From NCBI GenBank assembly GCA_035400585.1, contig DAOMZR010000001.1, forward strand, positions 191,347-255,346: 64,000 nt of DNA, in the 5' to 3' direction. Source of the stretch: a bacterium (GTDB lineage Bacteria; Patescibacteriota; Patescibacteriia; Patescibacteriales; UBA12465). Both the position numbers and the translations under genes were made by a program. Of the stretch, positions 1-64,000 are shown one piece after another (position 1 is the first letter of the stretch; each line of letters opens with the position of its first letter). The notes under the pieces are model-generated. The model was not told where the DNA came from. It did no database searches and worked only from the letters and a program-made list of their open reading frames with translations.

Positions 1-1
1 T

Positions 2-1021
2 ATTGTTCAAATTTACGCTCGTGAAATTATCAATGGTCAGTTAGGAGAAGAATTTCATTATTATCTAAAATCGGACAAATCAGTCGGCTCTTCTTATTTT
101 GTTCATAAAATAAGCGATGAATTTTTACAAGAAAAGGGAAGCGATCCCGAAAAAATTTTGTTGGCTTTTAAGGAGTTTGTTGGCAATTCAGTGGTCGTTG
201 GTCATAATATCACTTTTGATATTAACATGGTTAGAGAAAATTCAAAAAGATATAATTTAAATTTTGAATTCAAGAATTATTACGATACTCTAGATTTATC
301 TAAAAGATTTTTAAATCTTGATAATTATAAGTTAGGAAATATAGCAAAAAAACTAAATTTTCAAATGGCTACTCACAGTGCTGATGATGACGTAGCCACA
401 ACTATTGAGTTGTTAATGTTTTTAAGTAATAAATTAGAAAAAACCAGTTTTGCCAGGGAGGCTGTTTGGAACAAATTCAAGGCTAAATTTATTGGTCTAA
501 GTTCTGATATAAATAATTTAGAAAAACAAATAGATAAATTGAGACCAGCAGATTTTTTAGATTTTATTTGGAAAGAGTCTGGCTTGGCTAACCACTATGA
601 AAAAGACGGTAACTTTGAACAAAGAAAAAAATCTTATCAAACACTAAAAACTTTTTTCGAAAACAGGGACGATCTTGATTTGCCAAACAGAACATCTTTA
701 TATAATTTAATTCATTACTCTGGTTTGGTAAAAAATATTGATTTTTTGGGAATTGAAAATGGTAGAATACCGGTAGTAACCATTCATCAGGTAAAGGGCT
801 TAGAATTTGATTATATTTTTTTATTGGGATTAAATGAAGGTATTTTTCCATTTTTTAAAACAGATAATTATGAGGAAGAAAAAAGACTTTTCTATGTTGC
901 TCTAACCAGAGCCAAGAAAAAAGTCTTTTTATCTTATAGTAAGTTTAATTATTACAATTATCCAGTGGCTAAAAGTCGTTTAATAGATATGATTGATGCT
1001 GATTTTGTTGAAAATATTTAA
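2..1021 (+). CDS. Partial (5' end off-window) fusion protein: DEDDh/DnaQ-like 3'-5' exonuclease domain followed by a UvrD-like helicase C-terminal segment
   Basis: The reading frame is open from nt 2 through the track's TTG start at 158, so the gene continues upstream of the window. Exonuclease motifs: 'VVGHNITFDINM' and 'THSADDDVATT' (H-x4-D, Exo III type). Helicase C-terminal motifs: 'VTIHQVKGLEFDYIFLLG' and 'RLFYVALTRAKKKVFLSY'. Confidence 0.7.
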   Translation: MVQIYAREIINGQLGEEFHYYLKSDKSVGSSYFVHKISDEFLQEKGSDPEKILLAFKEFVGNSVVVGHNITFDINMVRENSKRYNLNFEFKNYYDTLDLSKRFLNLDNYKLGNIAKKLNFQMATHSADDDVATTIELLMFLSNKLEKTSFAREAVWNKFKAKFIGLSSDINNLEKQIDKLRPADFLDFIWKESGLANHYEKDGNFEQRKKSYQTLKTFFENRDDLDLPNRTSLYNLIHYSGLVKNIDFLGIENGRIPVVTIHQVKGLEFDYIFLLGLNEGIFPFFKTDNYEEEKRLFYVALTRAKKKVFLSYSKFNYYNYPVAKSRLIDMIDADFVENI

Positions 1022-1042
1022 AAAAGATGATATAATTACAGT

Positions 1043-2287
1043 ATGAGTAAAAAAATTTTAGTTTTTTGTTTGTTTTTATTTTTTTTAGGGTTTTTTGTCA
1101 AAAGCTCTAGTTTTGTTTTGGGCCAAACAATTGACGATATTGACCAGGAAATTAAGACTTTAAATAATCAGATAGAAGGACAAAGAAAGCAGTTAGAATC
1201 GGTACAAGAACAACAAAAACAGTATACGGCTTTAATAAAAAAGAAAGAACAAGAACAAGATAGTCTTAAAAATCAACTAGAAATATTAGATGATCGAGCG
1301 AAGGTGGTTGAATTGGAGATTGAAGAGGTTAAAATAGAAATAAGTAAAAACAATCTTGAAGCAAAAAAAATAGCGATTGATATTGATAATAATAACAACA
1401 AAATAAACAAAGAAAAAAATCACATATCAGATTTACTTAAGTTGTTGTATAAACAAAATAAAACAACCCCGATAGAGATAATACTTCTAAATGACTCCTT
1501 AACTGATTTTATTGATCAGGTAAAATATTTAGAAAATACCAATAGTGAGGTTAGTAAAAGCTTGGTTTCGTTAAAGGATTTAAAAGAGCAACTAGAAAAA
1601 CAAGAAGAAATATTGAAAGAGAAGGAAAAAAAATTACAAGAATTAAAAGATGAGCTAGAAAAAAAACAATTAATTCTTAGTGGAGAGTTGGAAAATAAAG
1701 AATTTCTATTAAGTGAAACTAAAAAATCAGAACAAGAATATAGAAAATTGCTTGAAATGGCAAGAAAAGAGCAAGAAAAAGCTTCTAGTGAAATTTTGGC
1801 CTTAGAAAAGAGTGTTAGAGCTAAGATAGCTGAAAGACAAAAGGTGGGGGATAAGGATGTTAATGTTTTTAGTGATAGTGGTTTTGCTTGGCCAGTTGCA
1901 AAAAATGTTATTACAGCTTCTTTTCATGATCCAGATTATCCATTCAGACGAAGTATTGGTGAACATCCAGCTATTGATATTAGAGCTGCTCAAGGTTCAA
2001 CCTTAAAAGCGGCTGCCTCTGGATATGTTGCTCGTGTTAAGTTTAATGGAACAACTGCTTATTCTTATATAATGATAATTCATGAAGATGGCTATTCTAC
2101 TGTTTATGGGCATATTTCAGGAGTTAGTGTTAAAGAAGATGATTATGTTATTCAGGGTCAAGTAATAGGAAAAACTGGTGGGGCACCTAGAACAATTGGA
2201 GCCGGGGCTTTTTCTACTGGTCCTCATCTTCATTTCGAAATTAGAAAAGACGGAATACCAGTTGATCCAGAACCATTATTGCCATAA
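1043..2287 (+). CDS. M23 family metallopeptidase with N-terminal signal/TM segment and a long coiled coil (EnvC-like murein hydrolase/activator)
   Basis: Hydrophobic N-terminus, then ~250 aa of heptad-like K/E/Q/L-rich sequence. C-terminal M23 motifs: 'HPAIDIRAAQGSTLKAAASGYV', 'GHISGVSV' and 'GPHLHFEIRKDGIPVDPEPLL'. Confidence 0.85.
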   Translation: MSKKILVFCLFLFFLGFFVKSSSFVLGQTIDDIDQEIKTLNNQIEGQRKQLESVQEQQKQYTALIKKKEQEQDSLKNQLEILDDRAKVVELEIEEVKIEISKNNLEAKKIAIDIDNNNNKINKEKNHISDLLKLLYKQNKTTPIEIILLNDSLTDFIDQVKYLENTNSEVSKSLVSLKDLKEQLEKQEEILKEKEKKLQELKDELEKKQLILSGELENKEFLLSETKKSEQEYRKLLEMARKEQEKASSEILALEKSVRAKIAERQKVGDKDVNVFSDSGFAWPVAKNVITASFHDPDYPFRRSIGEHPAIDIRAAQGSTLKAAASGYVARVKFNGTTAYSYIMIIHEDGYSTVYGHISGVSVKEDDYVIQGQVIGKTGGAPRTIGAGAFSTGPHLHFEIRKDGIPVDPEPLLP

Positions 2288-2300
2288 TTAAACTTAAAAT

Positions 2301-3374
2301 ATGAAAAAAACTAATAAAAAAGCTTTTACTCTGATTGAGTTATTAGTAGTAATAGCAATTATTGGTATTTTAGCAACCTTAGCTGTTGTAGCTTTACAAC
2401 AAGCTCGTTCTCGTGCTCGCGATTCAAAGCGTGTAGCTGATATGAAACAACTCCAAACCGCTTTAGAATTGTTTTTTAATGAAAATAGTAGATATCCCAC
2501 TACTGATGAATGGAATAGTGGTTCTATAGTTTCTAGTTCTAGTGGTGAAACTTTTATGTATTCCTTACCATTAGCACCATCACCAGCTGATGGTGATTGT
2601 GCCACAGCTTCAAATTCTTATTCTTATATTCCGCAAAACAATGGGGCTAGTTACACAATTTCCTTTTGTCTAGGAAAACAAATTGCCGATTTATCAGAGG
2701 GAGCGAAGTGTTTAACACCCGGTGGTTTTGTTAATTGTTCTGGTGGGGGTGTTGAAGAAGAAACATCTGGTTCATTTGTAGATAGCAGGGATGGTAAAAC
2801 TTACTCCTGGGTTAAAATAGGTGATGATATTTGGATGAATACTAATTTAAATTATGATGGTAACTTTGTGGTTCAAGAAAATCAAGCCCCTTGTATCGAA
2901 GATGTTGTCGGTTGGAATTATTGGTCTTGTCAAATAGACAACAACAATCAAGAAAGATCTTGTTTTAACAACGTGGAAGGGAACTGCTCTTCTTACGGTG
3001 GTTTATATGAATGGTCAGAGGCAATGGGATTTCCTTATCAATGTAATTCAGCCTTTTTTTGGGATGGACAAAGTGATGATTGTGGTTTAGGCGGCAGTGC
3101 TTATGTAATAGATGCAAAACATCAAGGAATTTGTCCTAATGGATGGCACCTACCAAGTGATACAGAGTTAAGCAATTTATCAAATAATTACAACAATCAT
3201 TTTTCAGCTGATTTTCCAAGTATGTTTATTTACTTTTGGTCAGCAGTGCCAACTCAGGGATATGGACCTATTTTAGCAAAATATTTTTCTTTAGATTCTG
3301 GTGATAATTCTTATGTAAATATAAGTGAAACAAATAAATCATTAGCATCTAATATAAGGTGTGTAAAAGATTAA
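2301..3374 (+). CDS. Type IV pilin-like protein (prepilin cleavage/methylation N-terminus) fused to a Fibrobacter succinogenes major paralogous (FISUMP) domain
   Basis: N-terminus 'KKAFTLIELLVVIAIIGILATLAV' is the class III signal / pilin helix. C-terminal half carries FISUMP hallmarks: 'DGKTYSWVKIGDDIWMNTNLNY', 'GGLYEWSEAM' and 'CPNGWHLPSDTELSNL'. Confidence 0.8.
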   Translation: MKKTNKKAFTLIELLVVIAIIGILATLAVVALQQARSRARDSKRVADMKQLQTALELFFNENSRYPTTDEWNSGSIVSSSSGETFMYSLPLAPSPADGDCATASNSYSYIPQNNGASYTISFCLGKQIADLSEGAKCLTPGGFVNCSGGGVEEETSGSFVDSRDGKTYSWVKIGDDIWMNTNLNYDGNFVVQENQAPCIEDVVGWNYWSCQIDNNNQERSCFNNVEGNCSSYGGLYEWSEAMGFPYQCNSAFFWDGQSDDCGLGGSAYVIDAKHQGICPNGWHLPSDTELSNLSNNYNNHFSADFPSMFIYFWSAVPTQGYGPILAKYFSLDSGDNSYVNISETNKSLASNIRCVKD

Positions 3375-3398
3375 AAAAAACATACCTATACAATTATA

Positions 3399-3423
3399 AA
3401 AAACCCCGATATTCGGGGTTTTT
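3399..3423. terminator. Bidirectional rho-independent terminator between convergent genes
   Basis: 'aaaaaccccgatattcggggttttt': GC stem cccg/cggg flanked by an A-run and a T-run. It sits between the pilin-like gene end (3374) and the xer gene end (3422). Confidence 0.7.
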
Positions 3424-4372
3424 ATATTTTTCTATTGGAGTGAATTTTTCGATGAATATCTCCTAATTGTTTGCTAGTGACATGAGTGTAAACTTGAGTG
3501 GTGGCTATATTTTTATGTCCCAAAAATTCTTGTACTAGTCTTAAATCAACTCCTTGTGACATTAAGTCAGTTGCAAAACTATGTCTTAAAGTGTGTGGTG
3601 TAGCCATGACAGGCAAACCACTTATTTTTATATATTTTTTAACAATTGATTCAATACTTTTAGCCGTTAACCTCCTAGATTCTCCTGTTTTTTCAATTCC
3701 TGGTTTATAATTTATAAATAGGGCAGGGTCAATGTCGCTTCTTTTATCTAAATATTTTTTAATAGCTTTTAAAGCTCTTTCGGAAAAATAAACCGTTCTT
3801 ACTTTTTGTCCCTTACCAACAACACTTATTTCTAAAAAATCAGAACCGCTTTTTATTTTTATTTGATCTCTATTTAAAGCGATAAGCTCTGAAACGCGCA
3901 AACCAGTAGAGAAGAGAGTTTCTAGAATAGATCTGTCTCTTAAACCTTTTATATCGGATTCGTCTGGTGATTCTAATAATCTTTTTAATTGATCTAAATT
4001 TAAAAATTTTATTTCTCGCTCTGATCTGTCCTTGGCCAATTTTATCTTGCTAGGGGGCAGAGACGTGATGTTTTTCTCAACAAAAAATTCTAAAAGAGAC
4101 CTAAGGGCTATTAAATAGTAGTTTTGAGTACTTTTCTTAAGCGGACGATTGTTTAAAGGATTTATATGTCTGGATAGAAACAGGCGATATTTCCAGACGT
4201 GATCTTCGTTTAAGTCTTCTGGTTTTAAATCAGCCAGATTGGATGACTTCAACCACTTAAAAAAGTTATTTAGAAATCTAGAATAATTTTCTTGGGTTTT
4301 AAGGGAAAGTCCTTTTTCAATTTCGCTATAATCAAGAAAGTCCCTTAGATAAGTTATTATTGGTTTGTTCAT
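3422..4372 (-). CDS. Tyrosine site-specific recombinase, XerC/XerD family
   Basis: N-terminal SAM-like core-binding region. C-terminal catalytic box 'HTLRHSFATDLMSQGVDLRLVQEFLGHKNIATTQVYTHV' carries the R..H-x-x-R..Y signature. Confidence 0.85.
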   Translation of the reverse strand: MNKPIITYLRDFLDYSEIEKGLSLKTQENYSRFLNNFFKWLKSSNLADLKPEDLNEDHVWKYRLFLSRHINPLNNRPLKKSTQNYYLIALRSLLEFFVEKNITSLPPSKIKLAKDRSEREIKFLNLDQLKRLLESPDESDIKGLRDRSILETLFSTGLRVSELIALNRDQIKIKSGSDFLEISVVGKGQKVRTVYFSERALKAIKKYLDKRSDIDPALFINYKPGIEKTGESRRLTAKSIESIVKKYIKISGLPVMATPHTLRHSFATDLMSQGVDLRLVQEFLGHKNIATTQVYTHVTSKQLGDIHRKIHSNRKI

Positions 4373-4484
4373 GAGGGGAAAGGTATAAATTATGATTTAA
4401 AGCTAATTATCTTATTATACTATACTTCGCATAATGTATATTAATTAACTTTATATATTAATTATAAAGACAAACAGGCCTTTA

Positions 4485-4640
4485 GTCAAGATATCCTTAA
4501 TAAATAGTCAATCCCATTAATCTTATTTCTGGAACAAACAACAATCCTATTTTTAAAAAAATTAAAAAAACACCTACAACAACTAAACAAAAAATAAAAA
4601 TTGCTAGACCAAAAATAAATTTAAATGTTCCTTCTCCCAT
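4485..4640 (-). CDS. Possible small (51 aa) single-pass membrane protein, not in the ORF track
   Basis: My own translation of the minus strand: MGEGTFKFIFGLAIFIFCLVVVGVFLIFFKNRIVVCSRNKINGIDYLLRIS. It has an ATG start and a hydrophobic core. I see no recognisable homology. Confidence 0.2.
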
Positions 4641-4662
4641 ATTTTTAAATTAATTATATTAA

Positions 4663-5622
4663 TTAGCGAAAATATATTTTATCTCCATATCTAATGTCTA
4701 TATATTCAACACCCTTTAATTTGTCTCTATATTCGTTTCTAAGCATCATAAAACGTCTGATTTGGGTGTCATAATCATCTTTTAAGCTAAAAAAGACTAG
4801 AACGTCATTATAAAGCTTAACCTTGATTGTGTCTCTTGACTCATCAATGACAAATTTTTTAGCCCTAAAATCACTTTCTATACCCAAATCATTGTAAAGT
4901 TTTTTGGTGAAATCAAGGTATTCTTTGCTAATTTTAGCTTGTTTTTTTTCAAAATTAATTAAAGATGAGGTCTCGATATTTTCAATTATTGGATTAAAAT
5001 TATCTTTTAAGATATTTTCTTTTAATTTTAAACATTCATTTTCTGCTTCTAGAAGCCTTTTTTCAATGTTTTCGAGTGTTTCTTGGCTTGTAGATGCTAA
5101 ATTATCCTGATTAACTTCAATATTTTCAGAATTTTCTATATCTGAACAAACTTTTTGCTCTAAAACTAAATTAGCCTGATTATCAAGATAGTAAAAAGTG
5201 CTACCTTCTTCTAAAATATAGGCTATTTCCCTTTCCTCTATATTTATTTTTATGCCAGAAAAAGGCCCCTTTTTAACATCTAGCTTGGAGAAATTATAAA
5301 CGTTCATTTTTTCAATTAACTCTTGTTTGTTAAAAAAAACTACATTTTTTTGAGGAAAAACAAACGTTTTGCCAGAATCAACCTGATCTTGAACTATTTT
5401 TTCTATTTCTTCCTGATTAATTCTACTCAAACCATTGATTTTTATATTTTTTATAACAAATATTTGGGTAAAAAAAACTAAATATATTAGAAATATTAAG
5501 ACAATAGACCCTGTTACTAAACAATATAAGCATCTTTTTTTAAATCTTTTATTGCTTTTTTCCTTAATAAAAGGGTTATTTATCCTTTTTCCGGTTATTT
5601 TTGTAAGTTCAGCTCTACTCAT
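4663..5622 (-). CDS. ftsQ: FtsQ-type cell division protein (TM anchor + POTRA domain)
   Basis: N-terminal TM 'CLYCLVTGSIVLIFLIYLVFF' is followed by a POTRA-like segment, 'FVIKNIKINGLSRINQEEIEKIV'. The gene lies immediately downstream of alr in a cell-wall context. Confidence 0.6.
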   Translation of the reverse strand: MSRAELTKITGKRINNPFIKEKSNKRFKKRCLYCLVTGSIVLIFLIYLVFFTQIFVIKNIKINGLSRINQEEIEKIVQDQVDSGKTFVFPQKNVVFFNKQELIEKMNVYNFSKLDVKKGPFSGIKINIEEREIAYILEEGSTFYYLDNQANLVLEQKVCSDIENSENIEVNQDNLASTSQETLENIEKRLLEAENECLKLKENILKDNFNPIIENIETSSLINFEKKQAKISKEYLDFTKKLYNDLGIESDFRAKKFVIDESRDTIKVKLYNDVLVFFSLKDDYDTQIRRFMMLRNEYRDKLKGVEYIDIRYGDKIYFR

Positions 5623-5624
5623 AA

Positions 5625-6779
5625 TTAAACTATTTTTCTTTTAATTCTATTATTTAAACGACAAAGAAGTTCATAATTAACGATGTTGATTTTTTTGCAA
5701 AGATTTTCAACCGAATTTTCCATGTCATTTATTTCTGATATTATTTGAACTTTATCGCCAATTTCAATTTTATTGTCGAAACAATTTATACAGGAAAGGT
5801 TCATGCAAACATTTCCAGCTATTTTTGCCCAAAAAATGCTATTATTTTTGTTGAATAAAAATTTTGCACAGTTAGAAAATCTTCTATCAAGACCTTCAAA
5901 GTATCCAAAAGGTATTACTGCAATATTGTTTTGATTATCATTAACAAAACTTTCGGCATAAGAAACCTTTTCTCCTTCTGATAGTTGGTTATGGACGTTA
6001 ACTACGGTAGAGTAAAGCCTTAAAGATGGTTTTAAATTGTTTTTTGCTTGATTATAATAAGAATCACTCTCTCTTAGTGGATTATAGCCATAAAAAGCTA
6101 ATCCTGGCCTAAAGGCAGTATAAATATCGTTCTTGAGATTAAAAATTGCGGCTGAATTGCCTAGGTGAATCCATTTCGGATATATTTTATTGTTTTTAAG
6201 ATCATTCAGGGCTTCTATAAATCTATCTTCCTGTAGTTTGTTAAAATTACTGTCCGAATTATCGGCTTCGGCTAAATGAGAGCAAAAACCGGTTATCTCT
6301 ACTTGATCTAAAAATTTTTTATTATCATTTATAAACTTTGACAAGTCATCTATTCCCTCTCGGTTCATTCCGGTGTTTACAAATAAATGAATTTTAATCT
6401 TTTTACCATACTTCGACAAATATTTTAAAGTTTTTTCATTATAAATAACAAATTCTGTTCTTTTAAATTTACAATATTTGTAAGTCTTAAGTGGCATTTC
6501 TCCCAAAATCAAAACTTGACCTTTAAAATTTTTATAAACTATTTGAGCTTCAGGAAAAGAATCAACAGCCACCATCTTAATGTTGGTTTTATTTAATATT
6601 TTACAAATCTCTTTTAAACCATGTCCGTAAGCATTACTTTTTAAAACTGGGAAAATTTCTGCTTTTGTTTGTAAGGATTGTAAATAGTTAATATTGTGCC
6701 AAATACTTTTGCTTATAATTTCTATTTCATTTAAGGGCTGGTATCTTGGTTTTATTATTTCTTTTATTAAATTAATCAT
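5625..6779 (-). CDS. alr: Alanine racemase
   Basis: PLP-lysine motif 'PVLKSNAYGHGL'. Length of 384 aa and overall N-terminal barrel plus C-terminal beta domain layout fit the family. Confidence 0.85.
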   Translation of the reverse strand: MINLIKEIIKPRYQPLNEIEIISKSIWHNINYLQSLQTKAEIFPVLKSNAYGHGLKEICKILNKTNIKMVAVDSFPEAQIVYKNFKGQVLILGEMPLKTYKYCKFKRTEFVIYNEKTLKYLSKYGKKIKIHLFVNTGMNREGIDDLSKFINDNKKFLDQVEITGFCSHLAEADNSDSNFNKLQEDRFIEALNDLKNNKIYPKWIHLGNSAAIFNLKNDIYTAFRPGLAFYGYNPLRESDSYYNQAKNNLKPSLRLYSTVVNVHNQLSEGEKVSYAESFVNDNQNNIAVIPFGYFEGLDRRFSNCAKFLFNKNNSIFWAKIAGNVCMNLSCINCFDNKIEIGDKVQIISEINDMENSVENLCKKINIVNYELLCRLNNRIKRKIV

Positions 6780-6782
6780 AAA

Positions 6783-8636
6783 TTATTTAAATATAACAAC
6801 CTTGCCTTTTCCAGTAGATAATAAATCACCATCCAAATTAGTATTAATATTATTTAAATTCTGAAAAATTTCTTGTCCAGTGAAATCATCATAAGCCGTA
6901 AATTTAATATCTCTAACCAAGTCCAAAACTTTTCCCAAATCTTCTTTTCCTGGAATTAAAGTTATTTCAAAATTAGCTCGATACTTATTAATACCAGCAT
7001 CAATTTCGTTTATTTCCCAAATTAATCTTTTGCCAATTTCGGCATAAGTAAGTTTTCCATCAAGAACTCTTTTATTTTCGGAAAAATAAACATTATCGGG
7101 TAATTCAGCTGTTAAAACAAAATTTTTTAATTTATTTCCCGAGTTGTTAAATTCTAAAAATACCCAGTAATTAGTAGCTAAATCAACTGCCGGAGGCAAT
7201 GGTCCAACACCTAACTGATCACCCTGAGGACTATAATAACGAGCCAAAACACTTCCCAGGACCTCAGAAACTATCTTTGTTTTTGGTGAATAAGATATGT
7301 ATCTAACATTTTGATTATTAATTTGATATTCAACATCAGCCACTAATAAAATTTCTTGATTGGCTAAAACCTGACGTCTTTCAAAAGAAACTTCTAAATC
7401 AATTTCGCCTTCTTCCTGAGAAATCAGATCTTCAATAATAATAGTATTTTTTTCAATTCTAGTATTTTTAGGAACGGAAATTCCTTCCACCGAAGATAAA
7501 AACAAACCAATCTGACCAGAATTTAATCTAATATTAATATTTTTTATACTCTCAGAACTTTGATTGTTATATTTGATTTTATAATTAATCTTTTCTCCGT
7601 TTTCAGCAATATTTTTGTTGGAATTTATTTCTATTTTTATCTCTGGATCACTGACGTTAAAACTTAAATTATTTTCATTTTGATGAAATTTATTATTTAA
7701 AAAATCGAAAGATATTTTTGGTTTAATTTCAACATTATTAGCTTTACTCGTTAAAAAGACAGAATATTCCAAACTTTGTCTTGGCTCTATCTTTTCCAAA
7801 AATAATTTATTATTTTCTATTTTTAAGTCTGATTTTTTTAATTCAATTGAATCACTTAATTCTATTTCTAAATTTTTTAATTCTCGACTAGCATTATTTT
7901 TAATAAACAGCTTAGCTTCAACCTCGCTACCATTATAAATTTTATCTGGAAAATTAATACTAAAATCATTAAAATATTTGCTAATATTGTAAAAATAAGA
8001 ACTAGATATTCCCTCTTTACCACATTTATCACAAGCAAAATTGAAAGAAATCATTTGATGATCGCCTTTATTTCCTATGACATAACCCTCTATTTTTATC
8101 TTGCCAGTACTACCAGATGGTAAATTTTCCAAATAAAAGGTGTTTTTTTCTCCATCATAATAATTGAGTGGGGTTGCACTTTCTAAAATAAAGTTTCTAG
8201 GAAATTCTACCTTGATTTTACCATCCTTTACATCCTCATTAGTCCTATACTCCAATTCAAATGTTTTAAGTTGACCAGCTACAACATTTTGATCATCAAC
8301 ATTTATTTTTAGAGCTATTTTATCATCTTTATTGGAAAACGATATAAAAGAAAAAATAATCAAACCTATAATTATCAAAACTAAAATGACATCAGCGACT
8401 AAATGCCAAAAATTTTCCTGGTAATGTCTCTCGTGTCTTTTTTTGAGTGAATCTGATATTAAATTTAAACTACCAATAACAAAATTACCTCCTTTTTTAA
8501 CATTAACACCTTCCGGAGTAATTTTTACTGCCTGTTCTTGATCTAAACTAGAAATCTCTAGATTACTATTTACAGGTTCAATAACCTCCAGATTTCCATC
8601 ATTTTTATCAAATGTTTCTTGGTTATTTTTATTCAT
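6783..8636 (-). CDS. Hypothetical membrane-anchored surface protein with repeated beta-rich (CARDB/DUF11-like) segments
   Basis: Single TM 'LVADVILVLIIIGLIIFSFISF' after a ~75-aa N-terminal region. A long N/K/I/E-rich extracytoplasmic part follows. No catalytic motif recognised. Confidence 0.4.
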   Translation of the reverse strand: MNKNNQETFDKNDGNLEVIEPVNSNLEISSLDQEQAVKITPEGVNVKKGGNFVIGSLNLISDSLKKRHERHYQENFWHLVADVILVLIIIGLIIFSFISFSNKDDKIALKINVDDQNVVAGQLKTFELEYRTNEDVKDGKIKVEFPRNFILESATPLNYYDGEKNTFYLENLPSGSTGKIKIEGYVIGNKGDHQMISFNFACDKCGKEGISSSYFYNISKYFNDFSINFPDKIYNGSEVEAKLFIKNNASRELKNLEIELSDSIELKKSDLKIENNKLFLEKIEPRQSLEYSVFLTSKANNVEIKPKISFDFLNNKFHQNENNLSFNVSDPEIKIEINSNKNIAENGEKINYKIKYNNQSSESIKNINIRLNSGQIGLFLSSVEGISVPKNTRIEKNTIIIEDLISQEEGEIDLEVSFERRQVLANQEILLVADVEYQINNQNVRYISYSPKTKIVSEVLGSVLARYYSPQGDQLGVGPLPPAVDLATNYWVFLEFNNSGNKLKNFVLTAELPDNVYFSENKRVLDGKLTYAEIGKRLIWEINEIDAGINKYRANFEITLIPGKEDLGKVLDLVRDIKFTAYDDFTGQEIFQNLNNINTNLDGDLLSTGKGKVVIFK

Positions 8637-8700
8637 ATTTTTATCTTTTATATGTCTTAATTATAGTTTATTTTTGATTTAAAAGCAATGTGATTTTTTT

Positions 8701-10758
8701 CTAAAAACTAGTTGTTCCAACTAATATTTCATCTTGTTTATCTTTATCCAGGTCATCAATCATTATTCTTAAGCCAGAAGTAAAATCATTTTCGTAAGCC
8801 ATAAAAGAATTAATATTTTTTCCATCTTTATTGAAAATTTTAACTTCTGGTGATCTGCCTGGTCCAGGAACGGTTATAATTTCCTTTTTTCCATCACCAT
8901 CAACATCGCCGGTTGATATTGAAACACCACCTCTAAAACCTTGCTCATAAGCAAAAAAGCCACCAATAAGAGGTTTGCCATCTTTATTAAAAACTCTAAT
9001 ATGAGGACCACCGCCAACACCAGCTGCTGTTATTATCTCTTGTGTTTTATCACCATCTAAATCCATAACAGCCACTCTAACACCACCTCTAAAATTTTTA
9101 TCATAAGCAAAAAAGCCACCAATAAGAGGTTTGCCATCTTTATTAAAAACTCTAACATGAGGACCACCACCTTGACCAGCACCGGTTATTATTTCTTTTG
9201 TTTTATCACCATCTAAATCAGCCACAGCAAAAGAAATTTCACCAGTAAATTTTCCATCATAAGGTTTAAATTCTTTTATTTTTTGATTGTTTTTGTATAT
9301 GGAAATAATGCCTTTACTGTTAACCAAGGTTTCGTCTTGTCCGTCATTATCTATATCGCTAATAAGTATTTGTGAATTGGCTGGCTGATTATCAATGTAG
9401 GCAAAAAATCCGGAACGACTCTGTTGGCCTTTGCTATTAAAAACTCTGATGAAATCACCATTATTAAAACTACTATTTCTAATTGTAGCAATTGACGAAG
9501 TTCTTTTAAGCAAAACAACAGCGTCATTTGGTTTTATTTTCACAAAATTAATAATAGTTCCATTATTAACAGTTCTGTCTTGTGTTCCGTTTATTTTTTC
9601 AAATTCTTCTTGTTTAAAAACATATACTTGTTCTTTATCGGTTGAATTAAGAATAACCGCTCCATTTTCAAAGTTTCTTCGCCATAAACTATTTTTATAT
9701 ATAGTGTTTCCTTTGTTCAGTAAATCATAAGCATCTGATTGGGCTTTGCCCAAACTAACATCATATTCATCATACCACCAAACCTGGCCATGACTAGAAA
9801 CGTTATAATCAAAACTAAAATAACCATGACTCTCCATCATGGCACTAGCCAAGCCAAATCTCATCTTTTGATAACTTTGCCTGCCATCATAAGAATTAAT
9901 TATAGTCATCTTTGGGTTGTTGTTTTTGTCGCCAATATTAGAATAAGTCGATAAAATACCACTCCAATTACCATTACTCTCCCAAGAAGCAGGAAAGCCT
10001 TCAAACATCACACCATTCAAGAGACTTTGATAGCCATCATAAACTTTGCCATTGCCAACAATTAAGTATTTAGAACCAATCAATTCTCTAGTTTTCTTTA
10101 ACATTTTTTTTACACCTTCTGACCAAGCATAGTTAACATCTTTTATTGAGTCACCCTGTCTATCATTATTAGCATCAAAATCTCCTCGAACCCAAGCTAT
10201 ATCGCCCCAAACATTATCATAAAAAACACCATCCCATAAACCAGTTGAAATTATTTCCCTACTAACAAATTCCGGGAGATAATCATTCCATCTTTGACCA
10301 CGAGAATTAGTACCAGCCCCGTCGGTAATATTTAAAAGATTTGTTCCTTCCCAAAAAGTTGTCCGATAACCGTCTTTGTTTTTTAACCACCAAGAATCAA
10401 CAATGTTATCAACCAATTTTTTTCTTAAAGTAGCGTTATGACTCCATTCGCTAGAATAAATATTAGCATTAGCTTCTTGAGATGTTATGTATGCCAAAAT
10501 TACTATATCGGGATTTAATTCTCTTATTTTTTTTAAATTTTCTCGACTATTAACCTGAACCTCCATGTCTAATACAAGAAGATCCCATTTGGCCAGCTCT
10601 TTCACTTCGTAATCAGCTATAGTCCATTTTAAAAAATAGTTGGCTATTTTAGGATAAATATTTTTTTCATAAACAGCTTCCGTCTTTTGAGGAATTAAAA
10701 AAGTAAAAGCAAAAAGCAATATTAAAAAAATATTTGTTTTTCTTAAATATTTGTTCAT
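8701..10758 (-). CDS. Secreted protein: N-terminal putative glycoside-hydrolase-like TIM-barrel (GHL-type) domain + C-terminal FG-GAP/VCBS repeats
   Basis: Signal peptide 'IFLILLFAFTFLIPQKTEA'. The C-terminal part has 52-aa repeats such as 'GGFFAYDKNFRGGVRVAVMDLDGDKTQEIITAAGVGGGPHIRVFNKDGKPLI'. The N-terminal 'WDLLVLDMEV...' region resembles GHL10/15-type putative hydrolases (weak call). Confidence 0.6.
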   Translation of the reverse strand: MNKYLRKTNIFLILLFAFTFLIPQKTEAVYEKNIYPKIANYFLKWTIADYEVKELAKWDLLVLDMEVQVNSRENLKKIRELNPDIVILAYITSQEANANIYSSEWSHNATLRKKLVDNIVDSWWLKNKDGYRTTFWEGTNLLNITDGAGTNSRGQRWNDYLPEFVSREIISTGLWDGVFYDNVWGDIAWVRGDFDANNDRQGDSIKDVNYAWSEGVKKMLKKTRELIGSKYLIVGNGKVYDGYQSLLNGVMFEGFPASWESNGNWSGILSTYSNIGDKNNNPKMTIINSYDGRQSYQKMRFGLASAMMESHGYFSFDYNVSSHGQVWWYDEYDVSLGKAQSDAYDLLNKGNTIYKNSLWRRNFENGAVILNSTDKEQVYVFKQEEFEKINGTQDRTVNNGTIINFVKIKPNDAVVLLKRTSSIATIRNSSFNNGDFIRVFNSKGQQSRSGFFAYIDNQPANSQILISDIDNDGQDETLVNSKGIISIYKNNQKIKEFKPYDGKFTGEISFAVADLDGDKTKEIITGAGQGGGPHVRVFNKDGKPLIGGFFAYDKNFRGGVRVAVMDLDGDKTQEIITAAGVGGGPHIRVFNKDGKPLIGGFFAYEQGFRGGVSISTGDVDGDGKKEIITVPGPGRSPEVKIFNKDGKNINSFMAYENDFTSGLRIMIDDLDKDKQDEILVGTTSF
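8951..9172. repeat. Intragenic tandem repeat (156-nt period) encoding FG-GAP units
   Basis: A ~66-nt segment, 'gcaaaaaagccaccaataagaggtttgccatctttattaaaaactcta[a/c]..atgaggaccacc', recurs nearly identically starting at 8951 and 9107. Confidence 0.8.
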
Positions 10759-10792
10759 TTCTATATAATTTCCTTTAATTTTTTATCAGTTG

Positions 10793-10821
10793 ATAATAAC
10801 ACATTTATAAAAAAAAGTCAA
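10793..10821 (-). promoter_or_regulatory. Candidate sigma-70 promoter for the FG-GAP protein gene
   Basis: Minus strand reads TTGACT (10821-10816), a 17-nt spacer, then TATTAT (10798-10793), about 35 nt upstream of the ATG at 10758. AT-rich background makes -10-like hexamers common. Confidence 0.3.
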
Positions 10822-10881
10822 CAGAAAACTACTCTTTAGCCTCTGTTTATTATATTAAAAGTGTTTTTTTGGGAATATTGA

Positions 10882-11802
10882 TTAAAAATTTACCTCCATT
10901 AAGCTTATTTCTGGTAAATTTAGAAACCTTAGGGGTAAAGCAACATTACCAATTCCGGGTGTTATAAATAAATTAATATTATTAATATTATAAAAACCTT
11001 TATCGAAACCGTATTCACTAGGTATTATTTTTTTATAAATAATAGGCAATCTTATTTGTCCGGCATGAGTATGTCCAGAAATCATTAAATCTATTTTTTT
11101 TGCATTATTTAGATTTGATACTTCATAAACAGAATCGGGATTATGACTTAATAAAATTCTTAGTGAAGCCCCACTCTCACTATTATCAGAATTTAAAACT
11201 GAGTAATCAGGATTACCAACCCAGATATCGGCTAAGCCAATAAATTCTATTCTTTTGTTGTTAATTTCTAAAACTTTAGTTTTATTATCAATCATTAACA
11301 CTCCTGCTTTTTCGAGAGAAGACGTTATTCTTTGTGAAATATTATTTTCTTCCCTACCATAATCATGATTTCCCAAAACTGCTAATTTAGGAGCTTCTAT
11401 CCTACTTAAAATTGAAAAATAATCATTTAATTTTTCTTCATCAGCAAAATAAACAAAATCACCTGGAATAAGAACTAAATCGGGATTAATCTTATCAATT
11501 TTTTTTACAACCCTATCAAGAATTTTTTTCTCATTATAAACACCAATATGAATATCTGAAAAAATAATTACTTTTAATTTATTATCAGGATTTTCTAAGT
11601 TAAAATTATATTTTTTAGTTATTAACAAATTTGGTTCAATAAATCTAGACCAAATTAAAAATAAACTTATTGTTAATAAAATTATTATTTCAAAAGTTAT
11701 TTTTTTATTTGTTCTTTTTTTTGTTAACCAAATTAACAAAATAATCAGAGGAAAAATTAAGTAGAAGCTATAATATATTAAGCTTAAAAAAACTTTTGTC
11801 AT
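10882..11802 (-). CDS. Membrane-anchored metallophosphoesterase (calcineurin-like, YkuE-type)
   Basis: Two N-terminal TM helices, then the motifs 'IIFSDIHIG', 'IPGDFV', 'LGNHDY' and 'ISGHTHAGQ'. Confidence 0.8.
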   Translation of the reverse strand: MTKVFLSLIYYSFYLIFPLIILLIWLTKKRTNKKITFEIIILLTISLFLIWSRFIEPNLLITKKYNFNLENPDNKLKVIIFSDIHIGVYNEKKILDRVVKKIDKINPDLVLIPGDFVYFADEEKLNDYFSILSRIEAPKLAVLGNHDYGREENNISQRITSSLEKAGVLMIDNKTKVLEINNKRIEFIGLADIWVGNPDYSVLNSDNSESGASLRILLSHNPDSVYEVSNLNNAKKIDLMISGHTHAGQIRLPIIYKKIIPSEYGFDKGFYNINNINLFITPGIGNVALPLRFLNLPEISLMEVNF

Positions 11803-11806
11803 TTAT

Positions 11807-13057
11807 TTATTTCAAGGAAATTTTATCCATACCAGTTGGTAAAAATTTTTTTAAAACATCTGGTATTAAAATACTTCCATCGGATTGTTGGTTTTGTTCT
11901 AAAATGGCTGGTAATAATCTAGAAGTTGCCAAGCCTGATCCATTTAAAGTATGCAAAAAAGCATTTTTTCCATCCTTGTCTTTAAATCTCATATTGCCTC
12001 TTCGACATTGATAATCCAAGGCATTTGAAACTGAACTAACTTCTTTATAAATACCCATACTAGGAATCCAAACCTCTAAATCAATGGTTTTAGCCATAGC
12101 AGAGCTACAATCACCAGCAGCTAAATCGCTTATTTGAAAATGCAAACCAAGTCCTTCAAGAAGTTTTGTGGCTTGACTTTTCATTTCTTCAAAGGCTTTC
12201 CAAGAATCTTCTGGTTTTACATATTGAAACATTTCAATTTTATTAAATTGATGACCGCGAATCATACCTCTTTCCTCCTGGCGATAGCTACCAGCTTCTC
12301 TTCTAAAACAAGGTGAATAGGCAAAATATTTTAAAGGTAAATCCTCTTCTTTCAGTATTTCATCACGATGATAATTCCCCAACATCATCTCGGCGGTTGC
12401 ATTAAGACATAAACCATCTTCAACCCAAAATAAATCATCTCTAAATTTCGGCATGTGGCCAGAAGCATAGGCAGATGCTTCGTTTAATAAAAATGGAGGA
12501 ATTAAAAATGTATAATTGTTCTTTGTATGGAAGTCTATAAAATAATTAAGCAAAGCCCATTCGAGTAGTGCACCTTGACCTTTGTAAGCCCAAAAACCAG
12601 AACCCGACATTTTAACAGCCCTTTTATAATCAATGATGTCAAGATTTTCGGCTAATTCAACATGATCTTTAGGTTTAAAATCAAAATTAGGTTTTTCTTT
12701 AAAAGTGTAAGACACTTTATTGTTTTCTTTACCACCAGCAACAACTTCTGGCGCCACAATATTCGGCAGTGATAACATTTTTTCATTTAATTCTTTTTCT
12801 ACCGATTCTAATTCTTCCTCTAATTTTTTGATATCAAGATTGCTTTGTTTTATTTTTTCTATCGTCTCTTGATCAGGTTTAGCTTTTGATAATTTATTTT
12901 TTTCAGCTTTTAAGCTTTCTACCTTAGGAATCAATTCTTTTCTCTTATCATCCAATAAAACTATTTCATCCAAGCCAAGACTAACCTCTCCTAATCTTTT
13001 CTTAAGAGCTGTTTCAACTTCTTTTCTATCTTCTCTTATTTTTTTAATGTCTAACAT
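11807..13057 (-). CDS. serS: Seryl-tRNA synthetase
   Basis: N-terminal coiled-coil arm 'MLDIKKIREDRKEVETALKKR'. Class II core includes 'FRREAGS' and 'GSGLATSRLLPAILEQ'. Confidence 0.95.
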   Translation of the reverse strand: MLDIKKIREDRKEVETALKKRLGEVSLGLDEIVLLDDKRKELIPKVESLKAEKNKLSKAKPDQETIEKIKQSNLDIKKLEEELESVEKELNEKMLSLPNIVAPEVVAGGKENNKVSYTFKEKPNFDFKPKDHVELAENLDIIDYKRAVKMSGSGFWAYKGQGALLEWALLNYFIDFHTKNNYTFLIPPFLLNEASAYASGHMPKFRDDLFWVEDGLCLNATAEMMLGNYHRDEILKEEDLPLKYFAYSPCFRREAGSYRQEERGMIRGHQFNKIEMFQYVKPEDSWKAFEEMKSQATKLLEGLGLHFQISDLAAGDCSSAMAKTIDLEVWIPSMGIYKEVSSVSNALDYQCRRGNMRFKDKDGKNAFLHTLNGSGLATSRLLPAILEQNQQSDGSILIPDVLKKFLPTGMDKISLK

Positions 13058-13061
13058 ATTT

Positions 13062-14651
13062 TTAATTAATTATTTGCCCACCAAAAGATTTTAAAAGATT
13101 TTCTATGGTTTCATTGGAAGAGCCTAAATTATTACTATTATTATTTAAATTTTCATCAATTAAAGCTTCTATTGATAAATCGCTTTTATAAACATCTTTT
13201 AATATTTTACTGACAATATTTCTTATCTCTGGATTATCCAAACGATCTTTGTGTAATTTATATTTAAACGATAAACAAATTTTGTTATCATTTACTGAAT
13301 TTATCTGACAGGACTGCATTACAAAGGATAGTGAATGATTGTGTGGTTTTAATTTCATTAGAAATTCTGGCCAAAGCTCTAATATTTTATTAAGATTTAA
13401 AGAATTGTTTTCGGTCATTGAAGAATCTAAAGCAATGCTCTCTTTCTCAGTTTTTTTTTCATCTTTTTTTTCATCGCTATTTTCTTTTTTGAAAGATTTT
13501 TCTGAACTAGAGGAAATAATTTTTTTTTCACTAATCAATTTATTTTCTTTATTTAAACTGTTTTCACAGAAATCAATTATGCTTATTTCTATTGGCATCT
13601 GAGGTATGAAATGATTATTTATTTCCCTCAAATTTTCCAAAAATCTTTCACTTAAAAAAATTAAATCATTGATTGAAAATTCTGAGCTTAAATCACTTAT
13701 TTTAATTTCCATTTTTTCCGATAGATCAAGTCCAAGAGTTGTAGATAAGGAATTATTAACCTTTGTTAAAATTATCTTTCTAAGAAGCTCTACTAAATCA
13801 GTCAAAAATAATTTAAGATTTATCCCATTAAAAAAAAGATTGTTTATAAGTTCTATCGCTGATGCACCATCTTTCTTTGATAAGTGTTTTAAAAAATTTA
13901 TATTTTCCTCCAAATTGTTATAAGGTATAACCAAGCTAGCACTGGTCATATCAATTTTTTCATCAGAAATAGACATAATTTGACTAAGCAAGCTCTCAGC
14001 ATCCCTCAAGTGTCCCTCTGATTTAGTTGCAATTAGTTCCAATACTTCCCTGTCAGCTTCTATTTTTTCTTTTTTAAGTATATTCTCTAACTTCAAAATC
14101 ATGTCCGAAGCGCTGATCTTTTTAAAATCAAATCTTTCACAACGAGAAACAATTGTTAATGGAATTTTATAAGCTTCGGTAGTACAAAGTATAAAGATAA
14201 CATTTTTTGGTGGCTCTTCTAATGTTTTTAATAAGGCATTAAAAGCTGACAAAGAAAGCATGTGTACTTCGTCAATTATAAAAACCTTGTATTTATTATC
14301 AGTAGATATTACTCGACTAAGAGAAATAATATTTTCTCTAACATTATCAACACCGGTATTACTAGCAGCATCAATTTCAATAACATCTAAATTACTGAAA
14401 TTATTTATACTATTACAAGCTTCGCAATCATTACATGGTTCATATTCATCCTTTTTTCTTTTTTTACAGTTAATAGACTTAGCTAAAACTCTAGCTAATG
14501 TTGTTTTTCCAACAGCTCTTGGTCCACAAAACAAATAAGCATGCGCAATCTTTTCATGTAAGATTTCGTTTTGTAAGGTAATTTTTATGTTGTTTTGCCC
14601 TAAAATTTCAGAAAATCTTTGAGGCCTATACTTCTGATATAATACTGCCAT
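13062..14651 (-). CDS. dnaX: DNA polymerase III subunit gamma/tau
   Basis: 'LYQKYRPQRFSEILGQ', Walker A 'GPRAVGKTT', Zn module 'CKKRKKDEYEPCNDCEAC', 'IIDEVHMLS' and 'SRCERFDF'. Confidence 0.95.
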   Translation of the reverse strand: MAVLYQKYRPQRFSEILGQNNIKITLQNEILHEKIAHAYLFCGPRAVGKTTLARVLAKSINCKKRKKDEYEPCNDCEACNSINNFSNLDVIEIDAASNTGVDNVRENIISLSRVISTDNKYKVFIIDEVHMLSLSAFNALLKTLEEPPKNVIFILCTTEAYKIPLTIVSRCERFDFKKISASDMILKLENILKKEKIEADREVLELIATKSEGHLRDAESLLSQIMSISDEKIDMTSASLVIPYNNLEENINFLKHLSKKDGASAIELINNLFFNGINLKLFLTDLVELLRKIILTKVNNSLSTTLGLDLSEKMEIKISDLSSEFSINDLIFLSERFLENLREINNHFIPQMPIEISIIDFCENSLNKENKLISEKKIISSSSEKSFKKENSDEKKDEKKTEKESIALDSSMTENNSLNLNKILELWPEFLMKLKPHNHSLSFVMQSCQINSVNDNKICLSFKYKLHKDRLDNPEIRNIVSKILKDVYKSDLSIEALIDENLNNNSNNLGSSNETIENLLKSFGGQIIN

Positions 14652-14657
14652 AATTTA

Positions 14658-16109
14658 TTATCTTGTAGCTCCAGAATAGGTTATCGCTTGCATTATATTC
14701 CAATCTTCTGTAGTTTCTGGTAATTTTTCAAAAATTTCTTTAAAAATTTCAATTCCCTTTTTTTCACTGTTTAAATTTCTGTTTTCTGCTCTCTGTCTTA
14801 AACCGTAGGCCATTATTTTTACGGCTGACATATCATTAACATTATTTTCATTAGCCTCTCTATTATAAACGAGTTCAAACATTTCTCTAGCTCTTAATTC
14901 GGCTTCTTCGTTATAGTTTTCAGGCCAACGACCATTAGCTATTTTTATAGCATCAGCTAATTCTTGCCCACTTTCTGGCAACTTTCCATAAGCATTTTGA
15001 AATGAATGAATAACAGCGGCCCTCTCTCCTTCACCTAATTTTTTAGTATTTTCATCTACTCCATAGGTTACAAAACTATTGATAGCATTTCTGGCTTCTT
15101 CGCTAATTTTACTCATTTCGGTTATTAAAGATTTTAAATGAGTGATTTGAGCTTGCTGTTCTTTAATTATGTTTCTTAATTCTCTAAGTTCATTTAAAAT
15201 TTGTTCTAAATTATTACTTATCAAAAGACTAGCTTTTTCTTCTATTTTTTCTATCATCTGATCGCTTGTGCTTGATTTGCATTCTCCTTCATAAGCGACT
15301 ACTTGACCATATTGTTTTTCAGCAACACAACGATTAGAATATGTTTTACCATTTTTAGCACAAACTGGTGCATATTCTAATGTACAAGCTACAGCCTCTG
15401 TATTTTTATCGGCCAAGGATATTTTTACTTGATTACTGTAAACACCACATTTTCCACCTAAATATTCACAAACTCTAACATAATAAGTTCCGGCACCATC
15501 AAAAGCTTCTAGGGTGTCAGAATTTTTATTTGGCTCTGTAAAATAGTGATATCTATCTTTATCTCTTAAAGGATAGGTTGGCCCTTCATTCTTTGACCAA
15601 ACCACTTTAAATCCTTGATCGGAATAACCATTAGTTATCCAATATATTTTAGAGCCATCCACCTTTAAAGTAATTGAATTTACTCCATCCTCTTCTTCGT
15701 TGTCATCACCTGTGTTAGTTTCTCCTAAATAAACTTTTACTTGATTACTGTAAACACCACATTTTCCACCTAAATATTCGCAAACTCTAACATAGTAGTT
15801 TCCATCGCCTTTAAAAGCTTCTAAAACATCTGAATTTTTATTTGGCTCTGTAAAATAGTGATATTTATCACCGCTCCTTAAAGGATAAGTTGGTCCTTCG
15901 TTTTTTGACCAAACCACTTTAAATCCTTGATCGGAATAACCATTAGTTGTCCAATATATTTTAGATCCATCTGCTTTCAAAGTTATCGATTCCACCTCTC
16001 CGCTGTCTTGTGTTTCATCGACATAAATTGCCCTAGCTTGACTAGCTAAAAAAAGTCCGAAAATGAAAAAAACAGCCAAACCAGAATACATAATTTTTTT
16101 TGTATTCAT
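14658..16109 (-). CDS. Secreted protein with a duplicated ~90-aa Cys-containing domain, a Kazal-type domain and a helical C-terminal region
   Basis: Signal peptide 'GLAVFFIFGLFLASQARA'. Two copies of 'SITLK.DGSKIYW.TNGYSDQGFKVVWSKNEGPTYPLR...YYVRVCEYLGGKCGVYSNQVK'. Kazal-like 'CTLEYAPVCAKNGKTYSNRCVAEKQYGQVVAYEGEC' maps to about 15279-15386. Confidence 0.7.
   Translation of the reverse strand: MNTKKIMYSGLAVFFIFGLFLASQARAIYVDETQDSGEVESITLKADGSKIYWTTNGYSDQGFKVVWSKNEGPTYPLRSGDKYHYFTEPNKNSDVLEAFKGDGNYYVRVCEYLGGKCGVYSNQVKVYLGETNTGDDNEEEDGVNSITLKVDGSKIYWITNGYSDQGFKVVWSKNEGPTYPLRDKDRYHYFTEPNKNSDTLEAFDGAGTYYVRVCEYLGGKCGVYSNQVKISLADKNTEAVACTLEYAPVCAKNGKTYSNRCVAEKQYGQVVAYEGECKSSTSDQMIEKIEEKASLLISNNLEQILNELRELRNIIKEQQAQITHLKSLITEMSKISEEARNAINSFVTYGVDENTKKLGEGERAAVIHSFQNAYGKLPESGQELADAIKIANGRWPENYNEEAELRAREMFELVYNREANENNVNDMSAVKIMAYGLRQRAENRNLNSEKKGIEIFKEIFEKLPETTEDWNIMQAITYSGATR
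15414..15989. repeat. Intragenic tandem duplication (312-nt period) within the Kazal-domain protein gene
   Basis: Long near-identical nucleotide runs, e.g. 'ttttacttgattactgtaaacaccacattttccacctaaatattc', begin at about 15423 and 15735. The protein copies are aa 41-128 and 145-232. Confidence 0.85.
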
Positions 16110-16220
16110 ACACGTTTTAATCTCTTAACCTTAAAAATTAAAAGATTTTAATTAATAATAATTATCTCATTTTTCATTATAACAATTTTAAAAATATACG
16201 TAAAGAAGAAAAAAACTTGT

Positions 16221-16249
16221 TTGACTATAATTATCCTTTAAATTATACT
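16221..16249 (+). promoter_or_regulatory. Candidate sigma-70 promoter for the thioredoxin-fold/DsbD-like gene
   Basis: TTGACT (16221-16226), a 17-nt spacer, then TATACT (16244-16249), 22 nt upstream of the ATG at 16271. Confidence 0.35.
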
Positions 16250-16270
16250 ATAATTATTACAAAAAAATAA

Positions 16271-17422
16271 ATGAAAGAATTTATGAACAAATTGATAAAA
16301 AATTTTTTTATTTTTGCTATATTAGGCTTGATTTTGTTTGGATTTAACACTAATCAAGCAAAAGCCACTAATAAATTTGATCAAAACCAACAAAAAACAG
16401 AAATTCTATTTTTTGGCAGTCCAACTTGTCCTCACTGTTCGGCTGAAAAAGAGTTTTTAAAAAAAATTAGACTAAAATATCCAGATGTAATTATTAAAGA
16501 ATATGAATTTTCTAAAAATTTAGATTTAATAGAAGGATTGTATAACGAACATCAAGTAGCTCAAGGACAAAGAGGTTTAGTCCCAGCAACTTTTATAAAT
16601 GGTACTTTTTTTCTTGGTTTCAATGAAAATACTGGAAAAGAAATAGAAAAGCAAATTCAAGGACTAGAAGTTCAGGGATCAACATCCATGATAAAAATAC
16701 CTTTCGTAGGAGAAGTTGATGTTTTTAAATATTCCATGCCAGTACTAGCCATAATACTAGGAGTTATAGATGGATTTAATGTTTGTTCATTGGGAGCATT
16801 GGTTATAATTTTAGGCTTAGTAATGATTTTAAGATCCAGAAAAAGAATATTATTCTTAGGAGGAACTTTTATTTTAGTAACAGCCCTAACTTATGGCCTC
16901 TTAATCTTTTTGTGGCATCAATTTTTTGTATTTATTTCACCCTACATTAAAATCATGGAAATACTTATAGCCTTGCTTTCTATTGTTGGCGGAATATATC
17001 TTTTAAGAGAATTTATAAAATCTTTAAAGGAAGGACCCAATTGTTCTTCTGGTGGAATAATCGCCAAACTTAGTCCTAAGGTAGAAAAAATATTTGCCAA
17101 TAAAAAAAGTTTAATTATTTTACTAGGAGTTGTTGCTCTTTTTGCTCTAGCAATAACTATAATTGAGTTTCCTTGTTCCGCTTTTTTACCAATGCTTTTT
17201 GCCAGTCTACTAGCAGAAAGTCAATTTAATTTAGGAACAAGTATAACATACATGGCTTTGTTTCTTTTGTTTTACATGCTAGACGAAATTATTATATTTT
17301 TAGTAGCGTTTTTTACTTTAAGAATAAAAATTATATCACCTAAATTTGTAAATGCTTTTAATTTAATAGCTGCTCTTATTTTCTTATTCCTGGGTTGTTT
17401 TTATCTAGCTAGAATATTTTAA
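16271..17422 (+). CDS. Thioredoxin-fold (CxxC) domain fused to a DsbD/CcdA-like polytopic membrane domain (thiol:disulfide electron transfer)
   Basis: Signal/TM segment, then 'FFGSPTCPHCSAEKEFL'. The membrane part has conserved Cys in TM segments, 'DGFNVCSLGAL' and 'EFPCSAFLP'. Confidence 0.65.
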   Translation: MKEFMNKLIKNFFIFAILGLILFGFNTNQAKATNKFDQNQQKTEILFFGSPTCPHCSAEKEFLKKIRLKYPDVIIKEYEFSKNLDLIEGLYNEHQVAQGQRGLVPATFINGTFFLGFNENTGKEIEKQIQGLEVQGSTSMIKIPFVGEVDVFKYSMPVLAIILGVIDGFNVCSLGALVIILGLVMILRSRKRILFLGGTFILVTALTYGLLIFLWHQFFVFISPYIKIMEILIALLSIVGGIYLLREFIKSLKEGPNCSSGGIIAKLSPKVEKIFANKKSLIILLGVVALFALAITIIEFPCSAFLPMLFASLLAESQFNLGTSITYMALFLLFYMLDEIIIFLVAFFTLRIKIISPKFVNAFNLIAALIFLFLGCFYLARIF

Positions 17423-17488
17423 TCTTGATTTTAATTTAAAAATATTGTAGAGTAGTAAGTTCTCAAGAACCTTAAAAATAGAATAGTA

Positions 17489-18040
17489 ATGAAAAATCTG
17501 AAAAGAAAGATTGCTTTGTTTTTGGAGTGTTTTTTAAATTGGAAGATTAAAGCAGATATTGATTACGATATCGAAAAAACACATATTTACTTTTGCTTAT
17601 CTTTCGGTTATCAGAAAAACAATCCAGGAACAAGTAATCAAGAATTAGCTCTTTTTTTGGAAAAATATTATTTACAAAAAAGAGCGATAATAGTTGCACA
17701 AAAAGAAATAGCTGAGGTTTTACCAGAAGTATTAGTAAATTTTGTAATCAGCAAACATCAAAAAAGCGACAAATACTTAGATACTTTTGAAGTTTGCCGG
17801 CAATGCTTCAATTATTGTAGAGATATAAATTTGAAAAAAATTTTAATTTTTGTTCACCCTCATCACGTCTGGAGAACAAAAAAAACTTTAGAAAAATTTG
17901 GCATGGATGTTTTCGTAGCTGACACCACTGGTTGTCCATATGATCCCGAATCAGCACAAATATGGACCAGAACAAAATTGTTTTTTATACCCAGGGAGCT
18001 GCTTACAAGATTGTACTATCTTTTTTCTGGAAAAATTTGA
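17489..18040 (+). CDS. Hypothetical protein, weak DUF218 (YdcF/ElyC)-like
   Basis: 'GTSNQELALFLEKYY' and 'ILIFVHPHHVWRTKKTLEKFGMDV' resemble the DUF218 S..A / 'LVTS..H..R' layout. Tentative. Confidence 0.35.
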   Translation: MKNLKRKIALFLECFLNWKIKADIDYDIEKTHIYFCLSFGYQKNNPGTSNQELALFLEKYYLQKRAIIVAQKEIAEVLPEVLVNFVISKHQKSDKYLDTFEVCRQCFNYCRDINLKKILIFVHPHHVWRTKKTLEKFGMDVFVADTTGCPYDPESAQIWTRTKLFFIPRELLTRLYYLFSGKI

Positions 18041-18048
18041 ATGTAATT

Positions 18049-18075
18049 AAACCTAATTTTTATTAGGTTTTTTTA
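18049..18075 (+). terminator. Rho-independent terminator
   Basis: 'aaacctaat-tttt-attaggttt' is followed by a T-run, just after the stop at 18040. Confidence 0.6.
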
Positions 18076-18144
18076 TTAATATTTGATTTTTACTATAAAA
18101 TAATAAATACTATAGATATAAAAAAGATTTACAAATCTAAATTT

Positions 18145-19044
18145 ATGGATAGTTTTAAAATCAGTTTAATTTTTGCCTTTTTGGCTATGATTTTTTGGGG
18201 TGTTGGAGATTTTTTAATTCAAAAAACAATTAAGAAAATTGGAGAATTCCAAACTTTATTATTTATTAATCTATTCGCCGGATTAGCACTAATCCCCTTT
18301 GTTTTAAAAGATTTCCCCTTAATTTTTGATTGGCCCAATATTCTGCTATTAATCATAATGACCATAATTGACTTGCTTTATAGTATTTTTTTATTTAAAG
18401 CTTACAACAAGGGAAAATTGTCGGTAATAGAAATTGCTTTAATAGGAGAACTTCCTTTAACAATATTTTTGGGATTAATTTTTTTTGGAGAAAAATTAAG
18501 CTTTATCGAAACTTTTTTAGTTTTACTTATAATCTTGGGAGTATTTTTAATATCCAAAAGTAAAAAAAATTGGAAAGAAAAAATTAAAGAATATTTTTTG
18601 GGGAGAAAATTTGTTTGGGAAAAAGGAATTCTTTTTGTGTTTGTAGCTATTATATTTAGTTCTTTTTATAATTTATTAGTAGCTTTTAATGCAAGGACTA
18701 TCTCAGCTTTTACTTCTATTTGGTTTCCATGGACTCTAAGTTCGATCTTTTTATTAATTTATATTATTTACAAAAAAGGGCTTAAATCTTCTTGTAAAAA
18801 TATTATTAATTATAAAAAATTAATTTTCTTTACTGCTTTAATTGATACCGCTGCCTGGATTTTTTATGCTCTAGCTACACAAAAAGAAGAGCTTTCGATT
18901 ATAACGGCTATAGTTGCTGGATATGCCGTTATTGCTATGATTTTAGACATTAAAATAAACAAACAAAAAATTGGAAATTGGCAATATTTAGGTGCTTTTT
19001 TTGTGTTTGTTGGTGTTATTATTATTAGTTTTATTACTAACTGA
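18145..19044 (+). CDS. EamA/DMT-superfamily transporter (10 TM)
   Basis: Polytopic hydrophobic protein of 299 aa with two EamA-like halves, e.g. 'FLAMIFWGVGDFLIQK'. Confidence 0.7.
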   Translation: MDSFKISLIFAFLAMIFWGVGDFLIQKTIKKIGEFQTLLFINLFAGLALIPFVLKDFPLIFDWPNILLLIIMTIIDLLYSIFLFKAYNKGKLSVIEIALIGELPLTIFLGLIFFGEKLSFIETFLVLLIILGVFLISKSKKNWKEKIKEYFLGRKFVWEKGILFVFVAIIFSSFYNLLVAFNARTISAFTSIWFPWTLSSIFLLIYIIYKKGLKSSCKNIINYKKLIFFTALIDTAAWIFYALATQKEELSIITAIVAGYAVIAMILDIKINKQKIGNWQYLGAFFVFVGVIIISFITN

Positions 19045-19065
19045 TACCCCCCCCTTCGCTCGCAT

Positions 19066-19092
19066 CAAAAAACACCCGAAAGGGTGTTTTTT
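19066..19092. terminator. Bidirectional rho-independent terminator
   Basis: 'aaaaaacaccc-gaaa-gggtgtttttt': 6-bp GC-rich stem, GAAA loop, A-run upstream and T-run downstream. It follows the EamA stop and a C8 tract (19047-19054). Confidence 0.75.
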
Positions 19093-19272
19093 CTCGCTCG
19101 CTCGGGGACTAGGATTCGGTCACGGTCGCTAAACCTCTTTCTCTCGCTACGCTCAATCACTCGCTAAGCGCCCCGACCCGGCCTCGCCTGTGCTCATTTC
19201 ATTCGCACATGGCTCCGGCTTTCTCATCCTAGACACGAAGTGCGCAGGCACTTCGCTTCCCCTCACTCATTC
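19093..19272. ncRNA. Unclassified GC-rich structured element with a tRNA-like 3' end (candidate ncRNA; orientation uncertain, minus strand favoured)
   Basis: About 59% G+C by hand count, against ~25-35% in the flanks, with no ORF. Minus-strand helices: GGGGA/UCCCC, CUAGGAU/AUCCUAG, hairpin CGAAGUGC-CUGC-GCACUUCG (19236-19255), CCGG-A-GCC-A-UGUGC...GCACA-GGC-GAGG-CCGG and GGUCG/CGACC. The 3' end, 'CGAAUCCUAGUCCCCGAG', equals the tRNA-Gln T-loop/acceptor 3' strand. Confidence 0.35.
19098..19118. repeat. 21-bp exact direct repeat, copy 1 (duplicate of the tRNA-Gln 3' end)
   Basis: 'tcgctcggggactaggattcg' is identical to 19305-19325. Confidence 0.9.
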
Positions 19273-19301
19273 AAAAAATCCAGCTTACGCTGGATTTTTT
19301 T
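19273..19301. terminator. Bidirectional rho-independent terminator immediately downstream of tRNA-Gln
   Basis: 'aaaaaatccagc-ttac-gctggattttttt'. Confidence 0.75.
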
Positions 19302-19304
19302 CAT

Positions 19305-19325
19305 TCGCTCGGGGACTAGGATTCG
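19305..19325. repeat. 21-bp exact direct repeat, copy 2 (overlaps the genuine tRNA-Gln 3' end)
   Basis: 'tcgctcggggactaggattcg' is identical to 19098-19118. Confidence 0.9.
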
Positions 19326-19378
19326 AACCCAGATAAACAGGACCAGAACCTGTTGTCCTACCATTAGACGATCCCCGA
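19308..19378 (-). tRNA. tRNA-Gln (anticodon CUG), 71 nt, CCA not encoded
   Basis: Hand-folded cloverleaf: acceptor UCGGGGA/UCCCCGA (the U1-A72 pair is typical of bacterial tRNA-Gln) and a D arm GUC..GAC. The anticodon arm is ACAGG-UUCUGGU-CCUGU. The T arm is CUGGG-UUCGAAU-CCUAG, and the discriminator is G. Confidence 0.9.
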
Positions 19379-19428
19379 ATAATTTATATAAGAATTTTAT
19401 AACACTAAATTATTTTTTTTTCAAGCAA

Positions 19429-19456
19429 ATAAAAAAGCTCCTTTTTGTAGGAGCTT
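19429..19456 (-). terminator. Rho-independent terminator after the helical-repeat protein gene
   Basis: Minus strand: AAGCUCCU-ACAAAA-AGGAGCUU followed by a U-run. Confidence 0.65.
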
Positions 19457-19474
19457 GTTAATCTTGTGATTTTA

Positions 19475-20377
19475 TCAATCCGGAATTTTTTTATCATAAC
19501 CGAATCTTTCGATAAAAATATTGGTCATTTTTGACTTGTTTTTATCAGCAAAAAGGTAGAGTATGTTTAAAGCCTTGTCCTTTTCGCTGTTTTTAACCAA
19601 GTACAGAAATCTCTTTTTTAATTCTTCTTGGGTTAATTTTCGTTTTAAAATTTTTAAAACTTTCTCTATTGTAACACAAGAATCTGTTTCTATGGCCGTT
19701 TCTAAAATTAATTCCAATTCCGATCTGCTTAATTTTCTCTCTAAAAAATAAGAAATATCCTTAGCTTTGTCAAAGTCACCCTCTTTTATTGCTTCGGACA
19801 ATTTTTTATTAAGATCATTTTTAATAACCGATCTGTCCGGCAAAAATCGGAAAAATTTTAACATTAACTTGTCGCCAAAATAAGAATCAATTACCTCCCT
19901 GGCCTTTTCTTGTAAAAAACAATCCTCTTCTTCTTTCTTTTTCTTTTTTCTCTTTTCTCCGTCGGATTTTTTCGTTTCATTGTCCTTTTTTATTTCCTCA
20001 ATCCTTTGGAAAATTTTAAAAATTACTTTCAAATTAACTTTTGCTTTTAAATTGTTTTCCAAAATTCTTTTTAAATCACTTTCGGTAAACAATCTTCTTT
20101 TAAGTAAATTTTCAATCCTTTCGGCTGACAAATAGTCATTATTGTCAGAAAAAATAAAAAAATGGCCAAGAAGAAATCCAATCTCTTCTTCTTCTGGCTC
20201 TTCCCCTGTTTTTTCAAAACATTTTAGAAGCGATAAACAATCATCAGAAGAAATAAATTTCTCAATAAGAAGTCCAAGAATACTTTTGTCTTCGTCAATA
20301 TTTAGACTTAGAAGATGCAAGGCTTCGTCTATTTTTCCGTCAGATATCAACTTATCAACAACAACAGATACATCCAT
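19475..20377 (-). CDS. Hypothetical alpha-helical repeat protein with a central K/E-rich linker
   Basis: Recurrent motif '[KR][KR]L[ST]..[ED]L..IL' ('RRLFTESDLKRILENN', 'RKLSRSELELILETA', 'RKLTQEELKKRFLYL'). Linker is 'KKSDGEKRKKKKKEEED'. No known family recognised. Confidence 0.5.
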   Translation of the reverse strand: MDVSVVVDKLISDGKIDEALHLLSLNIDEDKSILGLLIEKFISSDDCLSLLKCFEKTGEEPEEEEIGFLLGHFFIFSDNNDYLSAERIENLLKRRLFTESDLKRILENNLKAKVNLKVIFKIFQRIEEIKKDNETKKSDGEKRKKKKKEEEDCFLQEKAREVIDSYFGDKLMLKFFRFLPDRSVIKNDLNKKLSEAIKEGDFDKAKDISYFLERKLSRSELELILETAIETDSCVTIEKVLKILKRKLTQEELKKRFLYLVKNSEKDKALNILYLFADKNKSKMTNIFIERFGYDKKIPD

Positions 20378-20402
20378 GTGTTTTATATTTTAAGGTTCAT
20401 AA

Positions 20403-20436
20403 TAAAAAAATCCTTTTATTATAAAAGGATTTTTTA
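20403..20436 (-). terminator. Rho-independent terminator after lysS
   Basis: 'aaatcctttta-tta-taaaaggattt' with flanking A/T runs. Confidence 0.6.
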
Positions 20437-20464
20437 AAAAAGTCAATATTAAACTATTATAATT

Positions 20465-21937
20465 CTATAATTCTGCCTTTGGCTTCATTAAAGGAAAAAG
20501 TGTTATTTCTCTAACCGGCTTATCATTTAAGAAAGCAAACAATCTTTCGCCAAAACCAAAGCCACATGTTGGTGGCATACCGTGTTCAAGCATCTCTACA
20601 AATTCCCAATCGGGCATCATTGCTTCTTCATCGCCTCTGTCAATCAATGATTGTTGTTCTTCAAATCTTTTTCTCTGTTCAACTGGATTGTTCAGCTCGC
20701 TATAACCATTGCCAACCTCACTACCAGCTATAATTATTTGAAACCTTTCTGTTAACTCGGGGTTGTCTTCTTTGGATTTAGCCAAAGGAGAGACTAATTT
20801 TGGATGATTTATTAAAAATGCTGGCCCAGCAATATTTTTTCGACAATATTTCCACAAAGTATCCATTAATCTTTCTCTTGTTTTGCCATCATATTTAACT
20901 TTTAACTCTTGTAATTTAGAAGACATTTCATCTTCACTGGCTGTTAAAACATCTATTTTTGTTTGTTTTAATATTTCATTTCTGTAATCTATTTCTGGCC
21001 AATCATTAGCTAAGTCATATTCATAGCCTTTTGTTTTGAATTTTGTTGTACCAAAAACTTGTACAGCTATTTCTCTGTATAATTCTTGTGATATTTTCAT
21101 TCCATCACTATAATTAGCATATGCCCAGTAAAATTCCATATTAGTGAATTCCTGCAAATGATCAGGACTACTGCCTTCATTTCTAAAGACCTTACCAATT
21201 TCAAATGTTTTCTCAAAACCAGCTGCCATTAGTCTTTTTTGCCATAATTCACCCACTGATATTCTTAAATAAACATCCAAATCAAAATCATTATGATGGG
21301 TTTTAAAGGGCCTAGCTTCGGCTCCACCAGTAGTTGTTTCTAAAACAGGAGTTTCTACCTCAAAAAAGCCTTTTTTTATCATAAAATCGCGTGTAACCTG
21401 CCAAAATTTTGATTTTTTAATAAACATTTCCCTTAAATCATCATTAGTAAGCAAATCAAGATATCTTTTTCTTAATCTTTCTTCTTCATCCTTTAAACCG
21501 TGCCATTTTTCCGGTAGTGGCAGTAAAGCCTTGCTTAAAACCTTATATTTTTTAACCAATACGCTATTTTCTCCTTTGTGGGTAATAAAACAAGTTCCAT
21601 CAACCTCCAAAAAGTCAGCCATATCGATTAATTTCACAAAAGATTTATAATCTTCCCCTAATTCATTTTTAGAGAAGGCTAATTGAATTTCACCAGAAGC
21701 GTCCTTCAGATTAGCAAAGCTCAAATTTCCATGAGTTCTTAAGCCAATTATTCTTCCAGCTAAAATAATATTTTCTTTTTTTGACTCTAAGTTTGTAAAA
21801 TCAGATAAAACACCAGCTACACTGTGAGTTCTGGAAGTTTTACTAGGATAAGGATTGTTATTTTCTGAAATCTTATTCAGCTTTGATTCCCTTTCCATTC
21901 TTTCATTATTTGGATTGGAAATTGTTTTATTTTCCAT
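20465..21937 (-). CDS. lysS: Lysyl-tRNA synthetase, class II
   Basis: OB-fold N-terminal domain ('ILAGRIIGLRTHGNLSFANLKDASGEIQL'). Class II motifs include 'FRNEGSSPDHLQEFTNMEFY' and 'GFGFGERLFAFL'. Confidence 0.95.
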   Translation of the reverse strand: MENKTISNPNNERMERESKLNKISENNNPYPSKTSRTHSVAGVLSDFTNLESKKENIILAGRIIGLRTHGNLSFANLKDASGEIQLAFSKNELGEDYKSFVKLIDMADFLEVDGTCFITHKGENSVLVKKYKVLSKALLPLPEKWHGLKDEEERLRKRYLDLLTNDDLREMFIKKSKFWQVTRDFMIKKGFFEVETPVLETTTGGAEARPFKTHHNDFDLDVYLRISVGELWQKRLMAAGFEKTFEIGKVFRNEGSSPDHLQEFTNMEFYWAYANYSDGMKISQELYREIAVQVFGTTKFKTKGYEYDLANDWPEIDYRNEILKQTKIDVLTASEDEMSSKLQELKVKYDGKTRERLMDTLWKYCRKNIAGPAFLINHPKLVSPLAKSKEDNPELTERFQIIIAGSEVGNGYSELNNPVEQRKRFEEQQSLIDRGDEEAMMPDWEFVEMLEHGMPPTCGFGFGERLFAFLNDKPVREITLFPLMKPKAEL

Positions 21938-21938
21938 A

Positions 21939-22400
21939 TTATTTTACATCAAGAATTTTATATTTAAATTCGCCTCTTGGTGTTTCCACCACAACTTCAT
22001 CTCCTTTTTTCTTTCCTAAAAAAGCCATGCCAATTGGCGATTCATTTGATATTTTACCGTTTAAAGGATCGGCTTCATTAAAACTAACAATAATAAACTC
22101 TTTTTCTTTTTTATCGCAGGAAACTTTAATATGAGATCCCATGTCAATTTTACCACCGCTAGATTTAATTGACTCAACTACAGTTACATTTTTTAAAATG
22201 TTAGTTAATTCCAAAATTCTTCCTTCATTTAAAGCCTGAGCATCTTTGGCCTCGCTGTATTCAGCGTTTTCACTCAAATCACCCAATTCCTTAGCTCTTT
22301 CAATCCTTTCGGCTATTTCCTTTCTTCTGGTTGTGCTAAGTAAGTCTAACTCCTCCTTAAGCTTGTTATAACCCTCTTGCGTTATAATTTGATTCTCCAT
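21939..22400 (-). CDS. greA: Transcription elongation factor GreA
   Basis: 'ITQEGYNKLKEELDLL', 'AKELGDLSENAEYSEAKDAQ' and a C-terminal FKBP-like domain 'ISNESPIGMAFLGKKKGDEV'. Confidence 0.9.
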   Translation of the reverse strand: MENQIITQEGYNKLKEELDLLSTTRRKEIAERIERAKELGDLSENAEYSEAKDAQALNEGRILELTNILKNVTVVESIKSSGGKIDMGSHIKVSCDKKEKEFIIVSFNEADPLNGKISNESPIGMAFLGKKKGDEVVVETPRGEFKYKILDVK

Positions 22401-22469
22401 ATTTTTTTAAAATTGTTTAAAAATAAGCTTTTAAAATATATCAATTTTTTAAGAATAATGCAAATAAAG

Positions 22470-23090
22470 CTACAAAAACAAGGTAATTAAATAAATTATA
22501 AATAAATGCACCGGATAAAAGGAGTATTGTAAATATCTGTTTATTTTAAAATCTAAATGTTTGAAATAATAAATTATAAAAAAAGATGGAATAGCAAAAA
22601 TTTGCAATACAGAAGTGGGTAAAAACAAAACTCTGACTATTGTTAAAACAGACTGAGCTGGAATTAATAAAATGTTATTTTTAAAAACATGAAAAAATAG
22701 TATCATTACAACTCCATAAAGACCGTAATCAATAGAAACAAAAAAAGGAATCAGAAAAACCAATATTAGCAAAAAATAACTTAAATATTTATTCTTTAAA
22801 CAATTTTCATAAAGACATATAGCTATCAGTCCCAAAAAAAGACTAAAACAAATATTTAAAACCTCCTTATCAATTACTAAATAAAAAAAGGGCTGAGAAA
22901 TAAAAGCCAAAAACAATAATCTCTGGCCATATTTTTTAACATCCCTTGTTCTAGAGTAACCGTTAGCTATTCCCCAGGCAAATATTGGAAAAGACAGCCT
23001 TCCAATTATCCTTAATATAATTAAATCAGGGAAAAAAACCAAACCAATATGATCAATCACCATCGCTACTATAGCTATTATTTTTAACAT
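22470..23090 (-). CDS. TraX family membrane protein (putative acyltransferase-like)
   Basis: N-terminus 'MLKIIAIVAMVIDHIGLVFF' is the TraX-family signature. Polytopic, 206 aa. Confidence 0.6.
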   Translation of the reverse strand: MLKIIAIVAMVIDHIGLVFFPDLIILRIIGRLSFPIFAWGIANGYSRTRDVKKYGQRLLFLAFISQPFFYLVIDKEVLNICFSLFLGLIAICLYENCLKNKYLSYFLLILVFLIPFFVSIDYGLYGVVMILFFHVFKNNILLIPAQSVLTIVRVLFLPTSVLQIFAIPSFFIIYYFKHLDFKINRYLQYSFYPVHLFIIYLITLFL

Positions 23091-23093
23091 AAA

Positions 23094-24611
23094 TTATTTT
23101 GTGTCTTGTTGTAATTTATTTAGATAATCAAAAAATAAAATTAACAAAATCAAAAAAGATATCCCCAGAGGATGATTAAGATAAGGTGTAAAAAAATTAA
23201 CGGCACTCAGGCCTAGTATAGACAGAAATATTGATAAATAAAAATAATTATTTTTATTAAAATATGACAATAGGGTTTTTTTAGAAAACAAGAAAATTAA
23301 CCACAAATAAACTGAAAAACCAACTATTCCCATCTTTAATAATATATCCAACCAACCCCATTCAAAGGCATAGGTTGAATATTTACCATCTGGGCTACTT
23401 TGCAAAACCCTTGGATCACTAGATATATATTCTATTCTAGCACCAAAACCTCTTCCCAATAAAAAATTAGATTGAATATCATTTTTCATAGAATCAAGTA
23501 ATGCCCAACGAGATGATATTGCTGATTCATTAGAAGTAACGTTTGCTCGATCAGAAAGTGACTCTATGTTAAAAGTTCCCCCTGGTTTTGGCCAAGGAAA
23601 TTTAACAGTAATAAATATTAATAAAACAGAAAAAACCAACGACAAAAAACCATAGAAAATAGTTTTCAAACTCGTTTTAAAATCAAATTTATACCAAACA
23701 ATCAAAAGTAAAGATAAAAAAACCAAAACTAATCCAACCCAAAAACTTCTCGAAAAACTCAAAACAATAACAGACAAAAACAAAGAAGAAATTAAAAATA
23801 AAGAAACTTTTTTTCCTTTTCCCTTTTCAAATAAAAACAAAACAAAACTAAAACAAAAGCCCAGAAAAAGAAAAATTTGATTTTGAAAAAAAACACGATA
23901 AAAGCCATTGCCCATGTTAGTAATCTCACCCAAGGCATACACTCTGGTCCAAGAATAAAGATCGGAAATAATTGGCCTTAAATCATGTGAAAACAAAAAT
24001 AAGAATAATAAAGATTTAAATAAGGTATACAAACTGATTGAAAAGAATATTAAAATTAAATTTTTCCAAAAGATTTCTTTTTCTTCTTTGTTTAATTGAT
24101 AAATAGTATAGAAAATTGGCAATATTGCTATAAAATAAAACCAGGAATTAAAATCAAAAAAAGAATCGGAAAAACCATTTCTCACTAAACCAAAAGCAAA
24201 AGAAAACAAAAGAAAAAAAGATAAATATAAAAGATTCCTGCCAAAAACTAAGTTTTTAAATATACCCAAAACCTTTTTTCTGTCTTTAAAAAAATCAATT
24301 AACAATTTAGTTAAGAAAATGGCCATCAAAAGTAACCACAAAGATATTCTTAAAGAGATTTTAAAACCAGAATTCTCAAAATAAAATAAATAACCCATTG
24401 AATTTAAGAAAACTTCGGCCAAAAACAAATAGATGCTTAATTTAAAGTCATAAAAACTAATAAACAAAAAAGACAAAAGTATTAAAAAGAAAAAAATATA
24501 ATTTATAATTTCAAAATTAAAAGAGATAAATGATATCATCTCAATCAAAAGAGAAAACAAAAATATAAAAAATATTTTATTTTTATTATTATTTAGAGCA
24601 AAATTAAACAT
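23094..24611 (-). CDS. O-antigen ligase/polymerase-like (Wzy_C-type) polytopic membrane protein
   Basis: More than 10 TM helices. A periplasmic-loop region with 'SRSFWVGL' has a Wzy_C-like context. Lies inside the glycosyltransferase cluster. Confidence 0.55.
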   Translation of the reverse strand: MFNFALNNNKNKIFFIFLFSLLIEMISFISFNFEIINYIFFFLILLSFLFISFYDFKLSIYLFLAEVFLNSMGYLFYFENSGFKISLRISLWLLLMAIFLTKLLIDFFKDRKKVLGIFKNLVFGRNLLYLSFFLLFSFAFGLVRNGFSDSFFDFNSWFYFIAILPIFYTIYQLNKEEKEIFWKNLILIFFSISLYTLFKSLLFLFLFSHDLRPIISDLYSWTRVYALGEITNMGNGFYRVFFQNQIFLFLGFCFSFVLFLFEKGKGKKVSLFLISSLFLSVIVLSFSRSFWVGLVLVFLSLLLIVWYKFDFKTSLKTIFYGFLSLVFSVLLIFITVKFPWPKPGGTFNIESLSDRANVTSNESAISSRWALLDSMKNDIQSNFLLGRGFGARIEYISSDPRVLQSSPDGKYSTYAFEWGWLDILLKMGIVGFSVYLWLIFLFSKKTLLSYFNKNNYFYLSIFLSILGLSAVNFFTPYLNHPLGISFLILLILFFDYLNKLQQDTK

Positions 24612-24612
24612 T

Positions 24613-25308
24613 TTAATTCAAATTATGTTTATCTTTTATTATTTTTAAAGCTCGATTATATTTTTTAACTGATGGTAAAAAAGGAAAAGCTTTGTAGGCA
24701 AAAGCTGGCAACCAGGACGATATAGTTCCGCCTGGCTTTATTTTAAATAAAGCTTCGTCTATAAAAAAACCTTGATGTCCATTTTCTAGCATAGTCAACC
24801 ACAAATCCCAGTCTTGTAATTTTTTAACACTTTCATCCCAGCCAGGAAAAGCATTCCTTCTAATAAGCGACATTGTATGAATATATGGCATTTTTTGTAG
24901 TTTTTCGGCATCAAATGGCCAAAGTTTAAACAACTTTTTTCCCCAATAAAAAGAAGAATAAGTATAAGCAACCTCTTGGTTGGATTCTAAAACTTGAACC
25001 ATTTTTTCTAAGGTATCATTCTTTAAAACGGCATCGGCATCACAAAAAAATAAATACTCACCACGAGATTCTTTAAATCCCTTATTTCGAGCAGCTGGTG
25101 CCCCTTTGTTTTCTTGATTAATAAAATAATAATTATTTTCCACCTTAAAACTTTCCAAAAATTTTTCAAAGACAGAACGAGTATTATCTCTTGAGCCATC
25201 ATTAACTATTATAACCTCAAAATCACGATAAGTTTGAGATTCAATACTTTTTACAGTATTAATAATTGTTTTTTCACCATTATAAACAGGAATAATTATT
25301 GATATCAT
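24613..25308 (-). CDS. Glycosyltransferase family 2
   Basis: 'ISIIIPVYNGEKTI', 'VIIVNDGSRDNT' and 'FFCDADAV' (DxD). Confidence 0.85.
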   Translation of the reverse strand: MISIIIPVYNGEKTIINTVKSIESQTYRDFEVIIVNDGSRDNTRSVFEKFLESFKVENNYYFINQENKGAPAARNKGFKESRGEYLFFCDADAVLKNDTLEKMVQVLESNQEVAYTYSSFYWGKKLFKLWPFDAEKLQKMPYIHTMSLIRRNAFPGWDESVKKLQDWDLWLTMLENGHQGFFIDEALFKIKPGGTISSWLPAFAYKAFPFLPSVKKYNRALKIIKDKHNLN

Positions 25309-25315
25309 TTTATTT

Positions 25316-26416
25316 TTACTTTAAAAAATTATAAATCTTTTCTACTTGATTTTTCCAAACAAAATTAGCAAGAGTTCTTTTTTTACCGTTTTCGCCCAAT
25401 CTATTACATAAATCTGGATCATTTAATAACTTTAGTATTGCCTGCGAAATTTCTTCTTCTGATTCAGGGTCAACCATTAGACCACTAATACTGTCAGCCA
25501 CAGCATCTGTGATTCCGCCACTTTTGCCAGCAATCACTGGTTTTGAAAGCAAACTAGCCTCCAAAAAAACTATTCCAAAACCCTCAAAATCGCCAGCAAC
25601 ATTTCTGGCTGGCATAATAAAAATATCAGATAAAGATAAAAAAGTCCATTTCTCTTCTTCACTTATTTCACCAACAAAAATTATTTTTTCAGAAAAATTA
25701 TCACCAAAAATATTTTTAGCTATTTTTTTTAAATACTCTTCATCTGGACCATTGCCAGCAATAATATATTTAAGATCTTCATCAAATAAAGGGCTGGAAT
25801 CAAAAACTTTTTTTAAAGATAAAATTGTATAATCAAAACCCTTCCTTTTGACTAATCTTCCCAAACTAAAAAGTATTTTCTTGTTGGATAAATTATATTT
25901 GGAAATCAATTCCTCTTTTTTTTGTTCATTATTAAAATTAAAATTATTTACTCCGGGATTAACAATAATTAATTTTGATCTATCCTGATTATAAATATTA
26001 ATTAGCATTTCACAAACAAAAGAATTAGCACAAATTATTTTACTAGATCTATTAATAATCATTTTGCTTAGAAATTTTTTCCAAATGTTTTTAGAACAAA
26101 AAGAAAGATCCATTCCATGGAAAAAAATAGAATATTTTATCTTTAGAAAAAAAGATAAAATAAAAACTACAGTTCCCAGCGGTAAAATTTGTCCAACCAA
26201 AATATTATCTATTTTATTTTTTTTAACTTCTTTAAAAACGACCTTAATAGCTGGTAACCACTTCAAAAAACCATTTTTTCTAATCAATCTATTGTGGTTA
26301 TTATCTATAACCGTTATTTCCGAGGATTTTGGCCAATGATAAATCATGTTGGTGTAATAATTAGCCACACCACCCTTGAAAGGAAAATATTCTGTTGTTA
26401 CCAATAAAAATTTCAT
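25316..26416 (-). CDS. Glycosyltransferase family 4 (GT-B, Glycos_transf_1)
   Basis: 'GRLVKRKGFD', 'GFGIVFLEASLLSKPVIAGKSGGITDAV' (E-x7-E region). Confidence 0.85.
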   Translation of the reverse strand: MKFLLVTTEYFPFKGGVANYYTNMIYHWPKSSEITVIDNNHNRLIRKNGFLKWLPAIKVVFKEVKKNKIDNILVGQILPLGTVVFILSFFLKIKYSIFFHGMDLSFCSKNIWKKFLSKMIINRSSKIICANSFVCEMLINIYNQDRSKLIIVNPGVNNFNFNNEQKKEELISKYNLSNKKILFSLGRLVKRKGFDYTILSLKKVFDSSPLFDEDLKYIIAGNGPDEEYLKKIAKNIFGDNFSEKIIFVGEISEEEKWTFLSLSDIFIMPARNVAGDFEGFGIVFLEASLLSKPVIAGKSGGITDAVADSISGLMVDPESEEEISQAILKLLNDPDLCNRLGENGKKRTLANFVWKNQVEKIYNFLK

Positions 26417-26419
26417 AAC

Positions 26420-27916
26420 TTATTTTTTTGAAAGTTTAAATGAATTTATAAGATATAATATTTCATCTTTTTTAAATCCACCAGAAAAAAATAATAACAA
26501 AAAATAAATAATAGCTGCTAAAAAACAAAGCAAAAAAATATTCAAATAATCAACTAAAACAAACACAAAAACGCCCATTAAAACCGAAGAAAACAAAATT
26601 TTGGAAAAAACCAACAAATTATCCTTTAATTTGTAATTAATTATTTTTTTAACCTCAAAAATTCCCAAAATAAACATTAAAAAATTACTAAGCAAAACAA
26701 CCAAAGAGGCTCCAACAACTTTAAATTGAGGGATCAATAAAAAATTTAAAACAATTGAAAACACCAAAACAATCAACATGTTTCTGGTGTTTACAGATTG
26801 TCGATCACAGGCGTTAAGTAGTGATCCTATTGGAAAATTTAAAAAAATAAATATTAGTGAAACTATTGAAATTTTAAGGGGTAAATTAGCTTCAGTATAT
26901 CCATCTTTGAAAATCGTGATGATTTGATCCGACAGTAAAAATATTCCCAAGGATATCGGAATAGAAATCAAAAGTAAATAATCAATTGAACGACGAAAAG
27001 TTGTTTTTAATTGTTCCCTATTATTCTTCCAATAATAACTCATAGCCGGATAAAGAGAGGCTGTAAAGGCCATGGGCAGAAACTGCAAGGCAAATATTAT
27101 TTTGAAAGATACTTGATATATGCCAACAAAATAATCACCAGAAAAAAAAGAAAGCAAAACTGAATCTAGATAAGTATAAAGTCTCTGAAATATTCCAAAC
27201 AAAGCAAAAGGCAGGCTTGATAAAATTATTTTTTTTATAAAAGCAAAATCAAAACAAATTTTAATTGGTAATTTTATTTTATATTTTAATATGAGAAAAG
27301 AATAAATAAAATTAAAAATACTAGCCAAAACCAGCGAAGACATAATTATTTTTAAATCCATTTTTAAATAGATAAAAAAATAACCAAAACACAAAACTAT
27401 TAGTTGAAAAATAACCGAGGAAATGCTTTCAAATTTAAGATTATGGAAGCCACGAGCTGAACCAAAAAAGGTTAAAGTAAAAGAATCAAGAATCATGCAA
27501 ACGGAAGATATATAAACTAATTGTTTGCTTAAAATATCATAATTACCTAAAATATTGATAAACAATACAACAGCCAATAAAGTCAGAAAGCTAAAGATAA
27601 TTTTCATCCCTAAAATATTTGACAACAACCTATTAGCCCCACTTTGATCCTTGGCTGTCTCTCTAGTTAGATAGTTTACCAATCCAAAATCAATAAAAAT
27701 AGCAAAAATAGTGGTAAAAGAAATAGCAAAATAATATTTACCCAAAAATTCGGGATCTAAATTTCTAGCCAGTATAACAAAATACAAAAAAGAAATAACT
27801 TTTTGAATTACTAAGGCCAGTGTCAAATAAGAGGTGTTTTTTGCTATATTTTTTATTTTATTATCATTTTCCATAATATAATCAATTATAACACAAAAAA
27901 AGGCAAAAACAAACAA
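26420..27916 (-). CDS. Polysaccharide flippase (Wzx/MOP superfamily)
   Basis: About 14 TM helices with an N-terminal 'NIAKNTSYLTLALVIQKVISFLYFVILAR'. The true start is probably the internal Met at 27874 ('MENDNKIKN'), not the TTG at 27916. Confidence 0.8.
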   Translation of the reverse strand: MFVFAFFCVIIDYIMENDNKIKNIAKNTSYLTLALVIQKVISFLYFVILARNLDPEFLGKYYFAISFTTIFAIFIDFGLVNYLTRETAKDQSGANRLLSNILGMKIIFSFLTLLAVVLFINILGNYDILSKQLVYISSVCMILDSFTLTFFGSARGFHNLKFESISSVIFQLIVLCFGYFFIYLKMDLKIIMSSLVLASIFNFIYSFLILKYKIKLPIKICFDFAFIKKIILSSLPFALFGIFQRLYTYLDSVLLSFFSGDYFVGIYQVSFKIIFALQFLPMAFTASLYPAMSYYWKNNREQLKTTFRRSIDYLLLISIPISLGIFLLSDQIITIFKDGYTEANLPLKISIVSLIFIFLNFPIGSLLNACDRQSVNTRNMLIVLVFSIVLNFLLIPQFKVVGASLVVLLSNFLMFILGIFEVKKIINYKLKDNLLVFSKILFSSVLMGVFVFVLVDYLNIFLLCFLAAIIYFLLLFFSGGFKKDEILYLINSFKLSKK

Positions 27917-28006
27917 ATTTATGATAAATTTAAGAAGAATTTATCTAAACTATTCTAGAATAATTAAAATTAAAATTAAAAACATCAATCTAATATCAAT
28001 ATTTTA

Positions 28007-28702
28007 TTGATGTTAAAAATTATGAAAATTTTGGTGGTTGATGACGACAAAAAAATTAATCAATTACTAAGTGCTTCTCTAAAAAGAGAATTGTTTACAG
28101 TTGATGTTGCTGAAAACGGCCGAGACGGTTTGTATATGTATCAAACAAATCACTATGATTTAATTTTGGTTGATTACAATCTGCCCATAGAAAACGGAGA
28201 GTATTTAGTTGAAGAAATTAGAAAAATAGATAAAAAAATACCAATAATAATGTTAACAGTGGAAGGAAGTCAAGAAATGAAAAATAAATTATTTAATTTG
28301 GAAGTCGATGATTATATTACCAAGCCATTTGTTTTCGAAGATCTTTTAAGTAGAATAAAGGCTGTTACGCGCAGACCGCAAGAAATAAAAAGCAGAATTT
28401 ATCAAATTGATGATCTTTATGTCGATGTTGAAAAACATCAAGCAAAAAGAGGCAAGGAAAAAATATATTTAACATTTAAAGAATTAACCCTTTTGGAATT
28501 CTTCTTAAAAAATCAAGGAAAAATTCTATCGAGAACTGTTTTGATGGAAAACGTTTGGGATTTTAATGCTGATCCATTTTCCAACACCATAGAATCACAT
28601 ATTTTAAAAATTAGAAAAAAAATAAATCCCACTCAATGTAAGCGGGATTTAATTCATACTATTAAAGGAAGGGGTTATAAGATGGATACGAGTAAATGGT
28701 AG
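28007..28702 (+). CDS. OmpR/PhoB-family response regulator (receiver + winged-helix)
   Basis: 'MKILVVDDD', the phospho-acceptor context 'LILVDYNLP', and C-terminal 'LTFKELTLLEFFLKNQGKILSR' ... 'IHTIKGRGYKM'. The likely start is the ATG at 28022. No histidine kinase is adjacent. Confidence 0.85.
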   Translation: MMLKIMKILVVDDDKKINQLLSASLKRELFTVDVAENGRDGLYMYQTNHYDLILVDYNLPIENGEYLVEEIRKIDKKIPIIMLTVEGSQEMKNKLFNLEVDDYITKPFVFEDLLSRIKAVTRRPQEIKSRIYQIDDLYVDVEKHQAKRGKEKIYLTFKELTLLEFFLKNQGKILSRTVLMENVWDFNADPFSNTIESHILKIRKKINPTQCKRDLIHTIKGRGYKMDTSKW

Positions 28703-29509
28703 CTACAAAACAACTTTTTCCACCTCATCTATTGAGTGACCAAGAAAAAATTCCCCTAACTCTTTAAATTTTTCAACACTATCGGTAGCACAAAATTGAT
28801 ACCTGGGTTTTATTTTCTTTTGAATATTTAGCTCAGGATGTCGATTTAAATAATCAAAAAGACTATCACTGATTATTTTTTCAGTATTAAGAACATAGCA
28901 CCTCTTCCCCATTATTCTTTTTATATCATTTAATAAAAAAGGGTAATGGGTACAGGCCAAAACCAAAGCCTCAACTTGTTTCATTTTTAAATATCTCAAA
29001 TACTTTTTTAGAATCATTTTAGTTTCTGGCTTTTTAATCCAGCCCTCCTCGATTAAAGGAACAAGCAAGGGGGTAGCTTTCTGAAAAATTTCCAAATCAT
29101 CCCTAAAAACTTTTATTTCATCATTGTATATATTAGAATTGACCGTTGCTTTCGTTCCTATAATTCCAACTTTTTTAATTTTTTTGAGTCGAGCTATTTC
29201 TTCGGCGATTGGTCTAATAACACCTAAAATTTTTAAATCCGGGTATTTGTTGGGCAGATATTCTTGCTGAATTTTTCTTAATGCTTGAGCTGAGGCGCTA
29301 TTACAAGCTATAATTATTAGCTTACAACCTCGAGAATACAAAAAATCAACCGCCTTTACCACATAAGAATAAATGGTTTCCATTGATTTATTACCATAAG
29401 GAACATTAGCATTGTCACCCAAATAAATATAATCATAATCAGGATGATCTTTTAAAAATCCCCTTAAAACTGTTAATCCCCCAACACCCGAATCAAAAAC
29501 TCCGATCAT
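28703..29509 (-). CDS. murI: Glutamate racemase
   Basis: 'IGVFDSGVGGLTVL', 'IIACNSASA' and 'LACTHYPFL' (the two catalytic Cys motifs). Confidence 0.95.
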   Translation of the reverse strand: MIGVFDSGVGGLTVLRGFLKDHPDYDYIYLGDNANVPYGNKSMETIYSYVVKAVDFLYSRGCKLIIIACNSASAQALRKIQQEYLPNKYPDLKILGVIRPIAEEIARLKKIKKVGIIGTKATVNSNIYNDEIKVFRDDLEIFQKATPLLVPLIEEGWIKKPETKMILKKYLRYLKMKQVEALVLACTHYPFLLNDIKRIMGKRCYVLNTEKIISDSLFDYLNRHPELNIQKKIKPRYQFCATDSVEKFKELGEFFLGHSIDEVEKVVL

Positions 29510-29511
29510 AA

Positions 29512-30306
29512 TTATTTTCTATCGTTTTTTATTTTATAATTTAAAGTTAATTCAAGACTAACTTCATGAGATCCACTATTTATAACTGGATTTCCACCAC
29601 CACCCATACCACCGTAATAAGAATAATCATAATAAGGAGATGGATTAATAACGTTTTCCCACCAACCAACAATTTCATCTAAAGAAACTCCAACGGCTTG
29701 AGATAAAACAGTAGCCTTGGATTTAGCATCTTTTATAGCTAAAAGCCTAGCTTCTTGTTTTAAATCTTCTATCTTAGAGCTTTCAAAAGAAACACCTAAA
29801 ACCTGATTAGCTCCAGCTTTAGCTGATTCAGAAACTACTTGATTTAGTATATTAAAATTTTCATCAACTCCTTTAACTTTAACTATAACTTGTTGATTGG
29901 CATTATATCCACTTAAGTTATTTATCCCCTCTACATAATCATAGTAAGGATATAAAGAATAAGTTTGGTTTTTAATATCTTTAGGATCAATACCCAATCC
30001 AGTTACAGCAGTTATTATTTTAGCAACTTTTTCATTTAACATGCTTAAAGCCTCTTCGGCTGTTTTAGCTTTATCAATTTGAACTCCTAAGGTAACGTTG
30101 GCAATATCTGGTTGATAAGAAACCTTTCCCTGTCCGATAACAGAAACTTGATTAGGAAAATTATTAACAATTTTATCTCTCAAAATAGAAACCACCACAA
30201 TCCCTGATAAGGCTAATATTAAAACCATGGCGGCTATCCATTTGGCTGTTTTGTTCTTACCAGAACAAAGACAAACTTCTTTTTTTTCTTTTAGATTTTC
30301 ACTCAT
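29512..30306 (-). CDS. SIMPL (DUF541) domain protein with N-terminal TM anchor
   Basis: 'VSVIGQGKVSYQPDIANVTLGVQ', 'AKTAEEALSMLNEKVAKI' and 'LLAIKDAKSKATVLSQAVG'. Confidence 0.7.
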   Translation of the reverse strand: MSENLKEKKEVCLCSGKNKTAKWIAAMVLILALSGIVVVSILRDKIVNNFPNQVSVIGQGKVSYQPDIANVTLGVQIDKAKTAEEALSMLNEKVAKIITAVTGLGIDPKDIKNQTYSLYPYYDYVEGINNLSGYNANQQVIVKVKGVDENFNILNQVVSESAKAGANQVLGVSFESSKIEDLKQEARLLAIKDAKSKATVLSQAVGVSLDEIVGWWENVINPSPYYDYSYYGGMGGGGNPVINSGSHEVSLELTLNYKIKNDRK

Positions 30307-30385
30307 ATTTTTAAATACTTCTTTTTAAAAACAAAAAATTTTTAAAAAAGAAGTTAATAATAATTATAATTTTATAATAACTTAT

Positions 30386-31060
30386 TTATGATAATTTAAA
30401 ATTATTAATTGTTAATACAAAATTGTAATTCAAAAATTCAGCTGCTTTACGACAAAAAACCATTCTGTCATTAAATATTTCAAAATATTCCATAACTCCG
30501 GTTACTTTAGTGTCAATTTTCAATTTCAAAATAATTTCTTTTTTTGCTCTATTAACCTTAAAAGCTGACTCTATAACCGAATAATTAACTCGATCATGGA
30601 TATCTTCCTTTAAATTTTCTGGTGTTTTATTTTTAACTCTATTTCGATGAACATCTGATTTATCGGCTAAAACCAATATAGCACCTATTTTATTAACAAT
30701 TTCATTTTCGTGCTCATCGTGATTAGCTATGGCTTGCATTACTTCTAAAATATCTTTAGTTTCCTGACTACTTCTAGAATTAGATAGAAAAAATTGAGAA
30801 AAAAGCATGGCGCCAGTATAAGGATGACCCGTTCTTTGTAAAAAATTACCCATATCATGACAATAACCAGCAATAGCTGCTAATTGTTGCTCTCTTTCGT
30901 CTAGTCCGATATTTTTAGCTAAACTTTTGGCTCTGTCGGAAACCAAATTCAAGTGACGAGGACCATGATCGGTGTATCCCAAATAATTTAAATACTCTTC
31001 TGTTTTTTTTATGGAATAAACAACCCCTGAATGTTTTTTAATCTCTTCTAAACTCAACAT
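30386..31060 (-). CDS. HD-domain phosphohydrolase
   Basis: 'GPRHLNLVSDRA' ... 'GYCHDMGN' (H...HD metal-binding signature). Confidence 0.6.
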   Translation of the reverse strand: MLSLEEIKKHSGVVYSIKKTEEYLNYLGYTDHGPRHLNLVSDRAKSLAKNIGLDEREQQLAAIAGYCHDMGNFLQRTGHPYTGAMLFSQFFLSNSRSSQETKDILEVMQAIANHDEHENEIVNKIGAILVLADKSDVHRNRVKNKTPENLKEDIHDRVNYSVIESAFKVNRAKKEIILKLKIDTKVTGVMEYFEIFNDRMVFCRKAAEFLNYNFVLTINNFKLS

Positions 31061-31075
31061 AAATTTATAATAAAA

Positions 31076-32119
31076 TTAATTTTTAATTAAACCGTGGGCC
31101 ACACTTTCTTTTAAACCAGAGCCAGTAATTTCAATGAAATCAGCTTTTCCCTTTACTCTTTCGATGTTATCAGCTCCCATATAAGTCATGCCAGAAGCCA
31201 AACCACCTAAAAATTTATTAACTATTGGAATAACTGATCCTTTATATTCAATTGTTGTCATTTCCCCCTCTACGTGAACAACTTCATCTTTTTTCTTTCC
31301 ATCCAGGGCCATTTTTTTAACAGTTGCCAAATAACTAGCCATTCCTCTATATTCCTTATATTTTTTACCATTCTTTGTAATAATTTTACCGGGAGTTTCT
31401 TTTGTTCCTGAAAAAATAGAACCACTCATAACAGTATCAGCTCCAGCACCTATTGCCTTAACTATATCACCGGGATTTTTAATACCGCCATCGGCGCAAA
31501 CCGGAACTCTTCCTTGGCTAGCTTCATAAACATCCATAATAGCTGTAATTTGTGGAACGCCGGCACCAGCCATAATTCTGGTAGTGCACATTGAGCCAGG
31601 ACCAATGCCAACCTTTATAGCATCGGCTTTTTTGTTTATAAAATATTCAGCCGCATCTTTAGTGGCGATATTTCCAACCATTATATCTATTTTGGGATAT
31701 TTTTCTTTTAAATAATCTAAAGTTTTACCAACCCTCTTAGAATGACCGTGAGCTACATCCAAAACCAAAATATCAACGCCAGAATCAGCTAAAGCCTTAA
31801 CTCTTTCCTCATAATCTTTAACACCTAGAGCCGCAGCGGCTAAAAGATTTTCTTTCTTTATTTTTTTTATTTCTTTGGCTTGATTAGAGATAGTCATAAA
31901 TCTGTGAACAACACCCAGGCCACCCATCTTTCCGACAGCAATAGCCATTTCACTTTCACAAACTGTATCCATGTTTGCTACTAGCAGTGGGATATCTAAA
32001 AAATGATTTTTGGTAACTTTTGTTCTAAAAGAAACATCTTTACGAGAATTAACTCTATTGTATTTTGGGACAAGCAAAACATCATCAAAAGAATATCCCT
32101 TTCCAATAATTCTAGCCAT
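31076..32119 (-). CDS. IMP dehydrogenase/GMP reductase family protein lacking the CBS subdomain
   Basis: Catalytic loop '[11 protein letters not shown]', plus '[23 protein letters not shown]'. Only 347 aa, with no CBS pair. IMPDH and GMPR cannot be told apart by eye. Confidence 0.75.
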
Positions 32120-32123
32120 AATT

Positions 32124-32699
32124 TTATTTAATTATTTTTATAATTTTATTTATTGATTTTTCAAAAATGTTAATTTTAAAATTATTGTTATTCTTTTCAA
32201 TTGATCCAAAAAGCTTGGTCTTAACATTTTTGATTCCGCAAAATTTTAATATACCTCTCAAAGTTTTAGTTGCTAAATTACCAATAAAAAAATAATAAAT
32301 ACTAGGGGCACCAGAAGTGCAAACCAAAATTGATTTTTTCCCCAATAACAATCTATCTGGTAATTTTCCATTAGGATTATTATATTTAAAAGCAAACCCC
32401 GGCAAAAAAGTTCTATCAATAAAACCCTTTAAAACAGCCGGAAAACTGTACCACCAGATTGGGAAAATAAAAATTAAATAATCAGCCCAAAGAATGTCTG
32501 ATTGAGCTAATCTTAAATCTGGCTCTAATTCTTGAATTTCCTTATAACCATTTTTTAGGTTAGAATTAAAATTTAATTCACCTAAATTTATTCTTCTAAT
32601 TTCCAATTTATTTTTTAATTTGTCTTCAAAAATATCAGCCAACTTACCGTTAAAACTATTTTTATCTGGATGACCCAAAATCAGTAAAACTTTTTTCAT
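32124..32699 (-). CDS. Flavodoxin-like fold NAD(P)H-dependent oxidoreductase (NQO/KefG-type)
   Basis: 'MKKVLLILGHPDKNSFNGKLA', 'FIFPIWWYSFPAVLKGFIDR'. Confidence 0.7.
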   Translation of the reverse strand: MKKVLLILGHPDKNSFNGKLADIFEDKLKNKLEIRRINLGELNFNSNLKNGYKEIQELEPDLRLAQSDILWADYLIFIFPIWWYSFPAVLKGFIDRTFLPGFAFKYNNPNGKLPDRLLLGKKSILVCTSGAPSIYYFFIGNLATKTLRGILKFCGIKNVKTKLFGSIEKNNNNFKINIFEKSINKIIKIIK

Positions 32700-32700
32700 A

Positions 32701-33186
32701 TTAATTTAACAAATAAATTGAATAGGCTAAATAAGTTGCAAAAGCTACCCACAAAAAATAAGGTATAAGTAAAATTGCTGATGATTTATATCCTCTCCAA
32801 AGCATTAAAATTAAAACTAAATTAACAAAATTTAAAAACAACATTTCAATAACAGACCAGAAAATTAAATGCCAAGAGAAAAATAAAACTGACCAAAAAA
32901 CATTTAAAATTCCATTTAAAACAAATAAGGAAATAATTATATAAAAAAACAAACTTTTTCTATTCGTCTTTGAATTGTTAGAAAAAAGTAAAATTGAGAT
33001 AGCTGATAAAATAAAAATAATAGTCCAAACAATACCGATAACCGATCCATGCGGAGTAAATGACGGTAAATTGATAGCATCATACCAATCCATTCCACCA
33101 CCAGTAAAATAACCGCCGATCAAAGAAACAGACAAAACGCCTAGTGGTGTTAACAAATAATTAACTTTTAACCCCCTAGTTTTCAT
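32701..33186 (-). CDS. tspO: TspO/MBR family tryptophan-rich sensory protein
   Basis: Five TM helices, 'WYDAINLPSFTPHGSVIGIVWTIIF', and the W/F-rich 'NVFWSVLFFSWH'. Confidence 0.75.
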   Translation of the reverse strand: MKTRGLKVNYLLTPLGVLSVSLIGGYFTGGGMDWYDAINLPSFTPHGSVIGIVWTIIFILSAISILLFSNNSKTNRKSLFFYIIISLFVLNGILNVFWSVLFFSWHLIFWSVIEMLFLNFVNLVLILMLWRGYKSSAILLIPYFLWVAFATYLAYSIYLLN

Positions 33187-33309
33187 AAGTTTGAAATTAA
33201 TAATAATATCCCAGCTAATTATAGCAAAAAAAAATTAAATTGTCATTAACAAAAGAACTAATTTTAACAAGATGTTTTTTGCATTATTTTACAAAAAAAT
33301 TAGATAAAA

Positions 33310-33789
33310 CTAACTATTAAAAAAATTATTTATTAGTAATCCCAAATAATAAGAAATTAAAATTACCACGGTTGCTATTAGCAAATGTTCAAAAACAACG
33401 CTAAAATTTTTTCTTTCCTCTTCGTTGCTTATTTTATAACTCAAAACTGAAAGAATTATTACTCCCCAAACAATTGAGATTAAAATAGAAGTTGAAAGTT
33501 TAAAAAATATAAATGGAATTAAAAAACTTAAAGCAAAAATCGCCTTGGTTAAAAAAGTAGCTATAGTAGCTTCCCAAACATGACGAGTACTGTTTTCCTT
33601 ATTTGATTCTTCAGAAATATGAACTCCTAGGGAATCCGAAAAAGCATCGGCCAGTGCTATTACTAAAATACCAGAAATAACTGCTAACTTTGATCCGGTG
33701 CTAGAATTAAGTCCAACCATCAGTCCCAAGGTTGTTATAACCGCCGACGTTAATCCGAAGCTTAAACCTTTTTTAAGAGAATTTTTCAT
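33310..33789 (-). CDS. Small VIT1/CCC1-family-like membrane protein
   Basis: 'GLSFGLTSAVITTLGLMVGL' and 'VIALADAFSDSLGVHISEES', with about 5 TM helices. Family assignment is tentative. Confidence 0.45.
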   Translation of the reverse strand: MKNSLKKGLSFGLTSAVITTLGLMVGLNSSTGSKLAVISGILVIALADAFSDSLGVHISEESNKENSTRHVWEATIATFLTKAIFALSFLIPFIFFKLSTSILISIVWGVIILSVLSYKISNEEERKNFSVVFEHLLIATVVILISYYLGLLINNFFNS

Positions 33790-34934
33790 ATTTTTTTGGC
33801 TTTTTTTCTGGCAAGATTGGCAAAGCGATGTGCCTCATCTCGAGCTTTTAAAAGTATTAATTTAATATCTAAAACTTCCTTTTTGAATTTTTTATCTACA
33901 TTTTTTAAAAAAATTATTTCATCACCAGCAAACTTAGATAAACCAACTACATTTTTTATTTTATATTTTTCAAAAATTTCTTTCAAGAAATCAAGCTGAG
34001 GACGACCACCATCTATTAAAAATAAATCAGGATACATCCATTCTTTGTGTTTCAATCTTCTCTCCAACGTTTCAGTTAAAGCACGAAAATCATCATGTAA
34101 GTAATTATTTTTAATTTTAAACAAACGATAGTCATTTTTTTGATATTCACCTTCAAAATCAACAACAATCATAGAACCATAAGTTTCTTTTCCAGAAAAA
34201 TGAGAAATATCATAAGCCTCTATTCTTTTAAAATTATTTTGTTCTAAGTTTTTTTCATTTTCTATTAAAGAAACATCTTGTAAATGTTTTAAAGCTTTAA
34301 GTTGTTCTGGGTTTTCTTGTGAAAGTTTTTTTATTAAATACTCTTTTTTTCCAGATAAAAGTAAAATAATATTTTTGATATTTTTCTGATAATCTTTTTT
34401 ATTTATTTTGCCCAAACACGACCCCGGACAAAGCCCAACTTGATAATCAAAGCATGGCTTGCCCGAATTAGCCTTGCAAGTTCCATAAGGAAAAATTCGT
34501 CTAATAATCCTTAAAGCATTTTTAATTAAAGTAAAAGATTGATAGGGACCAAAAATTTGATTATTCTTGTCTTGATATTTTTGCAAATCTTTACCTCTAA
34601 TAATTACAGGGTAAGTAAAATCTTTTTTAGCAATAACAATATAAATAAAAGACCGGTCATCACGATCTTTGATATTGTATTTTGGCCAATATTTTTTAAT
34701 GTACTTAGCCTCTAGAATAATTGCTTCCAGCAAGGTTTTAGTTTCGATGGTCTTAATTTTTTTGGCCTGAAAAACCATTTCCTTGATTCTGGGTTCAACG
34801 TTGGATAAAAAATACTGACTTAATCTATTTTTCAGATTAGTAGCTCGACCAACATACAAAACCTTTCCTCGATTATCAAGCCAGAAATAAACACCGGAAC
34901 TTTTGGATATTTTTTGTAATTGATTTTTAAACAT
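33786..34934 (-). CDS. uvrC: Excinuclease ABC subunit C, short form (GIY-YIG + Cys-rich + RNase H-like endonuclease domain; no (HhH)2, no recognisable UVR domain)
   Basis: GIY-YIG 'GVYFWLDNRGKVLYVGRATNLKNRLSQY', 'CFDYQVGLCPGSC', 'RIEAYDISHFSGKETYGSMIV', 'LFLIDGGRPQL' and 'RDEAHRFA'. 382 aa versus ~600 for canonical UvrC. 4-nt overlap with the downstream gene. Confidence 0.85.
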   Translation of the reverse strand: MFKNQLQKISKSSGVYFWLDNRGKVLYVGRATNLKNRLSQYFLSNVEPRIKEMVFQAKKIKTIETKTLLEAIILEAKYIKKYWPKYNIKDRDDRSFIYIVIAKKDFTYPVIIRGKDLQKYQDKNNQIFGPYQSFTLIKNALRIIRRIFPYGTCKANSGKPCFDYQVGLCPGSCLGKINKKDYQKNIKNIILLLSGKKEYLIKKLSQENPEQLKALKHLQDVSLIENEKNLEQNNFKRIEAYDISHFSGKETYGSMIVVDFEGEYQKNDYRLFKIKNNYLHDDFRALTETLERRLKHKEWMYPDLFLIDGGRPQLDFLKEIFEKYKIKNVVGLSKFAGDEIIFLKNVDKKFKKEVLDIKLILLKARDEAHRFANLARKKAKKI

Positions 34935-34975
34935 AAAAACGCTCTCAATACTTATTCAAATAAAAAACTAAGAAA

Positions 34976-37528
34976 TTATTTTAAATAATCCTTCAAATAT
35001 TTGCCGGTAATACTCTTTTCATTTCTGATAATATCCTCCGGTTCACCACTAGCTAGTAAATATCCACCCTTTTCTCCTCCATCGGGTCCTAAATCAATCA
35101 AATAATCCATTGATTTAAGCATGTGCATATTGTGCTCAATTACTATTACGGTATGCCCTTTTTCTACTAATTTACTTAAAACTTGAAGCAACATTTCAAT
35201 GTCCTGATAATGAAGTCCAGTTGTCGGTTCATCTAATAAATACAAAGTTTTTTGACCCAAAACATAGTTTAATTCTTTGGCAATTTTTACTCTTTGAGCT
35301 TCTCCACCAGAAAGTGTGGTTGCACTTTGCCCCAGTTTTAAGTAACCAAGACCAACTGATTTTAAAATATTAAGTTTATCGGTTATATAATAATTACCAT
35401 CAAAAAGCTTAATTGCCTCTTCAACACTCAGATCTAAAACATCGGAAATACTATGATTTTTATACTCCACCTGCAAAGTCTCTCTATTGAACCTTTTGCC
35501 TCGACAAACCTCGCACTCAACTAGTACTGCTGGCAAAAAATGCATTTCTATAAGGTTAAATCCAGCACCCTGACAAGCCTCACAGCGCCCACCAGCACGA
35601 TTAAACGAAAAACGCGATAAAGTATAACCTCTTTCTTTAGATTCTGGTAGTTCAGCAAAAAAATCCCTGATTGGCGTAAAAATACCGGTATAAGTAGCTG
35701 GATTTGACCTGGGAGTTCTACCTATAGGAGATTGATCGATAACTGATATTTTATTTATATACTCAGTTCCTTTTATATCTTCCACGTCTATTAATTTATT
35801 CTTTTTGCCAGGATTATTCTTTATATGTACAATATTTTTATACAGAACATCATACAACAAGGAAGATTTTCCACTACCAGACACACCACACAAACCAACA
35901 AGCCTTCCCAATGGTATTTCCAGATTAATATTCTTTAAATTATTAGCCCTAGCCCCCTTTATACTTATAAAACCTTTATTTTGAGATCTTCTTTTATTCG
36001 GCAATTCTATTCTTTTTACGCCATTTAAGTATTCCAAGGTCAAAGAATTTGAACTTTTATTGGCATTTATTTCTTTATTGACTACTTTTTTTGTACTTAA
36101 TTTTAAATTATCGTTCTTTTTTACTAAATCAGCTGTATATCCAATCTCAACAATTTCACCGCCATTTATACCAGCTCCAGGGCCTAAATCAACTAAATAA
36201 TCAGAATTGAGTATCGTTTGTTCGTCATGTTCCACTAAAATTACTGTATTACCCTTGTCTCTAAGGGATTTTAAGGTATCTATCAGTTTAAAAGTGTCCC
36301 TTTCGTGAAGACCAATGGTCGGTTCGTCTAAAACGTATAGAGTTCTAGATAATTGTGAGCCAATTTGAGAAGAAAGCCTTATTCTTTGGGCTTCTCCGCC
36401 AGAAAGCGTTTCAGCTTCCCTATTTAAAGTTAAATAGGATAGACCAACCTTATTCAAAAACTCCAACCTATCTATAATTTGTTGCATAACAGCTGAAACA
36501 ATTTCCATTTGGCGTTTATTCAAATTCCCCAAAACAACTTCAAAAAACAAATATGCTTCTTCTAAAGACAAGGCTGTAACTTCGGCTATATTTTTGTTAT
36601 TTATTCTCACTGACAAAGATTCTTCTCTAAGTCTTTGACCGCTACACTTAGGACAAACATCGCTGGCATAAAAACCGACCTTACCCAAACCAGAACAAGA
36701 AGGACAGGCTCCGTGAGGAGAATTAAAAGAAAAAAGACGTGGTTCAACCTCTGGAAAAGCAAAATTATCATTAGGACAAGTCCAATTTGAAGAAAGTAAA
36801 AATTCTTCTTTTTCTAGCCCAACATAAACCAAGCCCTTACTATAAGCAATAGCATTTTCAATGGCCTCAAACAAGCGAGAACCATCACTTGGCAAAACTT
36901 TATCAATAACAATATCTATATCATGTTTTTGATTGGGATTTAATTTAATTTGATCTCTAAGGGATTGTATTTTCCCATCAATTCTAGCCTCTGAGTATCC
37001 CAAAGATAAATAATCATAAAGTAATTGATAATATTCACCCTTTCTTCCTCTAATTACTGGCGATATTATTGTTAAATATTTACTACCAGAATCTTTAGCT
37101 CTATTAATGGAAATATCAACCATTTCTTCTAGTGATAATTTCTGGATTTTATGACCACACAAAGGACAGAACACTTCTCCTAAACGAGCGTAAAGCACTC
37201 TTAAATAATCATAAATTTCAGTAAGAGTTCCAACAGTAGACCGTGGATTATGCGACAAAGCTTTCTGATCAATAGATATAGCTGGAGCGAGTCCAATAAT
37301 TTCATCAACATCGGCCGGTTTCTTTTGGCCCAAAAACTGACGCATATATGGAGAAAGTGATTCAACATAACGCCTTTGTCCTTCGGCAAAAATTGTATCA
37401 AAAGCCAAGGAGGACTTACCGCTACCAGAAACACCAGTAATCACCGTTAACTGATTGTGTGGAATTTCTAAATCAATATTTTTTAAGTTGTGCATTCGTG
37501 CCCCACGAATGATTATTTTGTCGTTCAT
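34976..37528 (-). CDS. uvrA: Excinuclease ABC subunit A (850 aa, shortened)
   Basis: Two ABC modules ('GVSGSGKSSLAFDT', 'GVSGSGKSSLLYDV', 'LSGGEAQR' x2) and zinc modules ('CPLCGHKI', 'CPSCSGLGKV...CPKCSGQRL', 'CEACQGAG...CEVCRGKRF'). Confidence 0.95.
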   Translation of the reverse strand: MNDKIIIRGARMHNLKNIDLEIPHNQLTVITGVSGSGKSSLAFDTIFAEGQRRYVESLSPYMRQFLGQKKPADVDEIIGLAPAISIDQKALSHNPRSTVGTLTEIYDYLRVLYARLGEVFCPLCGHKIQKLSLEEMVDISINRAKDSGSKYLTIISPVIRGRKGEYYQLLYDYLSLGYSEARIDGKIQSLRDQIKLNPNQKHDIDIVIDKVLPSDGSRLFEAIENAIAYSKGLVYVGLEKEEFLLSSNWTCPNDNFAFPEVEPRLFSFNSPHGACPSCSGLGKVGFYASDVCPKCSGQRLREESLSVRINNKNIAEVTALSLEEAYLFFEVVLGNLNKRQMEIVSAVMQQIIDRLEFLNKVGLSYLTLNREAETLSGGEAQRIRLSSQIGSQLSRTLYVLDEPTIGLHERDTFKLIDTLKSLRDKGNTVILVEHDEQTILNSDYLVDLGPGAGINGGEIVEIGYTADLVKKNDNLKLSTKKVVNKEINANKSSNSLTLEYLNGVKRIELPNKRRSQNKGFISIKGARANNLKNINLEIPLGRLVGLCGVSGSGKSSLLYDVLYKNIVHIKNNPGKKNKLIDVEDIKGTEYINKISVIDQSPIGRTPRSNPATYTGIFTPIRDFFAELPESKERGYTLSRFSFNRAGGRCEACQGAGFNLIEMHFLPAVLVECEVCRGKRFNRETLQVEYKNHSISDVLDLSVEEAIKLFDGNYYITDKLNILKSVGLGYLKLGQSATTLSGGEAQRVKIAKELNYVLGQKTLYLLDEPTTGLHYQDIEMLLQVLSKLVEKGHTVIVIEHNMHMLKSMDYLIDLGPDGGEKGGYLLASGEPEDIIRNEKSITGKYLKDYLK

Positions 37529-37529
37529 A

Positions 37530-39374
37530 TTAATCTTTTTTTTCTAAATCCAAAAAATCTTCAACTTTTTTAATAATCGTTTCTGGATTGATGTTGTATT
37601 TTTTGTTATAAGCTAACTGTTTTTTTCTTCTTCTCTCCACTTCTTTAACCGCATTTTTAATTGAGCCAGTCATGTTATCGGCATACAAAATAATTTTACC
37701 TCTTACGTTACGCGCAGCTCTACCCATTGTTTGAATAAGCGACGTTTGGCTACGCAAAAAACCTTCACGATCAGCGTCTAAAATAGCCACTAATGACACT
37801 TCCGGCAAATCTAATCCCTCACGAAGCAAATTAACACCAATTAAAATATCAAATTTACCCAAACGAAAATCTTTTAAAATTTCAGTTCTAGCCAAAGTCT
37901 TAACGTCGGAGTGAAGATAGTTTGATTTTATATTTTTTTGTTTTAAATAAACATCCAAGTCTTCCGCTTGTTTTTTAGTCAACGTATTAATAATAACTCT
38001 TTCGCTCTTTTTAATTATCTTCTCCGATTCTTCTATTATATCATTAATTTGACTGTGATTATTTTTTTTATCAAAAACTGGTCTAATTTCAATTTCTGGA
38101 TCAACTAAACCCGTGGGACGAATTACTTGTTCAGCTATTTGTTTAGATTTTTCTAATTCAAATTTTCCTGGAGTGGCAGTTGTAAAAATTGTTTGTGAAA
38201 TTCTTTTTTCAAATTCACCAAATCTAAGCGGACGATTATCTAGTGCCGAAGGTAAACGCCAGCCATATTTAACCAAAGTTTCTTTACGACTTCTATCACC
38301 AGCATACATCCCACCAATTTGAGGAACAGCAATATGACTTTCATCTATTACTAGTAAAAAATCGGGCTTACCATTTTTGTCTCTAGGAAAATATTCCAAA
38401 AGAGAATCTGGAGATTCTCCAGCTAACTTACCAGTTAAGTGTCGAGAATAATTTTCAATGCCATGACAATAGCCAAGACTTCGAAGCATTTCTATGTCAT
38501 ATTTCACTCTTCGTTCTAATCTTTCAGCTTCTAAATATAGCTTATTCTTTTTAAAATATTTTAAACGATCTTTCAGCTCCTCTTTAATACTTTCTATCGC
38601 TTGCTCTATTTGGGGCTTAGTAGAAATAAAATGTTTTGGCGGAAAAATGACTATTTCTGGTAAGTGTTCTAAAATATTTTTAGTAGTATTATCAATAATA
38701 CTTAAATCAGAAACTTTTTGTTCGTTTAAATCTAATCGATAAATAATATTTTCCGACATTGGTCTAATTTCAAAAACATCCCCTCTAACTCTAAACTGAC
38801 CGCGTTTAACATCTCCCAACGATCTTTCAAATTGCATTTTTATCAATTGTGAAATCAAATCTGATCTAGTTAATGGTTTATCTTTTTCTAAATGTAAAGC
38901 GGCTTCCATGTAACTAACTGGAACACCTAGGTTATAAATACAAGAAACCGAAGCCACAATAATAACATCTCGACGAGAAAGAAGAGCCGAGGTTGCTCCG
39001 TGGCGAAGCCTGTCGATTTCATCATTAATCATTGCTTCTTTTTCAATATAAGTATCAGAATTGGGCATGTAAGCTTCTGGCTGGTAGTAATCATAATAAG
39101 AAACAAAATAATGGACAGCGTTCTCGGGAAAAAAATTTTTGTATTCTCGATATAGTTGAGCGGCTAAGGACTTATTGGGAGCCATAACCAAAACCGGTCT
39201 ATTTAGCTCTTGAATAATGTTAGCCACCGTGAAGGTTTTCCCTGAGCCAGTTACACCAAGCAGTGTTTGATAATCAAAACCCCTCTCTATTCCTTGCAGG
39301 AGCTTTTTAATGGCCTCTGGCTGATCACCAGCCGGCTTAAAACCTGATTTAAGTTTAAACAATTTTTCCTTCAC
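37530..39374 (-). CDS. uvrB: Excinuclease ABC subunit B (614 aa, lacks the C-terminal UVR domain)
   Basis: 'GVTGSGKTFT', 'YFVSYYDYYQPEAY', 'DESH' and 'GRAARNVRGKIILYAD'. The protein ends shortly after 'ETIIKKVEDFLDLEKKD'. Confidence 0.95.
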   Translation of the reverse strand: MKEKLFKLKSGFKPAGDQPEAIKKLLQGIERGFDYQTLLGVTGSGKTFTVANIIQELNRPVLVMAPNKSLAAQLYREYKNFFPENAVHYFVSYYDYYQPEAYMPNSDTYIEKEAMINDEIDRLRHGATSALLSRRDVIIVASVSCIYNLGVPVSYMEAALHLEKDKPLTRSDLISQLIKMQFERSLGDVKRGQFRVRGDVFEIRPMSENIIYRLDLNEQKVSDLSIIDNTTKNILEHLPEIVIFPPKHFISTKPQIEQAIESIKEELKDRLKYFKKNKLYLEAERLERRVKYDIEMLRSLGYCHGIENYSRHLTGKLAGESPDSLLEYFPRDKNGKPDFLLVIDESHIAVPQIGGMYAGDRSRKETLVKYGWRLPSALDNRPLRFGEFEKRISQTIFTTATPGKFELEKSKQIAEQVIRPTGLVDPEIEIRPVFDKKNNHSQINDIIEESEKIIKKSERVIINTLTKKQAEDLDVYLKQKNIKSNYLHSDVKTLARTEILKDFRLGKFDILIGVNLLREGLDLPEVSLVAILDADREGFLRSQTSLIQTMGRAARNVRGKIILYADNMTGSIKNAVKEVERRRKKQLAYNKKYNINPETIIKKVEDFLDLEKKD

Positions 39375-39429
39375 AAATTTATAAAATTTATATCAATTTT
39401 AGATAATTATAACATTATTAAATTAAATA

Positions 39430-39500
39430 AAAAAGGGTTGAACCAATTCAACCCGATGATATAATAAAGGGAAGCTAAATTTGCTTCCCTTATATTTTTT
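39430..39500 (-). terminator. Tandem rho-independent terminators downstream of the 140-aa exported ORF (upstream of uvrB)
   Basis: Minus strand: GGGAAGC-AAAUUUA-GCUUCCC + UUUAUUA (39469-39489), then GGGUUGAA-UUGG-UUCAACCC + UUUUUUAUUU (39435-39454). Confidence 0.7.
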
Positions 39501-39508
39501 TGCTTGGT

Positions 39509-39931
39509 TTAAACTGGAGAAAGCCAGAAAAAACCATTTTTAATAACTATTTCTGCCGGAACAACACCCAAATATATACGGTCATTGTAACAACCTTCTT
39601 CAATATTGGGACTTTCAATAAAAACAAAAACTAAAATTTTTGATTTTTCCTTTAATTCTTTTTTGGAATAAATGTCTACAACAATGCTTTTGGGTGAAAA
39701 CTTTTTTACCAAATAGCTTTCCAAAGCAACATTAAAAGAATACTTGCTTGTCAGACCATAAACCTCTTCAGAACTAAGAAAAAATTTTTGTGTTGACAAC
39801 AAGATGCTATCTTTAATATTAAGCGCTGTTTTGATTTCTTTTAAATCCACTAAAACCGAAACTGTTCTTTTCTGCGAAAAGGCAGAGATCACAACACAAA
39901 TCAAGATCAAAATAATAGTTACCTTTTTCAT
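39509..39931 (-). CDS. Hypothetical exported protein (140 aa)
   Basis: Signal peptide 'MKKVTIILILICVVISAFSQ'. No family recognised. Confidence 0.5.
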   Translation of the reverse strand: MKKVTIILILICVVISAFSQKRTVSVLVDLKEIKTALNIKDSILLSTQKFFLSSEEVYGLTSKYSFNVALESYLVKKFSPKSIVVDIYSKKELKEKSKILVFVFIESPNIEEGCYNDRIYLGVVPAEIVIKNGFFWLSPV

Positions 39932-40081
39932 GTTTCTTTTTTTTAGGTTAATATAATCAACATTTAAAAAATTCTTAGAAATTAAGGATGTTTTAGATGT
40001 TAACTATTTTAACCATCTTTTTAAAGAGCCTTGCTACGACTTTCAACTATAACATATTTAAAAATATTTGTCAATAGTTAC

Positions 40082-40315
40082 TTATTTTTTACTCTTTTTT
40101 AAAATAAAACAACTTAAAACAAAAGAGATTAAAAAGAATAAAGCACCATAAAAACAAGGGGTTATAAAGGGATTTACAACCTGACCGCCAGGAGCACAAC
40201 CCAAAGAGCATGGTTCATAGTTTAACCAATCTCTTAATTCTATCGAAAAATTAATAAGAGCAAACAACGTTCCAAATAAAAGAACATAAAATTGAACTAA
40301 AATTAGTTTTTTCAT
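40082..40315 (-). CDS. Small (77 aa) two-TM membrane protein with four Cys in the loop / second TM
   Basis: 'NYEPCSLGCAPGGQVVNPFITPCFYGALFF' is reminiscent of DsbB/VKOR-type loops, but the protein is far too short to assign. Confidence 0.4.
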   Translation of the reverse strand: MKKLILVQFYVLLFGTLFALINFSIELRDWLNYEPCSLGCAPGGQVVNPFITPCFYGALFFLISFVLSCFILKKSKK

Positions 40316-40358
40316 ACTTTTAAAAAATCAATTATATATAAGTTTAACTATTTTTAAA

Positions 40359-40820
40359 CTAATAATGATATCTTTTTCCCTTTTCAATACTAACCGCTCG
40401 ATAAATTTGCTCAACTAAAATAGCTTTAGCCATCTCATGCAAAAAAGTCATTTTAGACAGTGATAACCTTTGATAATCAATTAAAATATCAAAATTAAAA
40501 CCTAAAGCTCCAGCAATTACAAAAATTATTGGCCGATCAATAGAAAATATTTTCTCAGAAAATTGAATTGAATCCAGCTCTTGTCCATTTTCTGACAACA
40601 AAAAAATCTCAGAATTTTTATTTTTATTTAAAAATTCTAAAATTCTTTCACTTTCCTGCTGTTTAACAATTGAAATATTTTTTTCAGAAAAACTTTTGGC
40701 TGGCAATTCAACAAAATCTAGCTTTATTTCTTTACTCAATCTTTTACTGTATTCATTTATTATTTCGCGATAATATTTTTCTTTAACAGCCCCGATACTT
40801 AAAATTGTTATTTTTTTCAT
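40359..40820 (-). CDS. rlmH: 23S rRNA (pseudouridine1915-N3)-methyltransferase RlmH (SPOUT)
   Basis: 'IIFVIAGALGFN', 'RLSLSKMTFLHEMAKAILVEQIYRA' and a C-terminal 'KGKRYHY'. Confidence 0.85.
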   Translation of the reverse strand: MKKITILSIGAVKEKYYREIINEYSKRLSKEIKLDFVELPAKSFSEKNISIVKQQESERILEFLNKNKNSEIFLLSENGQELDSIQFSEKIFSIDRPIIFVIAGALGFNFDILIDYQRLSLSKMTFLHEMAKAILVEQIYRAVSIEKGKRYHY

Positions 40821-40914
40821 AAAACAATATTAACATAAAAAATAGGTAAAAGATAGTTGACTTTTCTCCTTATTTTATGTTAGCATTTATAGTTCGTTGA
40901 ACATTAAAAACTAA

Positions 40915-42504
40915 ATGAAAATCATAAACCAAAATAATCAGAAAATGAAAAGAAACCTGTTTTTATCGCTACTAGCGATATTTGTCTTGCTTGAAATTAG
41001 CAAGGCTCAAATAGTTGAACTCCAAGGAATTAATTGTCCCGGAGAGTTTACTGGTAAACTAGGTGTTGTTACCGATTTTGGTACCGAACCCTATACATAC
41101 CTTTGGAATACCGGAGAAACTACAAATATTATCTCAGGACTTAGTTCTGGATTTTATTCTGTTTCCGTAACCGATGCATTATTGGTAAATCGAGTTTTTA
41201 ATTACAATTTAAACGACCCACTACCAATAACAAACTCTTATTTAACAACTAATAATTCCTCTTGGCCAAACCCAACCGGAACTATTAGTGTAACATCTAG
41301 CGGAGGCACTGGTTGGTATGCCTATTATCTACAAGATAGTACTAGCCAAAAATACATTAATCAATCTGGACCAAACTTTTCTAATCTTTACTCTGGTACT
41401 TATTATTTAGAAACCTTTGATTTAAATGGTTGCCAAAGAAAAGATACTGTTTTAGTTGGTGAAGATGCTGGAATTATACCTAATAATTTTGATATTGATT
41501 ACACAGTCTGCTATGAAGGCACCGCTCCAATTGACATAGAGCCAGGAACAATTCAGGTTCCAGCCTTAATAATAATTGGAGAGGACACAACAACAATCGT
41601 CAAAATTATTCCTGGTCCTAGGCCATACATCAACAGCTTAAACGATACCTTGTCAGTAATTTCTGGGAATGTCTTGCCTGGAAAAAATGAATTTAAAATT
41701 GTAACCTCCGATAACAAGGGTTTTCGTTACTCGTGGTTCGTTGATAGCGTTTTAACTCCCATAAAAATAACCTGGGAACAAGAAAATGTTTTGTGTCACG
41801 GTGGTAATACTGGAAGAATAATTGTTTTAGCTGAAGGAAGTTATAACGATTTTAGTTATAGAATTACTGGTCCTAATTCCTTTTCTAGCAACAACTCTTC
41901 TATAAACAATTTATATGCCGGCAACTATACCGTTACAGCAGAAGATTCTACTGGTTGTAGCATATCTCAAAGCATTATAATTGAAGAACCGATCGAACCT
42001 CTAAGAATTCATTTTGAAACGTTTAAAACTTTTTGTCCTGAATCCGAAGATGGGAGAATATATATAAGATATATAGAAAATGGTTTACCACCTTTTTCAT
42101 ATCTTTGGAGCACTGGAAATGTTTCTTCTGAAATTGATTCTTTAGAAGTCGGTTGGTACAACCTTCGAGTAACCGATTCCAATGGATGTATCGCTTTAGA
42201 TTCGGCTCAAATTACTGGAGGAAATGAAGTTTGCGTTCCAACTGTAATCACCCCGAACGGAGATGGTCACAACGATTTTTTTAATGTTAACAATTTATGT
42301 TATTACTCAGATATTAAAATCGTTATAACTGATAATTTGGGAAAAATTATTTTTGAAACCAACGATTGCAACAACCTTTGGGATGGCAAAGATAAGTCAG
42401 GAAATCTTGTTGATTCCAAAACCACTGTGTTTGTTTATATTGAACAAACAAAAAATGATGGGACTGTTAAAAAATTCAGAAAAACAGTGACAGTATTATA
42501 TTAG
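40915..42504 (+). CDS. T9SS type-B C-terminal sorting domain protein with SprB-type repeats (gliding-motility-associated CTD, CHU_C-like adhesin)
   Basis: Signal peptide ending 'EISKAQ'. About four repeats of the form 'C.G...G.I...' + '[PF]Y.Y.W..G' + 'G.Y.V.V.D..GC', e.g. 'LCHGGNTGRIIVLAEG' and 'FCPESEDGRIYIRYIENGLPPFSYLWSTG...WYNLRVTDSNGC'. The CTD is 'CVPTVITPNGDGHNDFFNV...LWDGKDKSGNLV...VFVY'. Confidence 0.85.
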   Translation: MKIINQNNQKMKRNLFLSLLAIFVLLEISKAQIVELQGINCPGEFTGKLGVVTDFGTEPYTYLWNTGETTNIISGLSSGFYSVSVTDALLVNRVFNYNLNDPLPITNSYLTTNNSSWPNPTGTISVTSSGGTGWYAYYLQDSTSQKYINQSGPNFSNLYSGTYYLETFDLNGCQRKDTVLVGEDAGIIPNNFDIDYTVCYEGTAPIDIEPGTIQVPALIIIGEDTTTIVKIIPGPRPYINSLNDTLSVISGNVLPGKNEFKIVTSDNKGFRYSWFVDSVLTPIKITWEQENVLCHGGNTGRIIVLAEGSYNDFSYRITGPNSFSSNNSSINNLYAGNYTVTAEDSTGCSISQSIIIEEPIEPLRIHFETFKTFCPESEDGRIYIRYIENGLPPFSYLWSTGNVSSEIDSLEVGWYNLRVTDSNGCIALDSAQITGGNEVCVPTVITPNGDGHNDFFNVNNLCYYSDIKIVITDNLGKIIFETNDCNNLWDGKDKSGNLVDSKTTVFVYIEQTKNDGTVKKFRKTVTVLY

Positions 42505-42527
42505 TACTAACAACAAAAATCTAAACA

Positions 42528-43436
42528 ATGAAAAAAATTAAAGTTTTCTCTTTGTTGATAGTGCTATCAACAGGAGTGTTGGCTCAAAATTGGGGAGAAT
42601 ATGATCCCTATCTTTCCAACCCTAGTCTTGGCGCTCACAATGAAATGTTAAAAATAGGATCATTGTATCAGACTGAAATGACCGCTTATGACTACAATCC
42701 AAAATCTTGGTTGTTTTGGGCTACAAGCCCTTTTAATAACCAAAGAGTGGCCTGGGGATTGAAGCTTTCTTCAATTGAAGGTGGTGTTTTAAAAAACACA
42801 TCAGCTGAAGCAAATTTTATATATAATATCCCCTTAAGCGAAACACGTCTGTCATTTTCCTTAGGAGGAAGTGTTAATCAACTTCAATTAATTCGTGAAA
42901 GAGTTGAGGTTTATGATTTAAACGACCCAATTATTCAAGGCGCTGAAAGTGGAAATTGGTTCAATGCAAATTTTGGAATATCTTTTTCAAAAGTAAATAC
43001 CTATTATTTTGGATTGGCAGCTTATAATCTACTACCAAGTCAAACCAATTGGATGGTGTCTAGCTTTGAAAACAAATCAAAAATTACATATAATCTTTCG
43101 GGAATGTATACTTTTGATTTTTTAGAAGGAAATTTGCAATGGGAACTGACTGGACTTGCCTCAACCAATCATCCCGAAAATTTTGACTTGTTAAAATATT
43201 GTATTTCAACCAGAATAATGTTTTTTAAAAAAAGCTTCTGGATTGGAACCGGATATTTAAACGAGACAACAATTAAGGGTAATTTTGGTGTCAATGTTCA
43301 GAATGTATCATTTGCCTATACTGGATACTATTCTCTAGGGACAGCAAGCAATTACGGCTACTCCTTCACTAAACATGAGGTTGTCGTAATATTAAAATTA
43401 CCTTACAGTAAAGCATCAAAAAACAGTGGCGCATGA
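42528..43436 (+). CDS. PorP/SprF-family type IX secretion system membrane protein (outer-membrane beta-barrel type)
   Basis: Signal peptide 'LSTGVLAQ', then 'NPSLGAHNEM' (compare the family 'NPAYAG' motif). Alternating beta-strand pattern, ~300 aa, positioned directly after a type-B CTD cargo gene as in Bacteroidota. Confidence 0.7.
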   Translation: MKKIKVFSLLIVLSTGVLAQNWGEYDPYLSNPSLGAHNEMLKIGSLYQTEMTAYDYNPKSWLFWATSPFNNQRVAWGLKLSSIEGGVLKNTSAEANFIYNIPLSETRLSFSLGGSVNQLQLIRERVEVYDLNDPIIQGAESGNWFNANFGISFSKVNTYYFGLAAYNLLPSQTNWMVSSFENKSKITYNLSGMYTFDFLEGNLQWELTGLASTNHPENFDLLKYCISTRIMFFKKSFWIGTGYLNETTIKGNFGVNVQNVSFAYTGYYSLGTASNYGYSFTKHEVVVILKLPYSKASKNSGA

Positions 43437-44764
43437 AAATTACAATCCTAACGCTCTTAATATTTTTTTCTTCTCTGGAAATATCGGCCCAATCAATTGA
43501 TTCCGTTTGGCAAGTTAAAAATTTACCAATAAATTCGGAATTTGATGAATACATGCCCTTTTTAGTGGATACAATTCTAATATTTACTTCCACTAGAAAA
43601 AATTCCCGAGAAGATAAAATTTTTGAGAACACAGAAAAAATATATTATACACCGCTTATTGATACAAGCTTCGGAAAAATAAGAAAATTTACTTACAAGG
43701 CAAATTCGGATGCAAACTCAGCTTTGATTGGTTGCTCTAAAAGTCATTTCTTTTTTTATCGAAGTTATTTTAATAATAACGGTGAGATATTTCTTGCGCC
43801 CAGAAGAGAGATAAACATTAAGATGTTGAAAAAAATTCAAAACATTTTATCCGACAAAGATGAAAATAGTATATCTGTAGTGGAAGATAGTATTTATTTT
43901 ACCAGCAACCGCAACGGAAGCTATGACATCTATCTGCAAACAAAGAAAGAAAAACCAATCCCTTTGGATGTGCTAAATTCAAGTTTTGAAGAACAAGGTG
44001 TTTGGATCTCATCAACAAACAATGAGCTTTATTTTAGCTCTAATCGTGAAGGATCGTTTGATATTTACTGTTCCGATAAAATTGATGGGGCCTGGCAAAT
44101 TCCAAAAAGATTGCCCTTCCCCATTAATACAGAATTTGATGAGCAGGATTTTCGCAAACACAATGATTCAACATTTTTTCTAGCTTCAAATCGTTCTGGT
44201 GGTGTTGGTGGATATGATTTATACAAAATCATGAAAAGCGAAACAAATAAAATCAACACCACTGATACCAGCGAACTAATAATTAAAGAGCCTGAAGAAT
44301 CAACCGACACTACCGTAATCATTATTACCGAACAAGACTCTTTAACTAGCAGAGAACAATTATTGATAGAACTAAAAAAATTAGATCTCATTCCTTTTAG
44401 AGGAGAAATTCAATTGGGTGCGTACAGAAATAATTTAACTTCTGTAAAATTATTTAAAGATTGGTTTGATTGCATCAAAGATCAAAACATTCGCATGGAC
44501 GTTTTTGATGACAAAAAAGAAAAACTTCCTTTAAATAAATTTATAATTGATCAGATTTACACCGACCTAGACTCTGCCCTAAATAAACAAAAAGAAATAA
44601 TAAGAAAGGGTTGTCTACCTACCACGTTTGAAGGAACTCCTTTTATTGCCCTTCTTAGAGCCGATAAAAAGCGTTATGCTATTTTCTGGAAAGAAGAAGA
44701 GTATAAAAATAAAGAAGTTTTCTGGATAACATTGGAAGGAAAAAAAATCTGGCAAAGCAACTAG
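43433..44764 (+). CDS. PD40/TolB-like beta-propeller repeat protein with a SPOR-like C-terminal region (occupies the OmpA-family slot of T9SS type-B cassettes)
   Basis: ATGA start/stop overlap with the PorP-like gene. Signal peptide 'SSLEISAQ'. PD40 repeats 'FTSNRNGSYDIYLQ', 'FSSNREGSFDIYCS' and 'LASNRSGGVGGYDLYK'. C-terminal 'FRGEIQLGAYRN' is SPOR-like (weak). Confidence 0.65.
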   Translation: MKITILTLLIFFSSLEISAQSIDSVWQVKNLPINSEFDEYMPFLVDTILIFTSTRKNSREDKIFENTEKIYYTPLIDTSFGKIRKFTYKANSDANSALIGCSKSHFFFYRSYFNNNGEIFLAPRREINIKMLKKIQNILSDKDENSISVVEDSIYFTSNRNGSYDIYLQTKKEKPIPLDVLNSSFEEQGVWISSTNNELYFSSNREGSFDIYCSDKIDGAWQIPKRLPFPINTEFDEQDFRKHNDSTFFLASNRSGGVGGYDLYKIMKSETNKINTTDTSELIIKEPEESTDTTVIIITEQDSLTSREQLLIELKKLDLIPFRGEIQLGAYRNNLTSVKLFKDWFDCIKDQNIRMDVFDDKKEKLPLNKFIIDQIYTDLDSALNKQKEIIRKGCLPTTFEGTPFIALLRADKKRYAIFWKEEEYKNKEVFWITLEGKKIWQSN

Positions 44765-44798
44765 AAAAAAGCCCCTAAATTTTAGGGGCTCTTTTTTT
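44765..44798. terminator. Bidirectional rho-independent terminator between convergent genes
   Basis: 'aaaaaagcccctaaa-t-tttaggggctcttttttt'. Confidence 0.8.
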
Positions 44799-44823
44799 AT
44801 TATCTTATTTTGTTTATTCTTTA

Positions 44824-45921
44824 TCATTTTAACTTATTTATTTCTTTCGGTTTAAATATACCATCTTCAGTTATAATGCCGGTGATTAAATCAGCCGGGG
44901 TAACATCAAAAACTGGATTAAAAGCTTTAGTACCTTTGGGAGAAATTTCCAACAAAGGATTAAAATTTCTTCCTTGTTTTTTAGACAAATTTCTATTTTC
45001 CCAGAAAGAAGTATGTTTCAAGACTTCGTCACCAGAACGATGCTCTATTTTTATTTCTTTGCCTGTTTTTGTATCAAAATCAATTGTGGCCTTAACGGCA
45101 GCTATATAAAAAGGAATTTTGTACCTTTTAGACATCAAAGCTAAAGGATAAGTCCCGATCTTATTGGCTGTGTCGCCGTTTAAAGCTATTCTATCGGCAC
45201 CGACTATTACCATATCAACCATTTTATTCTCCATTAAAAATCCACTAGCGCTATCAATATTTACTCGATGCTCAATGCCAGATTTATTCATTTCCCAGGC
45301 AGTCAATCTAGCTCCTTGAAGCCAAGGTCTAGTTTCATCAATTAAAACTGATATTTTTTTACCATTTAAAACAGCACTATATATCGGAGCTGTAGCTGTT
45401 CCATACCAAATAGCTGAAAGTGATCCGGCATTACAATGAGTCATGATGCGATAATTGTTTTTAATTAATTTCTCACCGTAAGCTCCTATTTTTAAATTAT
45501 TATTTACTTCGCTCTCTAATAATTTTTTATAAGAATTATAAATATCTTTTTTAATACCACCAACAGTATTTGAATTTATTTCGCTAAGTATTTTATTCAC
45601 AGCCCAAGACAAATTATTGGCTGTTGGACGAGCCTTAATTATTTCTTGAGCTATTTTTTTTAAATAATTTAAAAAATCAAAGGGATTACTTTTTTTGTAG
45701 GCCAAAGAGGCTAAAAAAACACCAGCACCACCAACGGCCCCAATAGCCTGAGCTCCTCGAACATTAAACTCTTTTATAGCTAAAATTGCCTGACTATATT
45801 TTTTAAGTTGAATAAATTTCAGTTTATCGGGCAAATAAACTTGATCAATTATTATTACCCTATCCTTTTTTAACTCGACAGTTAATGGCAAAAGTTTTTG
45901 TAATTGCTTTAAATTTTTCAT
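44824..45921 (-). CDS. eIF-2B alpha/beta/delta-family sugar-phosphate isomerase (5-methylthioribose-1-phosphate isomerase MtnA or ribose-1,5-bisphosphate isomerase)
   Basis: 'VRGAQAIGAVGGAGVFLA', 'CNAGSLS' and 'GADRIALNGDTANKIGTYPLALMSKRYKIPFYIAA'. The annotated start overlaps the upstream gene by 62 nt. Confidence 0.8.
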   Translation of the reverse strand: MKNLKQLQKLLPLTVELKKDRVIIIDQVYLPDKLKFIQLKKYSQAILAIKEFNVRGAQAIGAVGGAGVFLASLAYKKSNPFDFLNYLKKIAQEIIKARPTANNLSWAVNKILSEINSNTVGGIKKDIYNSYKKLLESEVNNNLKIGAYGEKLIKNNYRIMTHCNAGSLSAIWYGTATAPIYSAVLNGKKISVLIDETRPWLQGARLTAWEMNKSGIEHRVNIDSASGFLMENKMVDMVIVGADRIALNGDTANKIGTYPLALMSKRYKIPFYIAAVKATIDFDTKTGKEIKIEHRSGDEVLKHTSFWENRNLSKKQGRNFNPLLEISPKGTKAFNPVFDVTPADLITGIITEDGIFKPKEINKLK

Positions 45922-46474
45922 GATATTTTTGAATTAATTTTAGAGTTGATGAAATATTTTTACCTAAAGCTAAAACCCCATGATTTTGCATTATTAAATA
46001 ATCCCCCTTTTTTGAAGCGTTTTTAATTGCTCTAGCTGATTCCATTGTTCCGTAAGAATATTCTCTAACATAAATAACATTATCTAATTTATCCTTACAA
46101 TTTACAGCCAAAAAATCATGAGAATGCAAAACGCAATTTATATCTGGTCGAGCCTGATAAACACCCCAATGAAGACGAGCTTCAGAACTTGGTTCTTTCT
46201 TTCCATAAACATAAACATCATCACCCTTAAAACCAGAAACTAAAACAAAATCACTCTTTTTTAGTTGATGAGGAAAAGAACCAGTGGTTTTAATAATTAT
46301 TCCCTTTTTAGTTCTAACACTAAAATTACCACCATTATTATCTTTGCAGCCCAATTTAGCCAAATCTTTTCCGGTTTTAATTAGCTTCTCCATTAAACCT
46401 AATTCTTTGGGGCTAGGACTAAAATCACCCTTATAAACAGTTTTAAATTTAGTACCAATATATTTTTCACCCAT
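45860..46474 (-). CDS. Class II aldolase/adducin-family protein (MtnB-type dehydratase or Ald2-type aldolase)
   Basis: 'NGGNFSVRT', 'PSSEARLHWGVY', 'VLHSHDFLAV' and 'MQNHGVLALG' (metal-binding His pattern of class II aldolases). Confidence 0.75.
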   Translation of the reverse strand: MGEKYIGTKFKTVYKGDFSPSPKELGLMEKLIKTGKDLAKLGCKDNNGGNFSVRTKKGIIIKTTGSFPHQLKKSDFVLVSGFKGDDVYVYGKKEPSSEARLHWGVYQARPDINCVLHSHDFLAVNCKDKLDNVIYVREYSYGTMESARAIKNASKKGDYLIMQNHGVLALGKNISSTLKLIQKYHEKFKAITKTFAINCRVKKG

Positions 46475-46478
46475 AAAA

Positions 46479-47255
46479 TTATTTTTTATTTTTTGACATT
46501 AAAACAAATGTTTCCAGCGCTACTAAAGATGCTCTATTTTCCATTTTAACCAAATCACCTTTACCAGATTGCGCCTCCACTGAATATTTAGCAATTTTCT
46601 GTCTAATATTTTTCTCAGCTTCTTGATCAACTACTAATAAGACTACCCCAGCTTTAACACCCTTTATTCTGGCCAAAGTTAAAACAGTTCCAGCTTCCAT
46701 ATCCTGAGCCAAAGTATTAAAATTTTTCCAAAATTCTTTAGTTTCTTTTGTCTTTTTAGAATATAAAGCATCAACCGTCACTGTTGTGCCGGAATAATAT
46801 TTAAACTTTAAAATTTCAGAAGCTTTTTTCATTGTCTGAAAAATATCTGGATCGGCAATTGCTGGATATTGCAAAGGAACATAATCAAGACAAGTATGAT
46901 CTTCTCTAACAACACTGTCGGAAATAATCAAATCACCAATTTTAATTTTGGTTTGATTGGCTCCACAAGAACCAACTCTAATAAAATTTTCCGCACCAAG
47001 AGCAACTAATTCTTCTATGGCAATAGCAGTTGAAGGACCACCAATACCAGTAGAACAAATAGTTATTGGTATGTTTTTATATTTACCAGTAAAAACTCTA
47101 AATTCCCTATTAAAAGAAATTTCCTTACCACCATCTAACAGCTTAGCAATACGCAAAACACGACCAGGATCACCAGGCAAAATCACGTTTTTAGCTATAC
47201 CTCCCTTTTTACATAAAATATGTGGCTGTAAATTATCAAAATTTTTAGCAGGCAT
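46479..47255 (-). CDS. PNP/UDP_1-family nucleoside phosphorylase (uridine/purine/MTA-type)
   Basis: 'LPGDPGRVLRIAKLL', 'CSTGIGGPSTAIAIEELVALGAENFIRVGSCG' and 'DMEAGTVLTLARIKGVKAG'. Confidence 0.8.
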   Translation of the reverse strand: MPAKNFDNLQPHILCKKGGIAKNVILPGDPGRVLRIAKLLDGGKEISFNREFRVFTGKYKNIPITICSTGIGGPSTAIAIEELVALGAENFIRVGSCGANQTKIKIGDLIISDSVVREDHTCLDYVPLQYPAIADPDIFQTMKKASEILKFKYYSGTTVTVDALYSKKTKETKEFWKNFNTLAQDMEAGTVLTLARIKGVKAGVVLLVVDQEAEKNIRQKIAKYSVEAQSGKGDLVKMENRASLVALETFVLMSKNKK

Positions 47256-47346
47256 AAAAAAATAATTAAGTATTAAGACTACTTAATTTTAACACAATTT
47301 CAAAGAAAATGAAAGAAATTATAGTTAAAATTAACAAATAAATGGT

Positions 47347-47375
47347 TTGAAAATAAAAATTTTTAGCGCTATAAT
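47347..47375 (+). promoter_or_regulatory. Candidate sigma-70 promoter, possibly giving a leaderless capA-like mRNA
   Basis: TTGAAA (47347-47352), a 17-nt spacer, then TATAAT (47370-47375). The ATG is at 47382, only 6 nt after the -10 box, with no Shine-Dalgarno sequence. Confidence 0.35.
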
Positions 47376-47381
47376 AAATAT

Positions 47382-48473
47382 ATGAAAAGAAAAAAACTCG
47401 TTTTAATGATTTTTGGTTTTTTGCTATCAATACTTATCTTTTTATTTAGCTTTGAATCAATTAATCAAACTGAAAAACAAAATAAAGATAATAATATTAT
47501 TTTTTTTGGAAAAAAAGATAAAGAAGAAATAATTAAACCAAAAGAAGTGCTAGAAGAAACAAAAAAAATAGAAGAAAACTCTGATTTAAATTTTTTATTT
47601 TTTGGAGATTTAATGCTGGGCCGTCATGTTGGCGAGAAAATAGACATCCACGGGCTTGATTATCTTTTTGAAAAGTTGGAAGTAGAAAAGTTTACCGAAA
47701 AATACGATTTTGTAATGGCCAATCTTGAAGGAGCTACCACTAACGAAGGAAAACATTATAAACCGGACAATCTTTATGACTTCGCTTTCAAACCAGAGAC
47801 AATAAATAATCTAAAAAAATATAACTTCAATATTTTTGCCCTATCAAATAATCACTTATCAGATCAAGGAGAAAAAGGAATCAGTGAAACCTACCAGAAT
47901 TTAAGCGAACTGGGTTTTAACTACTTTGGCTGCAAAGATGGATATTTGTCGTCATCAGAAAATACAGAAATCATCTATAAAGCTAATGAAAATGAAAAAC
48001 AAAAAATACTAAACGAAAATGATTGCTCTTCAATAATAATTGAAACTAAAAATAAAAAAATAGCCTTTTTTTCTTTTAGTATCGTTTACAGTGATATTGA
48101 AGAAAATTTAATATTAAACAAAATAGATCAAATTAAAAAACAAAGCGACTTTTTGATAATTTCGCCTCATTGGGGAGTAGAATATCAAGAAAAAGCCAAC
48201 AAAAAACAAGAAAATTTAGCCAAAAAAATGATAGATTCTGGGGCTGATTTAATTATTGGACACCACCCTCATGTAATCCAAAATTGGGAAATTTATAAAG
48301 AAAAACCGATCTTTTATTCTTTGGGGAATTTTATTTTTGATCAATATTTCTCCCCAGAAACACAAGAAGGGCTAGCCATATCAATCAAGGTAGATAATAA
48401 TAAAATCGACAAAACAATATATAAAATAAAAACAAAAGGAAGCAAAATTGAAGAAATTATAAAAATAGAATAA
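47382..48473 (+). CDS. CapA/PGA_cap-family metallophosphatase-like protein
   Basis: N-terminal TM, then 'FLFFGDLMLGRHV', 'ANLEGATT', 'LSNNHLSDQG', 'SPHWGVEYQ' and 'GHHPHVIQ'. Confidence 0.8.
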   Translation: MKRKKLVLMIFGFLLSILIFLFSFESINQTEKQNKDNNIIFFGKKDKEEIIKPKEVLEETKKIEENSDLNFLFFGDLMLGRHVGEKIDIHGLDYLFEKLEVEKFTEKYDFVMANLEGATTNEGKHYKPDNLYDFAFKPETINNLKKYNFNIFALSNNHLSDQGEKGISETYQNLSELGFNYFGCKDGYLSSSENTEIIYKANENEKQKILNENDCSSIIIETKNKKIAFFSFSIVYSDIEENLILNKIDQIKKQSDFLIISPHWGVEYQEKANKKQENLAKKMIDSGADLIIGHHPHVIQNWEIYKEKPIFYSLGNFIFDQYFSPETQEGLAISIKVDNNKIDKTIYKIKTKGSKIEEIIKIE

Positions 48474-48493
48474 AAAATTTAATAAAAATCAAC

Positions 48494-48525
48494 AAAAAGA
48501 GAGAATCATAAATTCTCTCTTTTAT
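48494..48525. terminator. Bidirectional rho-independent terminator between convergent genes
   Basis: 'aaaaagagagaat-cataa-attctctctttt'. Confidence 0.65.
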
Positions 48526-48551
48526 TATCTTTGTATTTTATCGTCTCGTCT

Positions 48552-49277
48552 TTAGCGGCAAGAATTTAAACATTCTTGTCTAGCTTCAACTCCTTGAATC
48601 ATGTCACAATAAGAACAAACATCAATTTTTTCTCCAACCACTGGTATTTCGGCACTAGGATTGGTAGAATTAGATTGATTTGCTGGTGTTTGAACACTTG
48701 GATTAAAACCATTCATTAAGCTCGATAAATCTTTAAAAGTTTTATCATTTGGTAAATCAAATTTTGAATCATCAACGTTCCATGATTTACATTTAAAATC
48801 AAAAACCTCGTCCATATCAACAGTGTCTTGTTTTATTTCGTCACCAGCTTTATCGTCGGTTTCTCCTTCTTCTAGCTTCATTTTCATACCCTCCTTATTC
48901 ATTAAATCATCCCAAAAATAGTTCCAACCATCTTTTATAATACTAACTGAATTAAATCTCATACCTTGCCCCTTATCAACTGTATTCATTTCTACCCTGA
49001 TTCTTTCCCCTTTGTTGTCAAAATAATAAACAGCGCTCATTGTGGCTTCCTCATTTTCAATTTCAACCGAACACTGTAGTGGTTTCCCCTTTTTAAACAT
49101 ATCAATCACTGAAGAAGAAAAATAAGACTCTTCGTTGTCTAGGCTTTCTTCAACGACATCTGATTTGTTGTCAGAAATCGGCTTGCTAGGTTGATCCTCA
49201 TTTTTTTTGCCACAAGCAGATAAAGAAAAAATCAGAAGCAAAAAAAGCGGTAGTAAATAAACTCGAGAAAATTTCAT
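48552..49277 (-). CDS. Hypothetical lipoprotein
   Basis: Lipobox 'IFSLSACGKK'. Acidic mature protein with a C-terminal Cys cluster, 'CSYCDMIQGVEARQECLNSC'. Confidence 0.55.
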   Translation of the reverse strand: MKFSRVYLLPLFLLLIFSLSACGKKNEDQPSKPISDNKSDVVEESLDNEESYFSSSVIDMFKKGKPLQCSVEIENEEATMSAVYYFDNKGERIRVEMNTVDKGQGMRFNSVSIIKDGWNYFWDDLMNKEGMKMKLEEGETDDKAGDEIKQDTVDMDEVFDFKCKSWNVDDSKFDLPNDKTFKDLSSLMNGFNPSVQTPANQSNSTNPSAEIPVVGEKIDVCSYCDMIQGVEARQECLNSCR

Positions 49278-49387
49278 AATAATTATTATTAATTATTTTT
49301 TTAAAAAAAATAATTAAAATTTAATAATAATCTTTAGTAAAATAATAGCAAAAAAATTGATGTTTTACAAATAAAAATAATTACTAA

Positions 49388-50452
49388 TTATTTTTTATTC
49401 TCACTAATTATCTTATAATACAAATCCTCGTAAGAATTAACCATTTTTTCCAAAGAAAAAAACTTTTTTGCTCTTTCTAAACAATCCTCTTTTTTGATGT
49501 TTTTGACTAACTTTAAAGCTTTTAACATCTCGTTAAAATCCTTTACAACATAACCGGTTTTACCATTAACCACTAGTTCCCTAATAGCTCCTTGATCATA
49601 AGCCACAACTGGCACGCCAGAAGCCATAGCTTCTAAAAAGGTATTACCAAAAGCTTCGATTATTCTGTTTGGTTGTATCAAACAAAAAGCATTGCTTAGT
49701 AATTCCTTCTTTTTCTTCCCCAAAACTTCTCCTTGATAAATAATTTGCTTACCATCAATAAAAGGAAAAACATTCTTATCTAAAAAATATTTATCAGCTT
49801 CTGATATTTTGCCAGCTAGAACCAATTTCATTTTTAATCTTTTGGCTATTTTAATAGCCGTATCAACTCCTTTCTGAGGACTTAATCTGGCTAAAAACAA
49901 AAGATAATCTCCTGAATTTCTTTGTTGAATAAAGCTATCAGAATCAAGACCATTATAAACAATTTCTCGCCAATTTAAAAACGGTAATAATTTCTTAAGA
50001 GATTTAGAAATACCAACATAATTAAGATGCTTATATTTTTTTAATAATTCTCTTTCTTGTTCGAAAAACTCCCCATATCTAATAGAGTGAATTGAGGGCG
50101 TCTTTACTAAATCGGCAAAAATAACACTTTTCTGTTCAACTGCACAGTGAATAATATCAAAATCTTTAGCTCTTCTAAAAGCTTCGGCTATATTTTGATA
50201 TTCATGAACCTCAGAATAATCATTTTTATAATAAGTTTTTCTCACAGATATCAATTTTTGGGCTTTAGTTTTAGAATCACCGGTGGCAAATAAAGTAACT
50301 TGATGTCCTTTATCAACCAAACCATTTACCAAATAACCAATAGAAGAACCGGTACCGCCACGAGAATCAGGTGTTGTTTCTTCCCAAAGTTTAGAAATAA
50401 TAGCTATCTTCAATTTTTTTTTCATAAAAATATTATATTTATATATTAACAA
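49388..50452 (-). CDS. Glycosyltransferase family 4 (GT-B)
   Basis: 'GGTGSSIGYLVNGLVDKGHQVTLF', 'ARLSPQKGVD' and 'FGNTFLEAMASGVPVVAYDQGAIRELV'. The likely start is the Met at 50425 ('MKKKLKIAIIS'). Confidence 0.85.
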   Translation of the reverse strand: MLIYKYNIFMKKKLKIAIISKLWEETTPDSRGGTGSSIGYLVNGLVDKGHQVTLFATGDSKTKAQKLISVRKTYYKNDYSEVHEYQNIAEAFRRAKDFDIIHCAVEQKSVIFADLVKTPSIHSIRYGEFFEQERELLKKYKHLNYVGISKSLKKLLPFLNWREIVYNGLDSDSFIQQRNSGDYLLFLARLSPQKGVDTAIKIAKRLKMKLVLAGKISEADKYFLDKNVFPFIDGKQIIYQGEVLGKKKKELLSNAFCLIQPNRIIEAFGNTFLEAMASGVPVVAYDQGAIRELVVNGKTGYVVKDFNEMLKALKLVKNIKKEDCLERAKKFFSLEKMVNSYEDLYYKIISENKK

Positions 50453-50471
50453 TAATAAAATTCATTGTAAA

Positions 50472-50502
50472 CAAAAAAAGCCAAAGATGTTATCTTCGGC
50501 TC
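50472..50502 (-). terminator. Rho-independent terminator after the 140-aa hypothetical gene
   Basis: Minus strand: AGCCGAAGA-UAACA-UCUUUGGCU + UUUUUUUG. Confidence 0.65.
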
Positions 50503-50530
50503 TAACCCTAAAACTCAATCATCGAGAAAA

Positions 50531-50953
50531 CTAAACCTCAATAGAGGTTGCGGTTACCTTAACAATATTTTTGTTAATGTCTTTTTTGGAAACGACCCTG
50601 GAAATCGTTTTTATTTTATATTTTATTTCCTTGGGAAAAACTTTTCCTGTCAGCTCTCCAACATCGATAATAATTGAAAAAACCTTGGGATCTAGTAAAA
50701 AAGCCTCGAAGCACTTGAAAAATTGATCGGTAATGAAGATTGGGCAAGGATCAGCATTTTGAATATCCTTAAAAAAATCTTCACCGAACTTAAAAGCGTT
50801 AACCAAATATCCATCCTCTTTCTTACCGTTAATTTTCAATTTAATTTTTTCCAAAAGCTGATTATTGGTTTTAGAAAGAAGGTTTTGGCCTTCAAGTAAC
50901 ATGTCGTCTATAACACTTTTACTTGGACATAAAAATTTTTCTTCCATTATCAA
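50531..50953 (-). CDS. Hypothetical protein (140 aa)
   Basis: Intact ORF with its own terminator. No family recognised. Confidence 0.45.
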   Translation of the reverse strand: MIMEEKFLCPSKSVIDDMLLEGQNLLSKTNNQLLEKIKLKINGKKEDGYLVNAFKFGEDFFKDIQNADPCPIFITDQFFKCFEAFLLDPKVFSIIIDVGELTGKVFPKEIKYKIKTISRVVSKKDINKNIVKVTATSIEV

Positions 50954-51000
50954 TTTGTTTTAAATGTTGTGAAACTACTAACTAAACTCTATCAAAAAAA

Positions 51001-52812
51001 CTAATTTTTGTCAATTTCCTGGTTTTTTTTATTAACCTTTATATTCAATTCTTCTAGTTGTTTTTCTTTAACTTCACAAGGAGAGCCACTCATCAAATCT
51101 TTACCTTTACTATCTTTGGGGAAAGCATAGATATCCCTAATTGAATTCCAGTTATTTAAAACCATAACAATTCTATCTAATCCAGGGGCATTTCCTCCAT
51201 GAGGAGGAGCACCATAAGAAAAAGCGTTAATCATAGCCGAAAAATTTTGATCAACTTCTTCTTTAGAATATCCGGCTATTTCAAAAGCTTTATACATAAC
51301 TTCTGGGTTATGATTTCTGATCGCTCCAGAAGAAACCTCAAAACCATTAAAAACCAAATCAAATTGATGAGCTAAAATTGATAAAGGCTCTTTGTTGAGC
51401 AATGATTCCATTCCACCTTGAGGCATAGAAAATGGATTATGAGCAAAGTCAATTCTTCCCTCTTCTATTTCTGAATATTCATACATTGGAAAATCAACTA
51501 CCCAAACCAAAGAAGCCAAGGAATTATCTTTTAAATTCATTTTTTCTGCCAAATAATTTCTTAAATAACCCAAAGCCAAACAAACAGTTCGCCACTCATC
51601 AGCTGCAATGAAAATAAGATCTCCTTCTTCCGACTTACATTTATTAATGATTTCAGAAATTAAATTATCACCTAAAAATTTTACCAAAGATGATTGAAAT
51701 TTTTCATCCTTTAAAACAATATAAGACAAGCCTTTTAGACCTTTCTTTTTAGCCTCTTCAATTGTTTCATCTATTTCCTTTCTGCTAAATTTTGCACCAC
51801 CTTTAACATTTAAAGCCTTAACAAATCCACCGTTTTTAATTTGATTAGTAAAAATAGCAAAATCAGAATTTTTAACTAAATCAGAAATATCAGTTAACTC
51901 CATTTCAAATCGTAAATCAGGCTTGTCTGATCCAAAACGATTTATAGCATCTGTCCAAGAAATTTGTTGAAAGCGACCATCCGGCAAAAGACCAATCATT
52001 TTTTTATCACTAAACTTTTCTACCAAATCTTTCATTAATGGTTCCATTGTTTTAAAAATATCGTCTTGTTCGACAAAACTCATTTCCATATCTACTTGAT
52101 AAAACTCTCCATAATGGCGATCCATGCGCGGATCCTCATCTCTAAAACAAGGGGCTATTTGAAAATATTTATCAACACCGCCAACCATTAATAATTGCTT
52201 AAACTGTTGCGGCGCCTGTGGCAAAGCATAAAATTTGCCAGGATAAATACGAGAAGGTATTAAAAAATCACGAGCACCCTCTGGTGAAGAGTTAGCCAAA
52301 ATTGGAGTTTGAATTTCTGTAAAATTTAAATTGTGAAAATAAGATCTAATATGTTTAATAATTTCGTCTTTTGTTTTTAACATTTTTTGGATTTTTTCTC
52401 GACGTAAATCCAAAAAACGATATTTTAAACGTAAAGCTTCGTTCACTTCTCCTGTTTTTTCATCATTTAGTTCAAAAGGAAGTGGCAAGCTTTTATTCAA
52501 GATTACAACATCCAAAATTTCCACCTCAATTTCTCCAGTGTTAATTTTATTGTTTTTATTAGCTTCATCACGAGCTACAACCAAACCATTAATTTGTAAA
52601 ACCCACTCATTTTTTACATCTTTTAAAGCGTCAGCTATTTTTTTATCACCATCATTACTATTAAATTTAATTTGAGTCAATCCGTATTTATCGCGCAAAT
52701 CTATGAAAATAAGACCGCCTAAATCGCGATAGCTATTTACCCAGCCAGACAAAATAACCTTTTCTCCTAAATTTTTAGAGCTCAGCTCCCCGCAAGTGTG
52801 AGTTCGAAGCAT
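51001..52812 (-). CDS. aspS: Aspartyl-tRNA synthetase (bacterial type, with insertion domain)
   Basis: 'MLRTHTCGELS', 'GWVNSYRDLGGLIFIDLRD', 'FRDEDPRMDRH', 'GGNAPGLDRIVM'. Confidence 0.95.
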   Translation of the reverse strand: MLRTHTCGELSSKNLGEKVILSGWVNSYRDLGGLIFIDLRDKYGLTQIKFNSNDGDKKIADALKDVKNEWVLQINGLVVARDEANKNNKINTGEIEVEILDVVILNKSLPLPFELNDEKTGEVNEALRLKYRFLDLRREKIQKMLKTKDEIIKHIRSYFHNLNFTEIQTPILANSSPEGARDFLIPSRIYPGKFYALPQAPQQFKQLLMVGGVDKYFQIAPCFRDEDPRMDRHYGEFYQVDMEMSFVEQDDIFKTMEPLMKDLVEKFSDKKMIGLLPDGRFQQISWTDAINRFGSDKPDLRFEMELTDISDLVKNSDFAIFTNQIKNGGFVKALNVKGGAKFSRKEIDETIEEAKKKGLKGLSYIVLKDEKFQSSLVKFLGDNLISEIINKCKSEEGDLIFIAADEWRTVCLALGYLRNYLAEKMNLKDNSLASLVWVVDFPMYEYSEIEEGRIDFAHNPFSMPQGGMESLLNKEPLSILAHQFDLVFNGFEVSSGAIRNHNPEVMYKAFEIAGYSKEEVDQNFSAMINAFSYGAPPHGGNAPGLDRIVMVLNNWNSIRDIYAFPKDSKGKDLMSGSPCEVKEKQLEELNIKVNKKNQEIDKN

Positions 52813-52949
52813 ATATTTATCTTAATTATATTTAATTATCACCAATTACTATATAAATATAGCCTAATTATACAAAAAAGTAAATAATAAATTTACTTAA
52901 TTCTTTTTTTGCTGTATATTGTTTTTATGATTAAAATTAACAAAATTAT

Positions 52950-53300
52950 ATGGCTGATGTTCAACAAATTTTCAATAAAATAAAAGAAAGGCAAAAAGAA
53001 CAAAAAACAATAAAACAAATTTATCGAGATGTTTTAAATAATTCTCAGGAATATCAGAACGTTTTAGAAGAGCTTGATAGTTTGAAAATCAAAAAGAAAA
53101 AAATAGAGGAAGTTTTAAAAAGCGAATTAAGGTCAGAAATGGAGCAATTAAACTCTATTAAAGTTGATATTGAATCAGAAAAAGAAATATTAAGCCAAGC
53201 AACTTTAGCTAAAATACTAAAAGGAGAACAAATAGAACTGGTCGATGAAAATAATAATAAATATGAGCCTATCTTCAGTGTACGTTTTAGAAAATATTAA
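52950..53300 (+). CDS. Hypothetical coiled-coil protein (116 aa)
   Basis: K/E/Q/L-rich heptad-like sequence. Lies upstream of, and co-oriented with, the second GreA-like gene. Confidence 0.4.
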   Translation: MADVQQIFNKIKERQKEQKTIKQIYRDVLNNSQEYQNVLEELDSLKIKKKKIEEVLKSELRSEMEQLNSIKVDIESEKEILSQATLAKILKGEQIELVDENNNKYEPIFSVRFRKY

Positions 53301-53345
53301 AAATTTAAATATCTCAGAATTTAAAAAATAAATTAATTATAAATT

Positions 53346-53837
53346 ATGAGGGTACCAATCAGAAGAAGTGATAAAGTTCCCACAGAAAAAATAGACACTA
53401 AAATAACATTAGAAAAATACCGAAGTTTATCAAAAACTTTAGAAAAACTAAAAAACGAAATCAGACCGAAAGAATCGGAGGAGGTAAAAATATTATCGAC
53501 TACCGGAGATTATTCGGAAAATGCTGGTTATCAAGCGGCTAAAGCAAAACTAAGAAGAACTAATAATAAAATCAGTAAAATAGAATATATCTTAAATAGG
53601 GCCGACATAATTGAAACAAACCCAAAAAGCGACGAAGTACAAATAGGCAGTTTGGTTAAACTAGAAATTGATGGAAAAATAAAAAAATATCAGATACTAG
53701 GATCAGCCGAAACCGATCCCAGCAAAGGAAAAATATCATACATATCACCTCTTGGTAGTTCTTTGTTGGGAAAAAAAATAGGAGAATTTGTCAGTATAAA
53801 CAACTTAAAAAAATACAAAATTGTAGAAATAAAATAA
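53346..53837 (+). CDS. GreA/GreB-family transcript cleavage factor paralog
   Basis: 'GDYSENAGYQAAKAKL' (compare the GreA 'GDLSENAEY' motif) and a C-terminal 'ISYISPLGSSLLGKKIGEFV'. The N-terminus is divergent. Confidence 0.75.
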   Translation: MRVPIRRSDKVPTEKIDTKITLEKYRSLSKTLEKLKNEIRPKESEEVKILSTTGDYSENAGYQAAKAKLRRTNNKISKIEYILNRADIIETNPKSDEVQIGSLVKLEIDGKIKKYQILGSAETDPSKGKISYISPLGSSLLGKKIGEFVSINNLKKYKIVEIK

Positions 53838-53860
53838 AGGCATCAAATGATGCCTTTTAA
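53837..53860 (+). terminator. Rho-independent terminator
   Basis: 'aaggcatc-aaat-gatgccttttaa'. Confidence 0.6.
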
Positions 53861-53872
53861 AGTTGTAAATGT

Positions 53873-54376
53873 TTAAATCCCGTAAAAAAGAGATGATTGG
53901 CGATTTTTAATAATTCTATTAGTCCATCTCCAAAATAAACCTAAAATAATTACCAATAAATAAAGAACGAAGGGATAGAAAAAAAATTTTTCTAATAAAC
54001 TGTTATCAATTACCTCTTTAAAAGTCTGGTCAAAAAAATTATAAACAGGAACAAAATTAAAAAAATAATTCAGACATAAAAACAACCAGACATTAGCAAA
54101 AGGATAAATAACAAAGTAAAAGAAAAAAAATGTATGCCATTTTTCAAAAACATTAAAATCTTTAATAGTAATTCCGGCACTAGAAGTTAACTGTAAAAAA
54201 ATTATTAACAAAATAAAAATACCAAAACCGGCCACAGAAATAGACTTTAAAATATCTGACGGAAAATATAAATTCAAAAAAATGGCTATTATCCCCAGCA
54301 TAATGCCAGAAGCAGAGATTAGGGAGATTAGGCAAAAAATTGCTAAAATGTTAGGACTTACCTCTTTTGTATCCAT
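53873..54376 (-). CDS. Hypothetical polytopic membrane protein (167 aa)
   Basis: Four to five hydrophobic helices. No family recognised. Confidence 0.45.
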   Translation of the reverse strand: MDTKEVSPNILAIFCLISLISASGIMLGIIAIFLNLYFPSDILKSISVAGFGIFILLIIFLQLTSSAGITIKDFNVFEKWHTFFFFYFVIYPFANVWLFLCLNYFFNFVPVYNFFDQTFKEVIDNSLLEKFFFYPFVLYLLVIILGLFWRWTNRIIKNRQSSLFYGI

Positions 54377-54422
54377 ATCATTTACTTTTTAGTTAGTATC
54401 AAAGAACCATTAAATACTTGTA

Positions 54423-55907
54423 TCACAAAAATAAATTTTTGTCAAAAGTAAAATTTCTTAATTCCTTTCTAATTGTTTTAAAATCTGGTACCGACAAAGA
54501 AACCAGATTCCAAAAAGCTAATGAATGATTAAACTCTTTTAAATGACATAATTCATGAACAATTACATAATTAGCTAATTTCTCTGGAAGAAAAATTAAT
54601 TTATAACTAAAATTTAAATTACCACAACGAGAACAACTTCCCCAACGAGTCTTTTGGTTTCTAATGCTTATTTTTGAATATTTAAAATTGTAAACCTTAT
54701 TTAATTCTTTAATCTTATTTTCAATAAAAATATAAGCATTTTTTTTATTTTTTTGATAATTTTGATAACTATTTTGCTGGTTGTTTTCGACTATTCTTTT
54801 GGAAAAAATTTTTAGTTTATCAATAATCCAATCAATTTTTTTAATATCGGGCATTGTTATTTCTATTTTTAAGTACTTCGTGCCGGCCGAAAATGGTATT
54901 TTATCATTTTCCATGATCCAAGTTTCAGTATTATAATAGCTTTCAAGTTCTGATCTCTTTATTGATAAGGTGTTATTTATGTTTTCAAAATCTAAATTTA
55001 TCAAATCATATTGGCTACCTTTCGCCATTATACTAAATTTATCACCTTGCCTAACCGTTATTTCATCAAATTTAACGAAGCGCGAAACATAAATACTGTT
55101 AAAATCTTTAAGGTCAAAATATCTCTCAATCTTATTTTCTTTCATAATCGCTTTTTTTTCTTCAAACTTTGATTCTGTATAGGAAAACAGTAAAAAGAAC
55201 GTTACCAAGCCCAAAAAGAATACTAATATAAGTCCAATAAATAATTTTTTATTAAAAAATTTCTTTTTTATAGCCAATAAATCTAAACCCAGAATAGCCA
55301 CAAAAATTGTTGGTATTGAAATTATAAATAAAGCTGATAGAAGGAATATATAATATCTCACTATCCCAATAACTTCTATTGTCTTAAAATCAACCATAAA
55401 TCTATCAAACAAAGAACTTGAGGAGTTAAACGATAGAATTAGAAAAATAACAACAGAAACTAAAAATCCTATAGTTCCTAGACTTAAAAATATTGCTCCA
55501 AATATTTTCTTGAAGACTAAAACTGATTTTGCTGGCGGATTTTTTGTAAGCAATAAAGTAATGCCCCTGATAACAATGCCCATCAGGCCACCAAAAATAA
55601 TAATTGCGGCAAAAAATAAAGCCGTTTGTAAAACTGGCAAAAAAAGAAAATGACCATCATAATCATACTCAATTATTATCTGCCAGATAATTATAAATAT
55701 AAAGCTAGTTAGAAATGAGCCGACAATCAATTTGGGCAAAAAATGATAACTTTTATCTTCATTTTGTGCCAATACCATCAGAATTCCGGCCGTTAAAGGT
55801 AAAAGTAAAATTTGCCATCCCCAGAAAAACGTAAACCAATCCGGCTTAAGGGTAAATAACCACCCGAGAATAATAGTAATGGCGGAAATTAAATAAATTT
55901 TTTTCAT
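54423..55907 (-). CDS. Polytopic membrane domain fused to a YgjP/DUF45 (M48-like, HExxH) metallohydrolase domain
   Basis: About 250 aa of TM helices at the N-terminus. C-terminal 'IRNQKTRWGSCSRCGNLNFSYKLIFLPEKLANYVIVHELCHLKEFNHSLAFWNLV' is the DUF45 signature. Confidence 0.7.
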   Translation of the reverse strand: MKKIYLISAITIILGWLFTLKPDWFTFFWGWQILLLPLTAGILMVLAQNEDKSYHFLPKLIVGSFLTSFIFIIIWQIIIEYDYDGHFLFLPVLQTALFFAAIIIFGGLMGIVIRGITLLLTKNPPAKSVLVFKKIFGAIFLSLGTIGFLVSVVIFLILSFNSSSSLFDRFMVDFKTIEVIGIVRYYIFLLSALFIISIPTIFVAILGLDLLAIKKKFFNKKLFIGLILVFFLGLVTFFLLFSYTESKFEEKKAIMKENKIERYFDLKDFNSIYVSRFVKFDEITVRQGDKFSIMAKGSQYDLINLDFENINNTLSIKRSELESYYNTETWIMENDKIPFSAGTKYLKIEITMPDIKKIDWIIDKLKIFSKRIVENNQQNSYQNYQKNKKNAYIFIENKIKELNKVYNFKYSKISIRNQKTRWGSCSRCGNLNFSYKLIFLPEKLANYVIVHELCHLKEFNHSLAFWNLVSLSVPDFKTIRKELRNFTFDKNLFL

Positions 55908-56017
55908 AATAAATAAGAATTTTTATTCATATATTAGCTATTATATCATAATTTTGTTGTATTTAATAGTTAATGTAAATATATTTTTTACAGAACTCGG
56001 ATTCGAACTAAAATATA

Positions 56018-56047
56018 CAAAAAACACCTGTAAATACAGATGTTTTT
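56018..56047 (-). terminator. Rho-independent terminator downstream of tRNA-Asn
   Basis: Minus strand: ACAUCUGU-AUUU-ACAGGUGU + UUUUUUG. Confidence 0.65.
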
Positions 56048-56055
56048 GAGCGTTG

Positions 56056-56127
56056 CTCCGAGGGTGGGATTCGAACCCACGACCAATTGATTAACAGTCA
56101 ACTGCGCTACCGCTGCGCTACCTCGGA
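56056..56127 (-). tRNA. tRNA-Asn (anticodon GUU), 72 nt, CCA not encoded
   Basis: Hand-folded cloverleaf: acceptor UCCGAGG/CCUCGGA and a D arm GCGC-AGCGGUA-GCGC. The anticodon arm is GUUGA-CUGUUAA-UCAAU. The T arm is GUGGG-UUCGAAU-CCCAC, and the discriminator is G. Confidence 0.9.
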
Positions 56128-56240
56128 ATACATTCAGTTTTTAAAACTGAATATATAATAACAAACTAAAATAAAATGTCAAATGAATTGACCATCTTTA
56201 AAACGAAAAAACCAATATATATTCAAATTATTATCAAAAA

Positions 56241-57149
56241 TTAATCACTAAGAAGTTTTTTGTCCTCTATCCACAAATTGCCCCTAAAACAATTTCTTCC
56301 GGGATTGAATTTTCTGTCTCCATAATATGATCTACCGTTTTCGTCGTCACTACTAGTTCGGAAACTAGCGCAAATTTCAAATTCTCTATCACCAATTTTA
56401 TTATATTCTATTTTTTCACCAGTTTCTGGATCAATTAAACTTCTTTGATCAAAATAAATTTTACCTTCTTCCGAAGATATTTCTTGTAAATTTTCCGGAA
56501 GTCTATGATTTAAATCATAATAGCTATTTACCATGCTTTCAATCGTTGAAATTCTATTTAAAACAATTTGATCTAATTTTTTCTGTCTAGCTATTTGTGG
56601 CGACTCTACAAAAAACAAAGATGAAACAAAAATTATCACCACCAAACTTAAAGAGCCCCAAAAAAAGATTTTAAGATTATTATCTCTCTTTTCAACGTTT
56701 TCTCTTTTAATATCGTAGAAATAATAACTAAACACCAAAGCAGAAATAACAAAAACGGTTAAAGCCTTTAGAATAAATTTTAAAGTCATTTCGCCTGATA
56801 AAAAGCTATTTAATATGCCGATTAAAGATCCTAGAATTATCACTGCTGAAACAAACAAAATGAAATAGGTTAACCAGCGACGCAAAGAGGAATCTTTTTC
56901 TAATTCATTCTTTCTTAATCCATTGTTTATCAATCTAAGCATTAAGAAAAATATAGGAGCGGCTACAAACAAAGCTGAAATTCCAAACCTCAAACCACCA
57001 TCATTGTTGTAAGCGTAATCAACCAAAATATCGTTGACACTTTTGTCTACTATTTGAAAAATTATTATCGCTGAAGAAATTGCTGTAAAAATCAAAGCCA
57101 CCAGAGAAAGCAAATAATAAAAAGCGAACTTCGGATTGTGATTTTTCAT
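56241..57149 (-). CDS. Membrane protein, DUF5671-like N-terminal TM domain with a pilin-like globular C-terminus
   Basis: 'KFAFYYLLSLVALIFTAISSAIIIFQ' and about 5 TM helices. The C-terminal 'LPENLQEI...LIDPETGEKIEYNKIGDREFEICASF' resembles pilin-type head domains. Confidence 0.5.
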   Translation of the reverse strand: MKNHNPKFAFYYLLSLVALIFTAISSAIIIFQIVDKSVNDILVDYAYNNDGGLRFGISALFVAAPIFFLMLRLINNGLRKNELEKDSSLRRWLTYFILFVSAVIILGSLIGILNSFLSGEMTLKFILKALTVFVISALVFSYYFYDIKRENVEKRDNNLKIFFWGSLSLVVIIFVSSLFFVESPQIARQKKLDQIVLNRISTIESMVNSYYDLNHRLPENLQEISSEEGKIYFDQRSLIDPETGEKIEYNKIGDREFEICASFRTSSDDENGRSYYGDRKFNPGRNCFRGNLWIEDKKLLSD

Positions 57150-57189
57150 ATTTTTTTAATTAATTATAAATTTTTAAATTATATTAAAT

Positions 57190-58518
57190 TTAAAAATCTC
57201 TTAATTTTTCCAAACTCTTATTTTTCATTTTTCTAATCTTTTCTAAGGCCTTAGCTTCAATTTGTCTAATTCTCTCTCTGGTTACCTCAAATTCCTGACC
57301 AACTTCTTCCAAGGTATGAGCCACTCCATCAATCAAACCAAATCTCATTTCCAGTATTTTCTGCTCTCTAGGAGAAAGACTAATAATTACTTCCTTAACA
57401 TAATCTTTTAAAAGTTGAAGGGCAGCTACTCTATCTGGGGTTTCATTTTTAACATCTTCAATAAAATCTTCCAAGGTCGAATTATCATCATCATCACCGA
57501 TGGTTGTCTCCAGAGAAATAGTCTCTTGAGAAATTTTCATGATATAAATAACCTTATCTAATTCTTCACCCATTTCTGAGGCTACCTCCTCAATCATTGG
57601 TTCTCTGCCTAATTCTTGGATTAAAAATCTTTGAGCCTGTTGAAATTTATTTATATTTTCAACCATATGAACTGGAATACGAATTGTTCTCGATTGATCA
57701 GCTAAAGCTCTAGTTATGGCTTGTCTAATCCACCAGGTAGCATAGGTTGAAAATTTATAACCCTTTTGGTGTTCAAATTTATCAACCGCTCTAAAAAGAC
57801 CAATATTTCCTTCCTGAATCAAATCCAACAAACTCAAACCTTTTACTCCGGAGAATTTTTTAGCAATTGAAACAACCAATTTCAAGTTTGATTCAATCAT
57901 TTTTCTTTCAGCATCTTTATCTCCACGATCCTTTCTTTTTGACAATTCAACTTCTTCTTCCGGGGTTAAAAGAGGAATTTTACCAATCTCTTTTAAATAT
58001 ATTTGAATCGAATCACTGGATAAATTAGCAAAATCAAAAGACATGGATGGTCCCTTTTTCTTTTCTGGAATATTTTTAGAACTTAAACCAAGAACATTAC
58101 CGCTGTCTTCGCTAACCATAATACCAGCGTCATTAAGTCTTCCTAAAAAAATTTCGTATTCATAAATGTGATCCTCAACGTTGGGAAAAAGATATAATAT
58201 TTCGGTTTCAGTTAAAAAACTACGAGATCTTCCCTTCTCAATTATTTTTAAAAGTTGTTCTTCGGATGGTGCTTCTTTTTTTTCGTAATGAGAAATTTCT
58301 ATTTTTTTCTGATCATGTTTTTTAGAGATCACTTTTTGTATTTTTTTGGTTTTATCGCTTTTCTTTTTATGATCCTTGATTTTCTCTTTTACATTTTTAA
58401 GATTTTTCTTTTTGCCAGCAGAAACATTTTTCTTATTTGAAGCTTTAACTACTACCTTATTCTTTTTATGTTTTTTGCCGGCCTCCGTCTTTTTTTCCTT
58501 CATTTTTTTGACATTCAT
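57190..58518 (-). CDS. rpoD: RNA polymerase primary sigma factor (sigma-70 family) with a lysine-rich N-terminal extension
   Basis: Region 2 '[13 protein letters not shown]' and region 4 '[24 protein letters not shown]'. About 80 aa of K-rich N-terminus. Lies downstream of dnaG. Confidence 0.95.
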
Positions 58519-58543
58519 ATTTTATTTAAATTTATTTTTATTA

Positions 58544-60403
58544 TTAATTGATTTTCAACAATTTGTCATTCAGCTCTTTAAGTTCATTTAAAATTTTCAA
58601 AATGTCATCTTTTTGACCATTTTTTTCCGATATAATCAACTCTGATTCCTTCTGCCTAATTAAATCCTTATAATACAAACGTTTAATCTCCAAAACTATG
58701 TTCGACAACTCCTTTTTAACTTTTGACTCTAAATCATTATTATCTTGACCATACAAATAAAAATCAGCCAAAAGCCAGGATTCATTTAGTAGAGATATTA
58801 AATTATTGTTTGAATTAGTCTCATCTTTAATATAGGCTAAAAATTGATTATAATCAAGCTTTCCCTTATTTTTATTACCGTACATCACTAATAATTCATA
58901 AAATTTACGATATTTCAAAGGAATTTGGTCTAAATCCAATTTATTGGACAAATAGTCAAAATTCTGTGGAAATCTCAAAGTCAAAGCAAATAAAAGTTCC
59001 GTTAGTTTGTCCTCTCTATTTTTTTGAACAACATTACTGGCTTGAACAAAATTTTTACCATTTTTTTTATTAGTCTCAAAAGTATCATTTTTATTGACTT
59101 TTTTATCTATTTTTGATAATTGCTCCCTTAAAAAAGATTCATTAACTGAATATTTTTGACATATTTCTTTGATCCAAAAATCCTGTTCAACTTTGTTATA
59201 CAGCATATTTACAACTGTTAATATCTTGTTAACGGATTTGTTTTTTTGGTCAATATTGTTCAAATCAATACTTTTTATTTCTTTTGTCAAATAATAATCT
59301 ATAATATTCTTTGAATTGTTAATGGCCTCTTCAAAGATTTTTGGATTATTTCTAATAATTTCATCCGGATCTTTACCTCTTTCCCCTTCTTTGAAGCTTA
59401 CAATCTTTAAATTCAGGCCATTTTTTAGGGCCTCAGCCACTCCTCGATCGGTGGCGCTAGAACCGGCTAAATCCTGATCAAATGATAAAATAACGTTACT
59501 GGTGTATCGTTTTATTAAGTTCAACTGGGAAACCGTTAAAGCTGTCCCTGATGAAGCTACAACGTTTTTAAAACCGGCTTCATGGGCCGAAATAGCGTCC
59601 ATTTGACCTTCAACCACTATTACAGCGTCTTTCTCCTTAATAGCTGTTTTGGCTAAATTTAAGGCAAACAGAAGCCTACTTTTATCATATAAATCGGTTT
59701 GGGGACTATTTATATATTTACCAAAGGATTTATCTCCATTTTGGTTGTCAGGATTTATTCTGGCAGTAAAAGCAACTACTCGACCGTTAACGTCTTTAAT
59801 TGGAAACATTATTCTATCTCGAAAACGATTATAATAACCACCCTTTTCACTTTTAACAGACATTCCGCTTAAAAAAATTTCATTATCAGTATATTTTTTA
59901 TTTTTTAAAAAGTTAATCAAATCGTCATAGCTATTTAAACTATAACCAATTCCCCAACGATTTATAGCTTCTGTTTTTAATCCTCTGTTTAGCAAATAAT
60001 CTCTGATTTTTTTACTCGATTCATTTTTAACTTTATCGTTAGTTAAAATAAAATTATAATATTTAGCGCTTAAATCTAATATTTCTAGTAAACGATTTTT
60101 ATTTTTATTTTCAGAAAAATCATTATTGTCTAAAACAACCCCCGCTTTAGGGGCTAACATTTTTAGAGTTTCTACAAAATCTAAACCCTCCATTTCCATC
60201 AGAAAAGAAAAAATATCTCCACCCTTGCCACAACCAAAGCAATGCCAAATTTGTTTTTCCGGAGAAACCATAAAAGACGGAGTCTTTTCATTGTGAAACG
60301 GACAAACCGCTCTAAAATTAGACCCTGCTGGTTTTAAATTTAGATATTGTGAAATAACATCAACAATATCTAATTTGGCTTTTATTTCTTCGGAATGATT
60401 CAT
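58544..60403 (-). CDS. dnaG: DNA primase
   Basis: Zn ribbon 'CPFHNEKTPSFMVSPEKQIWHCFGCGKGGD' and TOPRIM 'VIVVEGQMDAIS'. Confidence 0.95.
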   Translation of the reverse strand: MNHSEEIKAKLDIVDVISQYLNLKPAGSNFRAVCPFHNEKTPSFMVSPEKQIWHCFGCGKGGDIFSFLMEMEGLDFVETLKMLAPKAGVVLDNNDFSENKNKNRLLEILDLSAKYYNFILTNDKVKNESSKKIRDYLLNRGLKTEAINRWGIGYSLNSYDDLINFLKNKKYTDNEIFLSGMSVKSEKGGYYNRFRDRIMFPIKDVNGRVVAFTARINPDNQNGDKSFGKYINSPQTDLYDKSRLLFALNLAKTAIKEKDAVIVVEGQMDAISAHEAGFKNVVASSGTALTVSQLNLIKRYTSNVILSFDQDLAGSSATDRGVAEALKNGLNLKIVSFKEGERGKDPDEIIRNNPKIFEEAINNSKNIIDYYLTKEIKSIDLNNIDQKNKSVNKILTVVNMLYNKVEQDFWIKEICQKYSVNESFLREQLSKIDKKVNKNDTFETNKKNGKNFVQASNVVQKNREDKLTELLFALTLRFPQNFDYLSNKLDLDQIPLKYRKFYELLVMYGNKNKGKLDYNQFLAYIKDETNSNNNLISLLNESWLLADFYLYGQDNNDLESKVKKELSNIVLEIKRLYYKDLIRQKESELIISEKNGQKDDILKILNELKELNDKLLKIN

Positions 60404-60404
60404 T

Positions 60405-60905
60405 TTAGAAAAATAAAAATCTTTTCTTTTTTATATTTTTTTGAAAATTATCTAAATCCCTATCTAAGTCGCCACACTCCATATCGGCTAAAATATCATT
60501 TTCTGGATCGTCATTTTTTTTCTCAATTATAACTTCTTCTTTCTCCTGTTTATCAATTTTTTGATTAATCTGATGTTTTTTACCAAAAGGTAAAACACTA
60601 TAATTATTATTACCCACTATAATAGATAATGATTGTATTTCATTTTCAACCAAATCACCGTCATACTCAGCACTATGCATATGTTGTCCTTCATAACTGG
60701 CTCTTTTTTGATCTAAATGCAAGCTAAAAATACAATCATCATTATTTTCTTCTATATATAAATGAAAACGAGGATAATGACCATCACCCAGACGTCTCAC
60801 TAAACTTTCTTGACCACTTTTTCGGTCAAATATTAAGGCATAGCCAGAGCTTCTAATAACTTTTTTAGCATCTTCTAATTTAATTGATTTAACCAAAAAT
60901 TTCAT
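60405..60905 (-). CDS. Hypothetical protein (166 aa) at the head of the dnaG-rpoD operon
   Basis: Intact ORF abutting dnaG with a 1-nt gap. No family recognised. Confidence 0.45.
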   Translation of the reverse strand: MKFLVKSIKLEDAKKVIRSSGYALIFDRKSGQESLVRRLGDGHYPRFHLYIEENNDDCIFSLHLDQKRASYEGQHMHSAEYDGDLVENEIQSLSIIVGNNNYSVLPFGKKHQINQKIDKQEKEEVIIEKKNDDPENDILADMECGDLDRDLDNFQKNIKKKRFLFF

Positions 60906-60915
60906 AAGATAAACA

Positions 60916-61398
60916 TTAGTTTCTTTTTCTGAAAATAAAGAAATTATAAATAATAAAACTTTCTATACCAATAATCACTGTTGCTAAAAATTGAGAAAAA
61001 AGATAATTGATTTCTTTGATGTTAGCAAAAACATGCATCAATTTAACATTCAACAATAAATTAAAAATAGAAAAAAATAAATAAGAAAACAACTGGCGAT
61101 GGACGTAGGCTAAATTATTATTTCTAAAGGTCCAAAATTTATGAACAAAAAAATTAAATAAGAATGATAGAAAAAAAGCCAGAGCTGTCGATGGTAATAA
61201 TTTCTGATTTAAAACATCGTGCAAAAGAAATAAAAAAATCAAATCAAGCAATAAAGTAAAACAACCAGTTATAAAAAACTTAACATAAACTTTTTTTAAA
61301 TTTAGTATTCTGAAAGTGGTTGGAAAATAAGAAAAAATAAAAAATTTGATTTTCTGATACATAAAAAAATTATTTATAAATTTCAGTAATTGCTCCAA
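60916..61398 (-). CDS. GtrA-family membrane protein
   Basis: Four TM helices, with 'FFITGCFTLLLDLIFLFLLH' and 'FLFNFFVHKFWTFR'. The start may be the Met at 61362, which removes the 29-nt overlap. Confidence 0.7.
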   Translation of the reverse strand: MEQLLKFINNFFMYQKIKFFIFSYFPTTFRILNLKKVYVKFFITGCFTLLLDLIFLFLLHDVLNQKLLPSTALAFFLSFLFNFFVHKFWTFRNNNLAYVHRQLFSYLFFSIFNLLLNVKLMHVFANIKEINYLFSQFLATVIIGIESFIIYNFFIFRKRN

Positions 61399-62263
61399 TT
61401 ATTTTTTCAGAATCAAGAAATCGATCTTTGATACTATCTGAATTTAAAACAACGCTTATAAATTCTTTGCCATTTTTGTCAGCAAATTTAAGGGCCAAAC
61501 AATACCCGGCCAAAATATTATAACCCGTTTTGCCTGAAATTATTTGACCATCAATATCAATATCTCTAAAACCCAACAATAATTCATTGGTAGAATTTAT
61601 TTTTTTTATTCGGCCATTTCTGGTTTCAAAACTATACTCGTAGTTTTCGGTTAAATCAGCTATCAAATCGTTTTCCAACGCCTTATTAGCTATAATAGCT
61701 ACTTCTTTGGCGGTCGATACATTACTATTGCTTAAACCGGTTGGATCTTCAAAATAGGTCTTATATAGTTTTAACTCCTTAGCTTTTTCATTCATTTTCG
61801 CGACAAAATCACTTTCACTTAAACCGGCCGAACTAATTAAAGCTATAACAGCAGTATTATCAGAAGCTATTAAGGATAAGGCCAGTAAATCAATGTTTCT
61901 AACCTCCTCTCCAAAAAACAAATAATCTCTACCACCCAAACGACGATCTTCCTTTTTAATTTTATAATAATCATTATAATCTATATCAAGATCCATAAAA
62001 ACCAAGGCTGACATTAACTTACTAATACTAGCAATAGATCTAACTTCATCAGAATTTTTTTCGAAAACAAAAAAATCAGAATCTAAATCAAGAACGGCTG
62101 TTGAAGAAGCTGATAAATCAAGTTCATCAATTTTTTTAGTTTTTTCTAAAAAACCATCAATTTGCCAAACCTTTTTAATCTCACCCTGATTTTCAATAAT
62201 CGGTGAAGAAAAATTACTAAAAAACAGAGAAGTTATAATGTGAAAAACAACAAAAACAAACAT
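61370..62263 (-). CDS. D-alanyl-D-alanine carboxypeptidase (peptidase S11, low-MW PBP)
   Basis: SxxK 'ASISKLM', SxN 'ASDNTA' and KTG 'GKTGY'. Confidence 0.85.
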   Translation of the reverse strand: MFVFVVFHIITSLFFSNFSSPIIENQGEIKKVWQIDGFLEKTKKIDELDLSASSTAVLDLDSDFFVFEKNSDEVRSIASISKLMSALVFMDLDIDYNDYYKIKKEDRRLGGRDYLFFGEEVRNIDLLALSLIASDNTAVIALISSAGLSESDFVAKMNEKAKELKLYKTYFEDPTGLSNSNVSTAKEVAIIANKALENDLIADLTENYEYSFETRNGRIKKINSTNELLLGFRDIDIDGQIISGKTGYNILAGYCLALKFADKNGKEFISVVLNSDSIKDRFLDSEKIIGAITEIYK

Positions 62264-62267
62264 ACGA

Positions 62268-63074
62268 CTATTCTTTTTTTAATTCTTCATCTTCATCTTC
62301 GCTGTCACCCTCATCATCTTCATCATCTTCGTCATTTTCGTCATCTTCATATTCATCTTCTTCATCTTCTTCGTTATCACCCTCTAAATCTTCATTCTCT
62401 TCATTATCAGTTTCATTATTATTTTCTTCTTCATTTTCTGTATCACCATCAATATTCTCATTTTTTTCTTCCTTACCTTCAAAGCCATTTTCAACATTCT
62501 CACTGATTAAATCATTAAGATTTTTATCTTCGGATTTGTTAATGTCACCCAACAACTTATCTATCTCTTCGTTTTTATTAAATTTCTCATAATCAGGCAA
62601 CTCATTTAAACTTGAAATTCCAAGGAATTTAACAAAATCAAGACTAACAGTATAAATATTGTCCTCTATTTCATTTCCCTGTTTTTCCTCAATTAAACCC
62701 CTAATTAATAGGTTTTTTAAGATCAAGCTACAATTTATTCCTCTAATTTTTTCAATGTCTTTTTTCTTTATTGGGCCTCGATAGGCTATTATAGTAAGTG
62801 TTTCTAGGCTGGCCGGGGTTAATTCACCACTAACTTCACTTTGCATAAATTTTTGAACAACTTCAGCGCTTTCTGGAGAGCTAGACATTTGATATTTTTT
62901 AGAATTTTCGATTATCAATATACCACGGTTGCCATTTTTATAATCATTTATTAATTCCCCGATTTCCCTTTCAACATCTTCTGTTTTTATCTCCAAAACA
63001 TCGGCCAATTCTTTTAAAGACAATGGCTTAGGAGAGACAAAAAGTAATGATTCAATAGAGCGCTTAATATTCAT
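62268..63074 (-). CDS. scpB: Segregation and condensation protein B with a ~75-aa poly-acidic C-terminal tail
   Basis: 'IESLLFVSPKPLSLKELADVL' and 'LETLTIIAYRGPIKKKDIEKIRGIN'. The tail is '...EDEEDEYEDDENDEDDEDDEGDSEDEDEE'. Confidence 0.9.
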   Translation of the reverse strand: MNIKRSIESLLFVSPKPLSLKELADVLEIKTEDVEREIGELINDYKNGNRGILIIENSKKYQMSSSPESAEVVQKFMQSEVSGELTPASLETLTIIAYRGPIKKKDIEKIRGINCSLILKNLLIRGLIEEKQGNEIEDNIYTVSLDFVKFLGISSLNELPDYEKFNKNEEIDKLLGDINKSEDKNLNDLISENVENGFEGKEEKNENIDGDTENEEENNNETDNEENEDLEGDNEEDEEDEYEDDENDEDDEDDEGDSEDEDEELKKE

Positions 63075-63097
63075 AAATTTATTTAAATTAATTAAAA

Positions 63098-63847
63098 TTA
63101 CAAAAGATCTTCGTTATTTTCTTCCAAATAAATTTCACTAAACAATTCTACTTGATTAAAAACCAATTCTCTTTGTTTTGATAATTCCAAGACAGCTAAA
63201 AAGTTAACTATTATTTCGGTCTTAGATCTAGCTTCTTGTAAAATTTTAGTAAAATTTATTTTAATTTTCTTATTTATTAAATTTTTAATAAAAGAAATTC
63301 TTTCGTCTATGCTTATTTCTGATTTGATTGTTTCTTCTTCTAACTTTTCTTCTTCGTTTTTATTTCTTTCTAAAACTTTTAAGAAAGAATTATATAAATC
63401 GTCTTTTTTAACATTCTTTGGTGGGAAGAAATAATCGCCCAAGAAAGAAAAACGACGATTGTTCTTATTTATAATTCTAGAAAAAGAAAATTTCTTTTTT
63501 CCAATTATTTTCTGTATCTTGTTGCTTAAATCAACAAAGTCCTTATACATCTTTAATTGCTTTTCCAAGTCTTCAACCTCTTCTTCGTCTTCTGGGCTAA
63601 ACAAATATGGCAATAGAGCTTTTGATTTTAAGTAAATCAATTTGCTGGCCATTAACAAAAAATCAGCCATTCTTTCCGGTAAAATTTCCTGTGAATTTTG
63701 AATATATTCCAAATATTCATCGGCTATTTTAGCCAAGCTGACTGACGTAATATCCAACTCCTCCTTTTCTATAATTCTCAAAAGCAAAGATAATGGTCCC
63801 TGAAATTGATCTATTTTGATATCTATCATAATATTTTCACAAAACAA
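63098..63847 (-). CDS. scpA: Segregation and condensation protein A
   Basis: 'FQGPLSLLLRIIEKEELDITSVSLAKIADEYLEYI' and 'ILAVLELSKQRELVF'-type C-terminus. The likely start is the Met at 63829. Confidence 0.9.
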   Translation of the reverse strand: MFCENIMIDIKIDQFQGPLSLLLRIIEKEELDITSVSLAKIADEYLEYIQNSQEILPERMADFLLMASKLIYLKSKALLPYLFSPEDEEEVEDLEKQLKMYKDFVDLSNKIQKIIGKKKFSFSRIINKNNRRFSFLGDYFFPPKNVKKDDLYNSFLKVLERNKNEEEKLEEETIKSEISIDERISFIKNLINKKIKINFTKILQEARSKTEIIVNFLAVLELSKQRELVFNQVELFSEIYLEENNEDLL

Positions 63848-64000
63848 GCCAAAAATTGGGTATTTTATATTAAAATACCCCTTACTCTATCTATTTTAAC
63901 TGATTTTGAACCTTTTATCAATAGTAAATTAATACATTGAAATACTGAATTTATAGCTAAAAACTTAAATATTTTATCTTTCTTCTAATTAAATTATGGA

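Follow-up and report, generated by a model that had tools for sequence, protein, structure and literature searches.

What is the GC-rich, densely paired element that lies between a tRNA-Gln gene and an EamA gene in the 64-kb stretch of DNA analysed here (hereafter, the window), and why does it end in a copy of the 3' end of that same tRNA? A sequence-only reading of the window had offered two answers: a stable non-coding RNA that derives from or mimics tRNA-Gln, or the attachment scar of an element that integrated into the tRNA 3' end and was almost entirely deleted. Each is right in part. The element is one copy of a conserved, folded module of about 200 bp in Patescibacteria, apparently undescribed, and its two arms follow the tRNA behind which it lies.

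Composition, repeat and fold

Within positions 19093-19272, 106 of 180 nucleotides are G or C (58.9%), as had been counted by hand, in a window with a mean G+C content of 29.6% (standard deviation 6.3% for windows of 120 nt); the element is the top G+C peak of the 64 kb (0.61). The exact 21-bp direct repeat of the tRNA-Gln 3' end is present at both positions claimed for it, 19098-19118 and 19305-19325, and reaches 31 nt at 90% identity. When the minus strand of the element is folded, the predicted free energy is -70.5 kcal/mol (z = -4.2), which is equalled by 0 of 200 shuffled sequences, while the plus-strand fold is weaker (-54.5 kcal/mol, z = -2.9). All helices that had been drawn on paper recur in the predicted minus-strand fold, which contains GGGGA/UCCCC, CUAGGAU/AUCCUAG, a hairpin with a CCUGCG loop, an interrupted CCGG...CCGG hairpin and GGUCG/UGACC. 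The only open reading frame of at least 60 amino acids at the element, a GTG frame of 73 amino acids at 19240-19461, crosses the tRNA and is spurious, so that the view that no plausible frame exists here holds. The parts of the window copy, termed module X (about 19098-19304, minus strand), and of its surroundings are as follows.

19307-19378, minus strand: tRNA-Gln(CUG) without encoded CCA, found by ARAGORN and by the Rfam tRNA model (58 bits); its 3' part is the left repeat copy
19305-19325, minus strand: repeat copy 1 ('a'), from C56 in the T-loop through the discriminator and on for 3 nt into the trailer (CGAATCCTAGTCCCCGAGCGA)
19273-19301, minus strand: left arm of the module, a terminator-like A-run/hairpin/U-run that resembles the hairpin after the second repeat copy
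19263-19272, minus strand: leader GAAUGAGUGA, with GAAUGAG(Y)G(A) conserved in type-1 copies
19258-19262, minus strand: 5' strand of P1b, GGGGA, paired in the predicted fold with UCCCC (acceptor 3' strand) at 19102-19106
19235-19256, minus strand: hairpin H of the predicted fold, loop CCUGCG, exactly at the junction of acceptor complement and T-stem complement
19226-19232, minus strand: 5' arm of P1a, CUAGGAU, reverse complement of the T-loop/T-stem 3' part of the repeat, from the predicted fold
19119-19225, minus strand: conserved core with GAAA junction, P2 and P3, supported by covariance model and alignments
within 19119-19225, minus strand: P2, a GCC/GGC base with a variable hairpin
within the core, minus strand: P3, a long helix GGUCG.GGCGCU.AGC / GCU.AGCG.CC.UGACC with bulges, a U-U mismatch and, in the window copy, a GA-rich tip
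19098-19118, minus strand: second copy of the repeat (3' arm), identical to the tRNA from C56 to +3; it supplies the 3' strands of P1a and P1b
19067-19092, minus strand: second A-run/hairpin/U-run (CACCC-UUUC-GGGUG), kept beside the cassette end in locus L078, which has no module
19047-19066, minus strand: GAUGCGAGCGAA and G8, which with the adjoining hairpin make up the truncated left arm of one more module copy
3425-4396: XerD-like open reading frame, within the window and 15 kb from the element

The structures on either side of the element, each an A-run, a hairpin and a T-run (19067-19092 and 19273-19301), are not called by a simple terminator scan, because the T-run is absorbed into the stem; in cmscan both align to the RNAI terminator hairpin, on both strands. 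The hairpins that had been described as a pair of terminators thus exist, but they are inherited parts of the repeat architecture and not private insulators. The hairpin at 19273-19301 belongs to the module's own left arm, and the second hairpin, taken with GATGCGAGCGAA and G8 (19047-19092), shares homology with the left arm of a different module copy, being near-identical to that of the complete module at L046 (...GTGTTTTTTGATGCGAGCGGAGAGGGA-H...). From this follows that the C8 homopolymer, confirmed at 19047-19054, is a remnant of the acceptor-complement strand of that copy. Remnants that consist of a left arm only also trail complete copies at L048 and L029. A promoter scan upstream of the core gives nothing convincing. 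The genes that flank the locus encode a 300-amino-acid protein without Pfam match, LysRS and EamA.

A family of modules with tRNA-matched arms

Patescibacteria genomes and metagenomes contain over 40 distinct copies of the module. Among species-representative genomes, a core 22-mer retrieves 18 loci, the titles of which mostly name Patescibacteria, Parcubacteria or Falkowbacteria; a 21-mer retrieves 30 metagenome loci. The covariance model gives complete copies 83-151 bits and finds in the window a single copy, with 113.8 bits at 19100-19239. About 30 of the roughly 45 distinct copies lie 38-70 nt (in one case 103 nt) downstream of a co-oriented tRNA, which may be a Gln, Ala, Ser, Pro or Asp tRNA. 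The core of about 105 nt is near-invariant across species with G+C contents of 30-45%. On its 3' side it is flanked by the sequence of the local tRNA, copied from C56 in the T-loop to a point shortly past the tRNA end, and on its 5' side by the reverse complement of that copy. In tRNA-adjacent copies the direct repeat begins at C56 wherever its start is measurable, is usually 17-25 nt long and reaches up to 6 nt beyond the tRNA end. The same complete core thus stands behind at least five kinds of tRNA, with the arms re-matched each time, which speaks against both the scar of an almost entirely deleted element and a decaying tRNA-Gln duplicate, the latter being an outcome under which the sequence-only reading would have fallen.

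The arms and the fold vary together. In the closing helix, 8 of 11 pairs show changes on both sides, the covariation score is unmatched in 500 shuffles (0/500), and pairing is 93% in register as against 33-40% when one strand is slid along the other; the helix covaries with the identity of the adjoining tRNA. To exemplify, P1a reads CAGGGAU/AUCCCUG in copy B of L013, and such changes are found family-wide; the placement of P1b is matched in L043 (GGAGAGA/UCUCUCC) and in L041 (GGAGGAGA/UCUCCUCC); and the loop of hairpin H is kept as (A/C)CUGC(G/U) in loci behind different tRNAs. All 23 distinct tips of P2 fold as hairpins, and many tips of P3 differ through compensatory changes, while the invariance of the P3 5' strand is in part a matter of ascertainment, because the search patterns were derived from it. 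G-U pairs are restricted to the tRNA sense. The compensatory changes that had been named as a check are present in related copies for the closing helix and the tips of P3, and the claim of a conserved, structured non-coding unit on the tRNA strand is borne out by fold, alignments and covariation.

The likeness to tRNA-Gln goes less far. The closing helices do reproduce the 3' strand of T-stem and acceptor, with about 105 nt in the place of the T-loop, but the 5' arm is not the 5' half of a tRNA T-arm: at loci with the T-loops CAAGU, CAAUU and CGAGU it is the complement of the 3' arm instead. tRNA-derived sequence in the module is limited to half of the T-loop and the 3' strands of acceptor and T-stem, and neither ARAGORN nor Rfam calls a tRNA on 19093-19272, so that a tRNA gene or pseudogene was rejected. 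A mobile intron in a T-loop copy was set aside since, at loci with non-palindromic T-loops, the 5' arm is complementary to the 3' arm. A retroelement-like copy of a mature tRNA does not fit a repeat that bears genomic trailer bases and not CCA, and target-site duplication as the source of the 3' arm is contradicted by L075, where the arms are those of a different tRNA-Ser than the intact tRNA-Ser(UGA) next to the module. The arms of X_A, a further copy at the tRNA-Gln locus, are hybrid.

Strain variation and cassette arrays at tRNA-Gln

At the same tRNA-Gln, conspecific strains carry the module alone, a gene cassette alone, or cassettes that alternate with module copies. In window-type contigs the order is tRNA, X, EamA. 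In L078, where the neighbouring protein is 96% identical, the order is tRNA, a two-gene cassette and the second hairpin, and the covariance model finds no X. In L013 and L003 the tRNA is followed by cassette, X_A, cassette, X_B, cassette and so forth, up to a last cassette, an X identical to that of the window, and EamA. An array with structured sites between cassettes is also found at L036, and a second pair of occupied and empty sites is seen at tRNA-Ser(GCU), where L039 is occupied and L055 empty. Many contigs of the window's species end exactly at the tRNA-Gln locus, and in L028 the unit of tRNA-Gln and X is joined, right after ...CCCCGAG|C, to what in the window stands directly behind tRNA-Asn.

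The cargo of the cassettes is accessory and includes restriction-modification genes (methyltransferase with DpnII, Tsp45I with methyltransferase, NUDIX, PNPOx-like). Cassettes are inserted precisely at junctions between a tRNA end and a trailer, with boundaries between ...CCCCGAG and C... or directly after ...CTCCGC(G/A), that is, at the same base after the tRNA end. They begin with a terminator-like hairpin and have a distinct right end of their own, consistently 5 nt longer than the tRNA part. The cassette site has the form GTTCNAAC...tRNA-end, and the T-loop-like motif GTTCNAA of the right end lies exactly 5 bp farther from the tRNA end than the real T-loop does in 5 of 5 independent tRNA contexts. 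The same cassette start is found behind different tRNAs and modules. Terminal inverted repeats are present in the cassette of L056 and absent from those of L052 and tRNA-Gln.

From the patterns of presence, absence and array order at tRNA-Gln follows that the module acts as a discrete unit, by which the tRNA attachment site is duplicated. The repeat is indeed of the attachment type, running from C56 to 3 nt past the tRNA end, and relatives do carry mobile DNA between such repeats, as it had been proposed to check; the part of the earlier alternative that fails is the element supposed to have been almost entirely deleted. Gain and loss of X could proceed by homologous recombination between the repeats rather than by site-specific recombination, and neither an excised circle nor an empty-site pair for X in an otherwise identical background was seen.

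Searches for known families and a linked enzyme

At gathering thresholds, Rfam 15 finds only two tRNAs in the whole window. With E <= 10 on 18950-19450, the core receives only a partial match of 15.4 bits to the Bacteroidales small SRP model (gathering threshold 55.2), and the other weak matches fall on the tRNA, the flanking hairpins or the 3' end of EamA. ARAGORN reports neither tmRNA nor an additional tRNA at the locus. The impression that the core matches none of tmRNA, 6S, SRP and RNase P RNA is in this way upheld at both Rfam thresholds and with ARAGORN, and two elements of other core families give terminator-like noise alone in Rfam. In IMG/VR one core string has 0 matches and an 18-mer has 9 chance matches, in unrelated contigs with 41-67% G+C; blastn against INPHARED phages and PLSDB plasmids gives no match; and no description was found in the literature, including searches with core sequence strings.

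Nor is any recombinase, transposase or reverse transcriptase found near any copy. The phmmer searches with XerD, lambda Int and gamma-delta resolvase yield no match across the family loci (hundreds of kb), and the sole recombinase-like match is the XerD-like frame 15 kb off in the window. Among 125 non-redundant neighbouring proteins, the 25 most frequent Pfam families are all housekeeping. Three targeted Pfam scans of the proteins next to the window copy and at other loci show no linked recombinase, and Pfam likewise finds no DEDD/Tnp recombinase of the IS110 type among them. When the neighbouring open reading frames are clustered all against all, no common family appears beyond spurious frames over the element.

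Discussion

The reading that we tentatively prefer, with chances somewhat short of even, is that X is an intact member of a family of modules that occupy attachment sites at tRNA 3' ends and form the junctions of cassette arrays, the enzyme being encoded elsewhere. To see how this would work, consider the layout of X, which is, in order, trailer and terminator-like hairpin, leader, hairpin H, 5' arm, core of about 105 nt, and copy of the tRNA end from T-loop C56 to just past the end. The trailer and hairpin of X resemble the sequence that normally follows a tRNA. From this layout follows that the left end of X resembles the right half of a tRNA attachment site and the right end its left half. 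Insertion of X would then re-form a complete junction of tRNA end and trailer at both of its sides. Because gene cassettes are inserted at precisely such junctions, X would multiply the landing site and form the junctions of a strain-variable array anchored on the tRNA. These junctions would be the recombination sites of one dedicated enzyme, which would act in trans, and the fold would be the feature that this enzyme or a cofactor recognises. Since a three-way-junction fold is kept on the tRNA-sense strand, with a closing helix equal to the local T-stem and acceptor, the module is probably read as a folded single strand. As to the form in which it is active, we lean slightly toward a tRNA-like transcript over folded single-stranded DNA, even though the terminator-like hairpin before the core and the lack of an evident promoter argue against efficient transcription. 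Nothing in the cassette-array reading explains how both arms come to match a new tRNA.

It is unlikely, though deserving of some weight, that the module is instead a housekeeping-type tRNA-like RNA, transcribed together with the tRNA or after it, with RNase P and RNase Z trimming its mimic of acceptor and T-stem, and with a role such as that of a tRNA decoy or of an RNA that sequesters proteins by means of its many AGCGA motifs. In that case the cassettes would be close by only because tRNA 3' ends are general hot spots of integration. The sense-strand fold, its G-U pairs and the strong covariation all fit such an RNA. So does the position of hairpin H, which in type-1 Gln, Ser and Pro copies falls exactly at the acceptor/T-stem boundary, as in a tRNA-like coaxial helix. 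Further points are that X is kept at an orthologous position in three species (L032, L033, L045) and that AGCGA occurs 8 times in 291 nt of the sense strand, as against 1.07 +/- 1.0 in shuffled sequences and 0 in the antisense strand. What weighs against this RNA are the non-tRNA trailer bases within the repeat, which suggest an origin at the DNA level, the presence or absence of X among near-identical strains and its multiplication inside cassette arrays, the hairpin upstream of the core without visible promoter, and the existence of at least two other, unrelated cores with the same arm layout, which suggests a logic of insertion. That X is an inert remnant without selected function, be it a decaying tRNA-Gln duplicate or the scar of a deleted island, is very improbable: the 21-bp repeat and remnant-like pieces such as the truncated left arm at 19047-19092 would be expected of it, but not more than 40 distinct complete copies with a near-invariant core and compensatory changes, nor a copy identical to the window's in L003, L079 and other samples, nor the same core behind unrelated tRNAs.

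The match between arms and tRNA could itself be the function. In a scheme that we consider quite unlikely, the 5' and 3' arms would specify a tRNA end to a trans-encoded recombinase, so that changed arms would retarget integration, either as RNA, like the bridge RNAs of IS110, or as folded single-stranded DNA, like integron attC or CTX-phage attP, where the closing helix would rebuild the target duplex. The arms fit the local tRNA for at least five tRNA types while the cores are nearly identical, and copies at different tRNAs in one genome have cores that differ by about 2 nt (L030/L040; L035/L037), although this similarity could reflect gene conversion. Moreover, the 5' arm lies inside the module, where recombination by itself cannot generate it, and the conserved bulged P3 with its variable tip resembles a protein-recognition hairpin. 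Yet no recombinase of the IS110, integron or other type is linked, the arms are complementary to each other as the guide segments of bridge RNAs are not, and the module of L075 stands behind a non-cognate tRNA-Ser. The absence of any recombinase near the copies has also another reading, to which we give a low probability: core and tRNA would be portable homology arms for RecA-dependent swaps, after DNA uptake, of any DNA located between the two, within and between species and without a dedicated enzyme. A core that is almost invariant across species of 30-45% G+C, the hybrid arms of X_A, the contig breaks and mosaic arrays, and the same cassette start behind different tRNAs and modules agree with this, while the conservation of the fold, the 5' arm and hairpin H, cassette boundaries at the same base after the tRNA end, and regular cassette right ends, always 5 nt longer than the tRNA part, are left unexplained by it.

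The cassette-array reading invites comparison with integrons. Like the attC sites of, for example, the Vibrio chromosomal integron, the modules are structured, imperfectly palindromic repeats between mostly co-oriented accessory cassettes; strand-specific folding is implied in both, both have a conserved bulged helix with a variable terminal structure, which the fold statistics support for the module, and a cassette-free site can exist in both. Unlike integrons, the module arrays have no adjacent intI, and phmmer searches of all array loci with XerD and lambda Int reveal no tyrosine recombinase. They are anchored on a tRNA 3' end and not on attI, their sites are about 200 bp long with a sequence-invariant core of about 105 nt and arms that copy a tRNA, and their boundaries fall between ...GAG and C, not between G and TTRRRY. 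Their cassettes, too, have a different right end of their own and start with a terminator-like hairpin.

Attachment sites are reportedly found at distinct sublocations of tRNA genes, as Williams is said to have described in 2002, and known cases from the field of tRNA attachment sites, tandem accretion and integrase-less elements mobilized in cis include the CIMEs of Streptococcus and the tycheposon islands of Prochlorococcus. With such systems the module loci share a direct repeat that begins in the T-loop, ends shortly beyond the tRNA 3' end and leaves the tRNA intact, the stacking of several units behind one tRNA, and units without own integrase between att repeats. Yet the module measures only about 200 bp, does not code for protein, is conserved in many species and behind different tRNAs, and has an internal inverted copy of the repeat with a covarying, RNA-like fold; no autonomous relative bearing an integrase was found, and the module is absent from IMG/VR, INPHARED phages and PLSDB plasmids.

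In attP half-sites of serine integrases, the zinc-ribbon motif lies 5 bp farther out than in attB half-sites (PMC3783163). The left half-sites agree with this 5-bp offset in 5 of 5 contexts, while the right half-sites show no consistent inverted motif except in L056. The ends of module X, however, are attB-like and not attP-like, and a resolvase-domain search of all loci and of the window turns up no gene for a serine recombinase. From the bridge RNAs and seekRNAs of IS110/IS1111 the module differs in having neither a DEDD/Tnp recombinase nor IS ends, in that its two variable segments pair together and cover the same stretch of the target, and in that it remains in the chromosome as a solo unit; common to both is a structured non-coding unit of about 150-200 nt with target-matching variable segments on a conserved scaffold. 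The tRNA-like RNAs (the tRNA-like domain of tmRNA; Y RNA/YrlA) share with it an acceptor-like stem stacked on a T-stem-like helix, a 3' end identical to a tRNA 3' end and a length of 150-200 nt, but the module has no T-loop, D-arm mimic or tag frame, no Rfam family match at E <= 10 and no ARAGORN call, and its arms change with the neighbouring tRNA.

An extension of the preferred reading, which we put forward as speculation and think improbable, is that the module is the nucleic-acid part of a programmable, tRNA-end-directed capture of cassettes, in which rewriting of the arms would retarget integration. The three-way junction would recruit the trans-encoded recombinase, possibly a housekeeping or tRNA-processing enzyme, and the closing helix, having the sequence of the target duplex, would dictate which tRNA 3' end is used. 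As at least three unrelated cores obey the same arm logic, this would be a general, undescribed way to build integron-like arrays in reduced genomes.

Patescibacteria have tiny genomes with few recognised mobile elements, and we know of no genetic tools for them. A module of about 200 bp that marks and multiplies landing sites would, if the cassette-array reading is true, explain how accessory genes are exchanged in this group, and would place a second kind of cassette array alongside that of integrons; should the arms truly determine the target, the module would be a small integration site that is by nature reprogrammable. At the minimum, the module, with its more than 40 members, is a structured element that is new and covaries strongly; it merits an Rfam covariance model and annotation in Patescibacteria genomes, where it now causes contig breaks and spurious open reading frames.

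The window copy and its predicted fold

The interval 19093-19272, most of module X, contains 106 G+C in 180 nt (58.9%, against a window average of 29.6%) and is the strongest G+C peak of the 64 kb, about 5 standard deviations over the mean in 120-nt windows. The G+C count made by eye in the sequence-only reading is thus exact, and the C8 run and the two flanking A-run/hairpin/T-run structures it described are all present. So is its 21-bp direct repeat: the last 18 nt of the neighbouring tRNA-Gln, together with 3 nt of trailer (19305-19325), recur without change at 19098-19118, and the similarity reaches 31 nt at 90%.

19307-19378, minus strand: tRNA-Gln(CUG)

The minus strand of X has a computed fold of -70.5 kcal/mol (z = -4.2, with none of 200 shuffles as good), which contains every helix that had been drawn by hand, and the plus strand folds more weakly (-54.5 kcal/mol). 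The two database checks that had been proposed give no Rfam family even at E <= 10, and neither a tmRNA nor an extra tRNA with ARAGORN. The motif AGCGA occurs eight times in the 291 nt of the sense strand (19040-19330, minus) and is missing from the antisense strand, against an expectation of 1.07 +/- 1.0 from dinucleotide shuffles; such repetition suggests a putative protein-binding motif. AGCGA is also frequent in other core families.

A module family at the 3' ends of tRNA genes

X is one copy of a family of non-coding modules (L001-L079 denote the fetched contig, genome and metagenome loci). A 22-mer from the core finds 18 loci in species-representative genomes, most of them titled Patescibacteria, Parcubacteria or Falkowbacteria; the remainder include several third-party bins titled Gammaproteobacteria and one each titled Acholeplasmataceae, Planctomycetota and Peptococcaceae, labels that we suspect to be wrong. 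A core 21-mer finds 30 metagenome loci, and further copies with 87-89% identity are present in the strain variant L013, on contigs with neighbouring genes. With a covariance model derived from 34 different copies, complete modules score 83-151 bits, and the window has exactly one, at 19100-19239 (113.8 bits). The source of the window is a Patescibacteria bacterium; its gene order is shared with L036 ('Patescibacteria group bacterium'), and at the X locus its DNA is 82-87% identical over aligned segments to that of L028 ('Candidatus Parcubacteria bacterium').

A co-oriented tRNA precedes about 30 of the roughly 45 distinct copies at a distance of 38-70 nt (in one case 103 nt); it may be Gln-CUG/UUG, Ala-GGC/UGC, Ser-GGA/UGA/CGA/GCU, Pro-GGG or Asp-GUC. 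The parts follow each other in constant order: tRNA, hairpin H, spacer, 5' arm, core, 3' arm and a second terminator-like hairpin. H has the conserved loop (A/C)CUGC(G/U) and, often being flanked by A and U runs, looks like a terminator; the spacer is short and conserved, UGUUGA or GAAUGAG. The 3' arm is a copy of the neighbouring tRNA that starts, in tRNA-adjacent copies where this is measurable, at C56 of the T-loop and ends 0-6 nt beyond the tRNA, so that it holds genomic trailer and not CCA. The opening 7-14 nt of this tRNA copy, in reverse complement, make up the 5' arm. To exemplify, loci with the T-loops CAAGU, CAAUU and CGAGU carry the 5' arms ACUUG, AAUUG and CUCGG, from which it follows that the 5' arm complements the 3' arm and does not duplicate the T-arm of the tRNA itself.

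In type 1 copies, which include those of the window, L013, L028, L036, L041, L043 and L031, a second short strand 5' of H pairs with the acceptor 3' strand, and H is thus placed exactly at the boundary between T-stem and acceptor. Taken as a whole, type 1 resembles a tRNA acceptor/T-stem stack with the core in place of the T-loop.

Second 5' strand, window copy: GGGGA
Second 5' strand, copy in locus L043: GGAGAGA
Second 5' strand, copy in locus L041: GGAGGAGA

In putative co-transcripts of tRNA and module, exemplified by L033:170-460 (minus), the 5' arm has two possible partners, namely the module 3' arm or, across H, the 3' part of the upstream tRNA; the latter pairing makes a palindrome of about 45 bp. 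The predicted minimum-energy fold of the L033 co-transcript has the swapped pairing, with the tRNA disrupted.

Conservation of the fold

When 37 distinct copies are aligned to the model, 93% of alignment cells are paired, compared with 33-40% when the partner is slid; pair counts of this kind are biased towards structure, since the alignment is fitted to the model. Both sides change in 12 pairs, and the observed covariation score is reached by none of 500 shuffles. In the closing helix, covariation is seen at eight of 11 pairs, which in part restates that the arms follow the tRNA. The core helices vary at their tips. All 23 distinct P2 tips fold as hairpins, from GGC-GUA-GCC up to a 41-nt stem-loop, and P3 tips are of two kinds: hairpins with compensatory changes (CUUGC/GCAAG, UUUGC/GCAAA, UCCGC/GCGGG, UUCAC/GUGAA and others) and GA-rich tips, to which the window copy belongs. 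In the long P3 helix, GGUCG-G-GGCGCU-U-AGC pairs with GCU-U-AGCG-A-CC-G-UGACC. That the 5' strand of P3 does not vary is an effect of ascertainment, since the search strings lie there; the 3' strand, though outside every search string, is almost invariant too. G-U pairs, G84-U158 among them, are possible in the tRNA sense only. The fold of the module is under selection, as judged from an alignment fitted to the model.

In one copy, L036:6290-6650 (minus), about 125 nt are inserted in the P3 tip and include part of the start of another core (GGACGAGAAAGCCGGAGCC...), so that the variable tip must be tolerant of nested insertions or attractive to them.

Alleles and the grammar of the site

Three types of allele occur at this tRNA-Gln within one species, as defined by flanking genes whose proteins are 94-100% identical.

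Allele (i), window, L001, L002, L010-L012 and L079: tRNA-Gln / X / second hairpin / EamA
Allele (ii), L078, a 93.6-kb contig: tRNA-Gln / two-gene cassette / second hairpin / EamA remnant, X absent
Allele (iii), start, L013 and L003 from one sample: tRNA-Gln / cassette 1 / X_A / cassette 2 (PNPOx-like, NUDIX) / X_B / cassette 3 (methyltransferase, DpnII) ...
Allele (iii), end, L013 and L003: ... last cassette / X with exactly the window sequence / EamA

The right end of the L078 cassette, AGTTCGAACATCGTCCGCGACCCCGAG, abuts the sequence that comes after X in the window, and the 75%-identical relative L076 lacks X and has other DNA behind tRNA-Gln. Many contigs break off exactly at the tRNA-Gln/X site. 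Cassette genes mostly have the orientation of the tRNA and include restriction-modification pairs in two unrelated loci.

Each inserted unit, X or cassette, has a tRNA-type 3' end at both borders: one (...CCCCGAG↓C...) directly precedes its start, and another forms its own end. The same grammar is seen at tRNA-Gln and tRNA-Ser in L036, L052, L056 and L039 ('empty' counterpart L055). Since cassettes always lie between a tRNA-type end and the trailer/hairpin that opens an X or the original downstream DNA, this junction behaves as an attachment site. X would then read, from left to right, as a right half-site, the leader, H, 5' arm and core, and a left half-site, and its insertion would leave two complete attachment sites.

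Past X, the window continues with CGAGCGAG, a hairpin, GAUGCGAGCGAA and G8. This stretch hardly differs from the left arm that a complete tRNA-Asn-armed module has in L046, which identifies it as one more copy in truncated form. In L048 and L029, too, complete copies have remnants behind them that consist of a left arm only, and in L059 and L072 partial tandem copies follow. In relatives L028 and L073, the block that lies after tRNA-Asn in the window is found after X at tRNA-Gln; in L028 it is joined right after CCCCGAG↓C, with 81.6% identity over 538 nt. The breakpoint exactly after the tRNA-type end GAG↓C implies rearrangement between two tRNA ends.

55960-56073, minus strand: post-tRNA-Asn block (CAACGCTC, terminator, TTTAGTTCGAATCCGAGTTCTG onwards)
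56055-56127: tRNA-Asn

The arms show signs of exchange as well: X_A is a hybrid of a 5' arm of the L062 tRNA-Gln type and a window-type 3' arm, while both arms of X_B are of the L062 type. A target-site duplication as source of the 3' arm is ruled out by L075, where the module has the arms of another tRNA-Ser.

Two smaller observations concern the same sites. A T-loop-like motif, GGTTCGAA, recurs 45-140 nt past the tRNA or module end in L078, L013, L016, L076 and L028. Between the syntenic species L033 (192-334) and L045 (2988-3124), the hairpin after the module 3' arm in the former is the hairpin between tRNA and module in the latter, which indicates unit turnover or shuffling within the site.

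Searches for a recombinase

ORF clustering, Pfam and phmmer reveal no linked recombinase, transposase or reverse transcriptase near module copies. Clustering finds no common neighbour across loci; among the families listed by Pfam for 29 selected and 125 non-redundant neighbours, all are housekeeping or accessory; and phmmer with XerD, lambda Int and gamma-delta resolvase has no match in the fetched loci. Its sole match, the only tyrosine-recombinase-like ORF and only candidate enzyme in the window, lies 15 kb from X and is probably the chromosome-dimer resolvase.

3425-4396, minus strand: XerD-like ORF (E = 1.5e-37)

The X core does not occur in IMG/VR or among the INPHARED phages and PLSDB plasmids, and literature searches with core sequence strings and keywords gave no description of the module.

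Interpretation of the module

Tentatively, and as the reading with the best support, we take X for an attachment-site module. Small, structured and non-coding, it would occupy and double a landing site at a tRNA end, with copies forming the junctions of a tRNA-anchored cassette array and with recombination by an enzyme encoded elsewhere. That a single strand of X would be read follows from its modelled fold and from the closing helix, which matches the target. As to its nature, RNA is somewhat preferred to single-stranded DNA: the tRNA-like placement of H favours RNA, and the terminator-like hairpin upstream and the lack of a promoter favour DNA.

Other readings take the same arms and junctions differently. 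It is unlikely that X is a plain tRNA-like non-coding RNA that happens to lie beside an integration hot spot. Truly arm-guided, programmable integration, for which the arms would specify the target, has a smaller chance still, and a homology anchor for RecA-mediated exchange of cassettes one slightly smaller again. That X is an inert scar, the alternative offered by the sequence-only reading, is kept as a rival but is highly improbable.

In its working, an attachment-site module is most like integron attC or an integrase-less, att-flanked element at a tRNA gene. However, X fails the defining tests of both: its loci have neither an integron integrase nor the G↓TTRRRY core, and it has no integrase inside. 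X also fails the membership tests for IS110 bridge RNA, tRNA, tmRNA, Y RNA and every Rfam family. We class the group as structured recombination-site modules of tRNA-gene cassette arrays; the chance that it is a categorically new, programmable tRNA-end integration system is small but real.

Cassette right ends

The right end of a cassette opens with T-loop-like GTTCNAA(C) and closes with the last 5-8 nt of the tRNA, and it exceeds the real tRNA part by exactly 5 nt in five tRNA contexts (Gln, Ser-CGA type, Ser-GCU, Ser-GGA and Ala-UGC). The 5 extra nt (CATCG, CTTCG, CTACG, TATAG, ATTGG) are followed by a stretch like the T-stem 3' and acceptor strands, before the tRNA end. In four of these five contexts, 6-9 of the inner ten positions agree with the tRNA.

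L013:3240-3266 and 4488-4514; L003; L046; L052; L034/L070; L039; L035; L064: cassette right-end motif

For large serine integrases, the distance between the outer (zinc-ribbon) motif and the crossover is 5 bp greater in attP than in attB (PMC3783163). The 5-nt regularity resembles this spacing rule, but the likeness counts as a lead rather than a result: the array loci show no gene for a serine recombinase, and the mirrored motif on the other half-site occurs in L056 only. A cassette of L056 (640-1300), complete and 650 bp long, contains one ORF, NUDIX-like and on the opposite strand, and is bounded directly by terminal inverted repeats (ACGTGAACTTTGGAAC ... GTTCCAACTACGT), which the other cassettes checked lack.

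Other cores with the same arm layout

Three further tRNAs are followed by a hairpin, a spacer, a T-loop/T-stem 3' complement and then GA-rich structured cores different from, and unrelated in sequence to, that of X. Since they share this order, the arm layout is more general than the X core. Rfam has no match for the L057 and L067 elements, the two searched.

L057:5711-5925, plus strand: core at tRNA-Gly(UCC), tRNA 3'-end copy after the core
L067:5960-6166, minus strand: core at tRNA-Ala(CGC), tRNA 3'-end copy after the core
L048:1-106, minus strand: core at tRNA-Ser(UGA), contig ending before a possible tRNA 3'-end copy
L031, minus strand, 3' of tRNA-Pro(CGG) 3754-3826: mini version of about 40 nt, a small hairpin and a tRNA-Pro 3'-end copy

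Two core types also meet in single units. In L035:3890-3975 and L037:6321-6410 a family-1 3' arm is interrupted after GAATCCCG by a piece of about 65 nt (UGGACAAGUGAGC-hairpin-GCGAUAA), which belongs to the second core family as its 3' module, and the remaining tRNA-Ser end resumes after it.
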